Shown here: positions 1-64,000 of the stretch, piece after piece
Position numbering within the stretch: the stretch's first letter is position 1
How the letters are laid out: the number at the start of each line of letters is the position of its first letter
IMG/VR virus record: IMGVR_UViG_3300020470_003365
Location: 3,622 to 67,621 of that record
Reading direction: 5' to 3' (one strand)
DNA length: 64,000 nucleotides
DNA from: a virus
Notes under the pieces: model-generated
Told to the model about the DNA's origin: nothing
Seen by the model: only the letters and a program-made list of their open reading frames with translations
Database searches by the model: none
Translations under genes and position numbers: made by a program

Positions 1-567
1 TTTAATAGCATCTTGTTCCTCATCCATTTTCTCTGGGTATCTGAGATTAGGGAAGAATTTTCTACCTTTAACTGTCATTAAGGCATCTTGTTCTTCCTTT
101 GACATCCCCCTCATGGTGCTTCCATCAGTTGGATCTATATCTGTTGTTCCATCATTTAATAAATCGTTAGCTATTTTTTTACTAGAAGCTAATCTATCTG
201 CTTCACTAACTCCATTTGCTTCTTTAGTGGCATCATTAAAACTTTCTTTTTGAACCATGTTCTTGGAGTTTTTGATCACAGATTCCATTGCACCACTTTC
301 AGGATCTCCGAAAGCTTCTTTTTCATATTCTCTTGCTCCAGATTCTATAGTTGTTGTTTTAGTTTTGGGATCATATACTCCTACCTTTCTATCTTTACCA
401 AATTCATTGTTATATATTTCTACTTCTCCAGTCTTTTTATTAACAAGCGTGAAATATTTCTCATTCCGACCTTTACCGCTTTTTATCGGTTGGAATTTAT
501 TCTTATTATCATCGTTACCAAAATGGGTTTCTGGCTTAGCCGTACGTCCAAGACCTATTAATGCCAT
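1..567 (-). CDS. gp48: Baseplate tail-tube cap protein (T4 gp48-like), runs off the window's left edge
   Basis: Not in the ORF track. Read manually from CAT at 565-567: MALIGLGRTAKPETHFGNDD...KGRKFFPNLRYPEKMDEEQDAIK, open to position 1. The LRYP...QD.IK motif and the position next to gp2/gp4 match cyanomyophage gp48. Confidence 0.65.
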   Translation of the reverse strand, partial: MALIGLGRTAKPETHFGNDDNKNKFQPIKSGKGRNEKYFTLVNKKTGEVEIYNNEFGKDRKVGVYDPKTKTTTIESGAREYEKEAFGDPESGAMESVIKNSKNMVQKESFNDATKEANGVSEADRLASSKKIANDLLNDGTTDIDPTDGSTMRGMSKEEQDALMTVKGRKFFPNLRYPEKMDEEQDAIK

Positions 568-587
568 TTATTCTAAAACTTTTTTAT

Positions 588-593
588 TATTTA
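588..593 (-). promoter_or_regulatory. T4-type late promoter box (TAAATA) for the gp48-like gene
   Basis: tattta at 588-593 reads TAAATA on the minus strand, about 20 bp upstream of the ATG. Confidence 0.6.
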
Positions 594-992
594 GCGAGGA
601 TTAAGTATGTATTTTCCATAGGGTATGGCAAGCAAATCATCTAGTTCATTTCGTTGAACGATATAGAGTTGTCCTGCTAGTTCATTCCATGTATAATTTC
701 TATATTTTTGCCAATGAAAGTTAAGTCCTCTGAATCCCCATGAGAATAATTCCACACAGGCAATCAAAGGATGCTGATCATATGATTCACCAGGAGTTTT
801 TGCATTATATACAAAGGTATAGAAATTTCCTACATCAGGGACAGGAGTAACTGTTTCATTTAGAACACTCATAATCTCTAGCATCATTTCTTCTGGATCA
901 TTAGTTCTATTGTTTAAGTCACTAAGATATTGTCGAATACGATTATCTTCTGTTTGTTGTTCTAGTCCATCGAAACCGAAAGAGTTTGTCAT
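591..992 (-). CDS. DNA end protector-like protein (short T4 gp2-like)
   Basis: GNFYTFVYNAKT...YDQHPLI...GFRGLNFHW resembles the gp2 core (F.YDAK...YD.FPLI...GLNLHY); adjacent to gp4 as in T4-like phages. Confidence 0.55.
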   Translation of the reverse strand: MTNSFGFDGLEQQTEDNRIRQYLSDLNNRTNDPEEMMLEIMSVLNETVTPVPDVGNFYTFVYNAKTPGESYDQHPLIACVELFSWGFRGLNFHWQKYRNYTWNELAGQLYIVQRNELDDLLAIPYGKYILNPR

Positions 993-1432
993 GATGCTAC
1001 ACCAAGTTCTCTTTCAGTAATAATTTTAAATTCAATTCTTTTATCTTTGCACCATTCATTAGCTGCTTGCCATTTTGCTTGATTGGTAGCATATGTTTTA
1101 CATTCGTAAAGGTATGATGGAGTCACCTTTTTTCTTTTCCTCGGTGGTTTAGTTTGCTTAAATGGTTTGACTTCAATTACATAGGTTTTAATTTCACCTG
1201 AGTTTTCTTTTACCTTAATGATAAAGTCTGGATAGTATCTACGAACTTTGCCATCAGGAGCAAGGTATGGTATATAAAATTCTTCACTTCCCCATTGTAT
1301 AATATTTTCATTTAGATCACAGTAACCACAGAACTTACTTTCCCAAGAACTACGACAGATGATATTGTTAACATCACCTTTATATTTCTTTGGATTTCTT
1401 GGCTTGTAAATACTCTTTTTACTCTCTGACAT
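989..1432 (-). CDS. gp4: Head completion nuclease (T4 gp4, TnsA-like PD-(D/E)XK)
   Basis: YKPRNPKKYKGD, RSSWE..F..YCD, WGSEE..IPY, RYYPDF, IEVKP, NQAKW.AA, F.IITE motifs. Confidence 0.92.
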   Translation of the reverse strand: MSESKKSIYKPRNPKKYKGDVNNIICRSSWESKFCGYCDLNENIIQWGSEEFYIPYLAPDGKVRRYYPDFIIKVKENSGEIKTYVIEVKPFKQTKPPRKRKKVTPSYLYECKTYATNQAKWQAANEWCKDKRIEFKIITERELGVAS

Positions 1433-1438
1433 ACATAA

Positions 1439-1468
1439 TAAATAACATAGTAAGTCAAATATTATTTA
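1439..1468. promoter_or_regulatory. Overlapping divergent late promoters
   Basis: TAAATA on + at 1439-1444 and on - at 1463-1468, within the 37 bp gap between divergent gp4 and the 1470 gene. Confidence 0.65.
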
Positions 1469-1469
1469 G

Positions 1470-2363
1470 ATGGCAAAGTTGGGGGTAACACCAACCCATA
1501 AAACGGTAGATGATTTAAAGAGTACTATATTATCACCCTCATTAACTCCGTATTTTGAGGTTCAATTTCCTGTGCCAGATTTTTTATCTAATTTGAGAAC
1601 AGGATCAAATTCTCCTTATAATTATTTGACATTATTATGTACGGAAGCAGTATTACCAGGAAATAATTTAATAACCTTTAATGTAGATAATGATTACACT
1701 GGTGTCACAGAGAAGATGCCACATAGAAAAGTATATGATCAGGAGTTACAGTTAACTTTTTATGTTAATTCAGGAGAGAATGCTTATTATCCTATAAGAT
1801 TTTTTGAAAGTTATATATCATATGTCGCAGGAGAAGATCCTAGTAATTCGGATTCATTAGAGAAATTAAAAAATCAAAATTATTTTTATAGATTATCTTA
1901 CCCTGATGAGTATATGTTAGATGGGTTGATAATTAAAAAGTTTGAGAAAGGTGGACAGTTTATTTCTCCTACACCTGGTCATGAGGTAGCTCAGGAATTA
2001 TCATATGAGTTTATTAGATCTTATCCTACGGCTATTAATAGTATGCCAGTTACATTTGGAGAAGCAGATGTTCTAAAATGTACAGTTACTTATTCTTATA
2101 TTAGGTATATACAGCATAATACATTTTCTACAAGTAGGAAAGGAGTATTTACTGCTCAACCAATTGCTAGTGTTCCTGATACTGATCCAAAAAGTCCAAA
2201 CACTACATTGAGTAAATCTGAAGTAAGAAAAGCAATACATGGCGAAACTGGTTCAAGGGAAGATCCTAGTACACCATATGGTCAAATAAAAACTGTAATT
2301 AAAAATAATAAAAGCAATGCTGAGAAAGTTATGGATCCTAAGTTCATGCCAAACATTAAATAA
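1470..2363 (+). CDS. Tail tube / baseplate tail-tube initiator-like protein (gp19/gp54 fold)
   Basis: LLCTEAVLPG, KMPHRKVYD.EL.LTFYV, YEF..SYPTAINSMPV, LKCTVTYSY are typical of T4-like tube-fold proteins; lies between gp4 and gp26. Confidence 0.7.
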   Translation: MAKLGVTPTHKTVDDLKSTILSPSLTPYFEVQFPVPDFLSNLRTGSNSPYNYLTLLCTEAVLPGNNLITFNVDNDYTGVTEKMPHRKVYDQELQLTFYVNSGENAYYPIRFFESYISYVAGEDPSNSDSLEKLKNQNYFYRLSYPDEYMLDGLIIKKFEKGGQFISPTPGHEVAQELSYEFIRSYPTAINSMPVTFGEADVLKCTVTYSYIRYIQHNTFSTSRKGVFTAQPIASVPDTDPKSPNTTLSKSEVRKAIHGETGSREDPSTPYGQIKTVIKNNKSNAEKVMDPKFMPNIK

Positions 2364-2367
2364 CCCC

Positions 2368-2375
2368 TATAAATA
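2368..2375 (+). promoter_or_regulatory. T4 late promoter TATAAATA
   Basis: Perfect consensus 28 bp upstream of gp26. Confidence 0.75.
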
Positions 2376-2403
2376 AATACACTGAACTTGTTATAAGCAT
2401 ATT

Positions 2404-3123
2404 ATGCCTTTACCAAAGATTGCGACTCCGACATATGAGTTGGAACTACCTTCTACCCAAAAGAAAGTTAGATATAGACCTTTTTTAGTTAAAGAAGAAA
2501 AGGTATTGTTGATAGCTCTTGAAAGTGAAGATACAAAAGAAATTACTAATGCTATTAGAGCAGTAATTAAAAGTTGTGTTTTGACAAAGGGTATTAAGGT
2601 TGAGACATTACCTACTTTTGATATAGAGTATTTGTTTTTGAACATTCGTGGTAAGTCTGTAGGTGAAACTATTGAAGTTAATTTAATATGTCCTGATGAT
2701 GGTGTTACTGAGGTTAAAAAGAATATTCCTATTGATAATATTAAAATTCAACGCACTGATGGTCATACCAATCAGATAAAACTTGATGATAATATTATGA
2801 TGGAATTGAAGTATCCTTCCTTAGATCAATTTATTAAAAATAATTTTGATTTTACTGAAGGAAATCAAATGGATCAATCATTTGAATTGATTGGTACATG
2901 TATTGATAAGATCTATACTGAAGAAGAGGTATGGACAGCATCTGATTGTACTAAGAAAGAGTTGACTGAATTTCTTGAGTCAATGAATTCATCTCAGTTT
3001 AAAGAGATTGAAAATTTCTTTGAAACCATGCCCAAATTATCTCATACTATTAAGGTTAAAAATCCTAATACTGAAAAAGAAAGTGATGTGGTTCTTGAAG
3101 GGTTAGCATCTTTTTTCGCTTAG
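2404..3123 (+). CDS. gp26: Baseplate hub assembly protein (T4 gp26-like)
   Basis: MPLPKIATPTYELELPS..KKVRYRPFLVKEEKVLLIA, LPTFDIEYLFLNIRGKSVGE, FFETMPKL, C-terminal LEGLASFF. Confidence 0.9.
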   Translation: MPLPKIATPTYELELPSTQKKVRYRPFLVKEEKVLLIALESEDTKEITNAIRAVIKSCVLTKGIKVETLPTFDIEYLFLNIRGKSVGETIEVNLICPDDGVTEVKKNIPIDNIKIQRTDGHTNQIKLDDNIMMELKYPSLDQFIKNNFDFTEGNQMDQSFELIGTCIDKIYTEEEVWTASDCTKKELTEFLESMNSSQFKEIENFFETMPKLSHTIKVKNPNTEKESDVVLEGLASFFA

Positions 3124-3128
3124 CTCTA

Positions 3129-3302
3129 GTGCATTTGAGTCTTGAGGGTTACTTCAAACTCAATTTTTCGTTAATGCAATATCATAAATATAGTTTGACT
3201 GAAATTGAAAATATGATGCCGTGGGAGCGAGACATTTATGTGATACTTCTTCAACAACATCTTGAAGAGGAAGAAAGAAAGCAAAAGCAACAACAATCTT
3301 AA
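3129..3302 (+). CDS. gp51: Baseplate hub assembly catalyst (gp51-like); no upstream ATG, possibly made by -1 frameshift from gp26
   Basis: Not in the ORF track. Manual translation: (GTG)HLSLEGYFKLNFSLMQYHKYSLTEIENMMPWERDIYVILLQQHLEEEERKQKQQQS*, matching the gp51 motif NF.LMQ.HKYSL.EIENM.PWER.IY. Confidence 0.85.
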   Translation: MHLSLEGYFKLNFSLMQYHKYSLTEIENMMPWERDIYVILLQQHLEEEERKQKQQQS

Positions 3303-5693
3303 ATGGCCGTTAGTAGTCCTCCAATTTTAAAGATACTATCAGATCTTGATATTGATTTGATGGATATTGATAATGATGTGGATTATTTACGTGCATTGAT
3401 GGAAGCAACTAACATGCTTACCATTACTAATGCAAGTGATAAAAGGATACCAATATTACAAGAAGAAATACAAAGAGTAAGAGCAGATAGAAAAAAAGCA
3501 GATCCTAAGTTTAAAGAAAGAAAAACAAAAATAAACATAGGCAGTTTTTTAGGTAGAGATACTGATGATGAATCTCAAAAACTTTTGGGGCCTGCTAAAG
3601 ATAGTAAAGAACAAAAGAAGAAAGCAGCATCAGGTGGGTTAGTTGATACTATTAATGTAATTGCAGAAACAGTTGCAAGAATAGAAGATACATTAATAAG
3701 TCAGAAAAAACTTGATGAAGATAAACAAAAAAATGATAAACAACTTTTAGAGAATTTAAAGAGAGATGATGAGGAGAGTAGATTAGGTAAAGTAACTGGA
3801 TTTTTAAAGAAGACAGGTGATAAAATCATTGCTCCTGTTCAAAATATCTTTGGTCAGATATTTGGTTTTATAAAGAAATTAATTTTAGGAAAAATATTTT
3901 TAAACATACTTGATTGGTTTGGTAATCCTGCTAATTCTGGTAAGATTGATAGTATTGTTAAATTTTTTAGTAATAACTGGACTAAATTATTATCTTTATA
4001 TCTTATCTTTGGAACAGGTTTAGGTAGATTTGTACAATTCATAACCAAAGTAGCAATAAAAGGTACAATTAAATTAATTGCACTTCTTGCTAAGCTTGCA
4101 TGGGCAAAGAAGATTAAGGGAGCATCAGGAATTGCTAAATTTTTTGGTGGTAAAAAAGGAAAAATTTTAGGAACTGCTCTCACTGCTGTAGGTACAGTTG
4201 GTATGTATGCTGGCATGAATAAGATGTTAGGTGGTGGTGAAGAAGAACCACAGAAGTTTAATAAGGGTGGAAAGGTTCGTGGACAAGGTGATAAGGATAC
4301 TGTTCCTGCTATGCTAACTCCTGGTGAGTTTGTTATGTCTAAGGGTGCTGTACAGCAGTATGGTATTGATACAATGGAGGCAATGAATGCAGCTGCTGGT
4401 GGAACAAATGTCCCTGTCTTGATGCCAGATAAGAAACGCAAAGGGTTTCCTGGTGGTGGTAGGCCTTATGCTCCTACTTCTAACACAGGTGTTGTAACTG
4501 ATCCAAAAGAGAGGCAACAACAAGAAGCATATATGCTTAAGTATGTTAATGAAGAAAGAGCATTTCAGGGATTACCTCCTTTAACTAATCTAACTTATGC
4601 TCCAAATGTGGAACTTACAAAGATGAGGGGTCCAGGTCCAAGAACAAATGAAATATCAAATACTAATATAGATTTTGATAAGGGTTTCAAGACCACAACA
4701 AAATCAAAAACAGTCGATGGTAAAACCACTTTTTCTGGAGGAATGAGTTTAATAACACAGGAAGATAGGGATAAGTTTTTTGCAGAAAACCCACATGCAA
4801 AAGCATTATTAGATCTTAAGGATCAGGTTGAACTGGATAATTTAGGTGCTGATATATCTGCTAGTGCTAAAATGAAGGGTGGTGGTTTAGTTCAGCATCT
4901 TAATAATGGAGGAAGAGTATATACGCAAGAAGAAGCAAATGCTATGGCGGCTTCTTTTGATAACCGACTATTGGCACAAATTCAAAAGTTAAGAAATGAG
5001 AGAGATCAACTTTCAAATAATAGAGGTTCTGATGGTAAACTATCAAGAAAGGATAGGAAGAGATGGAATGAGATCTCAGCAGAAATAGCTGCAATCCAGA
5101 AAAAAATAATATCAAGTCAGAAATCGACTACCACACCTACAGTAACACCTAAAAAACCAAGAAGTGGTGGATTTGGATTGAAACGTATGATTGGTGGTGC
5201 TGCTGATCATCTTACAGGCAATCTATTTGACTTCGATAAACGAAGTGGTGGTGGACTCATAAGAAAGACTGCAGGTGCTCTTGCCCGTCCTATGGGTGGT
5301 CTTGCTGATATGTTGACAGGTAATCTATTTGACTTTGACAATAGGAGTGGTGGTGGACTCATAAGAAAGACTGCTAATGCAATTGGTGGTTTGTTTGGTG
5401 GTTCTAAACCTAGTGCTGATAAAGTAATGGCTAAAGAACCTAAGATAAAGGAAATAAAAATTCCTGCTGAAGGTCTTGATAGTCTTTTGATAAAGATAGC
5501 TTCTAAGCAAGATATTAAAACACCAGTAGGTCAACCCTCATTGTCGGGGCCAAAGATTACTGTGATTCCAGAAAATAAACAATTCAATACTGCTCCTAAT
5601 TCATCAAATCCTGATGGCGGTAAGTCTATTCCTAAGTTTGATGTTGGTTATGGGTCGCAAAGAAAAATGAAGCAACTAGGAATATCAAGATAA
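3303..5693 (+). CDS. Tape-measure-like tail protein 1
   Basis: Charged coiled-coil N-terminus, amphipathic Gly/Lys/Phe helices and a GDKDTVPAMLTPGEFVM motif common in tape measure proteins; follows gp26/gp51. Confidence 0.55.
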   Translation: MAVSSPPILKILSDLDIDLMDIDNDVDYLRALMEATNMLTITNASDKRIPILQEEIQRVRADRKKADPKFKERKTKINIGSFLGRDTDDESQKLLGPAKDSKEQKKKAASGGLVDTINVIAETVARIEDTLISQKKLDEDKQKNDKQLLENLKRDDEESRLGKVTGFLKKTGDKIIAPVQNIFGQIFGFIKKLILGKIFLNILDWFGNPANSGKIDSIVKFFSNNWTKLLSLYLIFGTGLGRFVQFITKVAIKGTIKLIALLAKLAWAKKIKGASGIAKFFGGKKGKILGTALTAVGTVGMYAGMNKMLGGGEEEPQKFNKGGKVRGQGDKDTVPAMLTPGEFVMSKGAVQQYGIDTMEAMNAAAGGTNVPVLMPDKKRKGFPGGGRPYAPTSNTGVVTDPKERQQQEAYMLKYVNEERAFQGLPPLTNLTYAPNVELTKMRGPGPRTNEISNTNIDFDKGFKTTTKSKTVDGKTTFSGGMSLITQEDRDKFFAENPHAKALLDLKDQVELDNLGADISASAKMKGGGLVQHLNNGGRVYTQEEANAMAASFDNRLLAQIQKLRNERDQLSNNRGSDGKLSRKDRKRWNEISAEIAAIQKKIISSQKSTTTPTVTPKKPRSGGFGLKRMIGGAADHLTGNLFDFDKRSGGGLIRKTAGALARPMGGLADMLTGNLFDFDNRSGGGLIRKTANAIGGLFGGSKPSADKVMAKEPKIKEIKIPAEGLDSLLIKIASKQDIKTPVGQPSLSGPKITVIPENKQFNTAPNSSNPDGGKSIPKFDVGYGSQRKMKQLGISR
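5193..5374 (+). repeat. Tandem 102 bp (34 aa) duplication, GGxADxLTGNLFDFDxRSGGGLIRKTA
   Basis: Copies start at 5193 and 5295 and share long identical stretches (aatctatttgactt, agtggtggtggactcataagaaagactgc). Related GG.AD..T.G..DFDK units recur at about 7144-7290 in the next gene. Confidence 0.85.
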
Positions 5694-5694
5694 G

Positions 5695-7833
5695 ATGGCA
5701 ATATTAAAAGCACTTCCAGGTTCTGCAAAGATTAATGGGAAACCTGTTAAAGGTAAACTCATTCAGATAAAAAAATCTGTTATTAATATTGATAAATTTC
5801 TTGAAAAAAGAAAGGAAAGATCAATAAAAGAGATTGAAAAGGCTCAAAAACAAAATCAAAATTTTAAAAGAAAAAAGAAGGAAGAAAAGTTAGAAGAACC
5901 TAAGAAGGAATGGAAGAAATTAGTTCCAAAGAAAATTCCTGGTTTAAGTTTTTTAGATAGTATTAAAAAATTTATTAGTGGATGGATATTTGGATTCATT
6001 GCAATTAAATTGATACCATTATTACCTAGTTTAATTCCTGTGGTAATTAACTTAGGTAAGATGGTTAACTTCATTATTGATATTGGTGGTAAATTTTTGA
6101 ATGGGTTTATAAGTTTTGTAGATTTTGGAGTTAAAGCTTCAGAGGCAACCATTGGATTCATAAAGAATCTTGGTGGGGAAAAATTTGCTGAGAATTTTGA
6201 AAAATTTGCCAAGACATTTGGTTTTGTTATTGATAGTATGTTAATACTTGGTGCTTTAATGATTAAGGATGCACTAAGTGGTGATAGTGGATTTGGAGTA
6301 GGGGATTTACTTGGAAAGAAAGGACTTGGAAAATTCTTTGGAAAGAAAGCAGTAGCATCAGGACTTACTAAAACAGCAGCAAGCACTACAGCAACAGCAG
6401 GTGGAGCAGCAGGTGGTACTGCATCAACAGCAGCAGGTATAGGAGCAGGTGCAGCTGCTGGTATTGTAGCTGGTGCTGGTCTTCTTGCTTCTGGATTGGG
6501 TGAGGGTATCTTCCAAATGTTGAGGGAAGCTCGAAAGCAAGAAGCGGATAGTTATAAAAGGTTTAAAGATAAGGGTTGGTGGAACCCCATGAAATATTTC
6601 TGGGGTGCTGCACATTTAGGACAGAAATTTAGTAATTTCCAGATACAAATTCTGGGTACTATATTAGATATTGTTGGAGCACCATTTAGATATATCATAG
6701 AGTTAATAAGATATCCTTTCTTAAGTAAAGAAGATAAGAAAAAGCAACAGGAAAATCTTGCTAAATTTGATGCAAGAATCCGAGAAAGTTTTAGAGAAAT
6801 AGTAAATACATTGTCTTTGGGAATGCTTGCTAAAGAGAAGGGTTCATTTGGTAGTTTGTTTGGGAAGAAAGGAACTGATGCGATGGGTTATACCAAGGAT
6901 GGTAAATCAGTAACAGAGAAGAAAGATGTCACCCCTGCTGTAGCCCCAACCCCCAAGACTACTGATGGAACCTTCAGATCTAATGTCAAGGATCCTGTAT
7001 CAGATCGCATCGGTGGAACATTTCATAAAAATAAAGGTGCTATTATTGGTGGTGCATTAGGTTCTGCTCTTGGTCCTCTTGGTGTTGTTGCAGGTGCTGC
7101 TATTGGTAGTAGCATTCAGAAAAGAGGAATCAAAGGTGTTATTGGAGGTGCTGCTGATTTTGTGACAGGTGGTATGTTTGATTTTGATAAGAAGAATCCC
7201 AAAGGAAGTCCAAAAGGTTTTGGAATTAAAAGAGTAATGGGTGGCGTTGCTGATTGGGCAACAATGGGTCTTACTGATTTTGATAAGAGGGGTGCTGGTA
7301 TTTTACAATTTAATCCTATAAGTGGTGGTAAAGATAAGAGATGGGGTAAAGAATATAAAATACCTCAACGTATACTGGATCATAGAGATAAAGTAAATAA
7401 ATTGAGGAATATGTCTCAATTTGCAACCAAAGACGGAAGAACTATTAGTATGGTTGATATGCTTACGTCAGGTGATAGAAGTCAGATTGAAGAAGCATTG
7501 TATATGCAACGTGCAAAGGAAAGAGATCCATCAGAAGGACATTCTGATTGGGTTGGTAATCCAAAATATGAAGCAGAAACTCTTAAATATTTAAAACCAC
7601 CATCAACAAGTGAGTCACCACTCAAAATGGGTACACAAGAAGTTAAATTTGATGAAGAGTTGTTGGGTGTGAGTGCATCTTATGAAACTAATGGTGGGCA
7701 GAAAGAGTATACAATCTATGCTCCTACCACTCAGATAAATATGTTACCAGGTAATAATTCTGGTCAGGTAGTTACTAGTGGAGCAACAGTATCTTCTGGA
7801 GATGATCCTTATGAAATTTTAGAGAAGGGATAA
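5695..7833 (+). CDS. Tape-measure-like tail protein 2
   Basis: Same architecture as 3303-5693 (Lys-rich coiled coil, hydrophobic helices, Gly/Ala-rich stretch, shared DFDK repeats); probably a paralog. Confidence 0.5.
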   Translation: MAILKALPGSAKINGKPVKGKLIQIKKSVINIDKFLEKRKERSIKEIEKAQKQNQNFKRKKKEEKLEEPKKEWKKLVPKKIPGLSFLDSIKKFISGWIFGFIAIKLIPLLPSLIPVVINLGKMVNFIIDIGGKFLNGFISFVDFGVKASEATIGFIKNLGGEKFAENFEKFAKTFGFVIDSMLILGALMIKDALSGDSGFGVGDLLGKKGLGKFFGKKAVASGLTKTAASTTATAGGAAGGTASTAAGIGAGAAAGIVAGAGLLASGLGEGIFQMLREARKQEADSYKRFKDKGWWNPMKYFWGAAHLGQKFSNFQIQILGTILDIVGAPFRYIIELIRYPFLSKEDKKKQQENLAKFDARIRESFREIVNTLSLGMLAKEKGSFGSLFGKKGTDAMGYTKDGKSVTEKKDVTPAVAPTPKTTDGTFRSNVKDPVSDRIGGTFHKNKGAIIGGALGSALGPLGVVAGAAIGSSIQKRGIKGVIGGAADFVTGGMFDFDKKNPKGSPKGFGIKRVMGGVADWATMGLTDFDKRGAGILQFNPISGGKDKRWGKEYKIPQRILDHRDKVNKLRNMSQFATKDGRTISMVDMLTSGDRSQIEEALYMQRAKERDPSEGHSDWVGNPKYEAETLKYLKPPSTSESPLKMGTQEVKFDEELLGVSASYETNGGQKEYTIYAPTTQINMLPGNNSGQVVTSGATVSSGDDPYEILEKG

Positions 7834-7834
7834 T

Positions 7835-9313
7835 ATGGCTAAAGGAGATAAAACAGTTTTAGCAAAGGCATCAGATCCTGCTATAATATCAGAATTATTG
7901 GTGCTTTCTAATAAAGATCCGAATCGTGCAGTAGATTTAGCTGGAGGTATTAGTATCCTTCAATATTATGAAAGTATTTTGGCAGATACTGTAAGAGTAT
8001 CAGTTAATTATACTGACACGGGACATACTATTAAATCTGAGGATGATGATACTGTAATGACAGCAGTAGAAGGTCTTCCTATAGTTGGAACTGAAACCTG
8101 TAAGGTTATTATTGAAGATAATAATGAAAATGAAATTGAATTAGAACTATTTGTTAATAAAGTTACACCTATACAAGAAACTTCTAAAATCAATACTGTA
8201 AATTTAGAGTTGGTATCTAAGGAGTATATTTTAAATGAAAAGATAAGAGTTAATACTAGGTTTGATGGTAAAATTGCTAATGGTACAACTTCTGGAAATA
8301 AAACGAGAGCAGTAGCAACAGGTCAAACTAAAGGTGGTCATATAGAAAAAATAATAAAATCAGAAAAAAATTTTTTAAATACTGATAAAGAAATTGATAT
8401 TGAGGCAACTGCAAATAATTATAATTTTATAGGTAATAATAAAAAACCTTTTTATGTTTTGAATACTTTATCTAAGAAGTCTGTGCCAGATGGAAAACTT
8501 GGAAAGAGTGCAGGGTTTTTCTTTTGGGAAACATCAGAGGGATTTCATTTTAAATCTATTGATACATTATTAGATCCAGAAAAGAATAAAATTAAGAAAG
8601 CTATATTGTTTGATAATACTTTTGATGAGGATGGTGCAAGTATTCCTCCAGCATATGATATGAAAGCACTTGAATATTCAGAGGATAATAGAGTTAATAT
8701 AAAGGATAAGATGTTATTGGGTGCATATTCTACAAAAATAATTACCTTTGATCCATGTACTTGTGAATATAAAGTTACAACTCGAACAGTAAAGGATGAG
8801 GCTACTAAAGTTGGTGGAGGAACACCAGAGGATGAGGGATCTGAAAAGAATTTAACAACTGGTGGTGAAGAACTTCCTGTATTAAATCCTATATTTGATA
8901 GAGAAGGTTTTGATAAAGAATATAGTCGTGTTACTTATTATGTTAATGATACTGGAACTCTTCCTGCAGGATCTGGATTGGGTGAGGAACAACAGCAGTT
9001 GGATAAGTCACGAGATCCAAATTTTGTTCAGTCACAGATTGTCAATCAGTCTATAAGAAGGTATAATCAATTTTATGCCTCTCAAGTAAAGGTTACTATA
9101 CCAGGAGACTTTTCACTTCATGCAGGAGATGCTTTATTTGTAGATGCACCATCAGTAGCTGCAGATAAAAGTAAAGGTGAAGTAAACCAGCGAACTGGTG
9201 GTCTATATATTATAACTGATCTTTGTCATTATGTTTCAAGTGATGGAACATACACAAAACTGAATTTAGTAAGAGACTCTTTTGGTAGACAAGGCACTCC
9301 ATTAAAAGGTTAA
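7835..9313 (+). CDS. Baseplate hub protein (gp27 / phage late control D-like)
   Basis: YYESIL, GLPIVG.E, FFFWETSEGFHFKSIDTL, VTIPGDFSLHAGD, GGLYIITDLCH, TKLNLVRDS; lies just upstream of gp5. Confidence 0.65.
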   Translation: MAKGDKTVLAKASDPAIISELLVLSNKDPNRAVDLAGGISILQYYESILADTVRVSVNYTDTGHTIKSEDDDTVMTAVEGLPIVGTETCKVIIEDNNENEIELELFVNKVTPIQETSKINTVNLELVSKEYILNEKIRVNTRFDGKIANGTTSGNKTRAVATGQTKGGHIEKIIKSEKNFLNTDKEIDIEATANNYNFIGNNKKPFYVLNTLSKKSVPDGKLGKSAGFFFWETSEGFHFKSIDTLLDPEKNKIKKAILFDNTFDEDGASIPPAYDMKALEYSEDNRVNIKDKMLLGAYSTKIITFDPCTCEYKVTTRTVKDEATKVGGGTPEDEGSEKNLTTGGEELPVLNPIFDREGFDKEYSRVTYYVNDTGTLPAGSGLGEEQQQLDKSRDPNFVQSQIVNQSIRRYNQFYASQVKVTIPGDFSLHAGDALFVDAPSVAADKSKGEVNQRTGGLYIITDLCHYVSSDGTYTKLNLVRDSFGRQGTPLKG

Positions 9314-9319
9314 ACAACT

Positions 9320-9583
9320 ATGACTATTAAGCACGATTTAGATCACGAGGTCTACATTGACCCTAAAGATGGTAAGGAGCATACTAATCATGGTATGCAT
9401 GAATACACTAAAGAAGATTTAGAAAACTCTCATGCTTATTATGAAGAGTATCATAAGGATGATGTAGTTGATGCGAATGAAGGTAAAATAAATGATTATC
9501 ATACACGACATGAAGATAGTCACCTAGAAATTTATTGTGATAATCATCCAGATGCAGATGAGTGTAAGGTATACGACGATTAA
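9320..9583 (+). CDS. cp12: CP12 C-terminal-domain protein with His/Asp-rich N-terminus
   Basis: C-terminus LEIYCDNHPDADECKVYDD matches the CP12 C-X8-C GAPDH-binding loop; lacks the N-terminal Cys pair and AWD.VEE core. Confidence 0.6.
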   Translation: MTIKHDLDHEVYIDPKDGKEHTNHGMHEYTKEDLENSHAYYEEYHKDDVVDANEGKINDYHTRHEDSHLEIYCDNHPDADECKVYDD

Positions 9584-12552
9584 TGGTAGCAGATTCAGGT
9601 TTATTTAATCCAGAAGTTTATGGTAATTCGTCCAGATGGCAAGGGCAAATTGCCGATGATTCTGGGTGGAGAGATAACATAAGTCCTGGTAAAATAGAGA
9701 ATCCTGGTGCAACTAAGGGATGGGGAAGAAGATATAAAGTAAGAATCATGGGCATCCATGACAAGGAAGAAGAAAGTATTAGTTCTGATCAACTTCCTTG
9801 GGCTCAGGTTGAGATGCCCATTACTGGTGGTGGAGGGCAAGCAGGAGCATATATGACTCCTAATCTCCGTCAGGGGATGTTTGTATATGGTTATTTCCAA
9901 GATGGGCCTGAACAGCAAGTACCTATTATTACAGGTGTCTTAGGTCATAATGCGACTACAAAATTAAAACAGAAGATAGGTGAAACAGATTCTAATTTTG
10001 CACCTACCAGTGGATATGCAGAAGGAAAAGTACCAAAAACATATAGGACTAAAGAAGTTGTTCCAAAGTATGATCAAGTAACATCAAGACCAAAGACAGC
10101 ATCTGAAGAAAAAGATGTTGAAGTTGCAGAAGCTGTAGGTAATGAGAAAAATTTAATAAATCAGTTTGGATTAAAGAAAGATTTAGCCGCTACTGCAGAA
10201 CAGTTAAAAGATATTACTAATGCACAATCTCAAGCGGATCTATTAGGTTTACTTGGTGAAGCAAAAGAAGTTTTTGTTAAGAGTAAAGTACATCAAGAAT
10301 TAAGAAATAGGGTAAAGAGAGCAAATTCTCCTATAAAGAAACCAGAACCAGGTGCTACTTGTGAGAGTGCTGATGCTCCTCATAGATTAAATGCTGGTCA
10401 GGTACAGAGAGAAGATAAGTATAGAGAAAAAATAGTTGTTGCTAAACCTGATGATCCAGTTGGATCTTCAATGAAAGCTATGCAAACTGTCATTGATAAT
10501 ATTACTAATAAAATTGACAAGTATCAAAAAGCAGTTCAGGGTGGTGGATATATTGATATGGTTTCTTTGAAGAATCCTATGGCTGATTTAGAAAAAGAAA
10601 TAGAGGGTGCTTCTCAAGAGATGTCGAAATATATGAAGGTTGTTACTGATAAGATGATGGAGTTTGTGAATAAAACAACTAATAAAGAATTATCTAGTGC
10701 TGTATCTGCAATGCCATCGAGTATGAGATTTATGTTTGCTGATATGAAAGAATTGACTGGACAAACAACTCATTCAATGTATCTTGATATTGGTAACAAT
10801 CTAAGTGAGACAATTGGCCCTATATTAAAGGAATCATTGAATGTTAATAATATATTAGATAAGGCGAAGGAAAGAGCACTTGGTATGGATATGTTAGATA
10901 TTAATATTCCTTTACCTAAGATTAGTGATCTTGCTAATGAGGCTATAGGTGTTCTTGATTCAGTTAAAAGTAATGTTGCTTTCCCAATTAGAAGATCCAC
11001 AGGAAAGACACCACCACCAGGAGTAATTAGTGGTAATGGAACCAAAGAAGATCCTTGGATTAGTCCTGCTAGTGAAGCACAAGGAGATATACCAATGCCA
11101 CCACAGGAAGTATTGTTGCCACCTCCACCTCCACCTCAACAGATTCCTCCACTACCAGAATGGATCGCACAGTTTGGACCTGAAGAGGGTAAAATAAAAT
11201 ATAAAGAAGCAAAGAGAGGTCTAGTTACTTCAACACCAGACACATCTTTACCTCCTGTAGTTAGACAAGCTGTTTTAATTCCACCATCGGTTTCAGAGTT
11301 TTCGGAACAGATTGTATCAAATGCTAATAGTGATGGTATTGCTGATTTAACAATCAATTCTTCTGTTGATGTATTGACAAAACCAACTGTTCCCATTTGC
11401 TATGCTGAAGATGTTGCTGCTAAAATAATCTATGCAAATAAAAAAATTATTGATGATGCTAATAATAAAATTATCAATAATATGAATGATTTTATTGGGG
11501 ATATGCAAACTATGATGGGTATAGAACAACAAAAGGCTAGTGATTTACTTCCAGGATTGGAACCAGGTGCGATTGTTAATATAACTGATGAAGAAGTGTT
11601 GGATCAAGTTAGAGGTGGTAGTAATTATCTCACCGCTAAAGGAGTTGGTATAACATTCTTTAAAAATATTAAACCAGGCATTACTACTTCACCAGGATCT
11701 GGAGCTCTTGTTGATATAACTGTATCATCAGGTGGACTTGCTGGTTTTGGTAATGGAAGTGGTGCTCAACACTTTACTTGGATTAGTCAGGGAACAAATT
11801 ATACTAACGGTAATCAGAATGCTACTGATGTTGATACTGATGGTGATGGTACTGGTATGAAAATTAATATGGTTGTTAGTGGAGGAGCAATACAAACTAT
11901 ATTTGTTCATACAATAGGTACAGGATATAAAGTAGGAGATACTATCATTCCACATATGGCAGGAGGTGGAAGTTCTGTTGCAGGTAATGGTAGTTTTAAA
12001 TTAGATATGGTTGCAGGTGCTATTGATGCTGATGGTATTGTGATTGCAAAGAATGGTGGGAATTACCAGACAGGAGATGTATTAAAGATTAATGGTGGTG
12101 GATTTGATGCTAGTTTCACTCTTACTGCAGTTAATGATGTACCAAAACCCAAGGAAAAAAGTGCTAAGAAACCAAATGATTTATCAGGATTGCTTAGTAA
12201 ATTGAATGGTATTCAGGGCAACTTAAGTAAGGCATTGAATTTTGAGAATATGAAAACTAATTTGTTCCCCTTTGAATTACCACCTAATCCTGCAGTTTCT
12301 GATTTCTATCAATTAGTAAGAGGTGGTGCTGCAGCAGCAGAGACTCAATTACCTAGTCTTGAAGCTCTTGCGAAGAATGTTAATGTAGATCAACTTATTC
12401 CTGATCCTGAACAGGCATTAAGTTTTGTACAACCACAAAAAGGACAACCTAATATCACTAAGTTAGCTGAATTGAGAAATACTGCAGAAGATCTAGTAGA
12501 TACTGCAGAGGGTTTGGTGGATGATGTAACAGATACCTTTGGAATTGGGTAA
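9583..12552 (+). CDS. gp5: Baseplate central spike/hub protein (gp5-like OB fold) with long extension
   Basis: WQGQI...GWGRRYKVRIMGIH...LPWAQV...G.FVYGYFQDG..QVPII.G is the gp5 OB-fold signature. Later a Pro-rich segment and G.GY..GD beta repeats. No lysozyme motif recognised. Confidence 0.8.
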   Translation: MVADSGLFNPEVYGNSSRWQGQIADDSGWRDNISPGKIENPGATKGWGRRYKVRIMGIHDKEEESISSDQLPWAQVEMPITGGGGQAGAYMTPNLRQGMFVYGYFQDGPEQQVPIITGVLGHNATTKLKQKIGETDSNFAPTSGYAEGKVPKTYRTKEVVPKYDQVTSRPKTASEEKDVEVAEAVGNEKNLINQFGLKKDLAATAEQLKDITNAQSQADLLGLLGEAKEVFVKSKVHQELRNRVKRANSPIKKPEPGATCESADAPHRLNAGQVQREDKYREKIVVAKPDDPVGSSMKAMQTVIDNITNKIDKYQKAVQGGGYIDMVSLKNPMADLEKEIEGASQEMSKYMKVVTDKMMEFVNKTTNKELSSAVSAMPSSMRFMFADMKELTGQTTHSMYLDIGNNLSETIGPILKESLNVNNILDKAKERALGMDMLDINIPLPKISDLANEAIGVLDSVKSNVAFPIRRSTGKTPPPGVISGNGTKEDPWISPASEAQGDIPMPPQEVLLPPPPPPQQIPPLPEWIAQFGPEEGKIKYKEAKRGLVTSTPDTSLPPVVRQAVLIPPSVSEFSEQIVSNANSDGIADLTINSSVDVLTKPTVPICYAEDVAAKIIYANKKIIDDANNKIINNMNDFIGDMQTMMGIEQQKASDLLPGLEPGAIVNITDEEVLDQVRGGSNYLTAKGVGITFFKNIKPGITTSPGSGALVDITVSSGGLAGFGNGSGAQHFTWISQGTNYTNGNQNATDVDTDGDGTGMKINMVVSGGAIQTIFVHTIGTGYKVGDTIIPHMAGGGSSVAGNGSFKLDMVAGAIDADGIVIAKNGGNYQTGDVLKINGGGFDASFTLTAVNDVPKPKEKSAKKPNDLSGLLSKLNGIQGNLSKALNFENMKTNLFPFELPPNPAVSDFYQLVRGGAAAAETQLPSLEALAKNVNVDQLIPDPEQALSFVQPQKGQPNITKLAELRNTAEDLVDTAEGLVDDVTDTFGIG

Positions 12553-12558
12553 TAAATA
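12553..12558 (+). promoter_or_regulatory. Late promoter box TAAATA
   Basis: In the 12 bp gap before the 12565 gene. Confidence 0.5.
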
Positions 12559-12564
12559 TTAATT

Positions 12565-15500
12565 ATGGCAGATACTAAACCTACATTTAATATTTTTGGT
12601 CCAGTTACCAATAATGAAATACGAGTTGGTTACATATCCACTGATAGAGGATATGTTACACCTATTGATATTTGTGAAGCTAATAGATATGAGAAGAATA
12701 ATCCAGGAACTATATTCATATATGAAAACAGGGATAAAGTATTATACTTAGATATTGATCAACTTAATACTTTAAATATTGATGAATTAATACCATCTAA
12801 AACAGCATCTGATGGTAGTTGTGATGGATTGCAATTAGAATCACCATGTAATAAAGAAACAGTTGCTAATTTTTATGGTGGTGGAGGTGTTGGTGTACTT
12901 GGAAATCCAATTATAGGAACTGATGGTGCTGTATTAGCAGTTGATATTGTTGAAGGTGGTTTTGGATATCAATATCCTCCTATTGTAGAAGTTAAAAATG
13001 GTTGTGATATTGGTGATGGATCTCTTTTTGAATCTGTTTTATCTGATGATGGATATACAATAGACACATTAAAATATTATGATGAGTGTCCTGGTATAGA
13101 AAGAGTAATTGAATTATGTCCTGAAACTCCTGTAGAGAAGGCAGGTTGGGGAAGAATGTTTAATAAAGAAGGTGTAGATATAGGGCCTTGGGATCCGACA
13201 AAATATACTGATAATATATTAGGAGATCCAATTGATTTGGAGATGGCTGCTTATGAGAAACAACTTGCTGAATTTAAAAATCCTTTTTGGACTCCAAGAA
13301 GTAATACTCCAGTAACTATAACATCTGATGATAAAGTTTCTAGTTTAAAATATGACGTTTACCATTGGGCATGGGGTGCAAAAGCAGGGATTAATCCTGA
13401 AGGTGAAATTGATAACCTTTATATAAAATTATTTGGAAGAAGGGGTGAACCAAGTGGACTGAAATATTGGAGGGATATACAAGCTAGTGGTAAAAATCTT
13501 ACTCAAGTAGAGGCATCAATGAAGACCTTTCCTGAGTGGAAACGTGTTTGTGAAGGTGAATGTAAACCTGTTATGCCAGATGTTACTTATCTTGCTGGTT
13601 CATATTGGGAGTATGATAAAAATAACTTCATGAATAAGTATGCTATATCACCTCTTCCAATGTCTAATGTACTTGGTTCTGATGGTGGTGGAGATTTATA
13701 TTCTATGGAATGGGATGTGGAGTTTCCTTATGATGGTAATTATACTTTCATAGTTCAATGCGATAATGAGGGAACTTTATTTGTTGATGGTGAAAAACAA
13801 AGTGAGTATAATATAGGTGCTGGTGGTGCTTCAGGAGCTACATTATCTCCTCCAGAGAAAAAGATGTTGAATTTGACTAAAGGAAATCATAAAGTTAGAT
13901 TTGATCTTTTAAATTTAGTAAGTAAAAAGAAAGTTGTTAAACCAGATGAGTTTACTGCAAAAACAAATGATGTAGATTTTAAATTTAATACTTCATCATA
14001 TCATGGTGCTACTGCATCTATTGAAGGATTGGATATGTATATTGAGAAAGAATATGGTCCTGATAAAGATGTTAGTAAAGATTTTAATCGAAAGGTTGAG
14101 TATGGAAGAGTATATGATGTTATATTAACAAGCAATACTTTTAGATCAGAAACTAGACCTTCTAATAATAGAGATATTATATTTGAAGGTCTTCATCCTG
14201 TTAATAATCCTATTAATGTTAGTGCCAACAGGAAGAGACTTAATTTAAGGGATGGTGACGGTAGAGATACCAATGCATCTTTTACAATTGATAGTGGTAA
14301 TGTTAAATTTTCTGCTGATGGTAAAAGATTGGAAGGTAATGGTGAAGTAACTATAAATTTAACATGGAATGATAATCCTAGAAGAGCTGGAGTTGCAGTA
14401 AGAAGAATTAAGATAGGAACTACAATTTGGACACAATCTGGTAGAAGTGGTAGTGAAAGTCATAAGATTACTCTTGGTAATATCACACAGCAATTAGGAA
14501 GTGATGCTAGTGCAAGTATTAAGTTAAGAACTAAAGGAGAAAGAGTTCTTCAAATGGAAGATATTCCTCATGTACCTATAGAAGATCAAAAGGTTCTTTT
14601 TGATGATGTAGTTCTAACTGCATCTCAAGGTAGATTTTTTAATATTCAAGGTAATAAGGCAAAATATACTTTAGATGCACCATTACCTGTAGATAGATCA
14701 TCAAGTGATGATCTAAAAGTATTTGATACTCTCTCATTCATAGATAAGTCTTCTAGAAAGTTATGGAAAACAAATAATTTAAGTCCTCAACAGAGAAAAG
14801 ATAGTTCCAATTCTTTTAGTAATCGATATGGTATAACACCATTCAATCCTACTATTGAACATAATACAAATTATCCAGGATTTCATAAAATTGTTTGGGA
14901 TAATGTTACTTTCCCTGCGACTGCTGACTATGATATTACTATTGCTGTTGATGATAATGTAAGATTAAGAATTGGTGATCAGGTTGATATTCAGAAGGAT
15001 GGTTTCTCTGTAAGAGGTGACTGGAGAACATCAACTGGAACAACTGTTTATAGTAAGAGAGTTAAGGAGGGAACATATACTTTAACTGCTGACTTGGAGC
15101 AAATACGAGGTGGTAAGTATGGGATGAATGCAAATTCAATGTTACTTGCTATTGATATAAGATCTAGAGGTAGTTTGAGAACTGAAGTTGAGAAGAAGAG
15201 TTGGAATCAAAATCCTTTTGCTGTTGCATTAGCGATTGAATCTCCACCACCACCTCCACCAAAAAGAGAATTGCCAGATTCGGGTGATGGAGGATGTCCT
15301 GAGAATCCAATTTGGTCAACTATGACACCAGGTTCTAGTGAATCATGGTATCCAGCTAATCATAAATCTTGGAGTGAATTTACGAATACATATGCTCTTT
15401 CTCCAGTTCCACCTTTAGATACTCCTGGAAGTGATGGAGTTGGTGCATTATATAAAACTTCTTGGAAGATGAATGCTCCTTATGCAGGAAATTATATGAT

Positions 15501-17817
15501 AAAGGGTACAGTAGAAGATACTGGAAAACTTCTTGTTAATGGGAGAGAAATTGGTGGTTTAACTTCACCAACTGAGTTATGTCCTAAGATACAATCTACA
15601 AAAGTTTATTTAGAAGAGGGTACTCATGATATTGAAGTTCAAGTTGAAAATAAAAAAGATTATGAGACACCCAAGTTCTTTATAGATCAAAAGATATTTA
15701 ATACACAAGATTGGCAAAATCAAGTATCAAGAGCATCGGGTAGAACAAAAGATATTGATTTTAAAATAACCACTGCAACATACCACGGTGCTACTGCATC
15801 TATAGAAGCATTAGGAATATATCATGAAAAACCATTTGGTGGTGAATATGACCCACCAAAAGATTTTAAAAGAACAGTTGAGTATGGTAGAATATATGAT
15901 GTGATATTGACGAGTAATACCTTTAGATCAGTTAATGTACCTGTTAATAGTAATCAAATTAATGTTATTAATATGAAAGATCCTGTAAATGGATTTAAAT
16001 GGATAAGTAGTACAAGAATTGAATATGATGAAGATCCTATTAAAAATGGATGGGATTGTAATGCTGCTTTTACTATTGATAATGTTGTTGGAGGAACAGC
16101 TAAATTTAATCCAAATGGTCAGAGAATAGATTATACAGGAGATAATGTTCAAGTTACATTAACATTATCCTATAGAGATAGACGTGCTGCTGATGGATTT
16201 GCTTTAGATGCTATTAGGATGGGGAATATTCAATGGACTAGAAATGGTGAAGTGGGTTCTGAAACTCATACCATAACCTTGGGTTCAGGAACTACACAGA
16301 TTGGGGAGGATATGACTTTTGCAACAGGATCAAATCCAGAAGGTATTAAGTTAAGAACTAAAGGTGAAAGAGTTCTTCAGATGGAGGATATTCCTCATGT
16401 ACCTATAGAAGATCAAAAGATTCTTTTTGATGATGTTATTATAACTGTAACAGAAGGAAAATTTTTTGGAATAAACGGTAATAAGGCCAAGTATGTGCTT
16501 CCTGAACCTCATAATACAAATTTAGATAGAGGTGGTGTTACTTATAAAGGGCCTGCTCTTTTCCACTATACTTTTAAAAGTTGGGGATCATTTATGAATA
16601 AGAGTAGTGTTTCACCTGATTATCCTAAGTTTGGTGGTGGAGAACTTGTCACATATGAATGGAGTAATGTTGATTTTCCAAGAGATGGTGAGTACGCAAT
16701 TAAATTTCAGATGGATCATTCAGCAACTCTTTATCTTGATGGTCAGAAAATACAACAAAATAGTTATATTGGGGTGGAAGGAACTCATGGTCAAGACTTG
16801 ACTGGTGAGGGAACTGCTAAATTAGTGAAAGTAAAAAAAGGTAAGCATACTCTTTCAGTAAGACCAACTGTTTATACTGAAGAGTCTGGAGGCCCAATAG
16901 GATTTATAGATGCTTTGTTCCGTAAACCAAGTCAAGATTATTATAGAGGTACAGCAGCGTTTGATGCTAACCCAAGTGGTTTTGCGATAGGAATTACAAT
17001 CAAGACCGAAACTGCTCCAGCATTTGGATCAAAAGAAGAGATAGCACAGAGAGGAAAATCATGGAAAGATAATCCTACAGCAATCTCAGCAATAATGATT
17101 CCTCCTCCTTGTCCTAAGAAAATAAAAGGAAAGGGTGTTGTTGTTGATGTAATTGTTGATGATCCTGGCGGCCCATATCCAACTCCTGAAGAACCACCTG
17201 AAGTAAGTTATCCTGTTACTTTGAAATTGAAAAAGGTAATTCCTGATGGAGGAATTAATTACGATCCTGGTGATAATCCAATTGTATTTCCACCTTATTC
17301 TACCGAAGAACCTAATACTCCTAATGATGGCACTGGTGATCAAATTATCATAGATCCTCCTAATGGAGCTAAATTGACTCCTGTATTTGGTCCTCATGGA
17401 GTACCTATTGCTGTTAATATAGAGAATCCTGGTCTTGGGTGGACAAAGTATCCTACAATTCGTATGCCATCTGATACTGGTGTTGGTGTTGTCTTCAAAC
17501 CACAATTTGAAATTGTAAGAGATCCATTAGATGTTGCACCTGATAAATTATTACAGGTTACGGATTTAGTTGGATTGAAACAGACTGGTTATGTTGATGG
17601 TAGACCATATTATGGTGCAATATATTATGAAAATGATTTGAAATATGCTGGATTATATGAAACTGTTGGACAAAAGATACGTATCTATGATACACTACAA
17701 GATAGCATAGATGCTATGGATAGATCAGATCCATCTGCAATTCAACGTTCAGGAACTGATGTATCAAGTAATGATCCTAGACTTGATATCCCAAACACCC
17801 CAGATAATTTAATCTAA
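12565..17817 (+). CDS. Large virion structural protein with several PA14-like carbohydrate-binding domains
   Basis: Repeated W.V.FP..G.Y.(F/I)...D(N/D)...L.(V/L)DG ... G.H motifs (PA14-like); a LYIKLFGRRGEPSGLKYW DUF4214-like helix; internally duplicated module. Confidence 0.7.
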   Translation: MADTKPTFNIFGPVTNNEIRVGYISTDRGYVTPIDICEANRYEKNNPGTIFIYENRDKVLYLDIDQLNTLNIDELIPSKTASDGSCDGLQLESPCNKETVANFYGGGGVGVLGNPIIGTDGAVLAVDIVEGGFGYQYPPIVEVKNGCDIGDGSLFESVLSDDGYTIDTLKYYDECPGIERVIELCPETPVEKAGWGRMFNKEGVDIGPWDPTKYTDNILGDPIDLEMAAYEKQLAEFKNPFWTPRSNTPVTITSDDKVSSLKYDVYHWAWGAKAGINPEGEIDNLYIKLFGRRGEPSGLKYWRDIQASGKNLTQVEASMKTFPEWKRVCEGECKPVMPDVTYLAGSYWEYDKNNFMNKYAISPLPMSNVLGSDGGGDLYSMEWDVEFPYDGNYTFIVQCDNEGTLFVDGEKQSEYNIGAGGASGATLSPPEKKMLNLTKGNHKVRFDLLNLVSKKKVVKPDEFTAKTNDVDFKFNTSSYHGATASIEGLDMYIEKEYGPDKDVSKDFNRKVEYGRVYDVILTSNTFRSETRPSNNRDIIFEGLHPVNNPINVSANRKRLNLRDGDGRDTNASFTIDSGNVKFSADGKRLEGNGEVTINLTWNDNPRRAGVAVRRIKIGTTIWTQSGRSGSESHKITLGNITQQLGSDASASIKLRTKGERVLQMEDIPHVPIEDQKVLFDDVVLTASQGRFFNIQGNKAKYTLDAPLPVDRSSSDDLKVFDTLSFIDKSSRKLWKTNNLSPQQRKDSSNSFSNRYGITPFNPTIEHNTNYPGFHKIVWDNVTFPATADYDITIAVDDNVRLRIGDQVDIQKDGFSVRGDWRTSTGTTVYSKRVKEGTYTLTADLEQIRGGKYGMNANSMLLAIDIRSRGSLRTEVEKKSWNQNPFAVALAIESPPPPPPKRELPDSGDGGCPENPIWSTMTPGSSESWYPANHKSWSEFTNTYALSPVPPLDTPGSDGVGALYKTSWKMNAPYAGNYMIKGTVEDTGKLLVNGREIGGLTSPTELCPKIQSTKVYLEEGTHDIEVQVENKKDYETPKFFIDQKIFNTQDWQNQVSRASGRTKDIDFKITTATYHGATASIEALGIYHEKPFGGEYDPPKDFKRTVEYGRIYDVILTSNTFRSVNVPVNSNQINVINMKDPVNGFKWISSTRIEYDEDPIKNGWDCNAAFTIDNVVGGTAKFNPNGQRIDYTGDNVQVTLTLSYRDRRAADGFALDAIRMGNIQWTRNGEVGSETHTITLGSGTTQIGEDMTFATGSNPEGIKLRTKGERVLQMEDIPHVPIEDQKILFDDVIITVTEGKFFGINGNKAKYVLPEPHNTNLDRGGVTYKGPALFHYTFKSWGSFMNKSSVSPDYPKFGGGELVTYEWSNVDFPRDGEYAIKFQMDHSATLYLDGQKIQQNSYIGVEGTHGQDLTGEGTAKLVKVKKGKHTLSVRPTVYTEESGGPIGFIDALFRKPSQDYYRGTAAFDANPSGFAIGITIKTETAPAFGSKEEIAQRGKSWKDNPTAISAIMIPPPCPKKIKGKGVVVDVIVDDPGGPYPTPEEPPEVSYPVTLKLKKVIPDGGINYDPGDNPIVFPPYSTEEPNTPNDGTGDQIIIDPPNGAKLTPVFGPHGVPIAVNIENPGLGWTKYPTIRMPSDTGVGVVFKPQFEIVRDPLDVAPDKLLQVTDLVGLKQTGYVDGRPYYGAIYYENDLKYAGLYETVGQKIRIYDTLQDSIDAMDRSDPSAIQRSGTDVSSNDPRLDIPNTPDNLI
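14518..16437 (+). repeat. 93 bp direct repeat (14518-14610 and 16345-16437), part of a duplicated module
   Basis: IKLRTKGERVLQMEDIPHVPIEDQK(V/I)LFDDV, 5 nt mismatches by eye. An upstream arm (YHGATASIE...VEYGR.YDVILTSNTFRS) is also duplicated at about 13960-14150 and 15742-15930. Confidence 0.85.
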
Positions 17818-17818
17818 T

Positions 17819-18439
17819 ATGGCAGGACAAGGTAACAAAGGTAGAAATAACAAACGAGAGGGAAGTGCCAAGCAGAATTACACTGCATTAAAATATGGTA
17901 ACAACCAAGGATCAATCTCCTTTGGACAGATTCATAAGCAAGGAGATGTTACATCTTCTGTTATGATTGAGACTCCAGATGGTGAACATCAATTATCTCT
18001 TGATTTAGACGGTGAAAGAACAGGGTGGACTTGTTCTAGTAGTCCTGGTAATTTTCAGGTAGAGTGTGGTTCTGCTAATCAAGAAGCACAAGATAGTCTT
18101 CTTTTAAATGCTAAGAATGGTAATATCATTTTATTAGCCACTAATGGTAAGATTAGAATGCAAGCAACTGATATTGAGTTAGTTGCAGTAGGTGAGGGTG
18201 GTGCTAAAGGTAATATTAAAATGACTGCTACAGAATCTATTACAACTGATTCTAAAAAGTTATTGATGACTGCTAAATCATTTTATAGAATTGCTTCTCC
18301 ACAGACAGGAGAGGTTGTTGCAAACGGAGTATTAAAATTGTATAGTTCTATTATTAGGGGAGTTACTGATGCCGTGGCAGTAAAAGATTCTAAGGTAGGT
18401 GGACAAAGATTCCAAAAACAAATGAACGAGGGGGTTTAA
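17819..18439 (+). CDS. Probable spike beta-helix subunit (separate gp5 C-terminal-like protein)
   Basis: Short repeated beta strands (LLLNAKNGNIILLATNGKIRMQATDIEL, GNIKMTATESIT) and position in the gp5 cluster. Confidence 0.45.
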   Translation: MAGQGNKGRNNKREGSAKQNYTALKYGNNQGSISFGQIHKQGDVTSSVMIETPDGEHQLSLDLDGERTGWTCSSSPGNFQVECGSANQEAQDSLLLNAKNGNIILLATNGKIRMQATDIELVAVGEGGAKGNIKMTATESITTDSKKLLMTAKSFYRIASPQTGEVVANGVLKLYSSIIRGVTDAVAVKDSKVGGQRFQKQMNEGV

Positions 18440-18440
18440 C

Positions 18441-19229
18441 ATGTCATACAATGTAGATGATATTAATGTAGGAGGTCAGTTAAAGGTTGGTACAGGTATT
18501 GATGTTGCTCCTATACAAGAAGGTGATAGTAAGATCAATGGATCAATGTTTGCAGAAGGCCCTGTAGTGATGGGTAGACCTGATGCTTTCTCCGAGATAG
18601 AGGGAACATTGATGGTTGGTCCTATTGGTAATGATGATCCTAATATGCCAGAGGACACTGTTCCTTACAGGACAGTGCTTGGACTTTCTGGTGCTCAACC
18701 ACAAGCAATATTTTCTAAAGGAAATATGTATGTGCAAGGAGATTTATTTGTTACAGGATCTGTTGATTGTTTTTCATCTGGAAGACTAGAAGCAAGACAT
18801 AAGGCAGCAGATGCCTCTCCTAAGAAGTTTGATATGGAGCATCCTTCTAAGGGTGAGGGTCATCGTCTTGCACATGCCTGTATTGAAGGCCCAGAGGTGG
18901 GAGTTTACTATAGAGGTAGACTTAAGAACAGTAATGTGATAGAGTTACCTACATACTGGAAGGATTTAGTACATGCTGACAGTATCTCTGTTCAACTTCA
19001 ACCAATTGGTGCTCATCAGGATATTATTATAAAAAGATGGGATGATGAGCAAGTACATCTACAGTCAAGAGGCCCTATCCCTATTGATTGTTTCTATCAT
19101 GTTTATGCTGAGAGAAAGGATGTAAATGCTTTGATTGTAGAATATGAAGGGAAGGATTGGGATGATTATCCTGACAAAGATAACCATGACCCTAAATATG
19201 CAGAGGTGATCAACACTAGGACTCGTTAA
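18441..19229 (+). CDS. Virion/spike-associated protein with C-terminal chaperone-like domain
   Basis: KKFDMEHP...RLAHACIEGPEVGVYYRG...IELP.YW..LV...VQL.PIG...V.AERKD motif seen at the ends of phage fibre/spike proteins. Confidence 0.5.
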   Translation: MSYNVDDINVGGQLKVGTGIDVAPIQEGDSKINGSMFAEGPVVMGRPDAFSEIEGTLMVGPIGNDDPNMPEDTVPYRTVLGLSGAQPQAIFSKGNMYVQGDLFVTGSVDCFSSGRLEARHKAADASPKKFDMEHPSKGEGHRLAHACIEGPEVGVYYRGRLKNSNVIELPTYWKDLVHADSISVQLQPIGAHQDIIIKRWDDEQVHLQSRGPIPIDCFYHVYAERKDVNALIVEYEGKDWDDYPDKDNHDPKYAEVINTRTR

Positions 19230-19230
19230 A

Positions 19231-19413
19231 ATGATTGATGAATACCTTACAAGGTGTGTAGTAGACACATTAAGAAGAACAATTACAATTTATTCTTCTG
19301 AAGGAGATGAAAAGGTAGTTAAGTGTGATACGGTAGATGAATTTATGAATGTATTGAATTTAGTACGTGAAACTTGTCCAGAAGATGTGTTAGTGTATTC
19401 TGATCCTCTCTGA
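19231..19413 (+). CDS. Small hypothetical cyanophage protein
   Basis: 60 aa ORF tightly coupled to the upstream gene. Confidence 0.7.
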   Translation: MIDEYLTRCVVDTLRRTITIYSSEGDEKVVKCDTVDEFMNVLNLVRETCPEDVLVYSDPL

Positions 19414-19503
19414 GGGAAATTAGCTTTTAATTCCAAAAATGTCGGGAAAAAAATCCCCAGGTTTTTTTACCCCCATTAGATCGGCAGAGTTTTTTTGTTA
19501 TGC

Positions 19504-19509
19504 TAAATA
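19504..19509 (+). promoter_or_regulatory. Late promoter box TAAATA
   Basis: gctaaataa about 30 bp upstream of the 19541 ATG. Confidence 0.65.
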
Positions 19510-19540
19510 ATCCATAACAAGAACTATAAGTACGAATACA

Positions 19541-22500
19541 ATGGGTCTTTCCAGGTTAGATAATTTTCTAAAGTCAGCGAGAGGGACGATTCTCTATGTT
19601 AACCCTAATGATTTAGATGCAACTGATAGTATTGAAAATCAGGGAAACTCATTGACCCGTCCTTTTAAAACTATTCAACGTGCATTAATTGAATCTGCAA
19701 GGTTTTCATATCAGAAGGGTTTAGAAAATGATCGTTTCGCAAAAACGACTATATTAATATATCCAGGCGATCATGTGATCGATAATAGACCTGGTTATAT
19801 ACCAATTGCTGCAAATCAGTATCGTTTGCGTAATGGGTCAACAACAAATAATTTACCTCCATTTGATTTAACATCGAATTTTGATCTTTCTACATCAGAC
19901 AATGAATTATACAAACTTAATAGTGTTCATGGTGGTGTAATTGTTCCAAGAGGAACTTCACTTGTTGGACTAGATTTAAGAAAGACAAAGATAAGACCAA
20001 GATATGTTCCAAATCCAACAAATGATGATATAGAGAGATCTGCTCTATTCAGAGTTACTGGTGGTTGCTATTTCTGGCAATTTTCAATGTTTGATGCTGA
20101 TCCTAATGGTCAGTGTTTTAAGGATTATAGTGAAAACCTCTTTGTTCCTAATTTTTCACATCATAAGCTAACTTGTTTTGAATATGCAGATGGTGTTAAT
20201 AATGTAAAAATCAATGATTCCTTCATTAGTGGTACTGATGGAGAATTTGATAGAACAGACCTTCAAATGTATTATGAAAAGGTTGGTCTAGTTTATGGTG
20301 CTTCTTCTGGTCGTGCTATTGAGCCAGATTATCCAAGTTCTGGTCTTGACATTCAACCAAAAATTGATGAATATCGCATAGTTGGGTCTCAAGGTAAAAC
20401 TGTTGGTATTTCTAGTATCTTCTCTGGAGATAGTGTAATTGCAAATACAACTGTTACCGTTTCTACCAATACTCCTGTTCCAGAATTGCAGGTAGATACT
20501 CCATTCAGTATTAAGGATGTTGGAGTAGATGAATATAATGGTCAATTTGTTGTATCTGAGGTTATTAATCCTAGTAAGATTAAATATCAAGTACAGAATG
20601 CCCCAATTGTTGCAAATCCAAGTTCTGCAGGTTCTGAATTAAGTTTAACTGCAAATACTGTTACATCTGCATCTCCATATATTTTCAATGTATCTTTAAG
20701 ATCTGTATTTGGTACATGTGGACTTCTTGCTGATGGTAAGAAAGCAACTGGATTTAAATCTATGGTGGTTGCTCAATTTACTGGTATTGGTTTACAAAAG
20801 GATGATAATGCATTTGTATTATATAATACAACTAATGGTGAATATGATGATAGTACAGCAGTAACTTCTGTTTTAAGTAATAATTCAAAGGCAATCTATA
20901 AACCTTCTTATAGAAACTTCCATATTAGAGTAACTAATGATGCCTTTATTCAGGCCGTTTCTATATTTGCTATTGGTTATGCAGAGCATTTTTCATCTCA
21001 GAATGGTGCTGATATAAGTCTTACAAACTCTAACTCTAATTTTGGTTCTAAGTCATTATCTGCATCTGGATTTAAGAAGGATGCATTTACCCAAGATGAT
21101 AAGGGTTATATAACTCATATTATTCCACCAAAACAATTACCTCTTTCTGAAGTATCTGTAGAGGTTGAATCTTTAGATGTTCAGAAAACTGCTGTTGGTG
21201 TTGCATCTACAGGTAATCTTTACTTATATGGTAAGACTAATCCAGATACCCCACCCGAAAATGTTATTGAAGGATATAGAGTTGGTGCAAGAAAGAATGA
21301 TGATCTTAAGGTTCTAATTTCTGATGCTGGTGCAGTAACAGAGAAGAAAGCAAGAATTGTTATGGCTGGATCTCAGTCTAGTTCTGAGAAATCTTTTGAT
21401 GTTGCTAGAACTGCAACAGGTAATACAATTACAAATAACGTAATTCGTTTAGATGCTGCTCATGACTTTATTAATGGAGAATCCGTTAGAGTTATTAGTG
21501 ATAATGGACATCTTCCTGATGGTTTAGATGCGAATACCTTATACTATGTAATTACAACTGGTAGTGGTATTAATACAAATACTGATGTTAAATTATCTAA
21601 GACATTAAGTGATGCACTAATCACAACTGCTGGACAAGAACTAACAATCAATAACCGTGGTGGTTCTTTAAAGGTTGTAAGTAGAGTATCTGATAAGAAT
21701 TCTGGTGAGTTAGGTCACCCAATTCAGTTTGATACTACAAATAGTCAGTGGTATGTAAATGTTTCTACCACTCCAAGTGAGAATACCATTTATCCAAGTC
21801 TTGTAAGCTTAGGAACAACTGTTCTTGGTAGTGCAACTCCTAGAACATTTATTACTAGAATACCTGATGCAAGAAATGCTGATGACACCATTTATCGTGC
21901 AAGATATGTAATTCCAAAGGATGCAGGAACCGCAAGACCACCAAGTGATGGATTTATTCTTCAGGAATCAAATACTGGTATTGGTGCAACTGATGCAGAA
22001 GTTCAATCATACTTCGGATCAGGAACTCTTACGAATGAAAATCAATTAAGGAATTTTAGAATTGTTGCTGATGCAAATTGGAGTGGAACAGAAGTTTCCG
22101 TTCAGACTGAATTACCACACAATTTAACGGTTGGTTCTGAAGTTGAACTTGTTAATGTTAAGAGTACAACTAATACAACTGGTGTAGGTAACTCTGGATT
22201 TAACAGAACATTTGCCGTTACTGGTATTAGTAGTGCAAAGAACTTTACTGTAGGATTAACAACAGATCCAGGTACATTTACAAGTGATGTTACTTCAAGA
22301 ACAGTATCACTACCATACTTTAAGAGAAAGAGATTTAAGGATACTTATTATATTCAAGGAAGTCATGAAGCTCAGAAATTTATTGCAGGAAGTCAGGATG
22401 GTATCTACTACTTAACAGTGGTAAATGCTTCAAACTCTCCTACTATATCTGAGTTTGCTGGTGATAAGTATTCACAACCTGTTAAGGAACTATTCCCACA

Positions 22501-25408
22501 AACAAATAGGGATAATCCAGTATCTGATCCAGAAGAGACAAAATCATTTGCCGTTCCTGATATGATCGGTAAAGTTGTTGTTAATGATGTTCAGAAGAGT
22601 GTAACAAAAGAAACTCTTACCAAATTCAATAGGGATGTTGATACAGGTATTGCACTTACTAATATTGTTTCAAGTACAACAGGTATTGCACATACTCTTC
22701 ATTCAAGTGTAGATCATGGATTAAATAAGGCAACACTTGTAAGTATTGCAAATAGTGGAAATGGATATGGTATTGGATCTGCTGTTGAAGAAACATATTA
22801 TAATGCTAACTTAGTATCCATAGGTGCTTCTGTAACTGGTGTTAATGCTACTGCAAAAGTTACTGTTGCTCCAACAGGTGGTATTACTGCTATCGAATTG
22901 ATGGATGGTGGTAGTTCATTTAATGTTGGAAATACATTAGCAGTTGTTGGTATTGCAACTACAACTGGATATAGTCAAGCAACTGTTACTGTAAGTAAGG
23001 TATATGATAATACTGGTGACTCCATTAGGGTTGTTGGTGTATCATCTGCAACTTATGCTGGATACAATTCAACATATAGGATTACTGGTGTTGGTACACA
23101 GGGTAAAGAGATCTATGTAACATCTACGTCTGCTATTAGTGGAGTTTCTACCACTGGTATTGGAGCAACAGCAGCTGCAGGATCATATTCATACTTAACG
23201 GGAGAATCACTAAGAGTCAGTTCAATTGTTTATAACAATGTTGTTGGACTTGCAACAGTTACAACAGTAAATAATCATGGATTAAAAGTTGATAATAGAG
23301 TTGAATTTGTAGGTGCAGATCAGGCATTATATAATGATTCATTTGTTGTAACTGAGAATGTAGGATTATCTACTTTTGTTGTTAATATTGGTGTTAATGC
23401 ATCATCACCAGCAACAACAGGAACTATCTTTGCATATCGTGATGGTTATGCATCAAATGGTGGATTAATTACTGTTGACGATGAAAATCTAAATGGTCGT
23501 ATGATTCCATCTTATGCTGGAATTACAACTACATTGGCAGCTGCTGTTACAAATACAACAACAGAAACTGTAGCACTTAATGGTAGATCTGGTCTTGATA
23601 TAAGGAATGGTGATTACTTTACAATTGATGATGAGATTGTAAGAGTTAAGACCGCACCATCAGGAGTAGGTGATTCTGTAAGTGTATTCCGTGGAGTATT
23701 AGGTTCTAAGAGAGCTACTCATATTAGTGGTTCTTTAGTTAGAAGGATACATATTAATCCAATTGAACTTAGAAGACACTCTATTATTCGTGCATCTGGT
23801 CATACATTTGAATATGTTGGATATGGTCCAGGTAACTACTCAACTGCACTTCCTGACAAGCATGATAGGGAAATAACTCCTGAAGAGGAACTATTAGCAC
23901 AGTCAATCCGTAAGGATGGTGGTGTTAACTTCTATACTGGTATGAATGCTAAGGGTATATCATTCACTGGTAATAAGAAGTCAAGTAGTATTACAGGAAA
24001 AGAAGAAATCTTTGATACACCAGTTCAAACAGTAACTGGTGAGGATATTGGAAATCTTGAAGATCTTAATGTAACTCAGGCAACTGAAGGTGTATTCTCA
24101 AGATCAATTAGAGTTGAGGGTGGTCCTGATAACAAGGTAGCAACTGAGTTTAATGGTCCTATTATTGTTAACAATAAGTTGACTGTTAATTCTAGTGAAG
24201 GATTTGAGGCTAACTCATTATTCTTACAGGGTGATAAGACTGTATCTAGAAAGTATACTCTTTCTGGATCAACTCCTATTCTTGCAGGTAATCCTGGTGA
24301 TATCACATACTTCTCTGATCCATCACAAGGTGGATATGCTGGATGGATCTATAGTGTAGATAATGAGTGGAGAAGATTTGGTAGTGTTGGTCTTGCTAAG
24401 GATGCAAATATAAATGTATTCGATCAAGTAGGAATTGGAACTACCACACCTGGCACAAATACACTTCAAGTAGGTGCTGGAACATCTCTTATTGCAGTAA
24501 GTGGTGCTGGTGATGTTGGTTTTGGAGTAACCGCTAGTGGCTTTAAGTTTAATGTATCTGGTAATTCTAATATTACTGGTATATTAACTGCAACTAAATT
24601 TGTTGGTGATGGTTCTGGATTAACTGGAATCAATGCAGCAGCAACTGGATGGACTAATTATGTTGGTAGTGGATCATCTATAACATACAATACAAACTTA
24701 TCTAGTAACGGCCGAGTTGGTATAGGAAGTACAATTCCTAGTTTCCTTCTTGAGGTTGGTACTGTAGGAACAGGTGATACCACATTAAATGTGAATGGTC
24801 ATGCAAGATTTGTAGATCAAATTGATGCCAATACTGTAAATATTACTGGTATTCTTACATCAGTAAATTATAATTTACAAAGTGCAACTGGTAAGATAAC
24901 AGTTGGTGTTATTACCACAACTGATCTTAAGGTTGGGTCTGGATCAACTATTCTAGCAACATCTGCTGGTGGAATAGGTATCGGAATATTAAATGCAAGA
25001 GCTAATTTGGATGTTGAAGGTCATACAAGACTTAAGACTTATTCTGAAAATGTTGGAACACTTTCAGTTGATTCAAATGTAGCAACAATTGATTTGAGTA
25101 CTGCACAAACATTTGATTATACTTTATCTGATAATATTACAAGTTTCAAGGTAATTAATGCACCTGCAGGATCTTCATCCTTTGTTTTAAAAATAACTCA
25201 GGATGGTGCTGGATCTAGAACAGTTGGTATAGATACATTTGTAGATGGATCATCAACTACAGTACCAGTTTATTGGCCTGGAGGAGTAGCACCTATTGTC
25301 ACATCTACACCAAATAGAAGTGATATTATATCATTTAAGATTATAGATGGTTCTAATTTAGCCGCAAATGGATTATTTGGAGTTATTACTGGTCAAAATT
25401 TTAGTTAA
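19541..25408 (+). CDS. Very large virion structural / tail fibre attachment protein
   Basis: N-terminus MGLSRLDNFLK...LYVNPNDLDATDSIENQGNSLTRPFKTIQRAL typical of cyanomyophage structural proteins; H(G/N)L..G..V beta repeats; VGIGT repeats; C-terminal ITQD..G.RTV...WPGG.AP...D domain. Confidence 0.8.
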   Translation: MGLSRLDNFLKSARGTILYVNPNDLDATDSIENQGNSLTRPFKTIQRALIESARFSYQKGLENDRFAKTTILIYPGDHVIDNRPGYIPIAANQYRLRNGSTTNNLPPFDLTSNFDLSTSDNELYKLNSVHGGVIVPRGTSLVGLDLRKTKIRPRYVPNPTNDDIERSALFRVTGGCYFWQFSMFDADPNGQCFKDYSENLFVPNFSHHKLTCFEYADGVNNVKINDSFISGTDGEFDRTDLQMYYEKVGLVYGASSGRAIEPDYPSSGLDIQPKIDEYRIVGSQGKTVGISSIFSGDSVIANTTVTVSTNTPVPELQVDTPFSIKDVGVDEYNGQFVVSEVINPSKIKYQVQNAPIVANPSSAGSELSLTANTVTSASPYIFNVSLRSVFGTCGLLADGKKATGFKSMVVAQFTGIGLQKDDNAFVLYNTTNGEYDDSTAVTSVLSNNSKAIYKPSYRNFHIRVTNDAFIQAVSIFAIGYAEHFSSQNGADISLTNSNSNFGSKSLSASGFKKDAFTQDDKGYITHIIPPKQLPLSEVSVEVESLDVQKTAVGVASTGNLYLYGKTNPDTPPENVIEGYRVGARKNDDLKVLISDAGAVTEKKARIVMAGSQSSSEKSFDVARTATGNTITNNVIRLDAAHDFINGESVRVISDNGHLPDGLDANTLYYVITTGSGINTNTDVKLSKTLSDALITTAGQELTINNRGGSLKVVSRVSDKNSGELGHPIQFDTTNSQWYVNVSTTPSENTIYPSLVSLGTTVLGSATPRTFITRIPDARNADDTIYRARYVIPKDAGTARPPSDGFILQESNTGIGATDAEVQSYFGSGTLTNENQLRNFRIVADANWSGTEVSVQTELPHNLTVGSEVELVNVKSTTNTTGVGNSGFNRTFAVTGISSAKNFTVGLTTDPGTFTSDVTSRTVSLPYFKRKRFKDTYYIQGSHEAQKFIAGSQDGIYYLTVVNASNSPTISEFAGDKYSQPVKELFPQTNRDNPVSDPEETKSFAVPDMIGKVVVNDVQKSVTKETLTKFNRDVDTGIALTNIVSSTTGIAHTLHSSVDHGLNKATLVSIANSGNGYGIGSAVEETYYNANLVSIGASVTGVNATAKVTVAPTGGITAIELMDGGSSFNVGNTLAVVGIATTTGYSQATVTVSKVYDNTGDSIRVVGVSSATYAGYNSTYRITGVGTQGKEIYVTSTSAISGVSTTGIGATAAAGSYSYLTGESLRVSSIVYNNVVGLATVTTVNNHGLKVDNRVEFVGADQALYNDSFVVTENVGLSTFVVNIGVNASSPATTGTIFAYRDGYASNGGLITVDDENLNGRMIPSYAGITTTLAAAVTNTTTETVALNGRSGLDIRNGDYFTIDDEIVRVKTAPSGVGDSVSVFRGVLGSKRATHISGSLVRRIHINPIELRRHSIIRASGHTFEYVGYGPGNYSTALPDKHDREITPEEELLAQSIRKDGGVNFYTGMNAKGISFTGNKKSSSITGKEEIFDTPVQTVTGEDIGNLEDLNVTQATEGVFSRSIRVEGGPDNKVATEFNGPIIVNNKLTVNSSEGFEANSLFLQGDKTVSRKYTLSGSTPILAGNPGDITYFSDPSQGGYAGWIYSVDNEWRRFGSVGLAKDANINVFDQVGIGTTTPGTNTLQVGAGTSLIAVSGAGDVGFGVTASGFKFNVSGNSNITGILTATKFVGDGSGLTGINAAATGWTNYVGSGSSITYNTNLSSNGRVGIGSTIPSFLLEVGTVGTGDTTLNVNGHARFVDQIDANTVNITGILTSVNYNLQSATGKITVGVITTTDLKVGSGSTILATSAGGIGIGILNARANLDVEGHTRLKTYSENVGTLSVDSNVATIDLSTAQTFDYTLSDNITSFKVINAPAGSSSFVLKITQDGAGSRTVGIDTFVDGSSTTVPVYWPGGVAPIVTSTPNRSDIISFKIIDGSNLAANGLFGVITGQNFS

Positions 25409-25410
25409 TA

Positions 25411-27831
25411 ATGAATCAAATTTTTAGAAATAAGCAAACAGACTTGGATCTTAATGGTCCAAATCTGTCATTTACAACTAACCCATCAAATCAAAATGGT
25501 AATACAGGTGATAGTGTATCATTTGTAGGAATTGCGACAGCAACATTTCCTAATGCTGCTGATAATTCAGGATCAATTGATTATCAATGGTATGAAGTTG
25601 GTGTTGGTAAGTTAAGTGATGGTGGAAAATTAGCAGGAACTGCTACGACTACTTTGACTCTTAGTAATTTAGTAACACCAGGTGATAATGGAAGACAGTT
25701 TTATCTAGAGGCTGACTATACACCATCATATTATCAAACAGGAAATGCAATTAATGAACCTTTAAATTCTGGAATTGGTAGTGTCACTGTTGCCGATGTA
25801 ATTCAAATTACAACACAACCAATTCCAATTACAGGAATAACAACAACAAATAATACATTTAATGTTGTATCTAACGTAAATGGAGATACGCAAAATTTAT
25901 CATATCAATGGCAAGTGGATGGAACTAATGTAAGTGATGGGACAATTACAAAACAAAGTGTAGAAACTGTAGGTAGTAATGTAAGAGTAACAGAACAAAC
26001 ATTTACAACTGGATCATTTACTATACCTGCAAATGCTACTGATATTAGAATAGATCTTGGATCTGGTTGTGGTGGTCGTGGTGCGGATACTCATCTCAAT
26101 AGTGGTGGTGATGGTGGTGATGGAATGGCTGCATGGTTTACTATTCCATCAAGTTCATCTGCAAGAACAGTTTTTATTGAGGTTGGTAGGAATGGAAATG
26201 ATGGATTGGTAGGAACAGAAAGTATTGGTGGATTTGGTGGTGCTATTGATGGAAGTTCTTTGGCAGGAGGTAATGGTGCAAAATCTGGTTCTACAGGATT
26301 AAATGGATCTGGAGGTGGTGGCGGTGCTCCTACTACTGTAACAATTGATGGAACACTTGCAATTGTTCTAGGTGGTGGTGCTGGTGGTGGTGGAGCTAGT
26401 GAATCTGGTGCTGGAACTAATGGTGGTGATGCAGGTCCAACATCTGGAAGTGTAATTTTCTATGGTTTATCTGATAGTGATTCTTTTTCATCTGTGAATG
26501 GTGTATCTGCTGTTACATCAACTGGAGCTGGTGGAGGTGGAGGTGGAGCAGGAGCTTCGTTTACATATAATTCTACTACTTATGGTGCAGCTAATGCAGG
26601 AACTTCGGGATCATCTGCAACTGGTGGTGAGTATGGATTGAGTGCATATAAAACTAGTTTAGCAACTCTTGATGGTGGTTCTTATAATAGATATGAGAAG
26701 TTTCGTGGTGCTGGTTCTGGTTGGGCATTTCTTACATATACTACTACTTCAACTACAAACACAAATGATACTAAAACTACCACTGTAACTGGTGCTCAAA
26801 CTGCGTCTTTAACATTAAATACTGATAAGGTAGGTGTAGCATATACTGTTGGAGTTCAAATTACAGCAACTGCAAGTAATTCTCCATTAACATCTGATAT
26901 TGTTGGGTATAATGTAGTATCACAGTTTGATCAAGCTATTGTTAATATAGAGGCAATTGGAATTACAACTTCTGCTTCTCTTTCAACAATTAATTTGAGT
27001 AATGGTGAAATTACTTTTACTTCATCAGATACTAGAACAGATAATACAAATACTATAAGAGAATATGTATTATACTCTCCAGAGAGAGATATTGATGTTG
27101 AGATGGATATGTATGGTGGGAAGGGGTATGATAATTTTGTAAATGGAACATCTTTTGGTGGTCAAGGTGGATATGGTAGGATTAGATTTACTTTAGAAAA
27201 GAATGTTGAATATGTATTAACTGGAATATCTACTGCAATTGGTTCCCCTGCATTGTATAGAAAAGCATCTTTACTTGCTATTGTTGGTCAAGGTGGATCT
27301 GGTGGTCAGCAAGGTGGTGTAGGTGGAAGAGGAGGTGGACATAATATTGCTGGACAAAATGGTGGTGGTAATATAGGTGGTTCGGGTGGAACTACTTCTA
27401 CTCCAGGAGTAAATGGTAGTTTTGGTTCTATAATCAATGCTTCTTTACAAACAGGAGATTCTCAATCAGTTGCACCGAACGGTGGAATAATACTTTCTTG
27501 TCCAAAAGGTATTTACTGGGCTCAACAAGGTGTGACACAATGTAGTGATGTTGGTAATGTTCAATATAGATTATCTGATGGATCTATAGTTACTAATACT
27601 TCTTCTTCTATAACTAGAGGATATAAAACTGGATATAATATTATCGAAACTGCAGGAGCAGCAGTTGGTAATGGTGGTATTGGTGGTAATGGAGCGAATG
27701 GTGGTAATGGTGGATCTGGTCAAGGTGGTGGAGGAGGTGGTTCTGGATATGCTAGTGGTGTAACTATTGTTTCTTCGCAATTGGGTGGTAATCAATTTAA
27801 CGAACCTAGAGTAATACTTAGAGTTGTCTGA
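25411..27831 (+). CDS. Tail fibre/adhesin with Ig-like and glycine-rich domains
   Basis: Two Ig-like units (FTTNP...YQW, ITTQP...LSYQWQVDG) and two GGGGG-rich loop domains. Confidence 0.7.
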   Translation: MNQIFRNKQTDLDLNGPNLSFTTNPSNQNGNTGDSVSFVGIATATFPNAADNSGSIDYQWYEVGVGKLSDGGKLAGTATTTLTLSNLVTPGDNGRQFYLEADYTPSYYQTGNAINEPLNSGIGSVTVADVIQITTQPIPITGITTTNNTFNVVSNVNGDTQNLSYQWQVDGTNVSDGTITKQSVETVGSNVRVTEQTFTTGSFTIPANATDIRIDLGSGCGGRGADTHLNSGGDGGDGMAAWFTIPSSSSARTVFIEVGRNGNDGLVGTESIGGFGGAIDGSSLAGGNGAKSGSTGLNGSGGGGGAPTTVTIDGTLAIVLGGGAGGGGASESGAGTNGGDAGPTSGSVIFYGLSDSDSFSSVNGVSAVTSTGAGGGGGGAGASFTYNSTTYGAANAGTSGSSATGGEYGLSAYKTSLATLDGGSYNRYEKFRGAGSGWAFLTYTTTSTTNTNDTKTTTVTGAQTASLTLNTDKVGVAYTVGVQITATASNSPLTSDIVGYNVVSQFDQAIVNIEAIGITTSASLSTINLSNGEITFTSSDTRTDNTNTIREYVLYSPERDIDVEMDMYGGKGYDNFVNGTSFGGQGGYGRIRFTLEKNVEYVLTGISTAIGSPALYRKASLLAIVGQGGSGGQQGGVGGRGGGHNIAGQNGGGNIGGSGGTTSTPGVNGSFGSIINASLQTGDSQSVAPNGGIILSCPKGIYWAQQGVTQCSDVGNVQYRLSDGSIVTNTSSSITRGYKTGYNIIETAGAAVGNGGIGGNGANGGNGGSGQGGGGGGSGYASGVTIVSSQLGGNQFNEPRVILRVV

Positions 27832-27832
27832 C

Positions 27833-27840
27833 TATAAATA
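27833..27840 (+). promoter_or_regulatory. T4 late promoter TATAAATA
   Basis: Perfect consensus upstream of the 27876 fibre gene. Confidence 0.75.
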
Positions 27841-27875
27841 ATAAAAAAATAGGGGGAGAGTGAACCCGAAATAAC

Positions 27876-30788
27876 ATGGCTGTAAACAAGAATTTTGTAG
27901 TAAAGAATGGGTTAGAGGTAGGAACCGACCTTATTCTTGCTAATACTACTAACAGCAGAGTTGGTATAGGGACATCCTTACCAACAGATACCCTCCATGT
28001 GAACGGAGGAATCGCTGGTACAGATTTTGTTATTTCGGGTATAGCAACAATACCAACGTTGAATTCAACGACTGGTACGATTACTAACCTTTCTGCTACT
28101 ACCATTTCGATGGGTAGCACGGCAGTAATAAATTCCGCAAGACAGTTACAAAATATTGCATCATTAGATGCCACAACTACAGCAACTATTGAAGCTGCTA
28201 TCGAAGCAGGCCCAAATACGTTTGCTAATTTAAATATTACAGGTGTATCTACATTTGTTGGACTTGCTACATTTGGTAGTGGATTAGAAGTTCAATCTGG
28301 TGTATCCACATTTACAGGAGCAGTTGATATTAATGGTGGTATTACTGCTAATACACTTCAAGTAGAAGATTTAACTATTAATAAAGTAGTAACTGTTGGT
28401 GCTGGTGGAGAATTACAAGATAGTGCTAATTTAGGATTTGATGGATATACACTTACACCTGCTGGTGTGCTTGTTACAGGTGTAACTACTTCTACTGGAC
28501 TGATAGACGCTAATGGTGGACTTAGTGTTTCAGGAAATACTACTCTTGACTCAGCAGTTATTGGAGGAATTGGTACTTTCAATAGTGATGGTGCAAATAT
28601 ACTTGGTATTGTAACTGCAACTGCTTTCCACGGAGATATTTCTAATGCTACTGGTGTTAGTTCGTCTATTGTTGCATCTGTTGGTATTCAATCTGGTGGT
28701 GTAGTAGTTGGTGCAGGTATTACGGGACTTAACTTTGTTGGTGCTGGTAATTCTATACTTGTAAATGGATCTGATGCTGGTATAGTTGATATTAGTATTG
28801 CTGGTGGAGGCGGTGCTGGTGCTGCAACTAGTGTTGGTGGTAATGCTCCTGTTGATCCTGAATTGGGACAACTTTGGTATAATAATACAACTGCGAGAAC
28901 ATTTGTTTATTATGATGAGGTACAACTTGGTATAGGTGCTAGTTCATACTGGGTTGATGCTTCACCATTTGATATGCAAGGTCAGTTTATTGAGAAAACT
29001 GGCGATAATATGGGTGGAGCTCTTGGATTTGCAGCAGGAACAACAGGTAATCCAGGACTTTTTGTTAATGGTTCAACGAATACTGGTATATATTCTCCAG
29101 CTGCAAATGAATTTGGATTTGTTACATCAGGAGTAGAGAGAATTCGCATTAATGCGACTGGTACAAATATTGTAGGAACAACTACTGTTACTGGAAATAT
29201 TAATGCAGTAGACGGTGTATTCACTGGTAACGTCACTGTTGGGGGTACATTAACTAAGCAAGATGTAACCAATGTAGATTCTATTGGTGTTGTTACTGCA
29301 AGACAAGGTGTTTACTTTGGTAATGCTGGAGCAGGAACATTAATTCAAGGTACTTCAGGTGGTATAGGTATTAACTCTTCATCTCCAGTTGGTACTCTTG
29401 ATGTTACGACTACTGCTGGAACTGGTTCAACTGTATTCATTTATGCTGCTAATCATAATACAAGTGTTGCATCACAGGCAGAATTGAGATTTGGTTATGC
29501 ACACTCAGGTTCTCCTGAAGGTATTGGTTATATAAAATTAAAAGAAAATGGTACTAATGCTTTTGATGGAAATTTAACATTTGGTGTTCCTACTAATAAT
29601 GGGTCTGGTGGTAGTGTAACAAATGATGTTTTAACCATTAAGGGTAGTAACCAAAATGTTGGTATTGGAACTGATATTCCTCAAAATAGTTTGCACATCG
29701 AACAACCAGGTGGTGCAACAATAAGACTTACTAGATTAACAAATAATGCTTCTAATAATGCTCAAATTAGTTTCAGTGGAACTGATGTAAATTTCGCAAA
29801 TAATGGTGGAGCTAGTGGTAATATTAAATTTAGTAATAATGGTTCAGAAAAACTTCGTATAGGTGCATCAGGCCAACTTGGTATTGGTGGTGCTAACTAC
29901 GGAACAGCAGGGCAAGTACTTAAATCAGCAGGAAACTCTACAACTGTTACTTGGGGTGATGCAACTGTTGGTGTATCATCTGCAGGAACTTCAATAGGAA
30001 ATGCAACTGTACTAAACTTTATTGGTGCTGGTAATACATTTGCTGTTGATGGTTCTACGGTTGATATTAGTATCGCTGGTGGAGGCGGTGGTGGATCAGG
30101 TGACTTCAATACTGGATTGTCTGGGGAATTCCACGGAACTGCAGTTGGTATTGGTTCTACTGTATTCACATTCCCATCAACTGCTGGTAAGAAGTACATT
30201 CTTCGTTCACTTCTTGCTACTAACGTGGCCACAGCAAATACTGAAGTTAATGTAATTGGTGCATTTGACTTTAATGGAGGAGAAAGAAGTTATATGGGAT
30301 ATAACCTTCCAATTCCTGTAGGTATGGCTGCTGAATTACTACGTCAACCACAAGTTTTAAATCCATCAGATAAGATTCTACTTAGATCTACTGACATTGA
30401 TAGAAATGGTGTTGACAGTGTTGTTGAATATTATGGAACATATGAAACCCTTGATAGTGGAACTGATTATGTTGGAGTTGGATTGGGAGCTAATACATTG
30501 AATAATACAAATCTAAACACTCTATATACTTCAACTGGAGCACCAAGTGTATTACAATCTATTAGAATCGCTAATATAAGTGATGCTGGTCCTAAACCAA
30601 TTACTGTTCAGGTTGTTGATGGTGGAGAAACCATAAGACTTGTTGAGAATCTAATAATTCCAAAATATGGATCTGTTGAAATATTAGATAATCAGAAGAG
30701 AATTGCTTCTGGTGCGATTATTAAAGTACAATTGGATGAGGCAAGCACAATGGGTGTTCAATTATCTGCTAAGAAAATAACTGTTTGA
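27876..30788 (+). CDS. Tail fibre protein
   Basis: MAVNKNFVVKNGLEV start, VGIGT repeats, GVSTF repeats, P...G.LWY...YWVD module, ERIRI/EKLRI repeats, two C-terminal beta-sandwich domains. Confidence 0.8.
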   Translation: MAVNKNFVVKNGLEVGTDLILANTTNSRVGIGTSLPTDTLHVNGGIAGTDFVISGIATIPTLNSTTGTITNLSATTISMGSTAVINSARQLQNIASLDATTTATIEAAIEAGPNTFANLNITGVSTFVGLATFGSGLEVQSGVSTFTGAVDINGGITANTLQVEDLTINKVVTVGAGGELQDSANLGFDGYTLTPAGVLVTGVTTSTGLIDANGGLSVSGNTTLDSAVIGGIGTFNSDGANILGIVTATAFHGDISNATGVSSSIVASVGIQSGGVVVGAGITGLNFVGAGNSILVNGSDAGIVDISIAGGGGAGAATSVGGNAPVDPELGQLWYNNTTARTFVYYDEVQLGIGASSYWVDASPFDMQGQFIEKTGDNMGGALGFAAGTTGNPGLFVNGSTNTGIYSPAANEFGFVTSGVERIRINATGTNIVGTTTVTGNINAVDGVFTGNVTVGGTLTKQDVTNVDSIGVVTARQGVYFGNAGAGTLIQGTSGGIGINSSSPVGTLDVTTTAGTGSTVFIYAANHNTSVASQAELRFGYAHSGSPEGIGYIKLKENGTNAFDGNLTFGVPTNNGSGGSVTNDVLTIKGSNQNVGIGTDIPQNSLHIEQPGGATIRLTRLTNNASNNAQISFSGTDVNFANNGGASGNIKFSNNGSEKLRIGASGQLGIGGANYGTAGQVLKSAGNSTTVTWGDATVGVSSAGTSIGNATVLNFIGAGNTFAVDGSTVDISIAGGGGGGSGDFNTGLSGEFHGTAVGIGSTVFTFPSTAGKKYILRSLLATNVATANTEVNVIGAFDFNGGERSYMGYNLPIPVGMAAELLRQPQVLNPSDKILLRSTDIDRNGVDSVVEYYGTYETLDSGTDYVGVGLGANTLNNTNLNTLYTSTGAPSVLQSIRIANISDAGPKPITVQVVDGGETIRLVENLIIPKYGSVEILDNQKRIASGAIIKVQLDEASTMGVQLSAKKITV

Positions 30789-30794
30789 TAAATC

Positions 30795-33700
30795 ATGGCT
30801 GAAAATAGAGGTGTTTTTAGACTTAGAACTCTAAGAACAGAAAATGTACAAGGAGATGGAGTAGCAGTTACTGATGCTTGGGTTCCTCCTGCCCCCATAG
30901 CAACAGAAGATGCCTCCTATATGGTTGGTGGTCTGAGGAATGAGTATGACTCCACTAACAGTGCTTCTAATGTAAGTAGTGAGACATATAAGATTACATA
31001 TGCCACAAGCACGACTTCAAGATTGCCAGGATCTAATCTTAATAATCCAATGTATGGTGGACTGGGAATGTCCTCTCTTGTTGCTATGTATTCTGGAGGT
31101 GGTCCTAATGTACCTGGATTAAACCCTAACCAGACAAATGTTCGTAAATTAACTTATGCAACTGGAGCTTGGGCTCTTCTACCAGGTTCTAATGGACTTA
31201 AAGTTGAACCTAAACAATCTACTCAAGGAGTAGGTGATGGTATGAACTTTGGATATTATTTTGGTGGTGTGAATCAGATGGATGGTTCTTCAAGAACCAG
31301 TTATACCCAGAAATATACTTTTGCTTATGATACTTCAGAACGAATACCTGGTGCAAATCTTTCTTATGATTTTTATGGAGCAACAGCAGCAGGAAATCAG
31401 GAAAAAGCAATTGTAACGGGTGGGAATATTGGTTCTCCTTCTTCACTAAGCACAAAAATTAGTAAGTTAACATATTTAAATGAGACTATGGTGCAAGCAC
31501 CAGGTATTTACTTAGGTAATAGTAAGTATAAAGGAGATGGTGAAGCAGCAGCTGCGAATAATCAATATATCTGGTATGCAGGTGGTATGCAAATAGGGCC
31601 TCAAGGTGGTTCATTAATAGGTCAGACAACAGTGTCGAGACTTACTATGTCAATTGATTCGATTGAGTATAGTCTTCCATCTACTCAATTAACTTATGCG
31701 ACATTTAGACATGGTGGAGTAGATAATGGGTCTGATGGATATTTTGCAGGTGGAAATAGTTGGAATAATGCTGCACCTGCTGGACCTGGTGGCCCTTATA
31801 GTAGTGCTAATAAATTAACTTTTAGTAATGGTACTATGGCAGCAACGCCAGGTGCTAATTTGGGTCAAGCAACGTCTCTAATGCAGACTGCGGGCCCTAG
31901 ACAATACTCAACTCCAAGTCCTGCACCTGGTGGAGCTCCTTATAGATGGATAGATGATCTTGATCCTAAAACCTTAAATGTAGGATACTGGTCAGGTGGT
32001 GGAGGATCTCCATCTCAAACTAGTAGTACTGATCAGATAGATTTCAATTCTAATACTCGTTCAGCACTTCCTTCTAGTACGATGCCTAGAGATGGATCAA
32101 ATTATGCTGGTGTTCTTTCTGATACTACAAAAGTATTGGTAAGTGGTGGAGAACCAAGTGGTGGTAATAATGATTTTATTAAATTTACATATGCCACTAA
32201 AACTTATTCATTCCTTCCTGGTGCTTATCCTGGTGTAAAAAGAACAAGAAATAATGATAATAATAGTATAGTACAACCATCAGTGGGATATATTGTTGCT
32301 GGTCAAAATGATTCAGGTAATGTATTAATATCTAGTACTGATAAAATCACATTTGCTACAGATACAGCAACAACAGTTCCAGGAGCAAATTATTCTCATG
32401 CTGCAAATTATATAGCTTCATGGGGAGATGTTAATTTGGCACATGGATATGCTTATGGTGGAAATCGTGATGCTCCATCTAGTTCAAATGTAGCAGTATC
32501 AACGATCAATAAACTTACTTATGCTACTGAAACTGTATCAAACATTCCTGCAAATATAGGTACAAATCCTGGTTCTTTTATGCATTCATCAATGTCCAGT
32601 TCTACTCATGGATATATTATGGGTGGAAGATATTATCCTGGATCTAATGAAATACCTGGTGATGTAGAGAAGTTTAATTTTTCTACCGAGACTAGATCTA
32701 CGGTTCCACAACCAGGTCCAGCATATCGGGTCTATAGTGCTAATGCAACTGGCAATTCAACTGATGGATATTCTGGAGGTGGACAAGCTACTAATTACCC
32801 ACAAAGATATAGCACTGTTAGAAAATTGAGTTTTACAACTGAAACTTTTTCAGTTTTAGGTGAAGCTAGTAGTTTTTCTCCAGGTTCAGGTAGAAATAGA
32901 TCAGCTGCATTTAGTCAGATGTCAAATGGTAAACCTGTTCCAACTGCACCAACAGCAACACCAACTTCTCAAACTGTTCCTCTTCTTAGCCCTTCTGCTA
33001 CTAATACTGCTCTTACTGCGTTTGGTTACAATCCTAAAAGTGGTAGTAATCCGATGGCAATCTATAAAACTAATTTAGCTACTGATACCAATCAGGGAGA
33101 AGCAGCTACTCTATCGATAAGAAGATTTGAATATGCGTCAAATAGCACTGAGACAAATGGATACTTCCATGCAGGAAAAGATCCAGCAGGTAGTTATGCT
33201 CCAAATAGTGATAAAGTAAATTATGCGACTGATAGTAGATCTCAAATACCAGGTTTAATGGGTGGTACTACAGGTAACTGGAGAGGATTTGGTGCAACTG
33301 GTAATCCTACTCATGGATATTCTGCAGGTGGACTTAATTGGCCAAGTGGATATTCTACTCATTTCTTAAAAATGACCTGGTCGAGTGATTCTACACAACA
33401 AATACCAGCAACTCTTAATCAAGGAAGAATTTTTATAAATGCAACAGGTAATCGTGAAATAGGTTATTGGATAGGTGGAGAAGGAAATTCTCCAGCAGCT
33501 TTTAATACTACTGATAAAATGGTTTATTCTTCAGATACAGCATCAGTTTTACCTAGTATAACTGCAGGAAGATCTAAGGCAGGAGCCGTATCAGGAAGTC
33601 CTTATAGTGGATATCTTTTAGGTGGTGAAGATACTCCTTCTTCAAATACTAATTCTGGTTATAAAATTAATATGAGTAATGAAACAGGATCAGTTGTCCC

Positions 33701-33962
33701 ATCAATTTCTTTAAATGGACATCCAAGTTATATGAAATATTTTGCTCAAGCAAGTGGAAATACTACTGATGGTTATACTTTTGGTGGTGCTTCAAGTAAC
33801 CCTTCTGGTCATGATAACACTGGAGTTCAAAAATTGACTTATAGTTCAGAAACTGTTGCATATGCTCCTGGTGCAGCATTACCATTACCTTTAAGTGCTG
33901 GAGCTAGCACAACAGCAAGAGATCATTCAATTTCTCAAAATCCATCTCCAGTAAATCTTTAG
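30795..33962 (+). CDS. Kelch-like beta-propeller repeat protein 1 (probable virion/fibre accessory)
   Basis: About 50 aa repeats GY..GG...K(L/I)T(Y/F).TET...P, in three blocks separated by Pro/Thr linkers. Confidence 0.7.
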   Translation: MAENRGVFRLRTLRTENVQGDGVAVTDAWVPPAPIATEDASYMVGGLRNEYDSTNSASNVSSETYKITYATSTTSRLPGSNLNNPMYGGLGMSSLVAMYSGGGPNVPGLNPNQTNVRKLTYATGAWALLPGSNGLKVEPKQSTQGVGDGMNFGYYFGGVNQMDGSSRTSYTQKYTFAYDTSERIPGANLSYDFYGATAAGNQEKAIVTGGNIGSPSSLSTKISKLTYLNETMVQAPGIYLGNSKYKGDGEAAAANNQYIWYAGGMQIGPQGGSLIGQTTVSRLTMSIDSIEYSLPSTQLTYATFRHGGVDNGSDGYFAGGNSWNNAAPAGPGGPYSSANKLTFSNGTMAATPGANLGQATSLMQTAGPRQYSTPSPAPGGAPYRWIDDLDPKTLNVGYWSGGGGSPSQTSSTDQIDFNSNTRSALPSSTMPRDGSNYAGVLSDTTKVLVSGGEPSGGNNDFIKFTYATKTYSFLPGAYPGVKRTRNNDNNSIVQPSVGYIVAGQNDSGNVLISSTDKITFATDTATTVPGANYSHAANYIASWGDVNLAHGYAYGGNRDAPSSSNVAVSTINKLTYATETVSNIPANIGTNPGSFMHSSMSSSTHGYIMGGRYYPGSNEIPGDVEKFNFSTETRSTVPQPGPAYRVYSANATGNSTDGYSGGGQATNYPQRYSTVRKLSFTTETFSVLGEASSFSPGSGRNRSAAFSQMSNGKPVPTAPTATPTSQTVPLLSPSATNTALTAFGYNPKSGSNPMAIYKTNLATDTNQGEAATLSIRRFEYASNSTETNGYFHAGKDPAGSYAPNSDKVNYATDSRSQIPGLMGGTTGNWRGFGATGNPTHGYSAGGLNWPSGYSTHFLKMTWSSDSTQQIPATLNQGRIFINATGNREIGYWIGGEGNSPAAFNTTDKMVYSSDTASVLPSITAGRSKAGAVSGSPYSGYLLGGEDTPSSNTNSGYKINMSNETGSVVPSISLNGHPSYMKYFAQASGNTTDGYTFGGASSNPSGHDNTGVQKLTYSSETVAYAPGAALPLPLSAGASTTARDHSISQNPSPVNL

Positions 33963-33990
33963 TTGCATATTAGTGTAAGTATGTTATAAT
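33963..33990 (+). promoter_or_regulatory. Sigma70-type promoter for the GT2/GT4 genes
   Basis: TTGCAT-16 bp-TATAAT with an extended -10 TG. Confidence 0.6.
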
Positions 33991-34007
33991 ATAAAAAAAG
34001 ATAATTT

Positions 34008-34724
34008 ATGAGTGTCGTGATTGCCCTCCCAGCTCATGGGGGAATTGTAATGGAAAAAACAACTCTGGGGTTATTCAATCTCGGTAAACTTTTTTTGAGA
34101 AATAATATTGATCATGGATTATTAACACTTACTAATTCTTCCCTGATTACACAGGCAAGATCAAAATGTGCTAATTTCTTTATTAATAATACAGAGTTTG
34201 AATATTTGTTCTTTTTAGATAGTGATATAGGTTTTGAACCAACTGATGTAGTAAAGTTATTAAATTATAAATTGCCAATGGTATCTGGGACATATCCCAT
34301 GAAAACGATACCTATGAGATATTGTGTTAATGTTAAACAACCAGAAGAAAGAAAGGGAGATTTGCTTAAAATTGATGGGAATGGAATGGGATTTTGTTTG
34401 ATACATCGTAAAGTTTTTCTTGATGTTGCAAAAGCCCATCCTGAATTAAAATATACACCTGAACTGAAGGATAGTGATGTTCCTCCTACAGAGGCAGAAA
34501 TGGATAATTCATATCATTATTTTGCTGAATTGAAGAAAGGTGATGGATTTGTTGCGGAAGATAAAAGTTTCTTTGCAAGAGCTGAGGCAGTGGGTTATGA
34601 GATGTGGTTAGATACTAGTATTGCATTGAATCATTGTGGGTTTCATATTTACGAAGGTGCTGCTCAACCAACAGTAGAACCTGTACCTAAACCACTTCAA
34701 AAGTGGGGATACTATAACGGATAA
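34008..34724 (+). CDS. Glycosyltransferase, GT-A fold (GT2-like)
   Basis: SLITQARS, YLFFLDSDI (DxD), G.YPMK, GMGFCLIHR.VF, AED..F, WLDTSI.L.H.G. Confidence 0.8.
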   Translation: MSVVIALPAHGGIVMEKTTLGLFNLGKLFLRNNIDHGLLTLTNSSLITQARSKCANFFINNTEFEYLFFLDSDIGFEPTDVVKLLNYKLPMVSGTYPMKTIPMRYCVNVKQPEERKGDLLKIDGNGMGFCLIHRKVFLDVAKAHPELKYTPELKDSDVPPTEAEMDNSYHYFAELKKGDGFVAEDKSFFARAEAVGYEMWLDTSIALNHCGFHIYEGAAQPTVEPVPKPLQKWGYYNG

Positions 34725-34726
34725 TT

Positions 34727-36559
34727 ATGAAATCAGGAGCAACCGAGACATCATATATGTATTTACATGAGCATTATCAATTTCCTGATAATGTTTTTGT
34801 ATCTCATTTACCTGATCAGATAAAATTATCAGATCATGCATATAAAATTTTATGGGCTCATCATGCATACGATCAACATCTTTTCTATGAATTTGATCAT
34901 AATATAGTTAATCATATTGTATCTCCTTCGGAATGGAATAGACAGATGTTTATTCGATATCATAAGGTTCCAGAAGATAAGATTAGTGTAATTCCTAATG
35001 GAGTTGCTGAAATGTTTTCCTATTCAGATAAGAAGACAAAGAGTATGATTTATACTTCTATACCATATAAAGGTTTGGAAGTGCTTGCTAAAGTGATTCC
35101 TATTGTCCATAAAAAGCATCCTGATACTAAATTTAAGATATTTTCATCAATGTCTTTGTATGGTGATGATCAATTAGATACTTATATTGACACATATGAT
35201 TTACTTAAATCACTTTCTAATGTAGAATACTCAAGAGCAATCGATAGAGAAAACTTAGTAGAGCATTATCAAGAGGCTGCATTCTTTGTTCATCCTAATA
35301 AATGGGAAGAAACATTTTGTGTTTCAATGACCGAAGCAATGAGGTGTGGTGCATTTCCAATCATTACTGATATTGGAGCACTTGCTGAAGTCGCTGGTGA
35401 AAACAATGCACAAATAGTTCCCATAGAGGGAAACCCTACAAATAAAGGGTATGAGGTTACAGACAACTTCATAAATAACTTTGCTGAAACTTGTTGCTTG
35501 ATTTTAGATCATTATGATAAGGATAAGTCTTATCATAAACAAGTCTCAAAAAGAATTTCTGATTATGTTATTGAAAAATATAATTGGAAGACCATTTCCA
35601 ACCAATGGAAAACTTTAATACATAGCATTACTGGAGAATCAATTACTATGACTGAATCAAATGAAAACATTGTAGAAACAACTGCAAAGAAAGAAACTTC
35701 AATGTTGCCTTATGATCCAATTAATGCACATCAAGCAGTAACTGATGAAGATTATTTGCAGATTGCTTCTGAGAATGTTTTTAGGTGGGAGCAAAGTGAT
35801 AGAGAGATGGCTCAAGGAAGAACTAACTTCCAACTTGAGAAATTTATTGGTTTGAATACTCATAACCTATCTGTTACTTTTGAGCATATTTTGAAAGAAC
35901 GCAGAATTATGGCAAGTGGTTATATGCAGAAACTTATTGAAATGAAAGAAAGAGTTCGTGAGTTTGATTGGAAGTGGGCAAATCATGAGGATAAAACACA
36001 ACCTTTGATTTATGATGTTGGAACTGATGGTGGTAGAAAAAATCTTTGTTGGTATGATTTAGAGGAACTTAATCTTACACATTACTTAAGATCTAGTGAA
36101 CTTGAAATTCGTGATCGTCTTCATCAAATGGAGCATATGGATAAGATGATGGATAAGTTGGTGGAACAAAATGGTGGTGTACCTCCAAATAGAGCACAGT
36201 TCTTAGAAGAGAATGAGGAATATTGGGATACTCGTCTTGCAGAACAGGCTCTTGATGATCTTATGGCATCACGTACTGGTATTTCTATAGGTAACATTCA
36301 GGCAATGCGTCGTGCATCTGGCCCTGCTATTGTAGATCCTAAGAATGAATTGAAAGAAGGTTATCTTCCTATGGATACTTTGCTTACACAAGCAGGAAAA
36401 GATGAATTTGTAAAAGATCTTCAGAATAAGGTTCTTCGTGGATATGAGAAATTATCTGGTAAAAATCTTGGTGCAATAAAACCTGCAGAAGAGAAAAAGC
36501 AGATAGAAGGAGAAAAGAAAGGAGGTTATTATTCAACAGGTGAAGGATTTGGTCGTTAA
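34727..36559 (+). CDS. GT4-family glycosyltransferase fused to a helical C-terminal domain
   Basis: SPSEW, IPNGV, IYTS.PYKGL, HP..WEETFCVS..EAM.CG..PI.TD.GAL.E (EX7E). The last ~300 aa is an unrelated charged helical domain. Confidence 0.85.
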   Translation: MKSGATETSYMYLHEHYQFPDNVFVSHLPDQIKLSDHAYKILWAHHAYDQHLFYEFDHNIVNHIVSPSEWNRQMFIRYHKVPEDKISVIPNGVAEMFSYSDKKTKSMIYTSIPYKGLEVLAKVIPIVHKKHPDTKFKIFSSMSLYGDDQLDTYIDTYDLLKSLSNVEYSRAIDRENLVEHYQEAAFFVHPNKWEETFCVSMTEAMRCGAFPIITDIGALAEVAGENNAQIVPIEGNPTNKGYEVTDNFINNFAETCCLILDHYDKDKSYHKQVSKRISDYVIEKYNWKTISNQWKTLIHSITGESITMTESNENIVETTAKKETSMLPYDPINAHQAVTDEDYLQIASENVFRWEQSDREMAQGRTNFQLEKFIGLNTHNLSVTFEHILKERRIMASGYMQKLIEMKERVREFDWKWANHEDKTQPLIYDVGTDGGRKNLCWYDLEELNLTHYLRSSELEIRDRLHQMEHMDKMMDKLVEQNGGVPPNRAQFLEENEEYWDTRLAEQALDDLMASRTGISIGNIQAMRRASGPAIVDPKNELKEGYLPMDTLLTQAGKDEFVKDLQNKVLRGYEKLSGKNLGAIKPAEEKKQIEGEKKGGYYSTGEGFGR

Positions 36560-37101
36560 TGAAACAAAAAATCTTTGTTATTGATAATTTTATTGAATTT
36601 CCTATTGCATATTATGATAAAATTATTAAACCTGAATTTAGATTAAAGATAGAGGAGCAATATCCTGAGAGTAAAATCTTTCAGAATATATCCTCTATTC
36701 TTAAATCTGAGATTCAAGTATTAGAATGTAACGATCATATTCTAAAAGAAAATGATAGATACCCAATCTGTTGTCATCAGGGAAGTGATTATATTGGAGT
36801 TTTATATTTAAGTTTACCTCTTGTCAACTGGGGTGAGGTTGGTATTAAATTTTATTCTCATAAAGAAACTGGTCTTGATTCATTTCCAACTCAAGAACAA
36901 ATAAAAAAACATAATATTACTGATATATCTAAAACATTTGATTGTAATGCAAAGTATTGGAAAGAATATGGATCTATACCAATTAAACATAATAGATTGA
37001 TTCTATTTCGTAGTGATTTATGGCATTCTTATGGTAATGGATTTGGTTCAGATCTAAATACTTCTATGCTTTACAAGAAGATTATTATAAAAAATGGCTA
37101 G
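36559..37101 (+). CDS. DUF6445-like 2OG-Fe(II) oxygenase-fold protein with an HXG motif
   Basis: IFVIDNF, YIGVLYLS, G..FY.HK.TG, NRLILFRSDLWHS; paralog of 39229-39849 but HQG replaces HVD. Confidence 0.65.
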   Translation: MKQKIFVIDNFIEFPIAYYDKIIKPEFRLKIEEQYPESKIFQNISSILKSEIQVLECNDHILKENDRYPICCHQGSDYIGVLYLSLPLVNWGEVGIKFYSHKETGLDSFPTQEQIKKHNITDISKTFDCNAKYWKEYGSIPIKHNRLILFRSDLWHSYGNGFGSDLNTSMLYKKIIIKNG

Positions 37102-39208
37102 TACTACCAGAAACATTTTTACTTTAGGTGAGTATAATGATGCCACCATAGAAGGTGAAGGTGTGCCACTGCCTTCTGTTTGGGCTGGAGATACAAGATT
37201 TGTAGATGGTAAAGCAAAACTACCTTCTAATATGTATTTTACTGGAGGTAATGGGTATCAACCTGGATATCCATCAAGTCTTCCAGAAAAAACAACATAT
37301 GCTGATAAAATTGATATATCAACTGATACTAATTCTAGTGTACCAAGTGCTCAATTGCCATTTACTATAGGTGCAACTGACGATGGTTTCAATACTCCAT
37401 CAACTACTATATCATGGTATGCTGGAAATCAGAGAACTAGGGTTTATAAATTAACTTATTCCACTGAGTCGCAGTCGTCTAGTCCGAGTGGAACATTTGC
37501 AAATGGACCTGGTGGATCTGATGAATGGACGCAGAAGGCTGCAGTAGGAAATGATGAAACTGGTTATTTTGCTGGTGGAGATCAATCAAATGCTACTTCT
37601 GTAGTTCAAAAAATAGTTTTTTCTGAAGAGACTTTTTCCAATTTACCTTCAACTGCTAATTTGCCTGGTAATAGAACTAGGCAATCAAGTATTGGACATG
37701 AGACACGAGGTTATTTTGTAGGAGGATTTCCTACTACTGCAGACGCATCAAGAATGGAGTATAGTACTGATACTATGACTCAAATTGGAAATAGTAATAT
37801 GAGTTATTTCTCTATGGGTTCGACTGGAAATGATACTCATGCATATTTTGCTGGTGGTACATCAGGTCCACATAATGGTTTTACTGGTGGCGAAGTTCAA
37901 GCACAGAAATTGACATATGCAACTGAAACTTTTGCAGCGTCTCCAACCATATATGGTAGTTATAATTATAATCTACCCTCTTATTGGGGACCAGGAGAAA
38001 GAAGAGGGTTAGCTGGTTCGGGTGATAAACAATCTGGGTATTTTGCAGGTGGATTGTATCCTGCTCCTGGTACTCCAGGTGATATGAGAAGTTGGGTTGA
38101 TAAAATAAATTTTGCTACTGACACAGTTGAAAGAAGAAAAACTACTCTTCAAAATGCTAGAGCAGTTGGTCAGATGGGAACAGGTGCAAGAAAGAATGCA
38201 CTTGCGACATTTGATCCACCAACACCAACTCCAACGGATACTACTCCTCGACAGGAAGCAAAAGGAGGAGTTCCTAATTTTGGATACTGGGGTACTGGTT
38301 CTTATGATAATAATTCAAATAAATTAAATTATGCGACTGAAACTGTTACTGGTTTGGGTAATCTAAGTAAAGATCTTGCTGATGCTGCAGTGGTATCTAG
38401 TGATACTACTTGGTATCAAGCTGGTGGATATTCTCACCCAAGTTCTCCTGCAAGATGGTCTGGAACTGATAAGATAGTATATTCCACTGATACAAAAACT
38501 CTTAATTTCTTAAATATGCCATCAGCTAGAAATACTCCAAGTCATAATCATTTTGGTAGTAATAATATGACAGGATTTTCATATCCTGCTGGTGGAAAAG
38601 GATATTTCTCTGGTGGAAGTGATGGTTGGTTTGGTGGTAGATCTATTACCACTAAACTTACTTATTCATCTGAAACTTATTCAGACATGCCATCAGCAAA
38701 TGTACCACATGCAAGATCAGATGCATTTGGTAGATCTAGCACAACAGCAGGATACCGTGGTGGTGGTGCAGATGCTCCTAGTCCATCTAATGTTTCAAAT
38801 ACTTCAAAATTAACTTTTTCTAATGAAACATGGTCACTCATACCAGGAGCAAAATTAGAATTAGGGCCTAGTCAACCAATGCGTGGAGCATCAGCAGGAA
38901 ATATTAATGATGCATATTGGATGGGAACAAATGATAATACTTCTATAACAAATAAGTTTAATTATAGTACCGAAACTATTTCAATAGGAGGTAATCTGAC
39001 AAGAGGTGAAGGAGACTGGGCTGCATCTGGTAATGTTACAAATGCATTTATGTCAGGTGGTGATCATACCAGTTATATGAAATATATTTATTCTACTGAT
39101 ACTACTTCAGAATCTCCTGCAAATATGACTTTCACTGCTATTTACAATACAGCAGGATCTGCACAAGATGATACTAATGGTATGGTAAGTGTACCATATG
39201 TTGTTTAA
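37094..39208 (+). CDS. Kelch-like beta-propeller repeat protein 2
   Basis: Same GY..GG...K.(T/V)(Y/F)STET repeats; two blocks joined by a PPTPTPTDTTP linker. Confidence 0.7.
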   Translation: MASTTRNIFTLGEYNDATIEGEGVPLPSVWAGDTRFVDGKAKLPSNMYFTGGNGYQPGYPSSLPEKTTYADKIDISTDTNSSVPSAQLPFTIGATDDGFNTPSTTISWYAGNQRTRVYKLTYSTESQSSSPSGTFANGPGGSDEWTQKAAVGNDETGYFAGGDQSNATSVVQKIVFSEETFSNLPSTANLPGNRTRQSSIGHETRGYFVGGFPTTADASRMEYSTDTMTQIGNSNMSYFSMGSTGNDTHAYFAGGTSGPHNGFTGGEVQAQKLTYATETFAASPTIYGSYNYNLPSYWGPGERRGLAGSGDKQSGYFAGGLYPAPGTPGDMRSWVDKINFATDTVERRKTTLQNARAVGQMGTGARKNALATFDPPTPTPTDTTPRQEAKGGVPNFGYWGTGSYDNNSNKLNYATETVTGLGNLSKDLADAAVVSSDTTWYQAGGYSHPSSPARWSGTDKIVYSTDTKTLNFLNMPSARNTPSHNHFGSNNMTGFSYPAGGKGYFSGGSDGWFGGRSITTKLTYSSETYSDMPSANVPHARSDAFGRSSTTAGYRGGGADAPSPSNVSNTSKLTFSNETWSLIPGAKLELGPSQPMRGASAGNINDAYWMGTNDNTSITNKFNYSTETISIGGNLTRGEGDWAASGNVTNAFMSGGDHTSYMKYIYSTDTTSESPANMTFTAIYNTAGSAQDDTNGMVSVPYVV

Positions 39209-39236
39209 TATGATATAATGATTTTATTATGAAACA
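39203..39236 (+). repeat. 34 bp gene-junction repeat with extended -10 promoter (copy 1)
   Basis: gtttaatatgatataatgattttattatgaaaca: stop codon, TGnTATAAT (39211-39219), then ATG; 33/34 identical to 42892-42925. Confidence 0.85.
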
Positions 39237-39849
39237 AAATATTATTGTTATTGATGATTTTCATCATAATGCTGAAGAAGTCCGTCAATTTGCATTAAAT
39301 GCTGGATATCCACCTCCAAGTGACGGATACACATATCCTGGTAGAAATTCTGAAAGAGCATATTATCCAAAAGAATTGCACCAGAAATTTGAAGATGTAT
39401 TAAATAAAAAGTTAATTCCTGCTAAACCTAATGGATATTTTAGGTTGTCGTTAGAGAAGGATAGTTTTAAGCAGGATATTCATGTAGATCCATCTTGGGA
39501 ATATGGTGCAGTATGCTATATGAATACACCAGAACAATGTATTGATGAAGGCGGTACATCATTTTGGGTTCATAACAAAACCAATATGGATTACATTTCT
39601 ATGAATCCAAAAGAATCTGAAAATGTTTATGGATATGGAAGTTTAAAAGAACAATGGCATAGTACTGTATATGGAGGTGGTCTTGATAGATCTCAGTGGA
39701 CAAGATATTTTTTATCTGCAATGAAGTTTAATAGGATAGTAATATTCAGAGCTGACATGTGGCATTCTCATAATTATAATTTTGGAGACTGTCTTGAAAA
39801 TGGAAGAATTGTTCAATTATTCTTTTTTAATCCTATAGACTGGGATTAG
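39229..39849 (+). CDS. DUF6445-like 2OG-Fe(II) oxygenase
   Basis: IIVIDDFH.NAEEVRQFAL, YPGRNS, IHVD, GGTSFWVH, FNRIVIFRADMWHS, GR..QLFF. Confidence 0.8.
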   Translation: MKQNIIVIDDFHHNAEEVRQFALNAGYPPPSDGYTYPGRNSERAYYPKELHQKFEDVLNKKLIPAKPNGYFRLSLEKDSFKQDIHVDPSWEYGAVCYMNTPEQCIDEGGTSFWVHNKTNMDYISMNPKESENVYGYGSLKEQWHSTVYGGGLDRSQWTRYFLSAMKFNRIVIFRADMWHSHNYNFGDCLENGRIVQLFFFNPIDWD

Positions 39850-39852
39850 TTC

Positions 39853-39858
39853 TAAATA
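39853..39858 (+). promoter_or_regulatory. Late promoter box TAAATA
   Basis: Upstream of propeller gene 3. Confidence 0.6.
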
Positions 39859-39894
39859 CATATAGTAATTTAGAGTAGTAATAACTCTTTAGAT

Positions 39895-42800
39895 ATGACA
39901 ACTAGAGGAATCTTCATACTAGAAACTGTAAGGACTCGCCAGAGAGAAGGTGAGTGGGTTCCTTTGGATGATGTTTATGGTAAAGATAGTTTACAAGAAG
40001 TTGGATATATTGTTGGTGGCCAAAATTCGAGTAATCAATCAACTTCTAATTACCAAACTATTAATTATAGTACAGAGACTAAAGGAAATATATCACCATT
40101 ATCTATAGCAAAAATAGGAGTATTTGGAACTGCGAGTCCTTCTGCAGGATATACTTATGGTGGAATGGCCAATCCTAGTACCCATTACAGCAGTATTGAC
40201 AAATTAACTCTTTCTACTCAAACACATGCTGCACTCCCAAGTGCTAATATGACTGCAGCATATTCAAAGGGTGGAAGTTGTGGTAGTTCAACGATTGGAT
40301 ATCTTTGTGGTGGAATTGGCCCTAGCGAACCAAATGGTTATACACGATTAGAGAAATTAACATATTCTACTGAAACTTTAGAACGTATTCCTGGAGCTAA
40401 TATGCCAGGATATCCTAGTGGTGCATGGAATAATTCTGCATCTGGTGATGGAGATAATGCTGGATATTGGGTTGGTGGTGCAACACAAAGTGGAAGTAGA
40501 GTTAATAAATTTACATATTCTAGTGATTCTTGGGGTTCTCTTCCAAACCTTCCTGGTTTACCAAACTTAAATAGAAATCAAAAAGCAGGTCAGGCTTCAA
40601 GTGATACTGGATTTTATTTGGTTGGTGGTTCAAACCCATATAGTAGTAGAGTGCAAAAAGTTACTTTTGCATCTGGAACTAGTAGTATTGTAACTAATAG
40701 TACTGTTCCTACTAACAATGGAAGAATGAGACTGACTGGTACAGGAAGTCATAGTAGAGGATATTTTGCAGGGGGAACAGAGACATCTATTGTTGAAAGA
40801 ATGCAATTCTCAACCAATAGTATGACTAGACTTCCTGCATTGGATTTGTCACAGGGAGTACAAGATTTAGGATCATTATCGTCAGTTGCAGATAATAAAG
40901 CACTTCCAAAACCAACTCAAACATTTACTGGTAAGGTAGCATCTTTTGATTTTGGATATGTCACTGGAGGAGAGCAAGTATCACCATATCCAGGTAGTGG
41001 AAACACAAGAACATTTAAAATTAATTATTCAACAGATACTAGTGCTAGAATTCCATCAGCTGATCAGAATATTGCTACTAGATATCAATTTGCTGCAGGA
41101 AATTCATCAACAGGGTATATAGCAGGAGGACAATCTGGTTCAACTCCAGGTGATGGGTCAGAATCGATGGACAAATTCCATTATTCTACGGACACTAGAG
41201 GTAGTAGTCCTAATTGGGGTAACAGGAGATTTGATTCATTTGCAATGACTGATGGGCCTCAAACAGCTTTTTATGGTCTTGGAGGTAAAGGGCAACCTGG
41301 TAGTAGTTTAAAGGATAATTCATATAAGATGGATTATGCCACTGAGAGTCCAACTACATTACCATCTAATGCATATCTTAGTATCGCAAGAAGAGCAGGT
41401 TCATCATATGTAAACAATGCACATGGTTATATGGCTGGTGGTGGACAATATCCTGGAACTGCTAGAACTAAGGTAGATAAAATACATTTTAGTAGTGAAA
41501 CGACATCTCAGGTTCCTAGTGCTGATTTACCAACAATGTTAAACAATAATTATGGAACTAGTGAAGCTTCTGCAGGATATAGTTATGGTGGAATTGATAA
41601 CGGTAGCACTTGGTATAGCTCTGTTTTCAAAACAACATTTGCAACAGAGACAACATCAACTAATCCAGCTGCACTTCCAGCAATTAATGCCAAGATAACA
41701 ACAGTGGGTAATCCTACTAATGCTTATCTTGTAGGAGGTTGGTCTAGTAATCCAAATCCAGCTTATCATAGAAGTGATATTTACAAATACACTTATTCTA
41801 CTGAAACTTTCTCACAATTACCTAATTTAGCGAGTGTAATGGTTTCTGGAGCAGGAATGAGTGCTAGTGATGATAATATGCCATTCCAAACACCTCCAGT
41901 AGAAACACCAACTAATCCTGAATTTCTTAGTTATCCTACAGGAGCTACAGCTCATGGTTATTTTACTAGTGGAAATGGTCCTTCAGCTCCTGGTTATTCT
42001 AATACAGAGAGATTGGATTTCTCTAGTGAAACGTATACAACCATGCCTGGAATGGTAATGCCTGGTTTGCCTGGATTACCAGGAAGTGCAAGTAAATTTA
42101 CTGATGGATCTTCTAATAGAAGTGCCACTCATGGATATATGATGGGAGGACAATTCCAAGGAAATTATTATAGTACAATTTATAAATCAACATATTCGAG
42201 TAGTACAACGTCAAGATCTCCTTCAAATATGATTAGTGCCAGATACCATAACTTTTCATCTGGATCTACTACTCATGGATATACTATTGGTGGTAATGCA
42301 CCTAGTGGTAGATCTAGTGTTGAAAAATTGAATTACTCTAATGATACAAGTGAGAGTTTATCAAATCTGTCAAATAATAGACAAAGAGGTGGAGCTGCTT
42401 CTTCTCCAACTGCATTATATGCTTCTATGAGTTATTATAGAACTGGTTTTGCAAAAGTAACATTTTCTAATGATGATGTTCAGGAATACGTTCCTTCGAT
42501 AGGAAATGTACCAAATCCTGGTTCATCTCCATCTAATTATTGGGGATATGGTCAGATAGCAGGAACAGGAAATAAAACACAGGGATACTTTGGTGGTGGT
42601 GTATGGGCTACTCCTGGAAGTCAAAATACTTTATTATTTAAAGTGACTTATGCAACTGAAACTCTTTCCCCTGCTCCTAATTTGAATGCAAATGCTTATA
42701 AAGTAAATACTGGAGATAATGAAAAAGGTTATTTTATGGGTTCAAATAATCCATATCCTGGTACTCAAAAATTAGTTTTTTCTACCGAGACTATGAGCAC

Positions 42801-42897
42801 TGTACCTGCAGGAGCTCCAACTAATAGAACTAATGGATTTGGATATGGACCAAGAGACCAAGGAATTACTGAGGTAGGAACTCCTAATGTAGTTTAA
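39895..42897 (+). CDS. Kelch-like beta-propeller repeat protein 3
   Basis: Same repeat family; three blocks with Pro/Thr linkers (PKPTQT, TPPVETPTNP). Confidence 0.7.
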   Translation: MTTRGIFILETVRTRQREGEWVPLDDVYGKDSLQEVGYIVGGQNSSNQSTSNYQTINYSTETKGNISPLSIAKIGVFGTASPSAGYTYGGMANPSTHYSSIDKLTLSTQTHAALPSANMTAAYSKGGSCGSSTIGYLCGGIGPSEPNGYTRLEKLTYSTETLERIPGANMPGYPSGAWNNSASGDGDNAGYWVGGATQSGSRVNKFTYSSDSWGSLPNLPGLPNLNRNQKAGQASSDTGFYLVGGSNPYSSRVQKVTFASGTSSIVTNSTVPTNNGRMRLTGTGSHSRGYFAGGTETSIVERMQFSTNSMTRLPALDLSQGVQDLGSLSSVADNKALPKPTQTFTGKVASFDFGYVTGGEQVSPYPGSGNTRTFKINYSTDTSARIPSADQNIATRYQFAAGNSSTGYIAGGQSGSTPGDGSESMDKFHYSTDTRGSSPNWGNRRFDSFAMTDGPQTAFYGLGGKGQPGSSLKDNSYKMDYATESPTTLPSNAYLSIARRAGSSYVNNAHGYMAGGGQYPGTARTKVDKIHFSSETTSQVPSADLPTMLNNNYGTSEASAGYSYGGIDNGSTWYSSVFKTTFATETTSTNPAALPAINAKITTVGNPTNAYLVGGWSSNPNPAYHRSDIYKYTYSTETFSQLPNLASVMVSGAGMSASDDNMPFQTPPVETPTNPEFLSYPTGATAHGYFTSGNGPSAPGYSNTERLDFSSETYTTMPGMVMPGLPGLPGSASKFTDGSSNRSATHGYMMGGQFQGNYYSTIYKSTYSSSTTSRSPSNMISARYHNFSSGSTTHGYTIGGNAPSGRSSVEKLNYSNDTSESLSNLSNNRQRGGAASSPTALYASMSYYRTGFAKVTFSNDDVQEYVPSIGNVPNPGSSPSNYWGYGQIAGTGNKTQGYFGGGVWATPGSQNTLLFKVTYATETLSPAPNLNANAYKVNTGDNEKGYFMGSNNPYPGTQKLVFSTETMSTVPAGAPTNRTNGFGYGPRDQGITEVGTPNVV

Positions 42898-42925
42898 TAT
42901 GATATAATAATTTTATTATGAAACA
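42892..42925 (+). repeat. 34 bp gene-junction repeat with extended -10 promoter (copy 2)
   Basis: gtttaatatgatataataattttattatgaaaca; TGnTATAAT at 42900-42908. Confidence 0.85.
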
Positions 42926-43754
42926 TGAATATTATTTTATGGCAGGTCTTCCAAGATCTGGTGTGACTTTATTAAAAACTCTTTTGGATCAAAATCCAAA
43001 AATACATAGTGGACCTATAAGTCCAGTGGTTGAATTATTATATTATAATAATAAATATTTTATTGATAGTGAATCTTATGATGCTTTTCCAAAACCTAAA
43101 GCAGCACATAGAATTGTTAGTAGTATAATTGATAATTATTATTATGATATTGAAAAACCGATAATTATAGATCATAATCGTGCATGGCCTGGTAATATTG
43201 AAAGAATAAAAACTTATATAAATCCTAATCCTAAAATTATTTGTACTGTTAGGAATGTATTGGATATACTTACATCTTTTATAACCTTAGTTCATAAAAA
43301 TAATGATCAAGTTTCATATCTTGATGAATTTTTAATAGAAAAGGGATATCCATGTACCGATGAGCTGAGGTGTCAGCATTTAATGAGTATGGAAGGAATA
43401 GTAGGACAATCTCTTTATGTTTTATATAAATCTCTTTTTATATGTCATGACGATTCTCATTTATTATTAGTAGAATATGAGGATATAGTTAATAATCCTG
43501 ATGTTACTATGAAAAGGATATATGATTTTTTAGAACTTGATTATTATCAGCATAATTATACTTATATTGATAACAAACATCCTGAGAATGATAAGGAATG
43601 GAATTTAAAAGATATGCATAAAGTTAGAAAAGAACTTAAAAAAATATCAAAAGATCCTAAAGATATTTTAAATGAGGCTGTATTGTATAATTTTAGTGAT
43701 TTTGAGTTTTGGAAGAATAATAATCACAAGTATATTTTTCAGGAGATTGCATAG
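42918..43754 (+). CDS. Sulfotransferase (PAPS-dependent)
   Basis: MAGLPRSGVTLL (5'-PSB loop), LDQNP.I, KIICTVR...DILTS, LVEYED.V.NP..TM.RIY.FL. Confidence 0.85.
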   Translation: MKHEYYFMAGLPRSGVTLLKTLLDQNPKIHSGPISPVVELLYYNNKYFIDSESYDAFPKPKAAHRIVSSIIDNYYYDIEKPIIIDHNRAWPGNIERIKTYINPNPKIICTVRNVLDILTSFITLVHKNNDQVSYLDEFLIEKGYPCTDELRCQHLMSMEGIVGQSLYVLYKSLFICHDDSHLLLVEYEDIVNNPDVTMKRIYDFLELDYYQHNYTYIDNKHPENDKEWNLKDMHKVRKELKKISKDPKDILNEAVLYNFSDFEFWKNNNHKYIFQEIA

Positions 43755-43775
43755 TATGTTTTTTTGTGATATAAT
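43747..43775 (+). promoter_or_regulatory. Sigma70-type promoter for the oxygenase-heptose operon
   Basis: TTGCAT-17 bp-TATAAT with extended TG. Confidence 0.7.
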
Positions 43776-43792
43776 TTAAAAAAAAATATAAT

Positions 43793-44485
43793 ATGGCATA
43801 TACTTTTGAGAATCGTTACAATACTAGGAATCCTCTTGAATGGGTTCTTATAAGAAGGAATGTGATAAATCCAGAGGGACTTAAAGAAATAGTTCGACAT
43901 ATGGAAGATTCTCAAAAGAATGATCTTCAAGTGTTTGATCCTAAAAAATCTAATGAAACTGGAGATACTCATTGGAGAACTGATAAAGAAATAAGAGATA
44001 CTCAAGTTGTGGATCATGGTCCTCTAGCTTCTAAGATAGAAGAATTGTTGAGGAATACTGTAAAAGATATAATTAATCCTTTTTATGAGTTAGAAATCAG
44101 TTATAGTGAAGTGCCTCAATTACTTTCGTATGGTGTGGGTGGTCATTATCAACCACATATTGATGCAGAGAGTTTATGGAAAACACCTGAAGGTGAGTTG
44201 ATATGGAAGAAATCAACAGACCGTGATATTTCTATGGTATTTTATTTGAATGATGGATATGAGGGTGGTGATTTTCTTTTTCCAGATATGGGTGTAAGAG
44301 TAAGACCAGAACCAGGAATGTTGGTTGCATTTCCATCTACATATCTTTATAAACATGGAGTGGAACCTGTAAGAAAAGGAATGAGATATTCTATGGTATG
44401 TTGGGCTGAGGTAAAAGGATTTCCTACACTTGCGGATATTAATGCAGATTTATCTAAAAGATATAATATTGAGGTAACAAACTAA
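43793..44485 (+). CDS. 2OG-Fe(II) oxygenase, prolyl-4-hydroxylase-like
   Basis: Y.VGGHYQPHIDA, RDISMVFYLNDGYEGGDFLF, PGMLVAFPS, HGVEPV.KG.RYS. Confidence 0.88.
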   Translation: MAYTFENRYNTRNPLEWVLIRRNVINPEGLKEIVRHMEDSQKNDLQVFDPKKSNETGDTHWRTDKEIRDTQVVDHGPLASKIEELLRNTVKDIINPFYELEISYSEVPQLLSYGVGGHYQPHIDAESLWKTPEGELIWKKSTDRDISMVFYLNDGYEGGDFLFPDMGVRVRPEPGMLVAFPSTYLYKHGVEPVRKGMRYSMVCWAEVKGFPTLADINADLSKRYNIEVTN

Positions 44486-44889
44486 TGGAGAATAACATAG
44501 TATGGTGTAATGGTACATTTGATATACTTCATCCAGGACATATTCAACTGTTTAAGGTTGCAAGGTCACTTGGTAATAAAGTTATTGTTGCTACCGATAC
44601 AGATGAAAAGATAAAGGCAGATAAAGGAGATCATAGACCAATTAATAATCTATGTTATAGAGTTGCAATGCTTGAGGCAATTAAGTATATTGATGTAGTT
44701 CACACATTTGGTAGTAGACAAGAGTTAGAAGACTTGATAGAATTGTATGCACCTGATATACTATTACTTGGTGATGATTGGAGGGATGGTGATGTAGTTG
44801 GATGGGAACATGCAGGTGAAGTCAGGCATCTTCCAAGAGTTGGTGGATATGCAAGCAGTAAAACTATTGAAAGGATTAAAAACTTATGA
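44485..44889 (+). CDS. rfaE2: Heptose-1-phosphate adenylyltransferase (HldE C-terminal / cytidylyltransferase family)
   Basis: NGTFDILHPGH (HxGH), KG..RPIN....R...L, PDIL..G.D, GY.SS..IE. Confidence 0.82.
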   Translation: MENNIVWCNGTFDILHPGHIQLFKVARSLGNKVIVATDTDEKIKADKGDHRPINNLCYRVAMLEAIKYIDVVHTFGSRQELEDLIELYAPDILLLGDDWRDGDVVGWEHAGEVRHLPRVGGYASSKTIERIKNL

Positions 44890-45617
44890 AAGTATTATTG
44901 ATTGGTGATAGTTGTATTGACAAATATGTTTATGGAGATGCAAAAAGATTGAGTCCAGAAGCTCCTGTTCCTGTTTTAGATTATATTAAAACAGATAGTA
45001 CGGAAGGAATGGCATATAATGTTTTTAATAATTTAAATGCTTTTGGTATAGAGGTTCATCTATTGACAAATGAAGAAGAGATCGTTAAGACCAGATATAT
45101 TGATGAGAAGGCTAATCAACAGATACTTCGAGTAGATGAAGAATCTGAAATTAAACCTTTTGATAATGAAGAAGTTGATTCTGATTATGATGCTCTTGTC
45201 ATATCTGATTATAATAAAGGATTTATAACTCAAGAGAAGTTATTTGAAATTTCTTCTACATTTGTAGGCCCTGTTTTTATTGATACTAAGAAGACATGTG
45301 TACCAGAAAATGCATTTATAAAGGTTAATGAGTCTGAGTTCAAAAAGATTACTCATTTTATTCCTGATAATATGATTATAACTAGGGGTGGAGAAGGAAC
45401 AGAGTATCAAGGTAAATTATATCCAGCAGAGAAGGTAAAAGTCTTTGATGTTGTAGGTGCAGGTGATACATTTCTTGCTGCACTTACCTATGGATATTTA
45501 AAGTATGGTACAATAGATAGAGCAATTCCACTTGCTAATAAAGCAGCAGCAATTGCTGTTTCGCACACAGGAACTTATGTATTAAAGGAGGAAGATGTCA
45601 AAACGTTATTGTGTTGA
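44886..45617 (+). CDS. rfaE1: Heptose-7-phosphate kinase (HldE N-terminal, PfkB family)
   Basis: IGD.CID.YVYG...RLSPEAPVPV, KTR, QQILRVD, ISDYNKG, DVVGAGDTF, AN.AAAIAV...GT. Confidence 0.88.
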   Translation: MKVLLIGDSCIDKYVYGDAKRLSPEAPVPVLDYIKTDSTEGMAYNVFNNLNAFGIEVHLLTNEEEIVKTRYIDEKANQQILRVDEESEIKPFDNEEVDSDYDALVISDYNKGFITQEKLFEISSTFVGPVFIDTKKTCVPENAFIKVNESEFKKITHFIPDNMIITRGGEGTEYQGKLYPAEKVKVFDVVGAGDTFLAALTYGYLKYGTIDRAIPLANKAAAIAVSHTGTYVLKEEDVKTLLC

Positions 45618-45945
45618 TATTGATGGTACGATTTGTAGTCCAACTGTAGGTAGAGATTACCATAAAGCAAAACCTTGGAAAGATCGTATTGCAACAATAA
45701 ATAAACTTTATGATGAAGGTAATTATATTATCTACTTCACTGCAAGGGCTATGGGTAGATTTTCTGATAAACCTCATTCTGTTGCATCTGTATCAGCAGA
45801 GGCAGCTTTATTTGATCTTACAAAACAGCAATTAGATGATTGGGGTGTAAAGTATCATGAATTAATCATGGGCAAACCACATGCAGATCTTTTTATTGAT
45901 GATAAAGGTATAAATTCTGATGAGTTCTTCCTCAACAAATATTAA
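45595..45945 (+). CDS. HAD-superfamily phosphatase (capsule-biosynthesis type)
   Basis: VDIDGTI, FTAR, GKP.ADLFIDDK. Confidence 0.8.
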   Translation: MSKRYCVDIDGTICSPTVGRDYHKAKPWKDRIATINKLYDEGNYIIYFTARAMGRFSDKPHSVASVSAEAALFDLTKQQLDDWGVKYHELIMGKPHADLFIDDKGINSDEFFLNKY

Positions 45946-46288
45946 ACACGTTCCCAAAGGATGGGGATATGAGAAGTGGATAGTCAATACTGATGAGTAT
46001 TGTGGTAAGCTGCTGTTCTTTAATAAAGGTAAGAGATGTTCATGGCACTATCATAAATTAAAAGATGAGACATTCTATCTACAGTCAGGTAGTATTCTTT
46101 TATTTTATGGTGAGACAGATTCTTTAGAAGATGCCAATACTATTGTATTAGAACCAGGCGATAAGTTTCATATCCATAGAGGATTGCGTCATCAAATGAT
46201 TGCACAAGATGACTCTGAATTATTTGAGTTTTCTACGCAACACTTTGATGAAGATTCTCATAGAGTTATAACTGGAGATACTCTTTAA
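45920..46288 (+). CDS. Cupin sugar isomerase (D-lyxose / mannose-6-phosphate isomerase-like)
   Basis: VPKGWGYE.WI.N...YCGK.L, SWHYH..KDETFY..SG, H.M.A, EFST.H...DS.R. Confidence 0.8.
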   Translation: MSSSSTNIKHVPKGWGYEKWIVNTDEYCGKLLFFNKGKRCSWHYHKLKDETFYLQSGSILLFYGETDSLEDANTIVLEPGDKFHIHRGLRHQMIAQDDSELFEFSTQHFDEDSHRVITGDTL

Positions 46289-47048
46289 TAGTAGTAAATT
46301 TATAATCACCCCATTCCTTTTTAGCACAAGTGTAGGTTTGATACTTACCTTTTAAGTGTTCTGGGAATGGGATATATTTTATGATGCCATTATATTTTTC
46401 TGCTACCAATTCTCCTACTTCTTGGAAACTGGTAGGATTACTTGTACCTAAATCATAGATACCAGAAGGTTTATCATTATTCAATACAATATCTACAATA
46501 TCATCTACGCATATAAAGTCTCTGAGGAATTTATCAGACCCTTCAAATAGTTTGAGTGCTCCTGTGTCTTTAACTTGCTTAGTGAATTTAGATACAGGAC
46601 TTGCTTGGTCTTCCTTATGCTCTTCTCCTTCTCCATAGACATTAAAGTATCTGAATCCTTGTACTAATTTAAATCTATCAATATTATCCTGAACCCAATA
46701 GTCTGAGATGACTTTGGATATTGCATAGTAATTAAGTGGATTGATTATATCAGAGGTATTGCCATAGACAGATGCAGATGATGCATATTTAATAGGAATT
46801 TGATACCTTATAGCTTGTTCGCATAACCATTCAGTGAACTCAACATTAAAGTGATTGATTGCTTTTAGATTGGTGCATGTGGTATCAGAGATTGCACCTT
46901 GATGAATTATTAGTTCTACTTTATGCCATTCATTAAAGGTACGAAAATGCCAACTGTTATTTTTTTCAACTTTAATAACTTCTTTATCCTTTAATTTTTC
47001 AAGAAATTTCTTTCCAATAAACCCTTCGTGACCTGTAATTATTATCAT
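46266..47048 (-). CDS. hldD: ADP-L-glycero-D-manno-heptose 6-epimerase-like NAD-dependent epimerase
   Basis: IIITG..GFIG, HQGAISDTT, YASSASVYG, PLNYYAISK, FRYFNVYG..E.HK..QAS, RDFI.VDD, IPFP..L.GKYQ.YT.A. Confidence 0.88.
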   Translation of the reverse strand: MIIITGHEGFIGKKFLEKLKDKEVIKVEKNNSWHFRTFNEWHKVELIIHQGAISDTTCTNLKAINHFNVEFTEWLCEQAIRYQIPIKYASSASVYGNTSDIINPLNYYAISKVISDYWVQDNIDRFKLVQGFRYFNVYGEGEEHKEDQASPVSKFTKQVKDTGALKLFEGSDKFLRDFICVDDIVDIVLNNDKPSGIYDLGTSNPTSFQEVGELVAEKYNGIIKYIPFPEHLKGKYQTYTCAKKEWGDYKFTTIKEYLQL

Positions 47049-47062
47049 AGTTTTTAATGAAT

Positions 47063-47101
47063 ATTATAACCTAACTAAATAGGAAAAGCAATAGATAAAT
47101 A
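47063..47101. promoter_or_regulatory. Minus-strand sigma70 promoter (hldD) overlapping plus-strand late boxes (fibre gene)
   Basis: Minus strand TTGCTT (47091-47086)-17 bp-TATAAT (47068-47063); plus strand TAAATA at 47076-47081 and 47096-47101. Confidence 0.65.
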
Positions 47102-47119
47102 CTTTAAAGAGTATCTATA

Positions 47120-48403
47120 ATGTCAGCAATTAATTTTCCCGATAATCCGTCCTTAAATCAGACATATACTGATAAAGGATTTACCTACAAGTGGAATGGT
47201 ACGGTATGGATCAGTGTTGGTATAAGTACGACAAGAATATCCAACATTCGAGAGATTGATGATATATCTTCTAGTTTTAATGGATCAACTACACAATTTC
47301 CACTAAAGGTTGGTGGTACTGATGTTACACCTGTAACCGCACAGCAACTGATCATCACCATTGGTGGTGTTATTCAAGATCCTAATCAGGATTATTCATT
47401 ATCTGGTGCTAATATAGTATTCTCTACTGCTCCTGCAGCTGGTCTTACTTTTATTGGAACGATCCTTGGAACAGATCTGCCATTAAATACGATTGCGGAT
47501 GATTCAGTAACACCTGCTAAAATTTCAACAGGTGGGCCTAGTTGGGCAACTGATGGTACGGTTGGGATAACAAGTGGTATTAATATTGTAGGTGTTGCTA
47601 CAGTCGGTGGAAATGCAATTATAGGTGGTGTTGCTACTATAGCAGGTACTACTCAATCAACCAATAAAGATACAGGATCTCTTGTACTTGAAGGTGGATT
47701 AGGTCTTGAAGGTAATATTAATGCAGGTGGAAATATTACTGCTGTTGGCAATTTATCTGCTGTAGATGGAACCTTTAGTGGTGACGTTAGTATCGGTGGA
47801 ACATTAACCAAACAGGATGTTACTAACGTTGATTCTGTTGGTCTTATTACTGCAAGATCAGGTATTAAAGTAAATACTGGTGGTGTTGATATCTCTGCTG
47901 GTGGTATAACTGCTGCTGGTATTGCTAGTGTCTCTGCTGGTGCTGCTGGTACAGTTACTATTGGATATGGTAACACTACTCTTATTGTTGATGGTGGAGC
48001 AAGAATAACTGGTATTCTTACCGTTGGAACAAGTAGTTTAACACTAGATGGTACTAATAATAAGGTTAATATCGGAACAGGTGTAACAGTAGATGCTACT
48101 GGTTATAGAGTTGGTGGTGATACCTTCTTACATGCAACTGGTGCTGCACTTCCATTCTTGAATGTTAGTGGAGTAACTACCAGTACTGGTGGTTTTATGA
48201 TTGGTATCACATCAGGTGCTACTAACATAACTAATGGCCCAATAAAGACATTAAATTTTGTTGGTGTTGGTAATACATTCTTAGTATCAGGAACTACAGT
48301 TGACATTAGCATCGCTGGCGGTGGTGGTGGCGGTGGCGGTAACGCTAGTGCAAGTTTCTTTGCTAGTGGATATGGTGGAGCTACATTAAGAACTGTAGAA
48401 TAA
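47120..48403 (+). CDS. Tail fibre protein
   Basis: INFP..P..NQ.Y....TYKWNGTVW; IDDISSSFNG.TT.F.L...GVIQ.P..DY...G..I.F..AP; GTLTKQDVTNVDSVG; LNFVG.GN...DISIAGGGG. Confidence 0.8.
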   Translation: MSAINFPDNPSLNQTYTDKGFTYKWNGTVWISVGISTTRISNIREIDDISSSFNGSTTQFPLKVGGTDVTPVTAQQLIITIGGVIQDPNQDYSLSGANIVFSTAPAAGLTFIGTILGTDLPLNTIADDSVTPAKISTGGPSWATDGTVGITSGINIVGVATVGGNAIIGGVATIAGTTQSTNKDTGSLVLEGGLGLEGNINAGGNITAVGNLSAVDGTFSGDVSIGGTLTKQDVTNVDSVGLITARSGIKVNTGGVDISAGGITAAGIASVSAGAAGTVTIGYGNTTLIVDGGARITGILTVGTSSLTLDGTNNKVNIGTGVTVDATGYRVGGDTFLHATGAALPFLNVSGVTTSTGGFMIGITSGATNITNGPIKTLNFVGVGNTFLVSGTTVDISIAGGGGGGGGNASASFFASGYGGATLRTVE

Positions 48404-48425
48404 ATTTATAAATGTAAAAAGATGC

Positions 48426-48431
48426 TAAATA
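48426..48431 (+). promoter_or_regulatory. Late promoter box TAAATA
   Basis: Upstream of the Cys-rich gene pair; a strong AGGAGG RBS precedes 48488. Confidence 0.6.
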
Positions 48432-48487
48432 GAAAAAGAATATACTTAATTGTAATGCGTGATTTACAGGTAGGAGGATTTAAGTAA

Positions 48488-50761
48488 ATGGCTAGTGGAA
48501 GACTAGGTAGATGTATCTTAGGAAACAGAAGTGGGGCTGAGGTATATCATAACCAATCTGGTAAGGAGGTTTCGGTTACTATATTTTCTCAAGCCCTTAG
48601 CACAACCTTAAATTCTGAATTAACAACTGTTGTTGGAGTTGCTGCTACTGTTTTAGGTAGTACTGTAATAGTAGCAAATTCAGGGCAAACAGGCACGTAT
48701 CAAAGTACAACAGCAATAAATTATTCTTGTGCATTTTGTCGTTGTGATACTGCAAGTAGCGAATATCCAGCACCATCGATAGCATCAACAATCCAAGGAG
48801 CATATAGAACATGGAGATGTTGTTGTGCTCTTGCAGGTGATTATGGTGGAGCATATCCTACAATGGGTCCAGCATTCATTTCTACAGAAGGTAATATAAC
48901 AGATGTATCTCGTTGTACTACGGGATACAGTTGTCAATGTAATAATTGTTGTGTTCCTATTGTATATGGTGGTAATGAAATACAAAGTCCTTCAGTATGG
49001 ATAGATGCTCAAGAACCAAGAGTATGTTGGGATTCGACTCATGGGCCAATGTATCAGTCCAATGTGGTTGGATGGTTTCCTCTCGCATACTGTTCTGGAG
49101 GTATGTGCTGTAGGAGATGTTGTTGGCCTCAAGCAGCTGGTAGTTTTATAACACAAAGGCAAATTGGAACTGGTGTAACTGCAGCACAAAGAGCAGCACA
49201 GTTCATGGCTAATCCTATGTGTCAGTGTGCTCAGAATGATACTTGGTTCATGCCTAATGGAGGAACGAATAATACATTCCCACTTCAGAATTACCAAGGA
49301 TGTGATTCAAATAATGGGTGTAGGTGTCGGGGTGGATCTCATTGCAACATTCAAGGTTGTAGGTTGTGTTATTATGGAGATTATGAGGGAAGACAAACAT
49401 ATACTTTATTTAATTATTATGCATTATGTAATACCCCTGCATGGACTGGTAGATCTTTCAGCCAAGGTGTTAGATGTTGTTTGACAAATTCTAATTGTGA
49501 TGACTGGAATACTTGTTTTGATTGTGGTGCAGGTGCTTGTGGATGGCCAGGTCTTAATGAACAAGGGCCATATAAAATTCCATGTGGAAAGTATGGATCT
49601 CCTATGTGGTGGATGATAGCTTGGTGTGGAGATAGTCCTCACACTTGTTGTGATCATGGATTCATAGTGCAAGGTAATGGATATAGAGTAAGAACTCACT
49701 GCAATGAACCATGTTGTGGATGTGTATGTTGGCATAGAAATGCAGATAAATGCCTTAGACACAATGGATGTCATACAGTTGCTTCTAGAGTATTCCATGC
49801 AGTATGTCATTGGACTTGTAAAATCCAATGTGAGTGTAGACCAAGAAATTGTCCAAATAATAGTAAGAGGATGAGTCCTTATGGATACATGTTTGGAATG
49901 ACAAACTGTTTTGCTATGATGTATTCAGAGAATTCAACTGCTACATGTCAAGATTATTACTTTGGATTTAATGATATTTGTTTATGGAATTGTTGTTGGT
50001 GTCAGTTCTGTCCTTGTTTATTTACTACTGGATTCAGATTCCATATTCCTGATGAAAACCTATCTCCTCAGAACGATGAATTTACTGTAAAATATGTTGC
50101 ATTTAACCCACATGATTGTTATGTTTATACTGCAATTAGATCTAGTTCTACTCTTGACTGTGGTATCTGGCGAATTGATCCTCATGAAATAAGACGACAG
50201 GCTGGTTTGTTCTGTGGTTGTTCTAGTGCTAACTGTCATTGTTGTGGTGGTGTCTGTGGAATGTATTCCATGGCTCCAAGTGATCCAAATTGGGCTGTAG
50301 CATTAGCACATGATGGTGGTGGTGGTGCTTGTGCATTGTGTAGATCATCAGTATGGCCTGCAGTTTGGGATTGTGAGCATTACACTCGTGGAGGATTCTG
50401 TGTAAGTTGTCTTTATAGATCAGGAAAATGTTTATGGACAATGGGAGTCTATAATCATCAAACTAAGAAATGGGATGGTTTTAGTACTAAAAACCTTTGG
50501 CAATGGGATGCTTCTGGAGATCCTTTAGTTCAAAAAGTTAATGATACTTTAACTAGATCTATTACTGATGATTATAGATGTGTTGTTGAAGTTTGTAATT
50601 GTTTCTTTGCTAATATGGATTGTAGTGGACTTATTGATTATAAAGTAAGTGCTAATCAATATGAAAGAACTGGTATAGTTCTTTCTAATGGTGATCGAGT
50701 TATGGTTAATAACAATAGCGATCATAAAACAAACGTTCAAGTTTGGGGGTTTGAAGGTTAA
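48488..50761 (+). CDS. Cysteine-rich virion-associated protein
   Basis: About 75 Cys in 757 aa by hand count. Cys-poor termini (MASGRLG... and ...ERTGIVL..GD.V.V...VQVWGFE) resemble the two halves of a small phage beta-sandwich domain. Confidence 0.6.
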   Translation: MASGRLGRCILGNRSGAEVYHNQSGKEVSVTIFSQALSTTLNSELTTVVGVAATVLGSTVIVANSGQTGTYQSTTAINYSCAFCRCDTASSEYPAPSIASTIQGAYRTWRCCCALAGDYGGAYPTMGPAFISTEGNITDVSRCTTGYSCQCNNCCVPIVYGGNEIQSPSVWIDAQEPRVCWDSTHGPMYQSNVVGWFPLAYCSGGMCCRRCCWPQAAGSFITQRQIGTGVTAAQRAAQFMANPMCQCAQNDTWFMPNGGTNNTFPLQNYQGCDSNNGCRCRGGSHCNIQGCRLCYYGDYEGRQTYTLFNYYALCNTPAWTGRSFSQGVRCCLTNSNCDDWNTCFDCGAGACGWPGLNEQGPYKIPCGKYGSPMWWMIAWCGDSPHTCCDHGFIVQGNGYRVRTHCNEPCCGCVCWHRNADKCLRHNGCHTVASRVFHAVCHWTCKIQCECRPRNCPNNSKRMSPYGYMFGMTNCFAMMYSENSTATCQDYYFGFNDICLWNCCWCQFCPCLFTTGFRFHIPDENLSPQNDEFTVKYVAFNPHDCYVYTAIRSSSTLDCGIWRIDPHEIRRQAGLFCGCSSANCHCCGGVCGMYSMAPSDPNWAVALAHDGGGGACALCRSSVWPAVWDCEHYTRGGFCVSCLYRSGKCLWTMGVYNHQTKKWDGFSTKNLWQWDASGDPLVQKVNDTLTRSITDDYRCVVEVCNCFFANMDCSGLIDYKVSANQYERTGIVLSNGDRVMVNNNSDHKTNVQVWGFEG

Positions 50762-51633
50762 TGGCTAGAATTATAAAAACAGTATCTTCTACTGGAGAAG
50801 CCAGTAGCGGTGGTGCAGGATTACAGGCATCAGATGTTTGTAATATTATATGTAAAAGTATAGTAGGTACAGCATCTACTTCTTTGCTTCCAAGATGCCA
50901 AGGAGAAACAGGATGGGAATTGATATGTAACTGTGATCATTGGGGAGATTGTTATTCAAGCCCTATAGAATGGGATGTAGATACTAGTAAATATAGAGCA
51001 TTTAGATGGTGTATCAGAGGAATTACACACTGTGGATGTTGTGATTCTACTTTTTGCCTGTATCTAGTGGATAATAGTGGTACATGTCAGGGTAGTGTTT
51101 ACTATCGTAATTGGGATATGAGGAATAAAACTTGGCCAAATGGTTCATGTTGTTGTTGGTGTTGGCAAAGTAGTTTTGATTGTATTTGTTTCTGCTGGTA
51201 CTGCTGTAGCACTAATTGTGCGATGCCTCAAGCAATAGCAATAGAAATAGGTCAAGCTGCGTCTAAAGCAAATTGTATGAGTGGTCAACAATCTACTGCA
51301 GGAATATGTTATGATATATGTTATGGTCATAGATGGGCTTATTGCGATTGTTCTCCAGATTGGGGTGGTGCAAATAGAATGGTAGGATATACCTGGTGTC
51401 ATCCAATAGTATGGGCTGAGACTCAAAATGCTTGTTATTTTAAGAAACTTAAACTAACTGCTAAATATGGATTAATACCTACAGATGTAACTTCTTTTAA
51501 TTGGCAGGCAAAATGGGGTACTGAACCACAAGGACAACCCTGTTGGTCAATGTATGGAATACCATGCACTAGACCAAATGTTGCTGGTTCCTATGGTGGA
51601 GAAGAAAATGTACAAACCACATCATTCGGATAA
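50761..51633 (+). CDS. Cysteine/tryptophan-rich fibre-tip-like protein
   Basis: About 31 Cys in 290 aa (SCCCWCW, DCICFCWYCC); GWELI and terminal SMYGI motifs as in phage fibre end domains. Confidence 0.6.
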   Translation: MARIIKTVSSTGEASSGGAGLQASDVCNIICKSIVGTASTSLLPRCQGETGWELICNCDHWGDCYSSPIEWDVDTSKYRAFRWCIRGITHCGCCDSTFCLYLVDNSGTCQGSVYYRNWDMRNKTWPNGSCCCWCWQSSFDCICFCWYCCSTNCAMPQAIAIEIGQAASKANCMSGQQSTAGICYDICYGHRWAYCDCSPDWGGANRMVGYTWCHPIVWAETQNACYFKKLKLTAKYGLIPTDVTSFNWQAKWGTEPQGQPCWSMYGIPCTRPNVAGSYGGEENVQTTSFG

Positions 51634-51649
51634 TACGGAGGTAATATAA

Positions 51650-52387
51650 ATGGCAACTCACTTTAAGTTAGACGGAACAACGTCAACCACTTCAGAAGAT
51701 GTAAATTCACAAGAAGAACTTAAAAATGAAGTTATTGAATTTGCATCTAAACATAATGATAATATGGATGTGTTGAGAGATTGGAGAACTTCTCAATTAA
51801 AAGAAACTGACTGGATGGCATATGAAGATTCTCCACCTATGTCTGATGAATGGAAAACTTATCGTCAAAAATTGCGTAATCTTCCTGTATCTACTGATGC
51901 AAACCTTTTTCGTATTCCAGATGCTGATTTTCCAATAGCACCAGGAGAATCTGAGATTGCTTCAGATGCTCTTAAATTTTGTAAAAGTTCAGATCCTTTA
52001 GGCATTGCTACTACATCTTGGATTGGTATCACCACTACTGGTGAATATTTTAGACAAAACAAACCAACTATAGATGCTACTGTAAGTAGTGCTAGTACTA
52101 TCTACAGTGCTGCATCAACTACTAATATTGAATTTAAAGTTAATACCGTTAATATGGCTGTAGAGGCAGAATATCCTTGGCGAACAATGGGTAGTGATCC
52201 TGTAGTTGATAAATTATTTGGATATGTAAAAATTGTTCCTGATCCAACAACACACCAAGGTATTGGTACAGTATCTGTTGCTATTGGATCAAGTATCTAT
52301 GGTCAAGTAACTATGGATGGTAATATTGAGTTCAATGTGAATGTGGATGGATTAGATAGGGCGTATACTGTAGGGGTTACCACATAA
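51650..52387 (+). CDS. Tail fibre assembly chaperone-like protein
   Basis: LR.WR...L.ETDW...DSP...EW.TYRQ.LR.LP...FP..P motif, plus a C-terminal beta domain; GGAGG RBS. Confidence 0.78.
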   Translation: MATHFKLDGTTSTTSEDVNSQEELKNEVIEFASKHNDNMDVLRDWRTSQLKETDWMAYEDSPPMSDEWKTYRQKLRNLPVSTDANLFRIPDADFPIAPGESEIASDALKFCKSSDPLGIATTSWIGITTTGEYFRQNKPTIDATVSSASTIYSAASTTNIEFKVNTVNMAVEAEYPWRTMGSDPVVDKLFGYVKIVPDPTTHQGIGTVSVAIGSSIYGQVTMDGNIEFNVNVDGLDRAYTVGVTT

Positions 52388-52390
52388 GGG

Positions 52391-52424
52391 TTGCACAAAT
52401 AAGTATTTGATTGTATAATAAATA
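52391..52424 (+). promoter_or_regulatory. Dual promoter: sigma70 plus late box
   Basis: TTGCAC-17 bp-TATAAT (52414-52419) overlapping TAAATA (52419-52424). Confidence 0.65.
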
Positions 52425-52465
52425 CCAGTGTATGAATTACATTCACAGGTATTTGGCTTTTACTT

Positions 52466-53413
52466 ATGGAACGAAAGAAAGTATTTCACCTTGATGGTGG
52501 AGCAGGTAGGGTTATATGTGCTCTTCCAGCATTAGAAAAATATGCAAAGAAGAATCCAGATAAAGATTTTAATATTATTGTAGGTGGATGGGATAGTTTA
52601 ACATATGGCAATCGTCTTCTTCAAAATAAGACGTATAGTATGGATACTAAAGGTATCTTTAACCTTTTAATTAAAGATAATCAGATTATTCATCCAGAAC
52701 CATATTTGCTTTGGGAATATTATAATCAGAAATGTTCTTTAGTAGAAGGATTTGATAAGATTATCAACGAAACTGATGATCATTCAGATTTGGAACCACC
52801 TCATCTGTACTTAGCTAAAGCAGAAGAAAAGAGTGCTGCTAATTTAATAGCCCAAGTAGAATCAAAGCAAAATAAAAGCACTACGATTGTAATTCAACCA
52901 TTTGGAAGGTCAGCAAGAGTTGATAATGGAGACATTATTGATGATAGTACAAGATCACTAGAACAAGATGTTTATCAGAAGTTAGTTAAGAAGTTATCAC
53001 AGAAATATAATATTATATTCATGGGTGATCCTGAGTTTGCACAGGCAGTATCTGAAGAAGATCAAATATCAGAAAAACCACAAATACCTGACATTCGTGC
53101 ATGGGCCGCTATTATTGAAGCATCTGATTACTTTATTGGATGTGATAGTATGGGTCAGCATATGGCAAGAGCATTTAATATTCCAGGTACAGTTATTCTT
53201 GGATCAACTTATGCTGAGAATATTACTTACTCTGATTATTTCCAAATAATAGAGAATGAAAACGTAGAGAAAACTTATTCACCAATTCGTGCAGTTGGGT
53301 TTGATTCTCATCTTGCGGATAGATTGAATGATGGTTTAATGAATTTTGATGATGATCAAATTAATCAAATTTATACTAAAATTGTAAAAGATATTAAGGA
53401 GAAAGTATCATGA
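52466..53413 (+). CDS. GT9-like (ADP-heptose heptosyltransferase-like) glycosyltransferase
   Basis: GG.G.VICA.PAL, IVIQPFG, WAAII..SDYFIGCDS.GQHMARAF..PGTVI.GST (GT9 D(S/T)..H.A.A motif). Confidence 0.68.
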   Translation: MERKKVFHLDGGAGRVICALPALEKYAKKNPDKDFNIIVGGWDSLTYGNRLLQNKTYSMDTKGIFNLLIKDNQIIHPEPYLLWEYYNQKCSLVEGFDKIINETDDHSDLEPPHLYLAKAEEKSAANLIAQVESKQNKSTTIVIQPFGRSARVDNGDIIDDSTRSLEQDVYQKLVKKLSQKYNIIFMGDPEFAQAVSEEDQISEKPQIPDIRAWAAIIEASDYFIGCDSMGQHMARAFNIPGTVILGSTYAENITYSDYFQIIENENVEKTYSPIRAVGFDSHLADRLNDGLMNFDDDQINQIYTKIVKDIKEKVS

Positions 53414-55164
53414 CATATAATGTAATGGCTATCAATCCAAATCATAATGGATCAGTAGCACTTGTAGTTGATGGTAAGTTAGAATATTACATTGAAGAAG
53501 AAAGATTGACTCGTTATAAGCATGATGCCAATCCTTTTCGAGGTATGCTTTATTTGATGGAAACTTATCATATTGATGAGTTGATAATAGGGGGACAAGG
53601 ACAAGAAGCACATCGTCTTCCTTGGACAGGTAAGGATTCTTATGAATCTTTGGTAGAAAAATTTAATCCAGATGTAAAGATTACTAAATGTCCTGAAGAT
53701 CATCATCTAAGTCATGCTGCAGCCACTTTTTACGGTTCTGGATTTGACACTGCGGCTGCATTAATAGTTGATGGTTGTGGATCTTTGCATAGTTTGGAGA
53801 AAGGTCAAATTAATGCATTTGAAACAGAAAGTATCTATAAATGTTCTTTTCCTGGTGAATTTGAACCAGTATTTAAAAGATATGGTGGAAATGATTTACC
53901 AAGAATAATTGATTCTGATCGTGAAATTGATGGTGGGGTAACCTTAGTCAAGGCATATGAAGCAGTTACACAATATCTTGGATTTGGTTTTATTGAAGCA
54001 GGAAAAACTATGGGTCTTGCTCCTTATGGAAAAAAAGATGATAAAATTCCTGAGTTATTTCTTGGTGATAGTATGAGAGGAGATAAGAATGTTTTTATGG
54101 CTAAATATCCTGGAGGAGCATTAATTGATACTGAAAGATATGATTATCTTAGATATAAATTTCCTGCAAATGTTTCTCGTGATAGCTGGAAAACATTTGA
54201 AGATATGATATCTACATGGCATAAACATCCAGAACTGCTTACTAATTCTGCAAAGAATCTTGCATGGAAGGTTCAGAATGACACACAGGAAGCTATGTGT
54301 AATTTTATTGAAAAAGCAGTTGATATGACTGGTGAGAAAAATATTGTAATTTCTGGTGGATATGGATTAAATGTTATAGCAAATTATTATTATAAGAAAA
54401 AATTTCCTGAGTTAAACATTTATATTGATCCTATATCTCATGATGGTGGAACTGCCATTGGTCTTGCAAAAATGTATGCTAACAAACATATAGCAGAAGA
54501 GGGTGGGGAACACTTAAGAGATCCTTTAACTACTTTATATCTTGGGCCAAAATATGATATAAGATCTGAAGATGTAGAAGATCTCATTGAAGATAATATG
54601 GAACTTACAGATGCTACAGATGTAGATATAGCACAACTAATTAAAGATCGTAATATTGTTTCTATTTTTCAAGGTAGATCAGAAGCAGGCCCTAGAGCAT
54701 TAGGTAATCGTTCTATTGTCTATGATCCAACAGATCCTGATGGTAAGGCTAAGGTTAACACTGTTAAACGTAGAGAATTTTTTAGACCTTTTGCAGGTTC
54801 TATCATGAAAGAACATGCAAAGGAATGGTTTGATCTTCGTGGTTTGGATGAAACACCATACATGATGTATGCTATGGAAATGCAAGATAAGCATATAGGT
54901 GAATTACCTGCTGTTACACATGTAGATGGAACTTGTAGAATACAAACTGTATCACAAGAACAGAATGAAAACTATTATAATCTTATAAATGAGTTTTATA
55001 AATTAAGTGGTATTCCTCTTTTGTTTAATACAAGTTTTAATCTAGGTGGTCAACCTTTAGTTGAAACTATATTTGATGCTATTCATACTTTGAAGAATAG
55101 TCAATTAGAATATCTTTACTTACCTGAACTAGGTAAATTATTGAAAGTACCTAATCAAGAATAA
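53410..55164 (+). CDS. Carbamoyltransferase (NodU/CmcH family)
   Basis: H.GS.A, EEERL.R.KHD, HH.SHA, DG.G, GK.MGLAPYG, SGG..LN..AN, P..HDGG.AIG, SEAGPRALGNRSI, KRRE.FRPFA, HVDGTCRIQTV, NTSFN..G.PLVE. Confidence 0.92.
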   Translation: MTYNVMAINPNHNGSVALVVDGKLEYYIEEERLTRYKHDANPFRGMLYLMETYHIDELIIGGQGQEAHRLPWTGKDSYESLVEKFNPDVKITKCPEDHHLSHAAATFYGSGFDTAAALIVDGCGSLHSLEKGQINAFETESIYKCSFPGEFEPVFKRYGGNDLPRIIDSDREIDGGVTLVKAYEAVTQYLGFGFIEAGKTMGLAPYGKKDDKIPELFLGDSMRGDKNVFMAKYPGGALIDTERYDYLRYKFPANVSRDSWKTFEDMISTWHKHPELLTNSAKNLAWKVQNDTQEAMCNFIEKAVDMTGEKNIVISGGYGLNVIANYYYKKKFPELNIYIDPISHDGGTAIGLAKMYANKHIAEEGGEHLRDPLTTLYLGPKYDIRSEDVEDLIEDNMELTDATDVDIAQLIKDRNIVSIFQGRSEAGPRALGNRSIVYDPTDPDGKAKVNTVKRREFFRPFAGSIMKEHAKEWFDLRGLDETPYMMYAMEMQDKHIGELPAVTHVDGTCRIQTVSQEQNENYYNLINEFYKLSGIPLLFNTSFNLGGQPLVETIFDAIHTLKNSQLEYLYLPELGKLLKVPNQE

Positions 55165-55892
55165 TGGGACGTTTTAAATCTAAAAAACCACCAACACAAC
55201 CTGTTCAATTTGCACCTTCACAACCTACTGGTGCATGTCCTACTGGGGGGATGCGACCTCAACAACAGATGGGCCCACCTCAACAGAATATGGATCCAAA
55301 TGGATGGCAAGGTCAATATGATCCAAAAGATTGGCCTACTTCTTTTCCAAAACCAATGATTGGAATTGATAGAGATGGTGTAATTCTTGAGTGGAGGAAT
55401 ATGATTAAAAGATATGAGGATATAAAGTATATACAAGGGTCACTTGAAGCCATCCGTAAATTGAGGTTGAAGGGACATAAGATGTTTATGTTATCAGATC
55501 AACCTAATATCTATAGAGGTTTAATGAAGGATCAAGATGTTCAGAATATTATGAATATTATGATGCAAAACTTTGGTCAGCATGGTATTTTTAGTATTGA
55601 TGGTTTTTTATATAATCAATCTGATGATATTAGAGATCCGTATGCAAAACCAAATATTGGAATGTTAAATCGTTCTAAGAATGAAATGGGTCTTGATTGG
55701 ACTGATGGATATTATGTTGGTGATACGATAGAAGATATTAAAATGGCAATTAAGTTTGGTGTTACTCCAGTATTAGTAAGAACAGGTAAAGGAAAAACCA
55801 CTGAGAAAGAATATCTTAAAGGTATGAATAATAAATATCAAGGAGTAAAGGTATTTGATAACCTACTTTCATTTGTAGATTCCTTAGATTAG
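55164..55892 (+). CDS. gmhB: D,D-heptose-1,7-bisphosphate phosphatase-like HAD-IIIA hydrolase with Pro/Gln-rich N-terminal tail
   Basis: DRDGVI, SDQ, KPNIGM, YVGD..EDI..A, LVRTGKG. Confidence 0.75.
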   Translation: MGRFKSKKPPTQPVQFAPSQPTGACPTGGMRPQQQMGPPQQNMDPNGWQGQYDPKDWPTSFPKPMIGIDRDGVILEWRNMIKRYEDIKYIQGSLEAIRKLRLKGHKMFMLSDQPNIYRGLMKDQDVQNIMNIMMQNFGQHGIFSIDGFLYNQSDDIRDPYAKPNIGMLNRSKNEMGLDWTDGYYVGDTIEDIKMAIKFGVTPVLVRTGKGKTTEKEYLKGMNNKYQGVKVFDNLLSFVDSLD

Positions 55893-55900
55893 TTATGACA

Positions 55901-55906
55901 TAAATA
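55901..55906 (+). promoter_or_regulatory. Late promoter box TAAATA
   Basis: ataaatatctaaaaa; the same 15-mer occurs at 59244-59258. Confidence 0.65.
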
Positions 55907-55925
55907 TCTAAAAAAGTGTCAGAGA

Positions 55926-58900
55926 ATGAGCCAGACTAAAGCCCAATTATTAGATCCAAAAGGGGATGTAACATATTCAGGACATATAACTGGAGTTGGT
56001 GCAACTTTTACTGGAAATATCACAGCAGCAGACGGTATATTCAGTGGTAATGTTTCGGTTGCAGGGACACTAACTAAGCAAGATGTAACCAATGTAGACT
56101 CAGTTGGACTTATAACAGCAAGAAGTGGTGTTAGGGTAACTGCTGGTGGATTAGATGTAACTGGTGTCTCTACATTTGCTGGTTATATCAATCTTGCACA
56201 AAAAATAGTTCACACAGGAGATCCAGATACTTCTATAGAGTTTGATACTAATATAATAAAATTTGAAACTGCTGGTGGTCAAAGACTTCGCATATCTGAT
56301 GATGGTAAAATTGGTATTGGAACAGATATTATAAGAGGTGGAATAGATGTATTTGGTGATGGTAGTTCATATCCTACTTTACGGTTGGGTACAGAATTAT
56401 ATCAAACAGAGGGAGAAGATATAAGATTTGGTAGAATTGATGCTGGTGCTACTGATGTTCGATATCATTCAATTTGGACTAGACATGATGGAAGTGATAG
56501 TGGTAATAATATACAGTTTAGAATACATGATGCTACAGGAGCTCCTCATACATCTCAAGCAAAAGTTCTAACTTTAACAGGAGCTGGAGATGCATCTCTA
56601 AGTGCTTCTGGAGATGTTATGGGTGTCTCTAGATTAACCATATTACCTGCGGATAGAACATCTGCATTTGATGCAAGTGATGGAGATACATGGCACGATG
56701 TTGTTCTAAAACAAACTGGAAGTGCTGGAAATAATGCAGTAGGTATTGCATTTGAAACTAGTACCTCTGGTTATCATAAAAACGCTGGAACTGGTATTGC
56801 AGCAGTCAAGAATGGAACCAATAATGATTATGGTTCTCATTTAGTATTCATTACAAGACCACAAAGTGGTGCTGCAAGTGAAAAACTTCGTATAAGTGAT
56901 GCAGGTGCGTTGGGTATTGGTGGTGCTACCTATGGTAATGCAGGTCAAGTATTAACTTCTGGTGGTAGTGGTGCTGCTATTTCATGGGCTGATGCTGCTG
57001 GTGGTGCAGAATATGCTGGTATTGCTTCTGGTTCTATTAGTACTGGTAATCCAGTTATAGTTCACCCTGACGGTAAATTAGAAAAAGTTAAAAACAGTTA
57101 TACGCAAGATATACAAATAGGTGGTGCTGCTAATGGTGATACTGAAATAGATGATCCTGGTGTTAGACCACTTTACTTCCCTGATGAAGATGGTACTGAA
57201 AGATATCTATTCCTGTATCGTAAGAGCATGAGTCCTTATTATAGGACAGCAACAAGGGCAGGTAATAGTTTATCACTATCTAGTAGAAACCAGTGGAATG
57301 GTGGTAATGGTGCTGGAAATTTCGCAGTAGGATATAATCCAGATCGTAAAAGAGCTGTAATGATATTCTACCAGCAAAGTCCAGGTGGTTACTGTGCTGT
57401 GCAAATAATAAGACCTAACGGTTCATCAATAGCTCAAGGTTCAACAGTTCAAGTAGATACTGGAGGTAGTGTTAATGGTGTAGGTGTTGCTTATCATGGT
57501 GATGATAAATTCATCATTGCATGGTCTAGAGGTGGCACAGTATATTCAAAAATATTAACAAATACTAGTTCAAGTAACTATACAGGAATTAGTTTAGGAA
57601 ATACAGTCACCGTTGGAAGTGCAGGTGGAAATATTGGATCACGAATTTCTATTTCAGAGAAAGATAATAATGGAAAACATATGCTGTTTTATCCAGTATT
57701 CCCAACTGGATCAAGATATTCTGGTTTCGGAATAAATTATACGGTTATCAGTGTTAGTGGCACAACCCCTTCTTTTGGATCTATTTCACATTTAGGTGGA
57801 AATGCTGAGAGAGAATATGAAGCTAATAATATGCTTGTTGATTCTTCTTTTGATAGTTCTCAAAATAGGTATCTAGTAGTTTATAAGCAAGTGCATGATG
57901 GTACAGGTACTTATATTAATAAAACCTATGTGGTAAATGCAACTATTAGTGGTACAAGTATAACAATGAGTTCTCAGGTAGAACTAACAAATAATATAAC
58001 TGAAACTACACCATCTACAGCTTTTGATTCAAATTTAAATAAACATTTTGTATTTCTTTATAGTACTGCTAACAGTAACTCAGTTGTAGCTCACCCATTT
58101 ACTATTACTGGTAGTGCTGCTCCTAGTGCAGGATCTACATTTAATGTATCAACAGGTGAAAAGGTATGGTATGGTAAAGTAATATTTAATGCAACTATTG
58201 GTAAATTAATTTTTGGTGCTAGAAATGCAAGTTCTTCTGGTGCTGGTAATTGGTTAAGAGCTCGTGTTATCAGCACGTCACAAGTCGAAACAAACCTCAA
58301 GCGAGAAAATTTCATTGGATTATCTAAGGGTAATTATACTGATGGTAATACAGCAAAAGTAAATGTTAATGGTAGTGTTGATGAAAATCAGTCTAGCCTT
58401 ACACCAGGTCAAACATACTTTGTTCAAAAAGATGGTACATTAGCTCTTACTTCTGATACTGAAAGAGTTGTAGCTGGACAAGCAGTAAGTTCTACTAATT
58501 TGATAGTGAGAGATGAGAATCCTAGACAAGGAATTTTAGGATATTGGAAATATCATTTGAGAAACTGTGGTAATTATAAATCTTGGTGTACTTGTGGATG
58601 GGTTGGTGCATATGATAGAGATGCTAATAATAGTTGTAATTTCTGTGTAGGTAAATGGCAACCTTGGTGTTGTACCAGTTATGGAGCAAATAATAAATTT
58701 ATTGACGCATATAATCTTTCAGATGAAAATGGTGGAAATATGTGTATAGGTTGTGGTGGGATGAGTTGTAATACTCCATTCTGTGTAAGTCCTAATGCAT
58801 GTAATAATAGTTGTCCTGATGGAAGATTCTGGTTCCCTTCTGAAGGATTGTATTGTTATAACTTCAATATGATGTGGTTGAATTGTCAGGGTATGGCTCA

Positions 58901-59240
58901 AGGTGGATGTTGGGCTGTCGTTACGAATTATGCAGCAAAGTGTTGTGCTAATAGAGCATGTAATACAGGTATGCTGCAAATTGATACATGGCGAGGAAAT
59001 CCAAATATGTGTCTCTACTGTGATAGTAAGAAGTATGCAAATAATATACGATTATCTGGTATGGTTTCCGTTCCTGATAAAGATATAAATTTCATCGCAT
59101 GGAAACTTTGTAACTATAGTCTTGGAGCTCAGGTTCAATCTGATGGTTTCATACAATGTGAAAATGGGATGCAATGTTGGTATAATTATGTAAGTTTCAC
59201 TAAATTGAGCAATAATCCTGGAATGTGTTATATTAACTAA
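55926..59240 (+). CDS. Tail fibre protein with propeller-like middle and Cys-rich C1q-like C-terminus
   Basis: MSQTKAQL start, GTLTKQDVTNVDSVG, EKLRI...GIGG..YG.AGQVL.S, NFIG...G......LTPGQTY.VQ.DG; last ~225 aa has about 25 Cys. Confidence 0.8.
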   Translation: MSQTKAQLLDPKGDVTYSGHITGVGATFTGNITAADGIFSGNVSVAGTLTKQDVTNVDSVGLITARSGVRVTAGGLDVTGVSTFAGYINLAQKIVHTGDPDTSIEFDTNIIKFETAGGQRLRISDDGKIGIGTDIIRGGIDVFGDGSSYPTLRLGTELYQTEGEDIRFGRIDAGATDVRYHSIWTRHDGSDSGNNIQFRIHDATGAPHTSQAKVLTLTGAGDASLSASGDVMGVSRLTILPADRTSAFDASDGDTWHDVVLKQTGSAGNNAVGIAFETSTSGYHKNAGTGIAAVKNGTNNDYGSHLVFITRPQSGAASEKLRISDAGALGIGGATYGNAGQVLTSGGSGAAISWADAAGGAEYAGIASGSISTGNPVIVHPDGKLEKVKNSYTQDIQIGGAANGDTEIDDPGVRPLYFPDEDGTERYLFLYRKSMSPYYRTATRAGNSLSLSSRNQWNGGNGAGNFAVGYNPDRKRAVMIFYQQSPGGYCAVQIIRPNGSSIAQGSTVQVDTGGSVNGVGVAYHGDDKFIIAWSRGGTVYSKILTNTSSSNYTGISLGNTVTVGSAGGNIGSRISISEKDNNGKHMLFYPVFPTGSRYSGFGINYTVISVSGTTPSFGSISHLGGNAEREYEANNMLVDSSFDSSQNRYLVVYKQVHDGTGTYINKTYVVNATISGTSITMSSQVELTNNITETTPSTAFDSNLNKHFVFLYSTANSNSVVAHPFTITGSAAPSAGSTFNVSTGEKVWYGKVIFNATIGKLIFGARNASSSGAGNWLRARVISTSQVETNLKRENFIGLSKGNYTDGNTAKVNVNGSVDENQSSLTPGQTYFVQKDGTLALTSDTERVVAGQAVSSTNLIVRDENPRQGILGYWKYHLRNCGNYKSWCTCGWVGAYDRDANNSCNFCVGKWQPWCCTSYGANNKFIDAYNLSDENGGNMCIGCGGMSCNTPFCVSPNACNNSCPDGRFWFPSEGLYCYNFNMMWLNCQGMAQGGCWAVVTNYAAKCCANRACNTGMLQIDTWRGNPNMCLYCDSKKYANNIRLSGMVSVPDKDINFIAWKLCNYSLGAQVQSDGFIQCENGMQCWYNYVSFTKLSNNPGMCYIN

Positions 59241-59265
59241 ACGATAAATATCTAAAAACAAAACA

Positions 59266-59454
59266 ATGCCTTTTCATATTAAAAAACCAGCTGCATTAGG
59301 GTCGGGTGATGTCTACTATGAAAGTGGATCTACATGGACTAGTACCTATGCAGACAGGAAGGTTTATTCATCTAAGTCAACTGCTGATGCACAAGCAACA
59401 AATTATGATGGAAGTAATGGTGGATTTGCTGGATCAACCGTAGTTAGTGAGTGA
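59266..59454 (+). CDS. Small late (probably virion) protein
   Basis: 62 aa ORF behind TAAATA at 59245-59250; Ser/Thr/Gly-rich. Confidence 0.7.
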   Translation: MPFHIKKPAALGSGDVYYESGSTWTSTYADRKVYSSKSTADAQATNYDGSNGGFAGSTVVSE

Positions 59455-59530
59455 CGATAATTAAACTGTCATAGTATTTGGTTTTTGTATGGTTCATCTG
59501 ATATGATGGCCTCATAAATTATTTTATTCT

Positions 59531-59635
59531 ATGCAGTTAACTGGATCTGAAAAATTGGTTTTCATCGCCTCATTCATGGTTCTCATGAACTGGGGTGTTC
59601 GTGTATCTAACCTTGTTATTTCTAACTTATTATGA
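59531..59635 (+). CDS. Small hydrophobic hypothetical protein (34 aa)
   Basis: Manual translation MQLTGSEKLVFIASFMVLMNWGVRVSNLVISNLL*; ATGA overlap with the next gene. Confidence 0.55.
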   Translation: MQLTGSEKLVFIASFMVLMNWGVRVSNLVISNLL

Positions 59636-59838
59636 AAACTGCTATTAAAACTGAGTTTATTTGTGTTAAACCTAAGTCTAATGAGGCTGAGTATAGGTTT
59701 GAGCATGATATGTATAAACTACACTCTTGTAGGGTGGTAAATAGAGAGAACGGAAAAGTATCTCTTGCTTCAATCACTAATCGTTATTCATTTGAGATGT
59801 TTGAAGGAGGGGATGATCATTGGGAGATTATTAAATGA
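59632..59838 (+). CDS. Hypothetical protein
   Basis: ORF track; ATGA-coupled on both sides. Confidence 0.7.
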   Translation: MKTAIKTEFICVKPKSNEAEYRFEHDMYKLHSCRVVNRENGKVSLASITNRYSFEMFEGGDDHWEIIK

Positions 59839-60149
59839 AAGAGACTGAGACTGAACTTGAAAGGTGGGATAGAGCAAAGACTCTAATGTTAGAGTCATTG
59901 TATAAACCTGATAGTAAACTACGAGGTTGTGCATATAATCAAGGATGTAAAGACTATTTGATGGAGATAAGGGATGAGGTAATTGAGATGGTAAGAGATA
60001 TGCCAAATCCACATGCAGAAAAATTAGAATTTGGTAAGAAGAATAGTCATGTAGAACCTACAATTACTACACCAAATGGTGAGATTAGTGAAACTTTAAT
60101 GAGTGGAACTTTAGGTGATTATTACATGTCAGAGAAGAGAGAGTACTAG
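59835..60149 (+). CDS. Hypothetical protein
   Basis: ORF track; GGAG RBS, coupled start. Confidence 0.7.
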   Translation: MKETETELERWDRAKTLMLESLYKPDSKLRGCAYNQGCKDYLMEIRDEVIEMVRDMPNPHAEKLEFGKKNSHVEPTITTPNGEISETLMSGTLGDYYMSEKREY

Positions 60150-60297
60150 GCATAAATTTTTATTACATAAGGTTGTCAAACCAGGACATTTATGTTATAA
60201 ATAATATTAGTCACCGAAAGGTACAATAAGAGGTACAAAATGAGTTAAAGGTGCTATATTATGCACTTTGTTATAGAAAAGTTCATGGAGTAGATTA

Positions 60298-60447
60298 ATG
60301 CACAATTTAATTTCATACAATCAATTAGCAGGAGAGGAAACTTTCGATCCCAATAATGATTTAATAGCAGACTACTACGAGTGTTTAATCGAATGTAATG
60401 ACAGCCAATCAGTTTGTAAACGTATATGCAAGGAGGTTTTAATTTAA
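60298..60447 (+). CDS. Small Cys-motif protein (49 aa)
   Basis: Manual translation MHNLISYNQLAGEETFDPNNDLIADYYECLIECNDSQSVCKRICKEVLI*; GGAG RBS; TATAAATA at 60196-60203. Confidence 0.75.
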   Translation: MHNLISYNQLAGEETFDPNNDLIADYYECLIECNDSQSVCKRICKEVLI

Positions 60448-60517
60448 ATTAAGTAAACCTTAGATTTAAATAAAATGACACTACATTCACATCCACCTTA
60501 AAGTAAGTAAAGAATAT

Positions 60518-60551
60518 ACCCCTTGACAAATCAGTCAGGGGGTTTTATATT
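60518..60551 (+). terminator. Rho-independent terminator hairpin containing a sigma70 promoter
   Basis: ACCCCTTGAC-aaatca-GTCAGGGGGT-ttt; TTGACA (60523-60528)-17 bp-TATATT (60546-60551). Confidence 0.7.
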
Positions 60552-60574
60552 GGCTTTACAATTATGACTCTGCA

Positions 60575-60958
60575 ATGGCAATTTATGATGATGTAAAGAT
60601 CACTATTAACCTCAATGAGTTGGTAGAGATTAGAGCAAAACTTATTTCTCAATATGATGACTACTCAGAGAAGGTATGTAAAGGTGAATACCTAGATGGT
60701 GGTGATATTGATCGCATTGCAACTAAGTTAAGAGATACTTTAACTTGGGATACTCTTTACAGTATGGTTGATGATGCTGTATTAGAATATTTGGGTATGA
60801 AAGAAAATCATTATGGTTCTAGGACTATTGAAACCATTGAGATAACAATGGAGAAGGAAAAGAAAGAAAGAGAGAAAGAATTTAAGAAGAACTTTGATAT
60901 GGTTAAACTAGAATCATCAGCATGGACACTTGAAGTACCAATGAGGAAAAGAAAATGA
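60575..60958 (+). CDS. Hypothetical protein
   Basis: ORF track; downstream of a sigma70 promoter. Confidence 0.75.
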   Translation: MAIYDDVKITINLNELVEIRAKLISQYDDYSEKVCKGEYLDGGDIDRIATKLRDTLTWDTLYSMVDDAVLEYLGMKENHYGSRTIETIEITMEKEKKEREKEFKKNFDMVKLESSAWTLEVPMRKRK

Positions 60959-61110
60959 TACAAGATGAAGAAACATTGGTAGCAGAACTTATGACAATAA
61001 CCTCATTACTTGGTGGTACTGCTCAAAGATATGAGGTAACAGATAGTAAGGGTAATGCGTATAAGAAAATTGTTATTGAATATGATGTCTCAGAAAACAA
61101 TGCTACATAA
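60955..61110 (+). CDS. Small hypothetical protein (51 aa)
   Basis: Manual translation MIQDEETLVAELMTITSLLGGTAQRYEVTDSKGNAYKKIVIEYDVSENNAT*; ATGA overlap. Confidence 0.65.
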   Translation: MIQDEETLVAELMTITSLLGGTAQRYEVTDSKGNAYKKIVIEYDVSENNAT

Positions 61111-61120
61111 CACAGATGCG

Positions 61121-61279
61121 ATGGAACAAATGAAAAATCCTCTTAGCCCTGTTAAGATGGTAAGAGAAACTTATTCTAGGTATTTGCAAAGACATGTAAC
61201 TGAGGTGCAAGTACAGTTTAAGGATGAGGAACCAGCATGGATTCCTTATGAAACTTTGTTAGCAATACAATCTGAGTAG
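61121..61279 (+). CDS. Small hypothetical protein
   Basis: C-terminal part of track ORF 61055-61279 (TEVQVQFKDEEPAWIPYETL); later start chosen to avoid overlap. Confidence 0.6.
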   Translation: MEQMKNPLSPVKMVRETYSRYLQRHVTEVQVQFKDEEPAWIPYETLLAIQSE

Positions 61280-61318
61280 GCATAAATACTAGTCCAGACG
61301 TATAGAATACAATGGATA

Positions 61319-61471
61319 ATGTCAAATTTATCAGACAAAAAAGCAGCAAAGAAGATCATTAAACAAGCAAAGAAACATCCTGATTGGTACACTGAACAAG
61401 ATGTATATTATGCAAAGATGATGAAAAAGAAAATCAAAGCAGAGGAAAAACTCAACAAATTGGAGACTTAA
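61319..61471 (+). CDS. Small basic hypothetical protein (50 aa)
   Basis: Manual translation MSNLSDKKAAKKIIKQAKKHPDWYTEQDVYYAKMMKKKIKAEEKLNKLET*; TAAATA at 61283-61288. Confidence 0.7.
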   Translation: MSNLSDKKAAKKIIKQAKKHPDWYTEQDVYYAKMMKKKIKAEEKLNKLET

Positions 61472-61473
61472 TT

Positions 61474-61671
61474 ATGGCCTTATCAGAACAAGTAGAAACT
61501 GCTCTAAATGAAGCACAAGATAAACTAAGAGAAGCATTAGCCTTCGCAGCAAGGAGTGAGAAACCTTATATTAGTAAGCATATCTCTGACATGATGATGA
61601 AAATTGATTGTCTAAATGAAGTTTCTACTCTGATAGACCATGTTGAGGATACTATGAAAAGTAACGAATGA
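61474..61671 (+). CDS. Hypothetical protein
   Basis: MALSEQVE..L.EAQ..LR.ALAFAARSEKPY; GGAG RBS. Confidence 0.75.
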   Translation: MALSEQVETALNEAQDKLREALAFAARSEKPYISKHISDMMMKIDCLNEVSTLIDHVEDTMKSNE

Positions 61672-61755
61672 TTGAGGAACTCTAAAGACAATATAAAATT
61701 TATACATAAATCATATAACTAATGTTAGAATCTCCTCACACACCAACATAAAACT

Positions 61756-61977
61756 ATGATTAACCTAGACGAGCGATACCATTCCTACTTGGATGGCAGT
61801 AAGAAGATGAGAATAGATGGCGTAGAAGAAAGGGTTAAATCTTATGGATGGCACTGTGATGGTAATGATATTATGGGTCACTATGTGACAACAGAGAACT
61901 TTAAGTTGTTTTATAATATGGAAGGCCTCTTTACTAAGATGGTGGCACTCAGAGAACTGGCACAAACTACTAGGTGA
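61756..61977 (+). CDS. Hypothetical protein
   Basis: ORF track; MINLDERYHSYL...IDG..E.V..YGW.CDG. Confidence 0.7.
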   Translation: MINLDERYHSYLDGSKKMRIDGVEERVKSYGWHCDGNDIMGHYVTTENFKLFYNMEGLFTKMVALRELAQTTR

Positions 61978-62020
61978 ATGAATCACTTTAGTGTATAATG
62001 GCCTTATATACAAAATTAAA

Positions 62021-62443
62021 ATGAAAATTGCACTTGCAGCGTTATTAGCACTTACTCCTGTTTCAGCAGTTGCGAGTCCTGTTTATAATGATTCTCAACC
62101 AGGATATTCTAATCAAAGAAGTTGTTTTAAGACAGAATATAGAGAAGAATATATTCCAGGAACAGAGGATAATCCTGGATATGTAAAGTCATGGAAGGAT
62201 ACTGTTGAAGTTCCTTGTGAAGATTCTAATGTTGGATGGAGAAGACATCCAGATAGGCCATACTATCGTAGGCATGTAACTGTCTATGAGGATACCAATG
62301 ATTGTTCTGATGGTAAGATTGCTGGTGGATTATTAGGTGGTGGCATTGGTGCTGCTGTTTCAAGAGGTGATGGTCGCTGGTGGGCAATACCATTAGGTGC
62401 AGTTGTTGGTAGTCACATTGGATGTGATCTTGCTGGCGGTTGA
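62021..62443 (+). CDS. Secreted/membrane glycine-zipper protein
   Basis: Signal peptide MKIALAALLALTPVSAVA; REEYIPGT...PGYV; C-terminal GGLLGGGIGAA.SRGDGRWWAIPLGAV.G glycine zipper. Confidence 0.75.
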   Translation: MKIALAALLALTPVSAVASPVYNDSQPGYSNQRSCFKTEYREEYIPGTEDNPGYVKSWKDTVEVPCEDSNVGWRRHPDRPYYRRHVTVYEDTNDCSDGKIAGGLLGGGIGAAVSRGDGRWWAIPLGAVVGSHIGCDLAGG

Positions 62444-62477
62444 TACAAAAGGGGGACGCATAAAGTGTCCTTAAGAT

Positions 62478-62655
62478 GTGAGGGATATACGGTTCTACTG
62501 CCCGAAAATGATCAATGGGTTAGGTGAGAGTCCTAACTATCTCCGAAAGGATAAGGGAAATCATTGAATCAAGTAGGGGTTCAGGTGTAAGCGATTCCCA
62601 GTAGGTAAATTTGGGCTGCATGGGTGAAACCCAGATCATGGCCCCGTTCCCTCAC
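62478..62655 (+). ncRNA. Structured RNA 1, probably manA-motif-like
   Basis: Closing stem GTGAGGGA (62478-62485)/TCCCTCAC (62648-62655); TTCTACT/AGTAGGG; TCAATG/CATTGA; GTTAGG/CCTAAC; TCC-GAAA-GGA; GGG-TGAAA-CCC. The manA assignment is from memory of cyanophage RNA motifs and is unverified. Confidence 0.7.
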
Positions 62656-62657
62656 TG

Positions 62658-62708
62658 CTGCAACCCCCTTTGGTAGTTTCAGGGTTGGAGGCGATAGGAA
62701 ACTACACA
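62658..62708 (+). ncRNA. Structured RNA 2, compact H-type pseudoknot
   Basis: CAACCC (62661-62666)/GGGTTG (62682-62687) crossed with GTAGTTTC (62673-62680)/GAAACTAC (62698-62705). Confidence 0.6.
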
Positions 62709-62813
62709 GTGGGATGACTTAGTACCTATCCAACCTTGTAAGGTAGCATTGAAATAGAATGTGGTAATTCCTTACATAATGAAGATAGGTGAAGCACCTC
62801 TTGAGCATCCCAC
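62709..62813 (+). ncRNA. Structured RNA 3, long multi-stem hairpin
   Basis: Nested GTGGGATG/CATCCCAC, ACCTATC/GATAGGT, TGTAAGG/CCTTACA, CATT/AATG. Confidence 0.62.
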
Positions 62814-62823
62814 ACCCTTTATT

Positions 62824-62941
62824 CTAGGCAAGGGTCTATGGTTGTCTCAATTCAGTTGAGAAATTACGCCCTGTAAGTCCTTTACGAGGAGATGGATGTG
62901 CCTCGTGGGTCGCCCCCACTAAAAGAACTAACATCCCCTAG
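62824..62941 (+). ncRNA. Structured RNA 4, multi-branch with alternative pairing
   Basis: CTAGG/CCTAG closing; AGGGT/GCCCT; TCTCAA/TTGAGA; GGATGT/ACATCC; GTGGG/CCCAC; ACGAGG (62884-62889)/CCTCGT (62901-62906). Confidence 0.58.
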
Positions 62942-62961
62942 GCTATTTTTATATTATTCTT

Positions 62962-63270
62962 ATGAATTTTGTGCAATTCCTTGAATCTAAAGGATTTGAA
63001 AGATCTACAGACGATAACCAAATTTATAGTTATCCATCTGAATCTGAGTGGAATAAGCAACAAGCTAATTCCACATCTGATGATCCTGATAGACAATTAG
63101 AAGCGAAAGCATGGGTTGAAAAATATCCTAAAATGTATTATTGGGATAATAATGATTATGATGATATAACTCCTGAATTACAAGTTTATTATCAATGTAT
63201 AAATGATGATGGAGAATTAGATTGCGACAGTTATGATTTTATCAAGATTCCTTCTTTATTATTATGTTAG
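62962..63270 (+). CDS. Acidic hypothetical protein
   Basis: ORF track; first gene after the RNA cluster. Confidence 0.7.
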   Translation: MNFVQFLESKGFERSTDDNQIYSYPSESEWNKQQANSTSDDPDRQLEAKAWVEKYPKMYYWDNNDYDDITPELQVYYQCINDDGELDCDSYDFIKIPSLLLC

Positions 63271-63434
63271 TTGATCTATCAAAAGAAGAATTAAAGGCAT
63301 TAGCTGAGGTGTCTTTACATTCCAGTAATTTAGAAATGTCTGAAGAGGCAATCGAATTCTGGACTAATTTATATCTTAAACTCAGAAACATTTCAAACGC
63401 ATGTACTTGTAAGGAGGATTTAAATGACAAGTGA
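63264..63434 (+). CDS. Small hypothetical protein (56 aa)
   Basis: Manual translation MLVDLSKEELKALAEVSLHSSNLEMSEEAIEFWTNLYLKLRNISNACTCKEDLNDK*. Confidence 0.6.
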   Translation: MLVDLSKEELKALAEVSLHSSNLEMSEEAIEFWTNLYLKLRNISNACTCKEDLNDK

Positions 63435-63549
63435 ACAACACTTCATCAATAAAACTGATGAGATGCTTGAAAAGTTCATTGAAGAATGTGAACAAGAAGC
63501 AGCAAAATTAGAGGTCACAGTTGACTATTATCTTGCTGAATTTATTTGA
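63424..63549 (+). CDS. Small acidic protein (41 aa)
   Basis: Manual translation MTSEQHFINKTDEMLEKFIEECEQEAAKLEVTVDYYLAEFI*; AAGGAGG RBS. Confidence 0.75.
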   Translation: MTSEQHFINKTDEMLEKFIEECEQEAAKLEVTVDYYLAEFI

Positions 63550-63590
63550 CAAATTATACCCTAGCAGTTAGACTGTTAGGGTATTTTCTT
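63546..63590 (+). terminator. Terminator hairpin overlapping a sigma70-like promoter
   Basis: ATACCCTAGCAG-ttaga-CTGTTAGGGTAT-tttc; TTGACA (63546-63551)-17 bp-TAGACT. Confidence 0.65.
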
Positions 63591-63618
63591 ATACATAGAG
63601 TGTTATTAATTTATTACT

Positions 63619-63807
63619 ATGTCTGAACAAAAATTATATAAGATCCTGAATTTTACTACTAATGGATGGAACCTTATTGAAGATCATGCAAACAATTTAA
63701 CTAAAGATCAGTGTGATAAAATGCTTAATGAATTTGTTGCTGAAGGATATAATCCTAATAAATTGAAGGCCGTAACAGTTGATGACACTCGCTTTCAGGC
63801 AGATTAA
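63619..63807 (+). CDS. Hypothetical protein
   Basis: LYKI...TTNGW......NLTKDQC......GYNPN.L; ORF track. Confidence 0.72.
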   Translation: MSEQKLYKILNFTTNGWNLIEDHANNLTKDQCDKMLNEFVAEGYNPNKLKAVTVDDTRFQAD

Positions 63808-64000
63808 TGTATGAACCCGAAGTCGATGATTATGTCATTTGGAAAAGACCAAATGGCGACTGGGAAGAGGGATGGGTCTATTTTAAGGGAGATCCAGTAG
63901 ACAATGAGAAGAGAGTAAAGGATGGATGGAATCCTTTATCACAGTATATTACCATTGAAACTGGTGTTAAACCAAAGAAAACATGCACCTATACAAGTGG
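63807..64000 (+). CDS. Hypothetical protein, truncated by the window end
   Basis: Manual translation MYEPEVDDYVIWKRPNGDWEEGWVYFKG...YITIETGVKPK; TAATG coupling. Confidence 0.7.
   Translation, partial: MYEPEVDDYVIWKRPNGDWEEGWVYFKGDPVDNEKRVKDGWNPLSQYITIETGVKPKKTCTYTS

Follow-up and report, generated by a model that had tools for sequence, protein, structure and literature searches.

The one long stretch without genes in the window analysed here (64 kb of viral DNA in all, part of a 67.6-kb IMG/VR virus record) encodes, as judged from homologous sequences, a series of separately folding and strongly conserved RNA domains on the gene-sense strand. Our preferred explanation, which we regard as evenly balanced between right and wrong, is an untranslated sense-strand array of autonomous RNA domains in which the head, formed by helix P1 or the whole of module A together with module B, is homologous to the leaders that precede stable-RNA operons in cyanophages. 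The domains of the array appear to come from a set that is specific to T4-like cyanophages of marine waters.

The gap is the sole stretch of at least 200 nt in the window that lacks an ORF of at least 40 aa when both strands are considered, and its GC content is 0.45, compared with 0.353 for the window. Both properties had been pointed out in a sequence-only reading of this DNA, which also described four self-contained folds lying back to back and containing GAAA loops. Borders drawn from the homologue alignments (Table 1) match those four folds almost to the base on the plus strand, the spacers that separate the modules are only 1–11 nt long, and both GAAA and UGAA loops are found within the folds. 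Taken by itself, the single sequence folds with an energy only slightly better than that of shuffles (z = -1.89 for the plus strand and -1.50 for the minus strand), so the case for folded RNAs rests on the homologues.

In the alignments of A, B, C, D1 and D2, the proportion of paired cells is 97.6%, 98.0%, 94.4%, 99.6% and 95.5%, respectively, compared with 26–61% when the pairing partners are slid. Covariation among marine-virus homologues had been proposed as a check on the folds, and compensatory changes do occur in every one of these modules. The homologues are closely related and most unpaired segments are nearly invariant. Some of these segments also served as search anchors, so their conservation is partly by construction. 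The alignment of A contains 61 G-U cells, for example 12 at columns 8/119 and 29 at columns 30/40. Since such cells would be A-C mismatches on the opposite strand, it is the gene-sense strand that folds.

Known RNA families, full coverage by which would have removed the novelty of the array, do not match it. A search with the 4227 covariance models of Rfam 15, including riboswitches, ribozymes and group I and II introns, gives no match at the gathering threshold anywhere in the 64-kb window, and none in 18 related loci (145 kb). At E<=10, positions 62350–63050 match only snoR64 (16.8 bits) and PyrR205 (15.3 bits), both far below their cut-offs. The first fold had been tentatively assigned to manA (RF01745; gathering cut-off 55.2 bits). 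This assignment falls away, as manA has no match in the window and none at E<=10 in 62350–63050; wcaG (RF01761) and PhotoRC-II (RF01717) are likewise without a match in the window. No tRNA or tmRNA is found in the window by ARAGORN or with the Rfam tRNA model (RF00005), and no tRNA is present in the 220-odd loci fetched by the A, C or D cores, among the matches listed.

Table 1. Features of the gap and its surroundings (window coordinates; the borders of A, B, C and D are those of the homologue alignments)
Feature	Position	Strand	Description
Gap without genes	62444–62961	both	Between a 150-aa glycine-zipper ORF (Pfam PF05433, ends at 62443) and a 102-aa ORF (ATG at 62962)
Element before A	62451–62477	+	G-run, TAAAGT and short hairpin; weak promoter (TTGATA-15-TAAAGT) or 5' extension of the RNA
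Module A	62478–62655	+	Multi-helix domain; 36 homologues
A, helix P1	62478–62485/62648–62655	+	
A, helix P1b	62489–62491/62645–62647	+	
A, helix P2	62495–62500/62599–62604	+	
A, helix P3	62501–62503/62576–62579	+	
A, insert in P3 loop	62505–62575	+	Nested small three-way junction; hairpins with UGAGAGU and GAAA loops
A, joining strand	62580–62598	+	UUCAGGUGUAAGCGAUUCC
A, linker	62605–62612	+	
A, helix P4	62613–62616/62641–62644	+	With closing hairpin P5 (UGAA loop)
Module B	62655–62705	+	H-type pseudoknot
B, stem	62673–62680/62698–62705	+	
B, pseudoknot helix	62658–62666/62682–62690	+	5' strand pairs with the hairpin loop
Module C	62709–62813	+	Long hairpin
C, helix P1	62709–62715/62807–62813	+	
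C, helix P1a	62716–62722/62801–62806	+	A62717 bulged
C, helix P2	62724–62727/62787–62790	+	
C, exchangeable tip	62728–62786	+	
C, invariant 3' bulge	62791–62800	+	GAAGCACCUC, 10 nt
Module D	62826–62942	+	
Module D1	62826–62881	+	
D1, outer stem	62831–62834/62869–62872	+	
D1, inner hairpin	62845–62850/62856–62861	+	UUCAG loop
D1, tail	62872–62880	+	UGUAAGUCC
Module D2	62885–62936	+	Invariant CGAGGAGAUGGAUGUGCC; covarying hairpin; invariant AGAACUAACAUCC
D2, inner hairpin	62905–62909/62915–62919	+	
D2, putative closing helix	62894–62899/62931–62936	+	GGAUGU/ACAUCC
Palindrome and linker	62937–62961	+	CCTAGG at 62937–62942, then U-rich to ATG at 62962

Module A is the most elaborate of the folds. 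A closing helix (P1) and a short P1b lead to P2 stacked on P3, a joining strand and a second arm (P4/P5). The joining strand is 19 nt long and nearly invariant; with an independent anchor it varies at just 3 positions. In 36 minimal copies the pairing is far above that with slid partners (35–56% of cells), both-sided changes are seen in 18 of 30 pairs, and the covariation score is reached by none of 500 shuffles. One locus has a P1 of wholly different sequence in which pairing is kept. A covariance model of A, used as a sequence-level probe because three of its helices are off by one column, scores 95 bits at 62477–62657 and has no second match in the window. The P3 loop contains about 8–10 nt in the minimal copies and carries inserts of 40–200 nt in others. 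These inserts differ from copy to copy, and include D1 or the tip of C. A relative of the window's own insert stands free 5' of D2 in two loci, where compensatory stem changes are visible by eye. An origin of A from a host or other cellular genome was considered and rejected: the exact 18-nt core has 11 matches in 596 Gb of genomes, in unrelated taxa and with ~17 expected by chance, and none of these extends (<=15 bits, compared with 95 bits for A in the window).

The sequence directly upstream of A is of several kinds. A sigma-70-type promoter scoring at least 9/12 precedes A in 45 of 140 unique contexts among the matches listed, compared with 1.9% of shuffles. Its -10 box mostly ends 7 nt 5' of the first base of P1, which places the predicted start of the RNA at, or one base before, the paired base. 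The element with a G-run and TAAAGT is found in 27 of 141 unique upstream contexts, including the window (among the matches listed), and its TAAAGT, TAAACT or TAAATT ends 11 nt 5' of P1. In the remaining contexts A sits behind another module. As a general promoter this element was rejected, given that it has a single site in the window. The window's promoter before A scores 5/12 at standard spacing, and TTGATA-15-TAAAGT needs a non-standard spacing of 15 nt. The array of the window may be transcribed by read-through from the gene before it.

Module B is an H-type pseudoknot whose alignment consists of 24 homologues. Slid partners give 26–54% paired cells, and both-sided changes occur in 9 of 17 pairs overall and in 6 of 8 pairs of the pseudoknot helix. 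We define here a leader family, consisting of a hairpin and pseudoknot B, by the stem GGUAGUU(U)C/GGAA(A)CUACC and a 5' strand that pairs with the hairpin loop. The B of the window has both features and aligns with 23 others, among them the copy in S-B05; blastn against phage records also finds B in Synechococcus phages. In S-B05 the pseudoknot opens a 1-kb unannotated stretch that contains, according to Rfam, B, a tRNA-Arg, manA (82.5 bits) and five more tRNAs.

This association with tRNAs recurs with a type of B that is one base shorter than that of the window, a scan for which gave at least 120 virus contigs. Among the matches listed, a tRNA on the same strand lies downstream of the shorter B in 67 of the 72 loci that have at least 100 nt of room. 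When both types are taken together, 70 of 74 nearest tRNAs begin 4–7 nt after B, and the nearest tRNAs are Arg (61), Pro (10), Ile (2) and Lys (1), again among the matches listed. The longer type found in the window has a tRNA within 400 nt in just 6 of 54 loci with room, and in the window itself module C follows after 3 nt, so that no tRNA lies 4–7 nt downstream. The position of B directly before tRNAs implies that its role cannot be translational.

Rfam matches in 20 loci of the tRNA type number 87, of which 84 are to tRNA-type models, two to manA and one to wcaG (among the matches listed). The same search that was applied to the window finds manA with 82.5 bits in S-B05 and with 91.2 and 77.2 bits in two of these loci, where it lies inside operons headed by B with tRNAs 0–1 nt away on either side. 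Upstream of tRNA-type B, a sigma-70 promoter scoring at least 10/12 is present in 50 of 61 unique contexts among the matches listed, compared with 0.7% of shuffles. The hairpin that typically lies between promoter and B in the tRNA operons, GUUGA-GAGA-UCAAC, consists of the P1 stem of A closed by a tetraloop. On this basis module A can be read as a leader hairpin whose apical loop has been expanded, and P1 followed by B as a leader common to the tRNA operons and the array of the window. None of the cores of A, C and D2 is present in the loci of the shorter-B scan, and D1 occurs in only two of them, both with the window's longer B (among the matches listed). Thus far A, C and D2 appear to belong to a P-SSM2-like lineage, with B more widely distributed.

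The alignment of module C consists of 22 distinct copies, with both-sided changes in 9 of 17 pairs (28–43% of cells paired with partners slid). Its tip varies in length from about 9 to about 70 nt, and is also found within the P3 loop of A in other contigs. D1 is represented by 43 unique homologues, of which 26 were aligned. Both-sided changes occur in 5 of 10 pairs, and slid partners pair in 40–61% of cells. Elsewhere D1 is nested in the P3 loop of A and in the tip of C, and in many contigs other hairpins take its place.

Module D2 carries an inner hairpin in which 4 of 5 pairs show both-sided changes (33 of 97 unique copies, among the matches listed). Its putative closing helix shows no variation among all 33 copies, which makes any covariation signal impossible. 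In nearly all listed D2 copies ACATCC is followed by a 6-nt palindrome, which may be GCTAGC, CACGTG, CCATGG, CCTAGG, CTATAG or TCTAGA; two listed copies have 7-nt near-palindromes instead. The palindrome is succeeded by a tract rich in U. Across 33 copies, 97% of palindrome cells are self-complementary, with covariation at all three positions, and the type of palindrome varies independently of the downstream gene. Because a hairpin without a loop is impossible, the palindrome suggests either intermolecular pairing or a site in duplex DNA.

Among the matches listed, 110 of 123 copies of D2 have an ORF of at least 35 aa whose start lies no more than 80 nt away, and these ORFs form 17 unrelated clusters that mostly encode small proteins. 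The ATG lies 21–29 nt after ACATCC in most clusters; in one cluster of 8, whose 397-aa product carries a KxDG motif, the distance is 7 nt. Of all the modules, D2 appears the most clearly tied to the ORF that follows. The scan finds no terminator-like site on the plus strand between 62444 and 63555, and a strong hairpin lies downstream at 63556–63584. The lack of a terminator before the ORF, together with the usual distance of ~21–29 nt from D2 to the start codon, argues against an array that has no 5'-UTR role at all.

Three other candidate readings of D2 were discarded. In the small ORF that overlaps it (62892–62984), the variable codons change non-synonymously and in step with their pairing partners, unlike a conserved peptide. 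A promoter within D2 (CTAACA-16/18-TATATT) was rejected by eye on account of its -10 part, which is variable among copies. An intrinsic terminator formed by D2 or the palindrome was not flagged in the scan, and no helix adjoins the U-run.

The modules occur in many combinations. Pieces of the gap are matched by blastn in 14 phage records, in different orders. The order is A-B-C-D in the window; D, a 150-aa ORF, A and C in P-SSM2 and P-SSM5; and A followed directly by D in the marine virus AG-345-O18. In NC_006883 the stretch with D, the ORF, A and C lies at about 55.9–56.9 kb. Scans of IMG/VR with exact cores gave at least 119 loci for A, 40 for C and at least 119 for D2. The blastn map shows a match in 229 of 234 loci, and among the matches listed no locus carries modules on opposite strands. 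Combinations vary freely (A.D, A.C, A.B.D, D~A~C, C.A.B.D, single modules and others). The shuffling of the same modules into differing orders in relatives bears out the independence of the folds, and the array appears to be a set of shuffled and nested RNA domains. With up to 3 mismatches allowed, the window's record, P-SSM2 (252 kb) and P-SSM5 each contain one A core and one exact D2 core. The modules are therefore not regulatory repeats of many copies.

Modules A, C and D are represented in contigs of four metatranscriptome runs, which belong to four studies. These RNA-library sequences are assembled contigs in which DNA carry-over is possible, and they are compatible with transcription of the modules. 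Some span alternative junctions at module borders, for example from B to D2 through a CA-rich linker, and one extends upstream through a promoter of the type found before A. Depth is greater over the modules than over the flanking ORFs, with no cover at 62959–63202; this difference was given no weight, because the modules occur in many more community genotypes than those ORFs and the sequences are contigs.

In the explanation that we prefer, the layout from 5' to 3' would be a P1 hairpin expanded into A with its nested P3-loop domain, followed by B, C, D1, D2, the palindrome, a U-rich linker and the AUG. P1 and B would be this lineage's form of the promoter-proximal leader that heads the tRNA and manA operons. 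Host RNA polymerase would transcribe the array together with the small genes downstream, and the domains would work as RNA, not as DNA sites or as peptides. The leader would provide a base-paired 5' end and affect the fate of the transcript, through stability, elongation or processing, and not its translation. A paired 5' end at the predicted start, a pseudoknot and a long untranslated RNA would all fit such a leader. By analogy with the sister operons, C and D1 look like exchangeable 'cargo' that keeps its fold wherever it is inserted and works as RNA; it would either be kept in the precursor or be cut out as stable RNAs, as the tRNAs and manA are. Processing of the tRNAs in the sister operons necessarily frees manA, and this makes excision of array domains plausible by analogy. 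The sequence-only proposal of a polycistronic small-RNA operon that is cut into separate RNAs would thereby gain indirect support. There is no tRNA in the window or in the listed loci of the A, C and D cores, so excision guided by tRNAs is not to be assumed for the array. D2 would be the element that joins the array to the first ORF.

A more ambitious version of this explanation, which we put forward only tentatively and consider doubtful, makes P1/A and B a new promoter-proximal device that alters the fate of the trailing transcript, either in the manner of put and EAR or by shielding the 5' end. Modules A, C and D1, with their nested inserts, would then be exchangeable phage 'plug-in' stable RNAs with partners or ligands of their own, and the palindrome may serve RNA-RNA dimerisation. 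Alternatively, the array may be a purely cis-acting 5' UTR, with at least one module, for which A is the strongest candidate, serving as a riboswitch-like or protein-binding sensor that governs how the downstream ORF alone is transcribed or translated, and nothing being released. The array does abut the ORF with no terminator between them, and the sequence from D2, or elsewhere from B, C or A, to a U-rich linker and AUG is as expected of a leader of this kind. The short distance to the start codon fits a purely cis role, at least for D2. The junction-type fold of A with its long, nearly invariant joining strand is aptamer-like, and where B is the last module a T-run follows it in ~10 of 37 contexts, as judged by eye. 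However, 17 unrelated clusters of mostly unknown small proteins do not resemble a riboswitch regulon, no Rfam riboswitch matches at E<=10, and control of translation is impossible where B directly precedes tRNAs. We consider the purely cis-acting reading unlikely.

The modules might also be seams at the level of DNA, at which cassettes are swapped between co-infecting phages as has been proposed for the PeSL cassettes discussed below, with folding being secondary. Identical blocks beside different genes, including D2 before its 17 gene clusters, would follow from such exchange, as would the many alternative junctions exactly at module borders in contigs of both RNA and DNA libraries. So would a 6-bp palindrome placed exactly at the border of D2 and the gene, its type independent of that gene. 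However, compensatory changes and G-U pairs indicate selection on single-strand pairing in the sense orientation, each genome has a single copy where PeSL repeats are dense, and inverted modules are never seen among the matches listed. DNA seams need not exclude our preferred explanation, but as the primary account we judge them quite improbable. Still less probable, in our view, are new self-cleaving ribozymes that cut the array apart. Self-cleaving ribozymes are known from the RNAs of phages and metagenomes, and the compact folds, the many invariant unpaired bases and the very short spacers between modules would suit them. No Rfam ribozyme family matches at E<=10, however, and the RNA-library contigs cross the module borders. 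It is scarcely credible that these are chance folds or the functionless remnants of decaying genes. The weak energy signal of the single sequence (plus strand) is what such an origin would give, but hundreds of copies keep the pairing, with compensatory changes.

A large part of the ocean's main photosynthetic bacteria fall victim to T4-like cyanophages, whose non-coding RNAs are, to our knowledge, almost unexplored. The modules described here represent several uncatalogued RNA structures with strong covariation. They suggest an unusual mode of evolution, in which whole RNA domains are shuffled and nested in the way of protein domains. A single leader element appears to link the orphan manA and wcaG RNAs, the phage tRNA operons and the new modules, which bears on how cyanophages make and use stable RNAs and on the roles of RNAs of the manA type. 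If true, the plug-in version would amount to a modular RNA toolkit without a described counterpart in phages. New here are the pseudoknot fold of B, the association of B with tRNA/manA operons and with the promoter of those operons, the view of A as a leader hairpin with an expanded loop, the single-copy state of A and D2 in complete genomes, the distance from D2 to the start codon and the covarying palindrome. P-SSM2 or P-SSM5 on Prochlorococcus NATL1A or NATL2A offers a testable entry point in culture.

Several known systems resemble parts of the array. Promoter-proximal leaders include the put RNA of HK022 and the EAR antiterminators of Bacillus, and 5'-terminal hairpins such as that of ompA act as stabilisers. 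As in the putative P1/A and B leader, a structured RNA lies right behind a strong promoter at the head of a long, partly untranslated transcript, with the predicted start 0–1 nt before pairing. However, these elements have no homology to the leader described here. The translational operator of T4 gene 32, an element mentioned in PMC10690425, has a pseudoknot at its 5' end and then an A/U-rich tract without structure that leads to the AUG. Where B is the last module the arrangement is similar, with a pseudoknot, a U-rich tract and a start codon. However, the genes after B differ from gene 32, and B is found before tRNAs as well. The tRNA cluster of phage T4 also contains stable RNAs (species 1 and 2, rnaC/rnaD) that are structured, of unknown function, co-transcribed with the tRNAs and freed by the tRNA-processing enzymes. 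This layout resembles that of B, manA and tRNAs in the sister cyanophages. The T4 RNAs lie beside tRNAs, whereas the array of the window has none.

Literature searches gave no description of the modules, some of which may be listed in a catalogue of >10,000 candidate viral RNAs from IMG/VR (PMC10690425), a source seen in part. The portions available of PMC3037559 and PMC6628666 do not mention them. The PeSLs, promoter-stem-loop cassettes of T4-type phages (PMC2839356, PMC4122927, PMC4503421), are described in the accessible parts of two of these papers as short promoter and terminator motifs with many copies per genome (PMC4122927, PMC4503421). Like the modules, they are conserved intergenic motifs of variable T4-like regions that are co-oriented with genes, mark borders of ORF swaps and often have a promoter of the sigma-70 type. 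However, the modules are covarying folds of 50–180 nt, and the A and D2 cores, with one copy each per genome, lack the high copy number that characterises PeSLs.

The closest comparison is with manA and wcaG, which are presented in the available part of Weinberg et al. (2010, PMC2864571) as orphan structured RNAs of T4-like cyanophages. Like the modules, these are structured RNAs of unknown function from cyanomyoviruses and marine metagenomes, and in related phages manA, and once wcaG, lies in or beside a tRNA operon headed by B. However, they have no match in sequence or structure to the modules, which are shuffled and nested and, with the exception of B, are found only in P-SSM2-like viruses.

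The D2 fold, a covarying RNA module of the array gap, is followed by a 6-nt palindrome (window 62937-62942), and the equivalent position was examined in 97 unique D2 copies. Across these copies the letters differ and self-complementarity is kept, giving six types and two 7-nt near-palindromes. The palindrome directly adjoins D2's invariant end on one side and the U-rich linker on the other. No hairpin can account for it. The options are RNA dimerisation or a site in duplex DNA.

Otherwise unrelated modules in the window have short motifs in common (see table), and UGUAAGUCC, the 3' tail of D1, likewise forms the 3' tail of several other hairpin modules. Upstream of module A, the motif RAACTG(T/G)CAC(A) recurs 5' of the -35 box in many of the predicted sigma-70-type promoters, about 45-55 nt upstream of the promoter (e.g. 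the related contig loci L136 and L017). In some cases it is within a hairpin, or else a G/C hairpin that has a T-run and resembles a terminator comes after it. For the pseudoknot module B, two loci (L374 and L297) carry a promoter, a hairpin and B, and then a hairpin with a T-rich loop in place of the tRNA, after which there is a further promoter-like TTGACT. This layout may represent a stand-alone B small-RNA gene.

Features located in the window and in related virus contig loci
Feature	Location	Strand	Context
Long-arm tRNA	L282:3489-3574		cyanophage tRNA array
Long-arm tRNA	L303:4062-4147		cyanophage tRNA array
Long-arm tRNA	L320:2471-2558		cyanophage tRNA array
manA RNA	L246:1630-1840		cyanophage tRNA array
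manA RNA	L289:76-289	-	cyanophage tRNA array
manA RNA	L343:1714-1924		cyanophage tRNA array
Minus-strand genes	window 591-1432 and 46266-47048	-	occupy the two other + strand ORF gaps
AGGUG(U)AAGC	window 62585-62594 (A), 62787-62796 (C)		unpaired strand in both modules
UGUAAGUCC	window 62872-62880		3' tail of D1
UUCAG	window 62580-62584 (A), 62678-62682 (B), 62851-62855 (D1)		loop in D1

Besides the array gap, the window contains only two + strand ORF gaps. Their contents, two small ORFs and one 260-aa protein, are all encoded on the - strand and appear to be ordinary genes; by eye, the protein resembles a sugar epimerase or dehydratase.

The long-arm tRNAs of three cyanophage arrays reach 47.3-48.1 bits with the tRNA-Sec model, barely over its gathering score of 47, and are probably of the Ser/Leu/Tyr type rather than selenocysteine tRNAs. 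In three arrays manA is flanked by tRNAs on either side at a distance of 0-1 nt, so that tRNA processing must release it there as a free RNA. Such release fits poorly with the cis-regulatory label that manA carries in Rfam.
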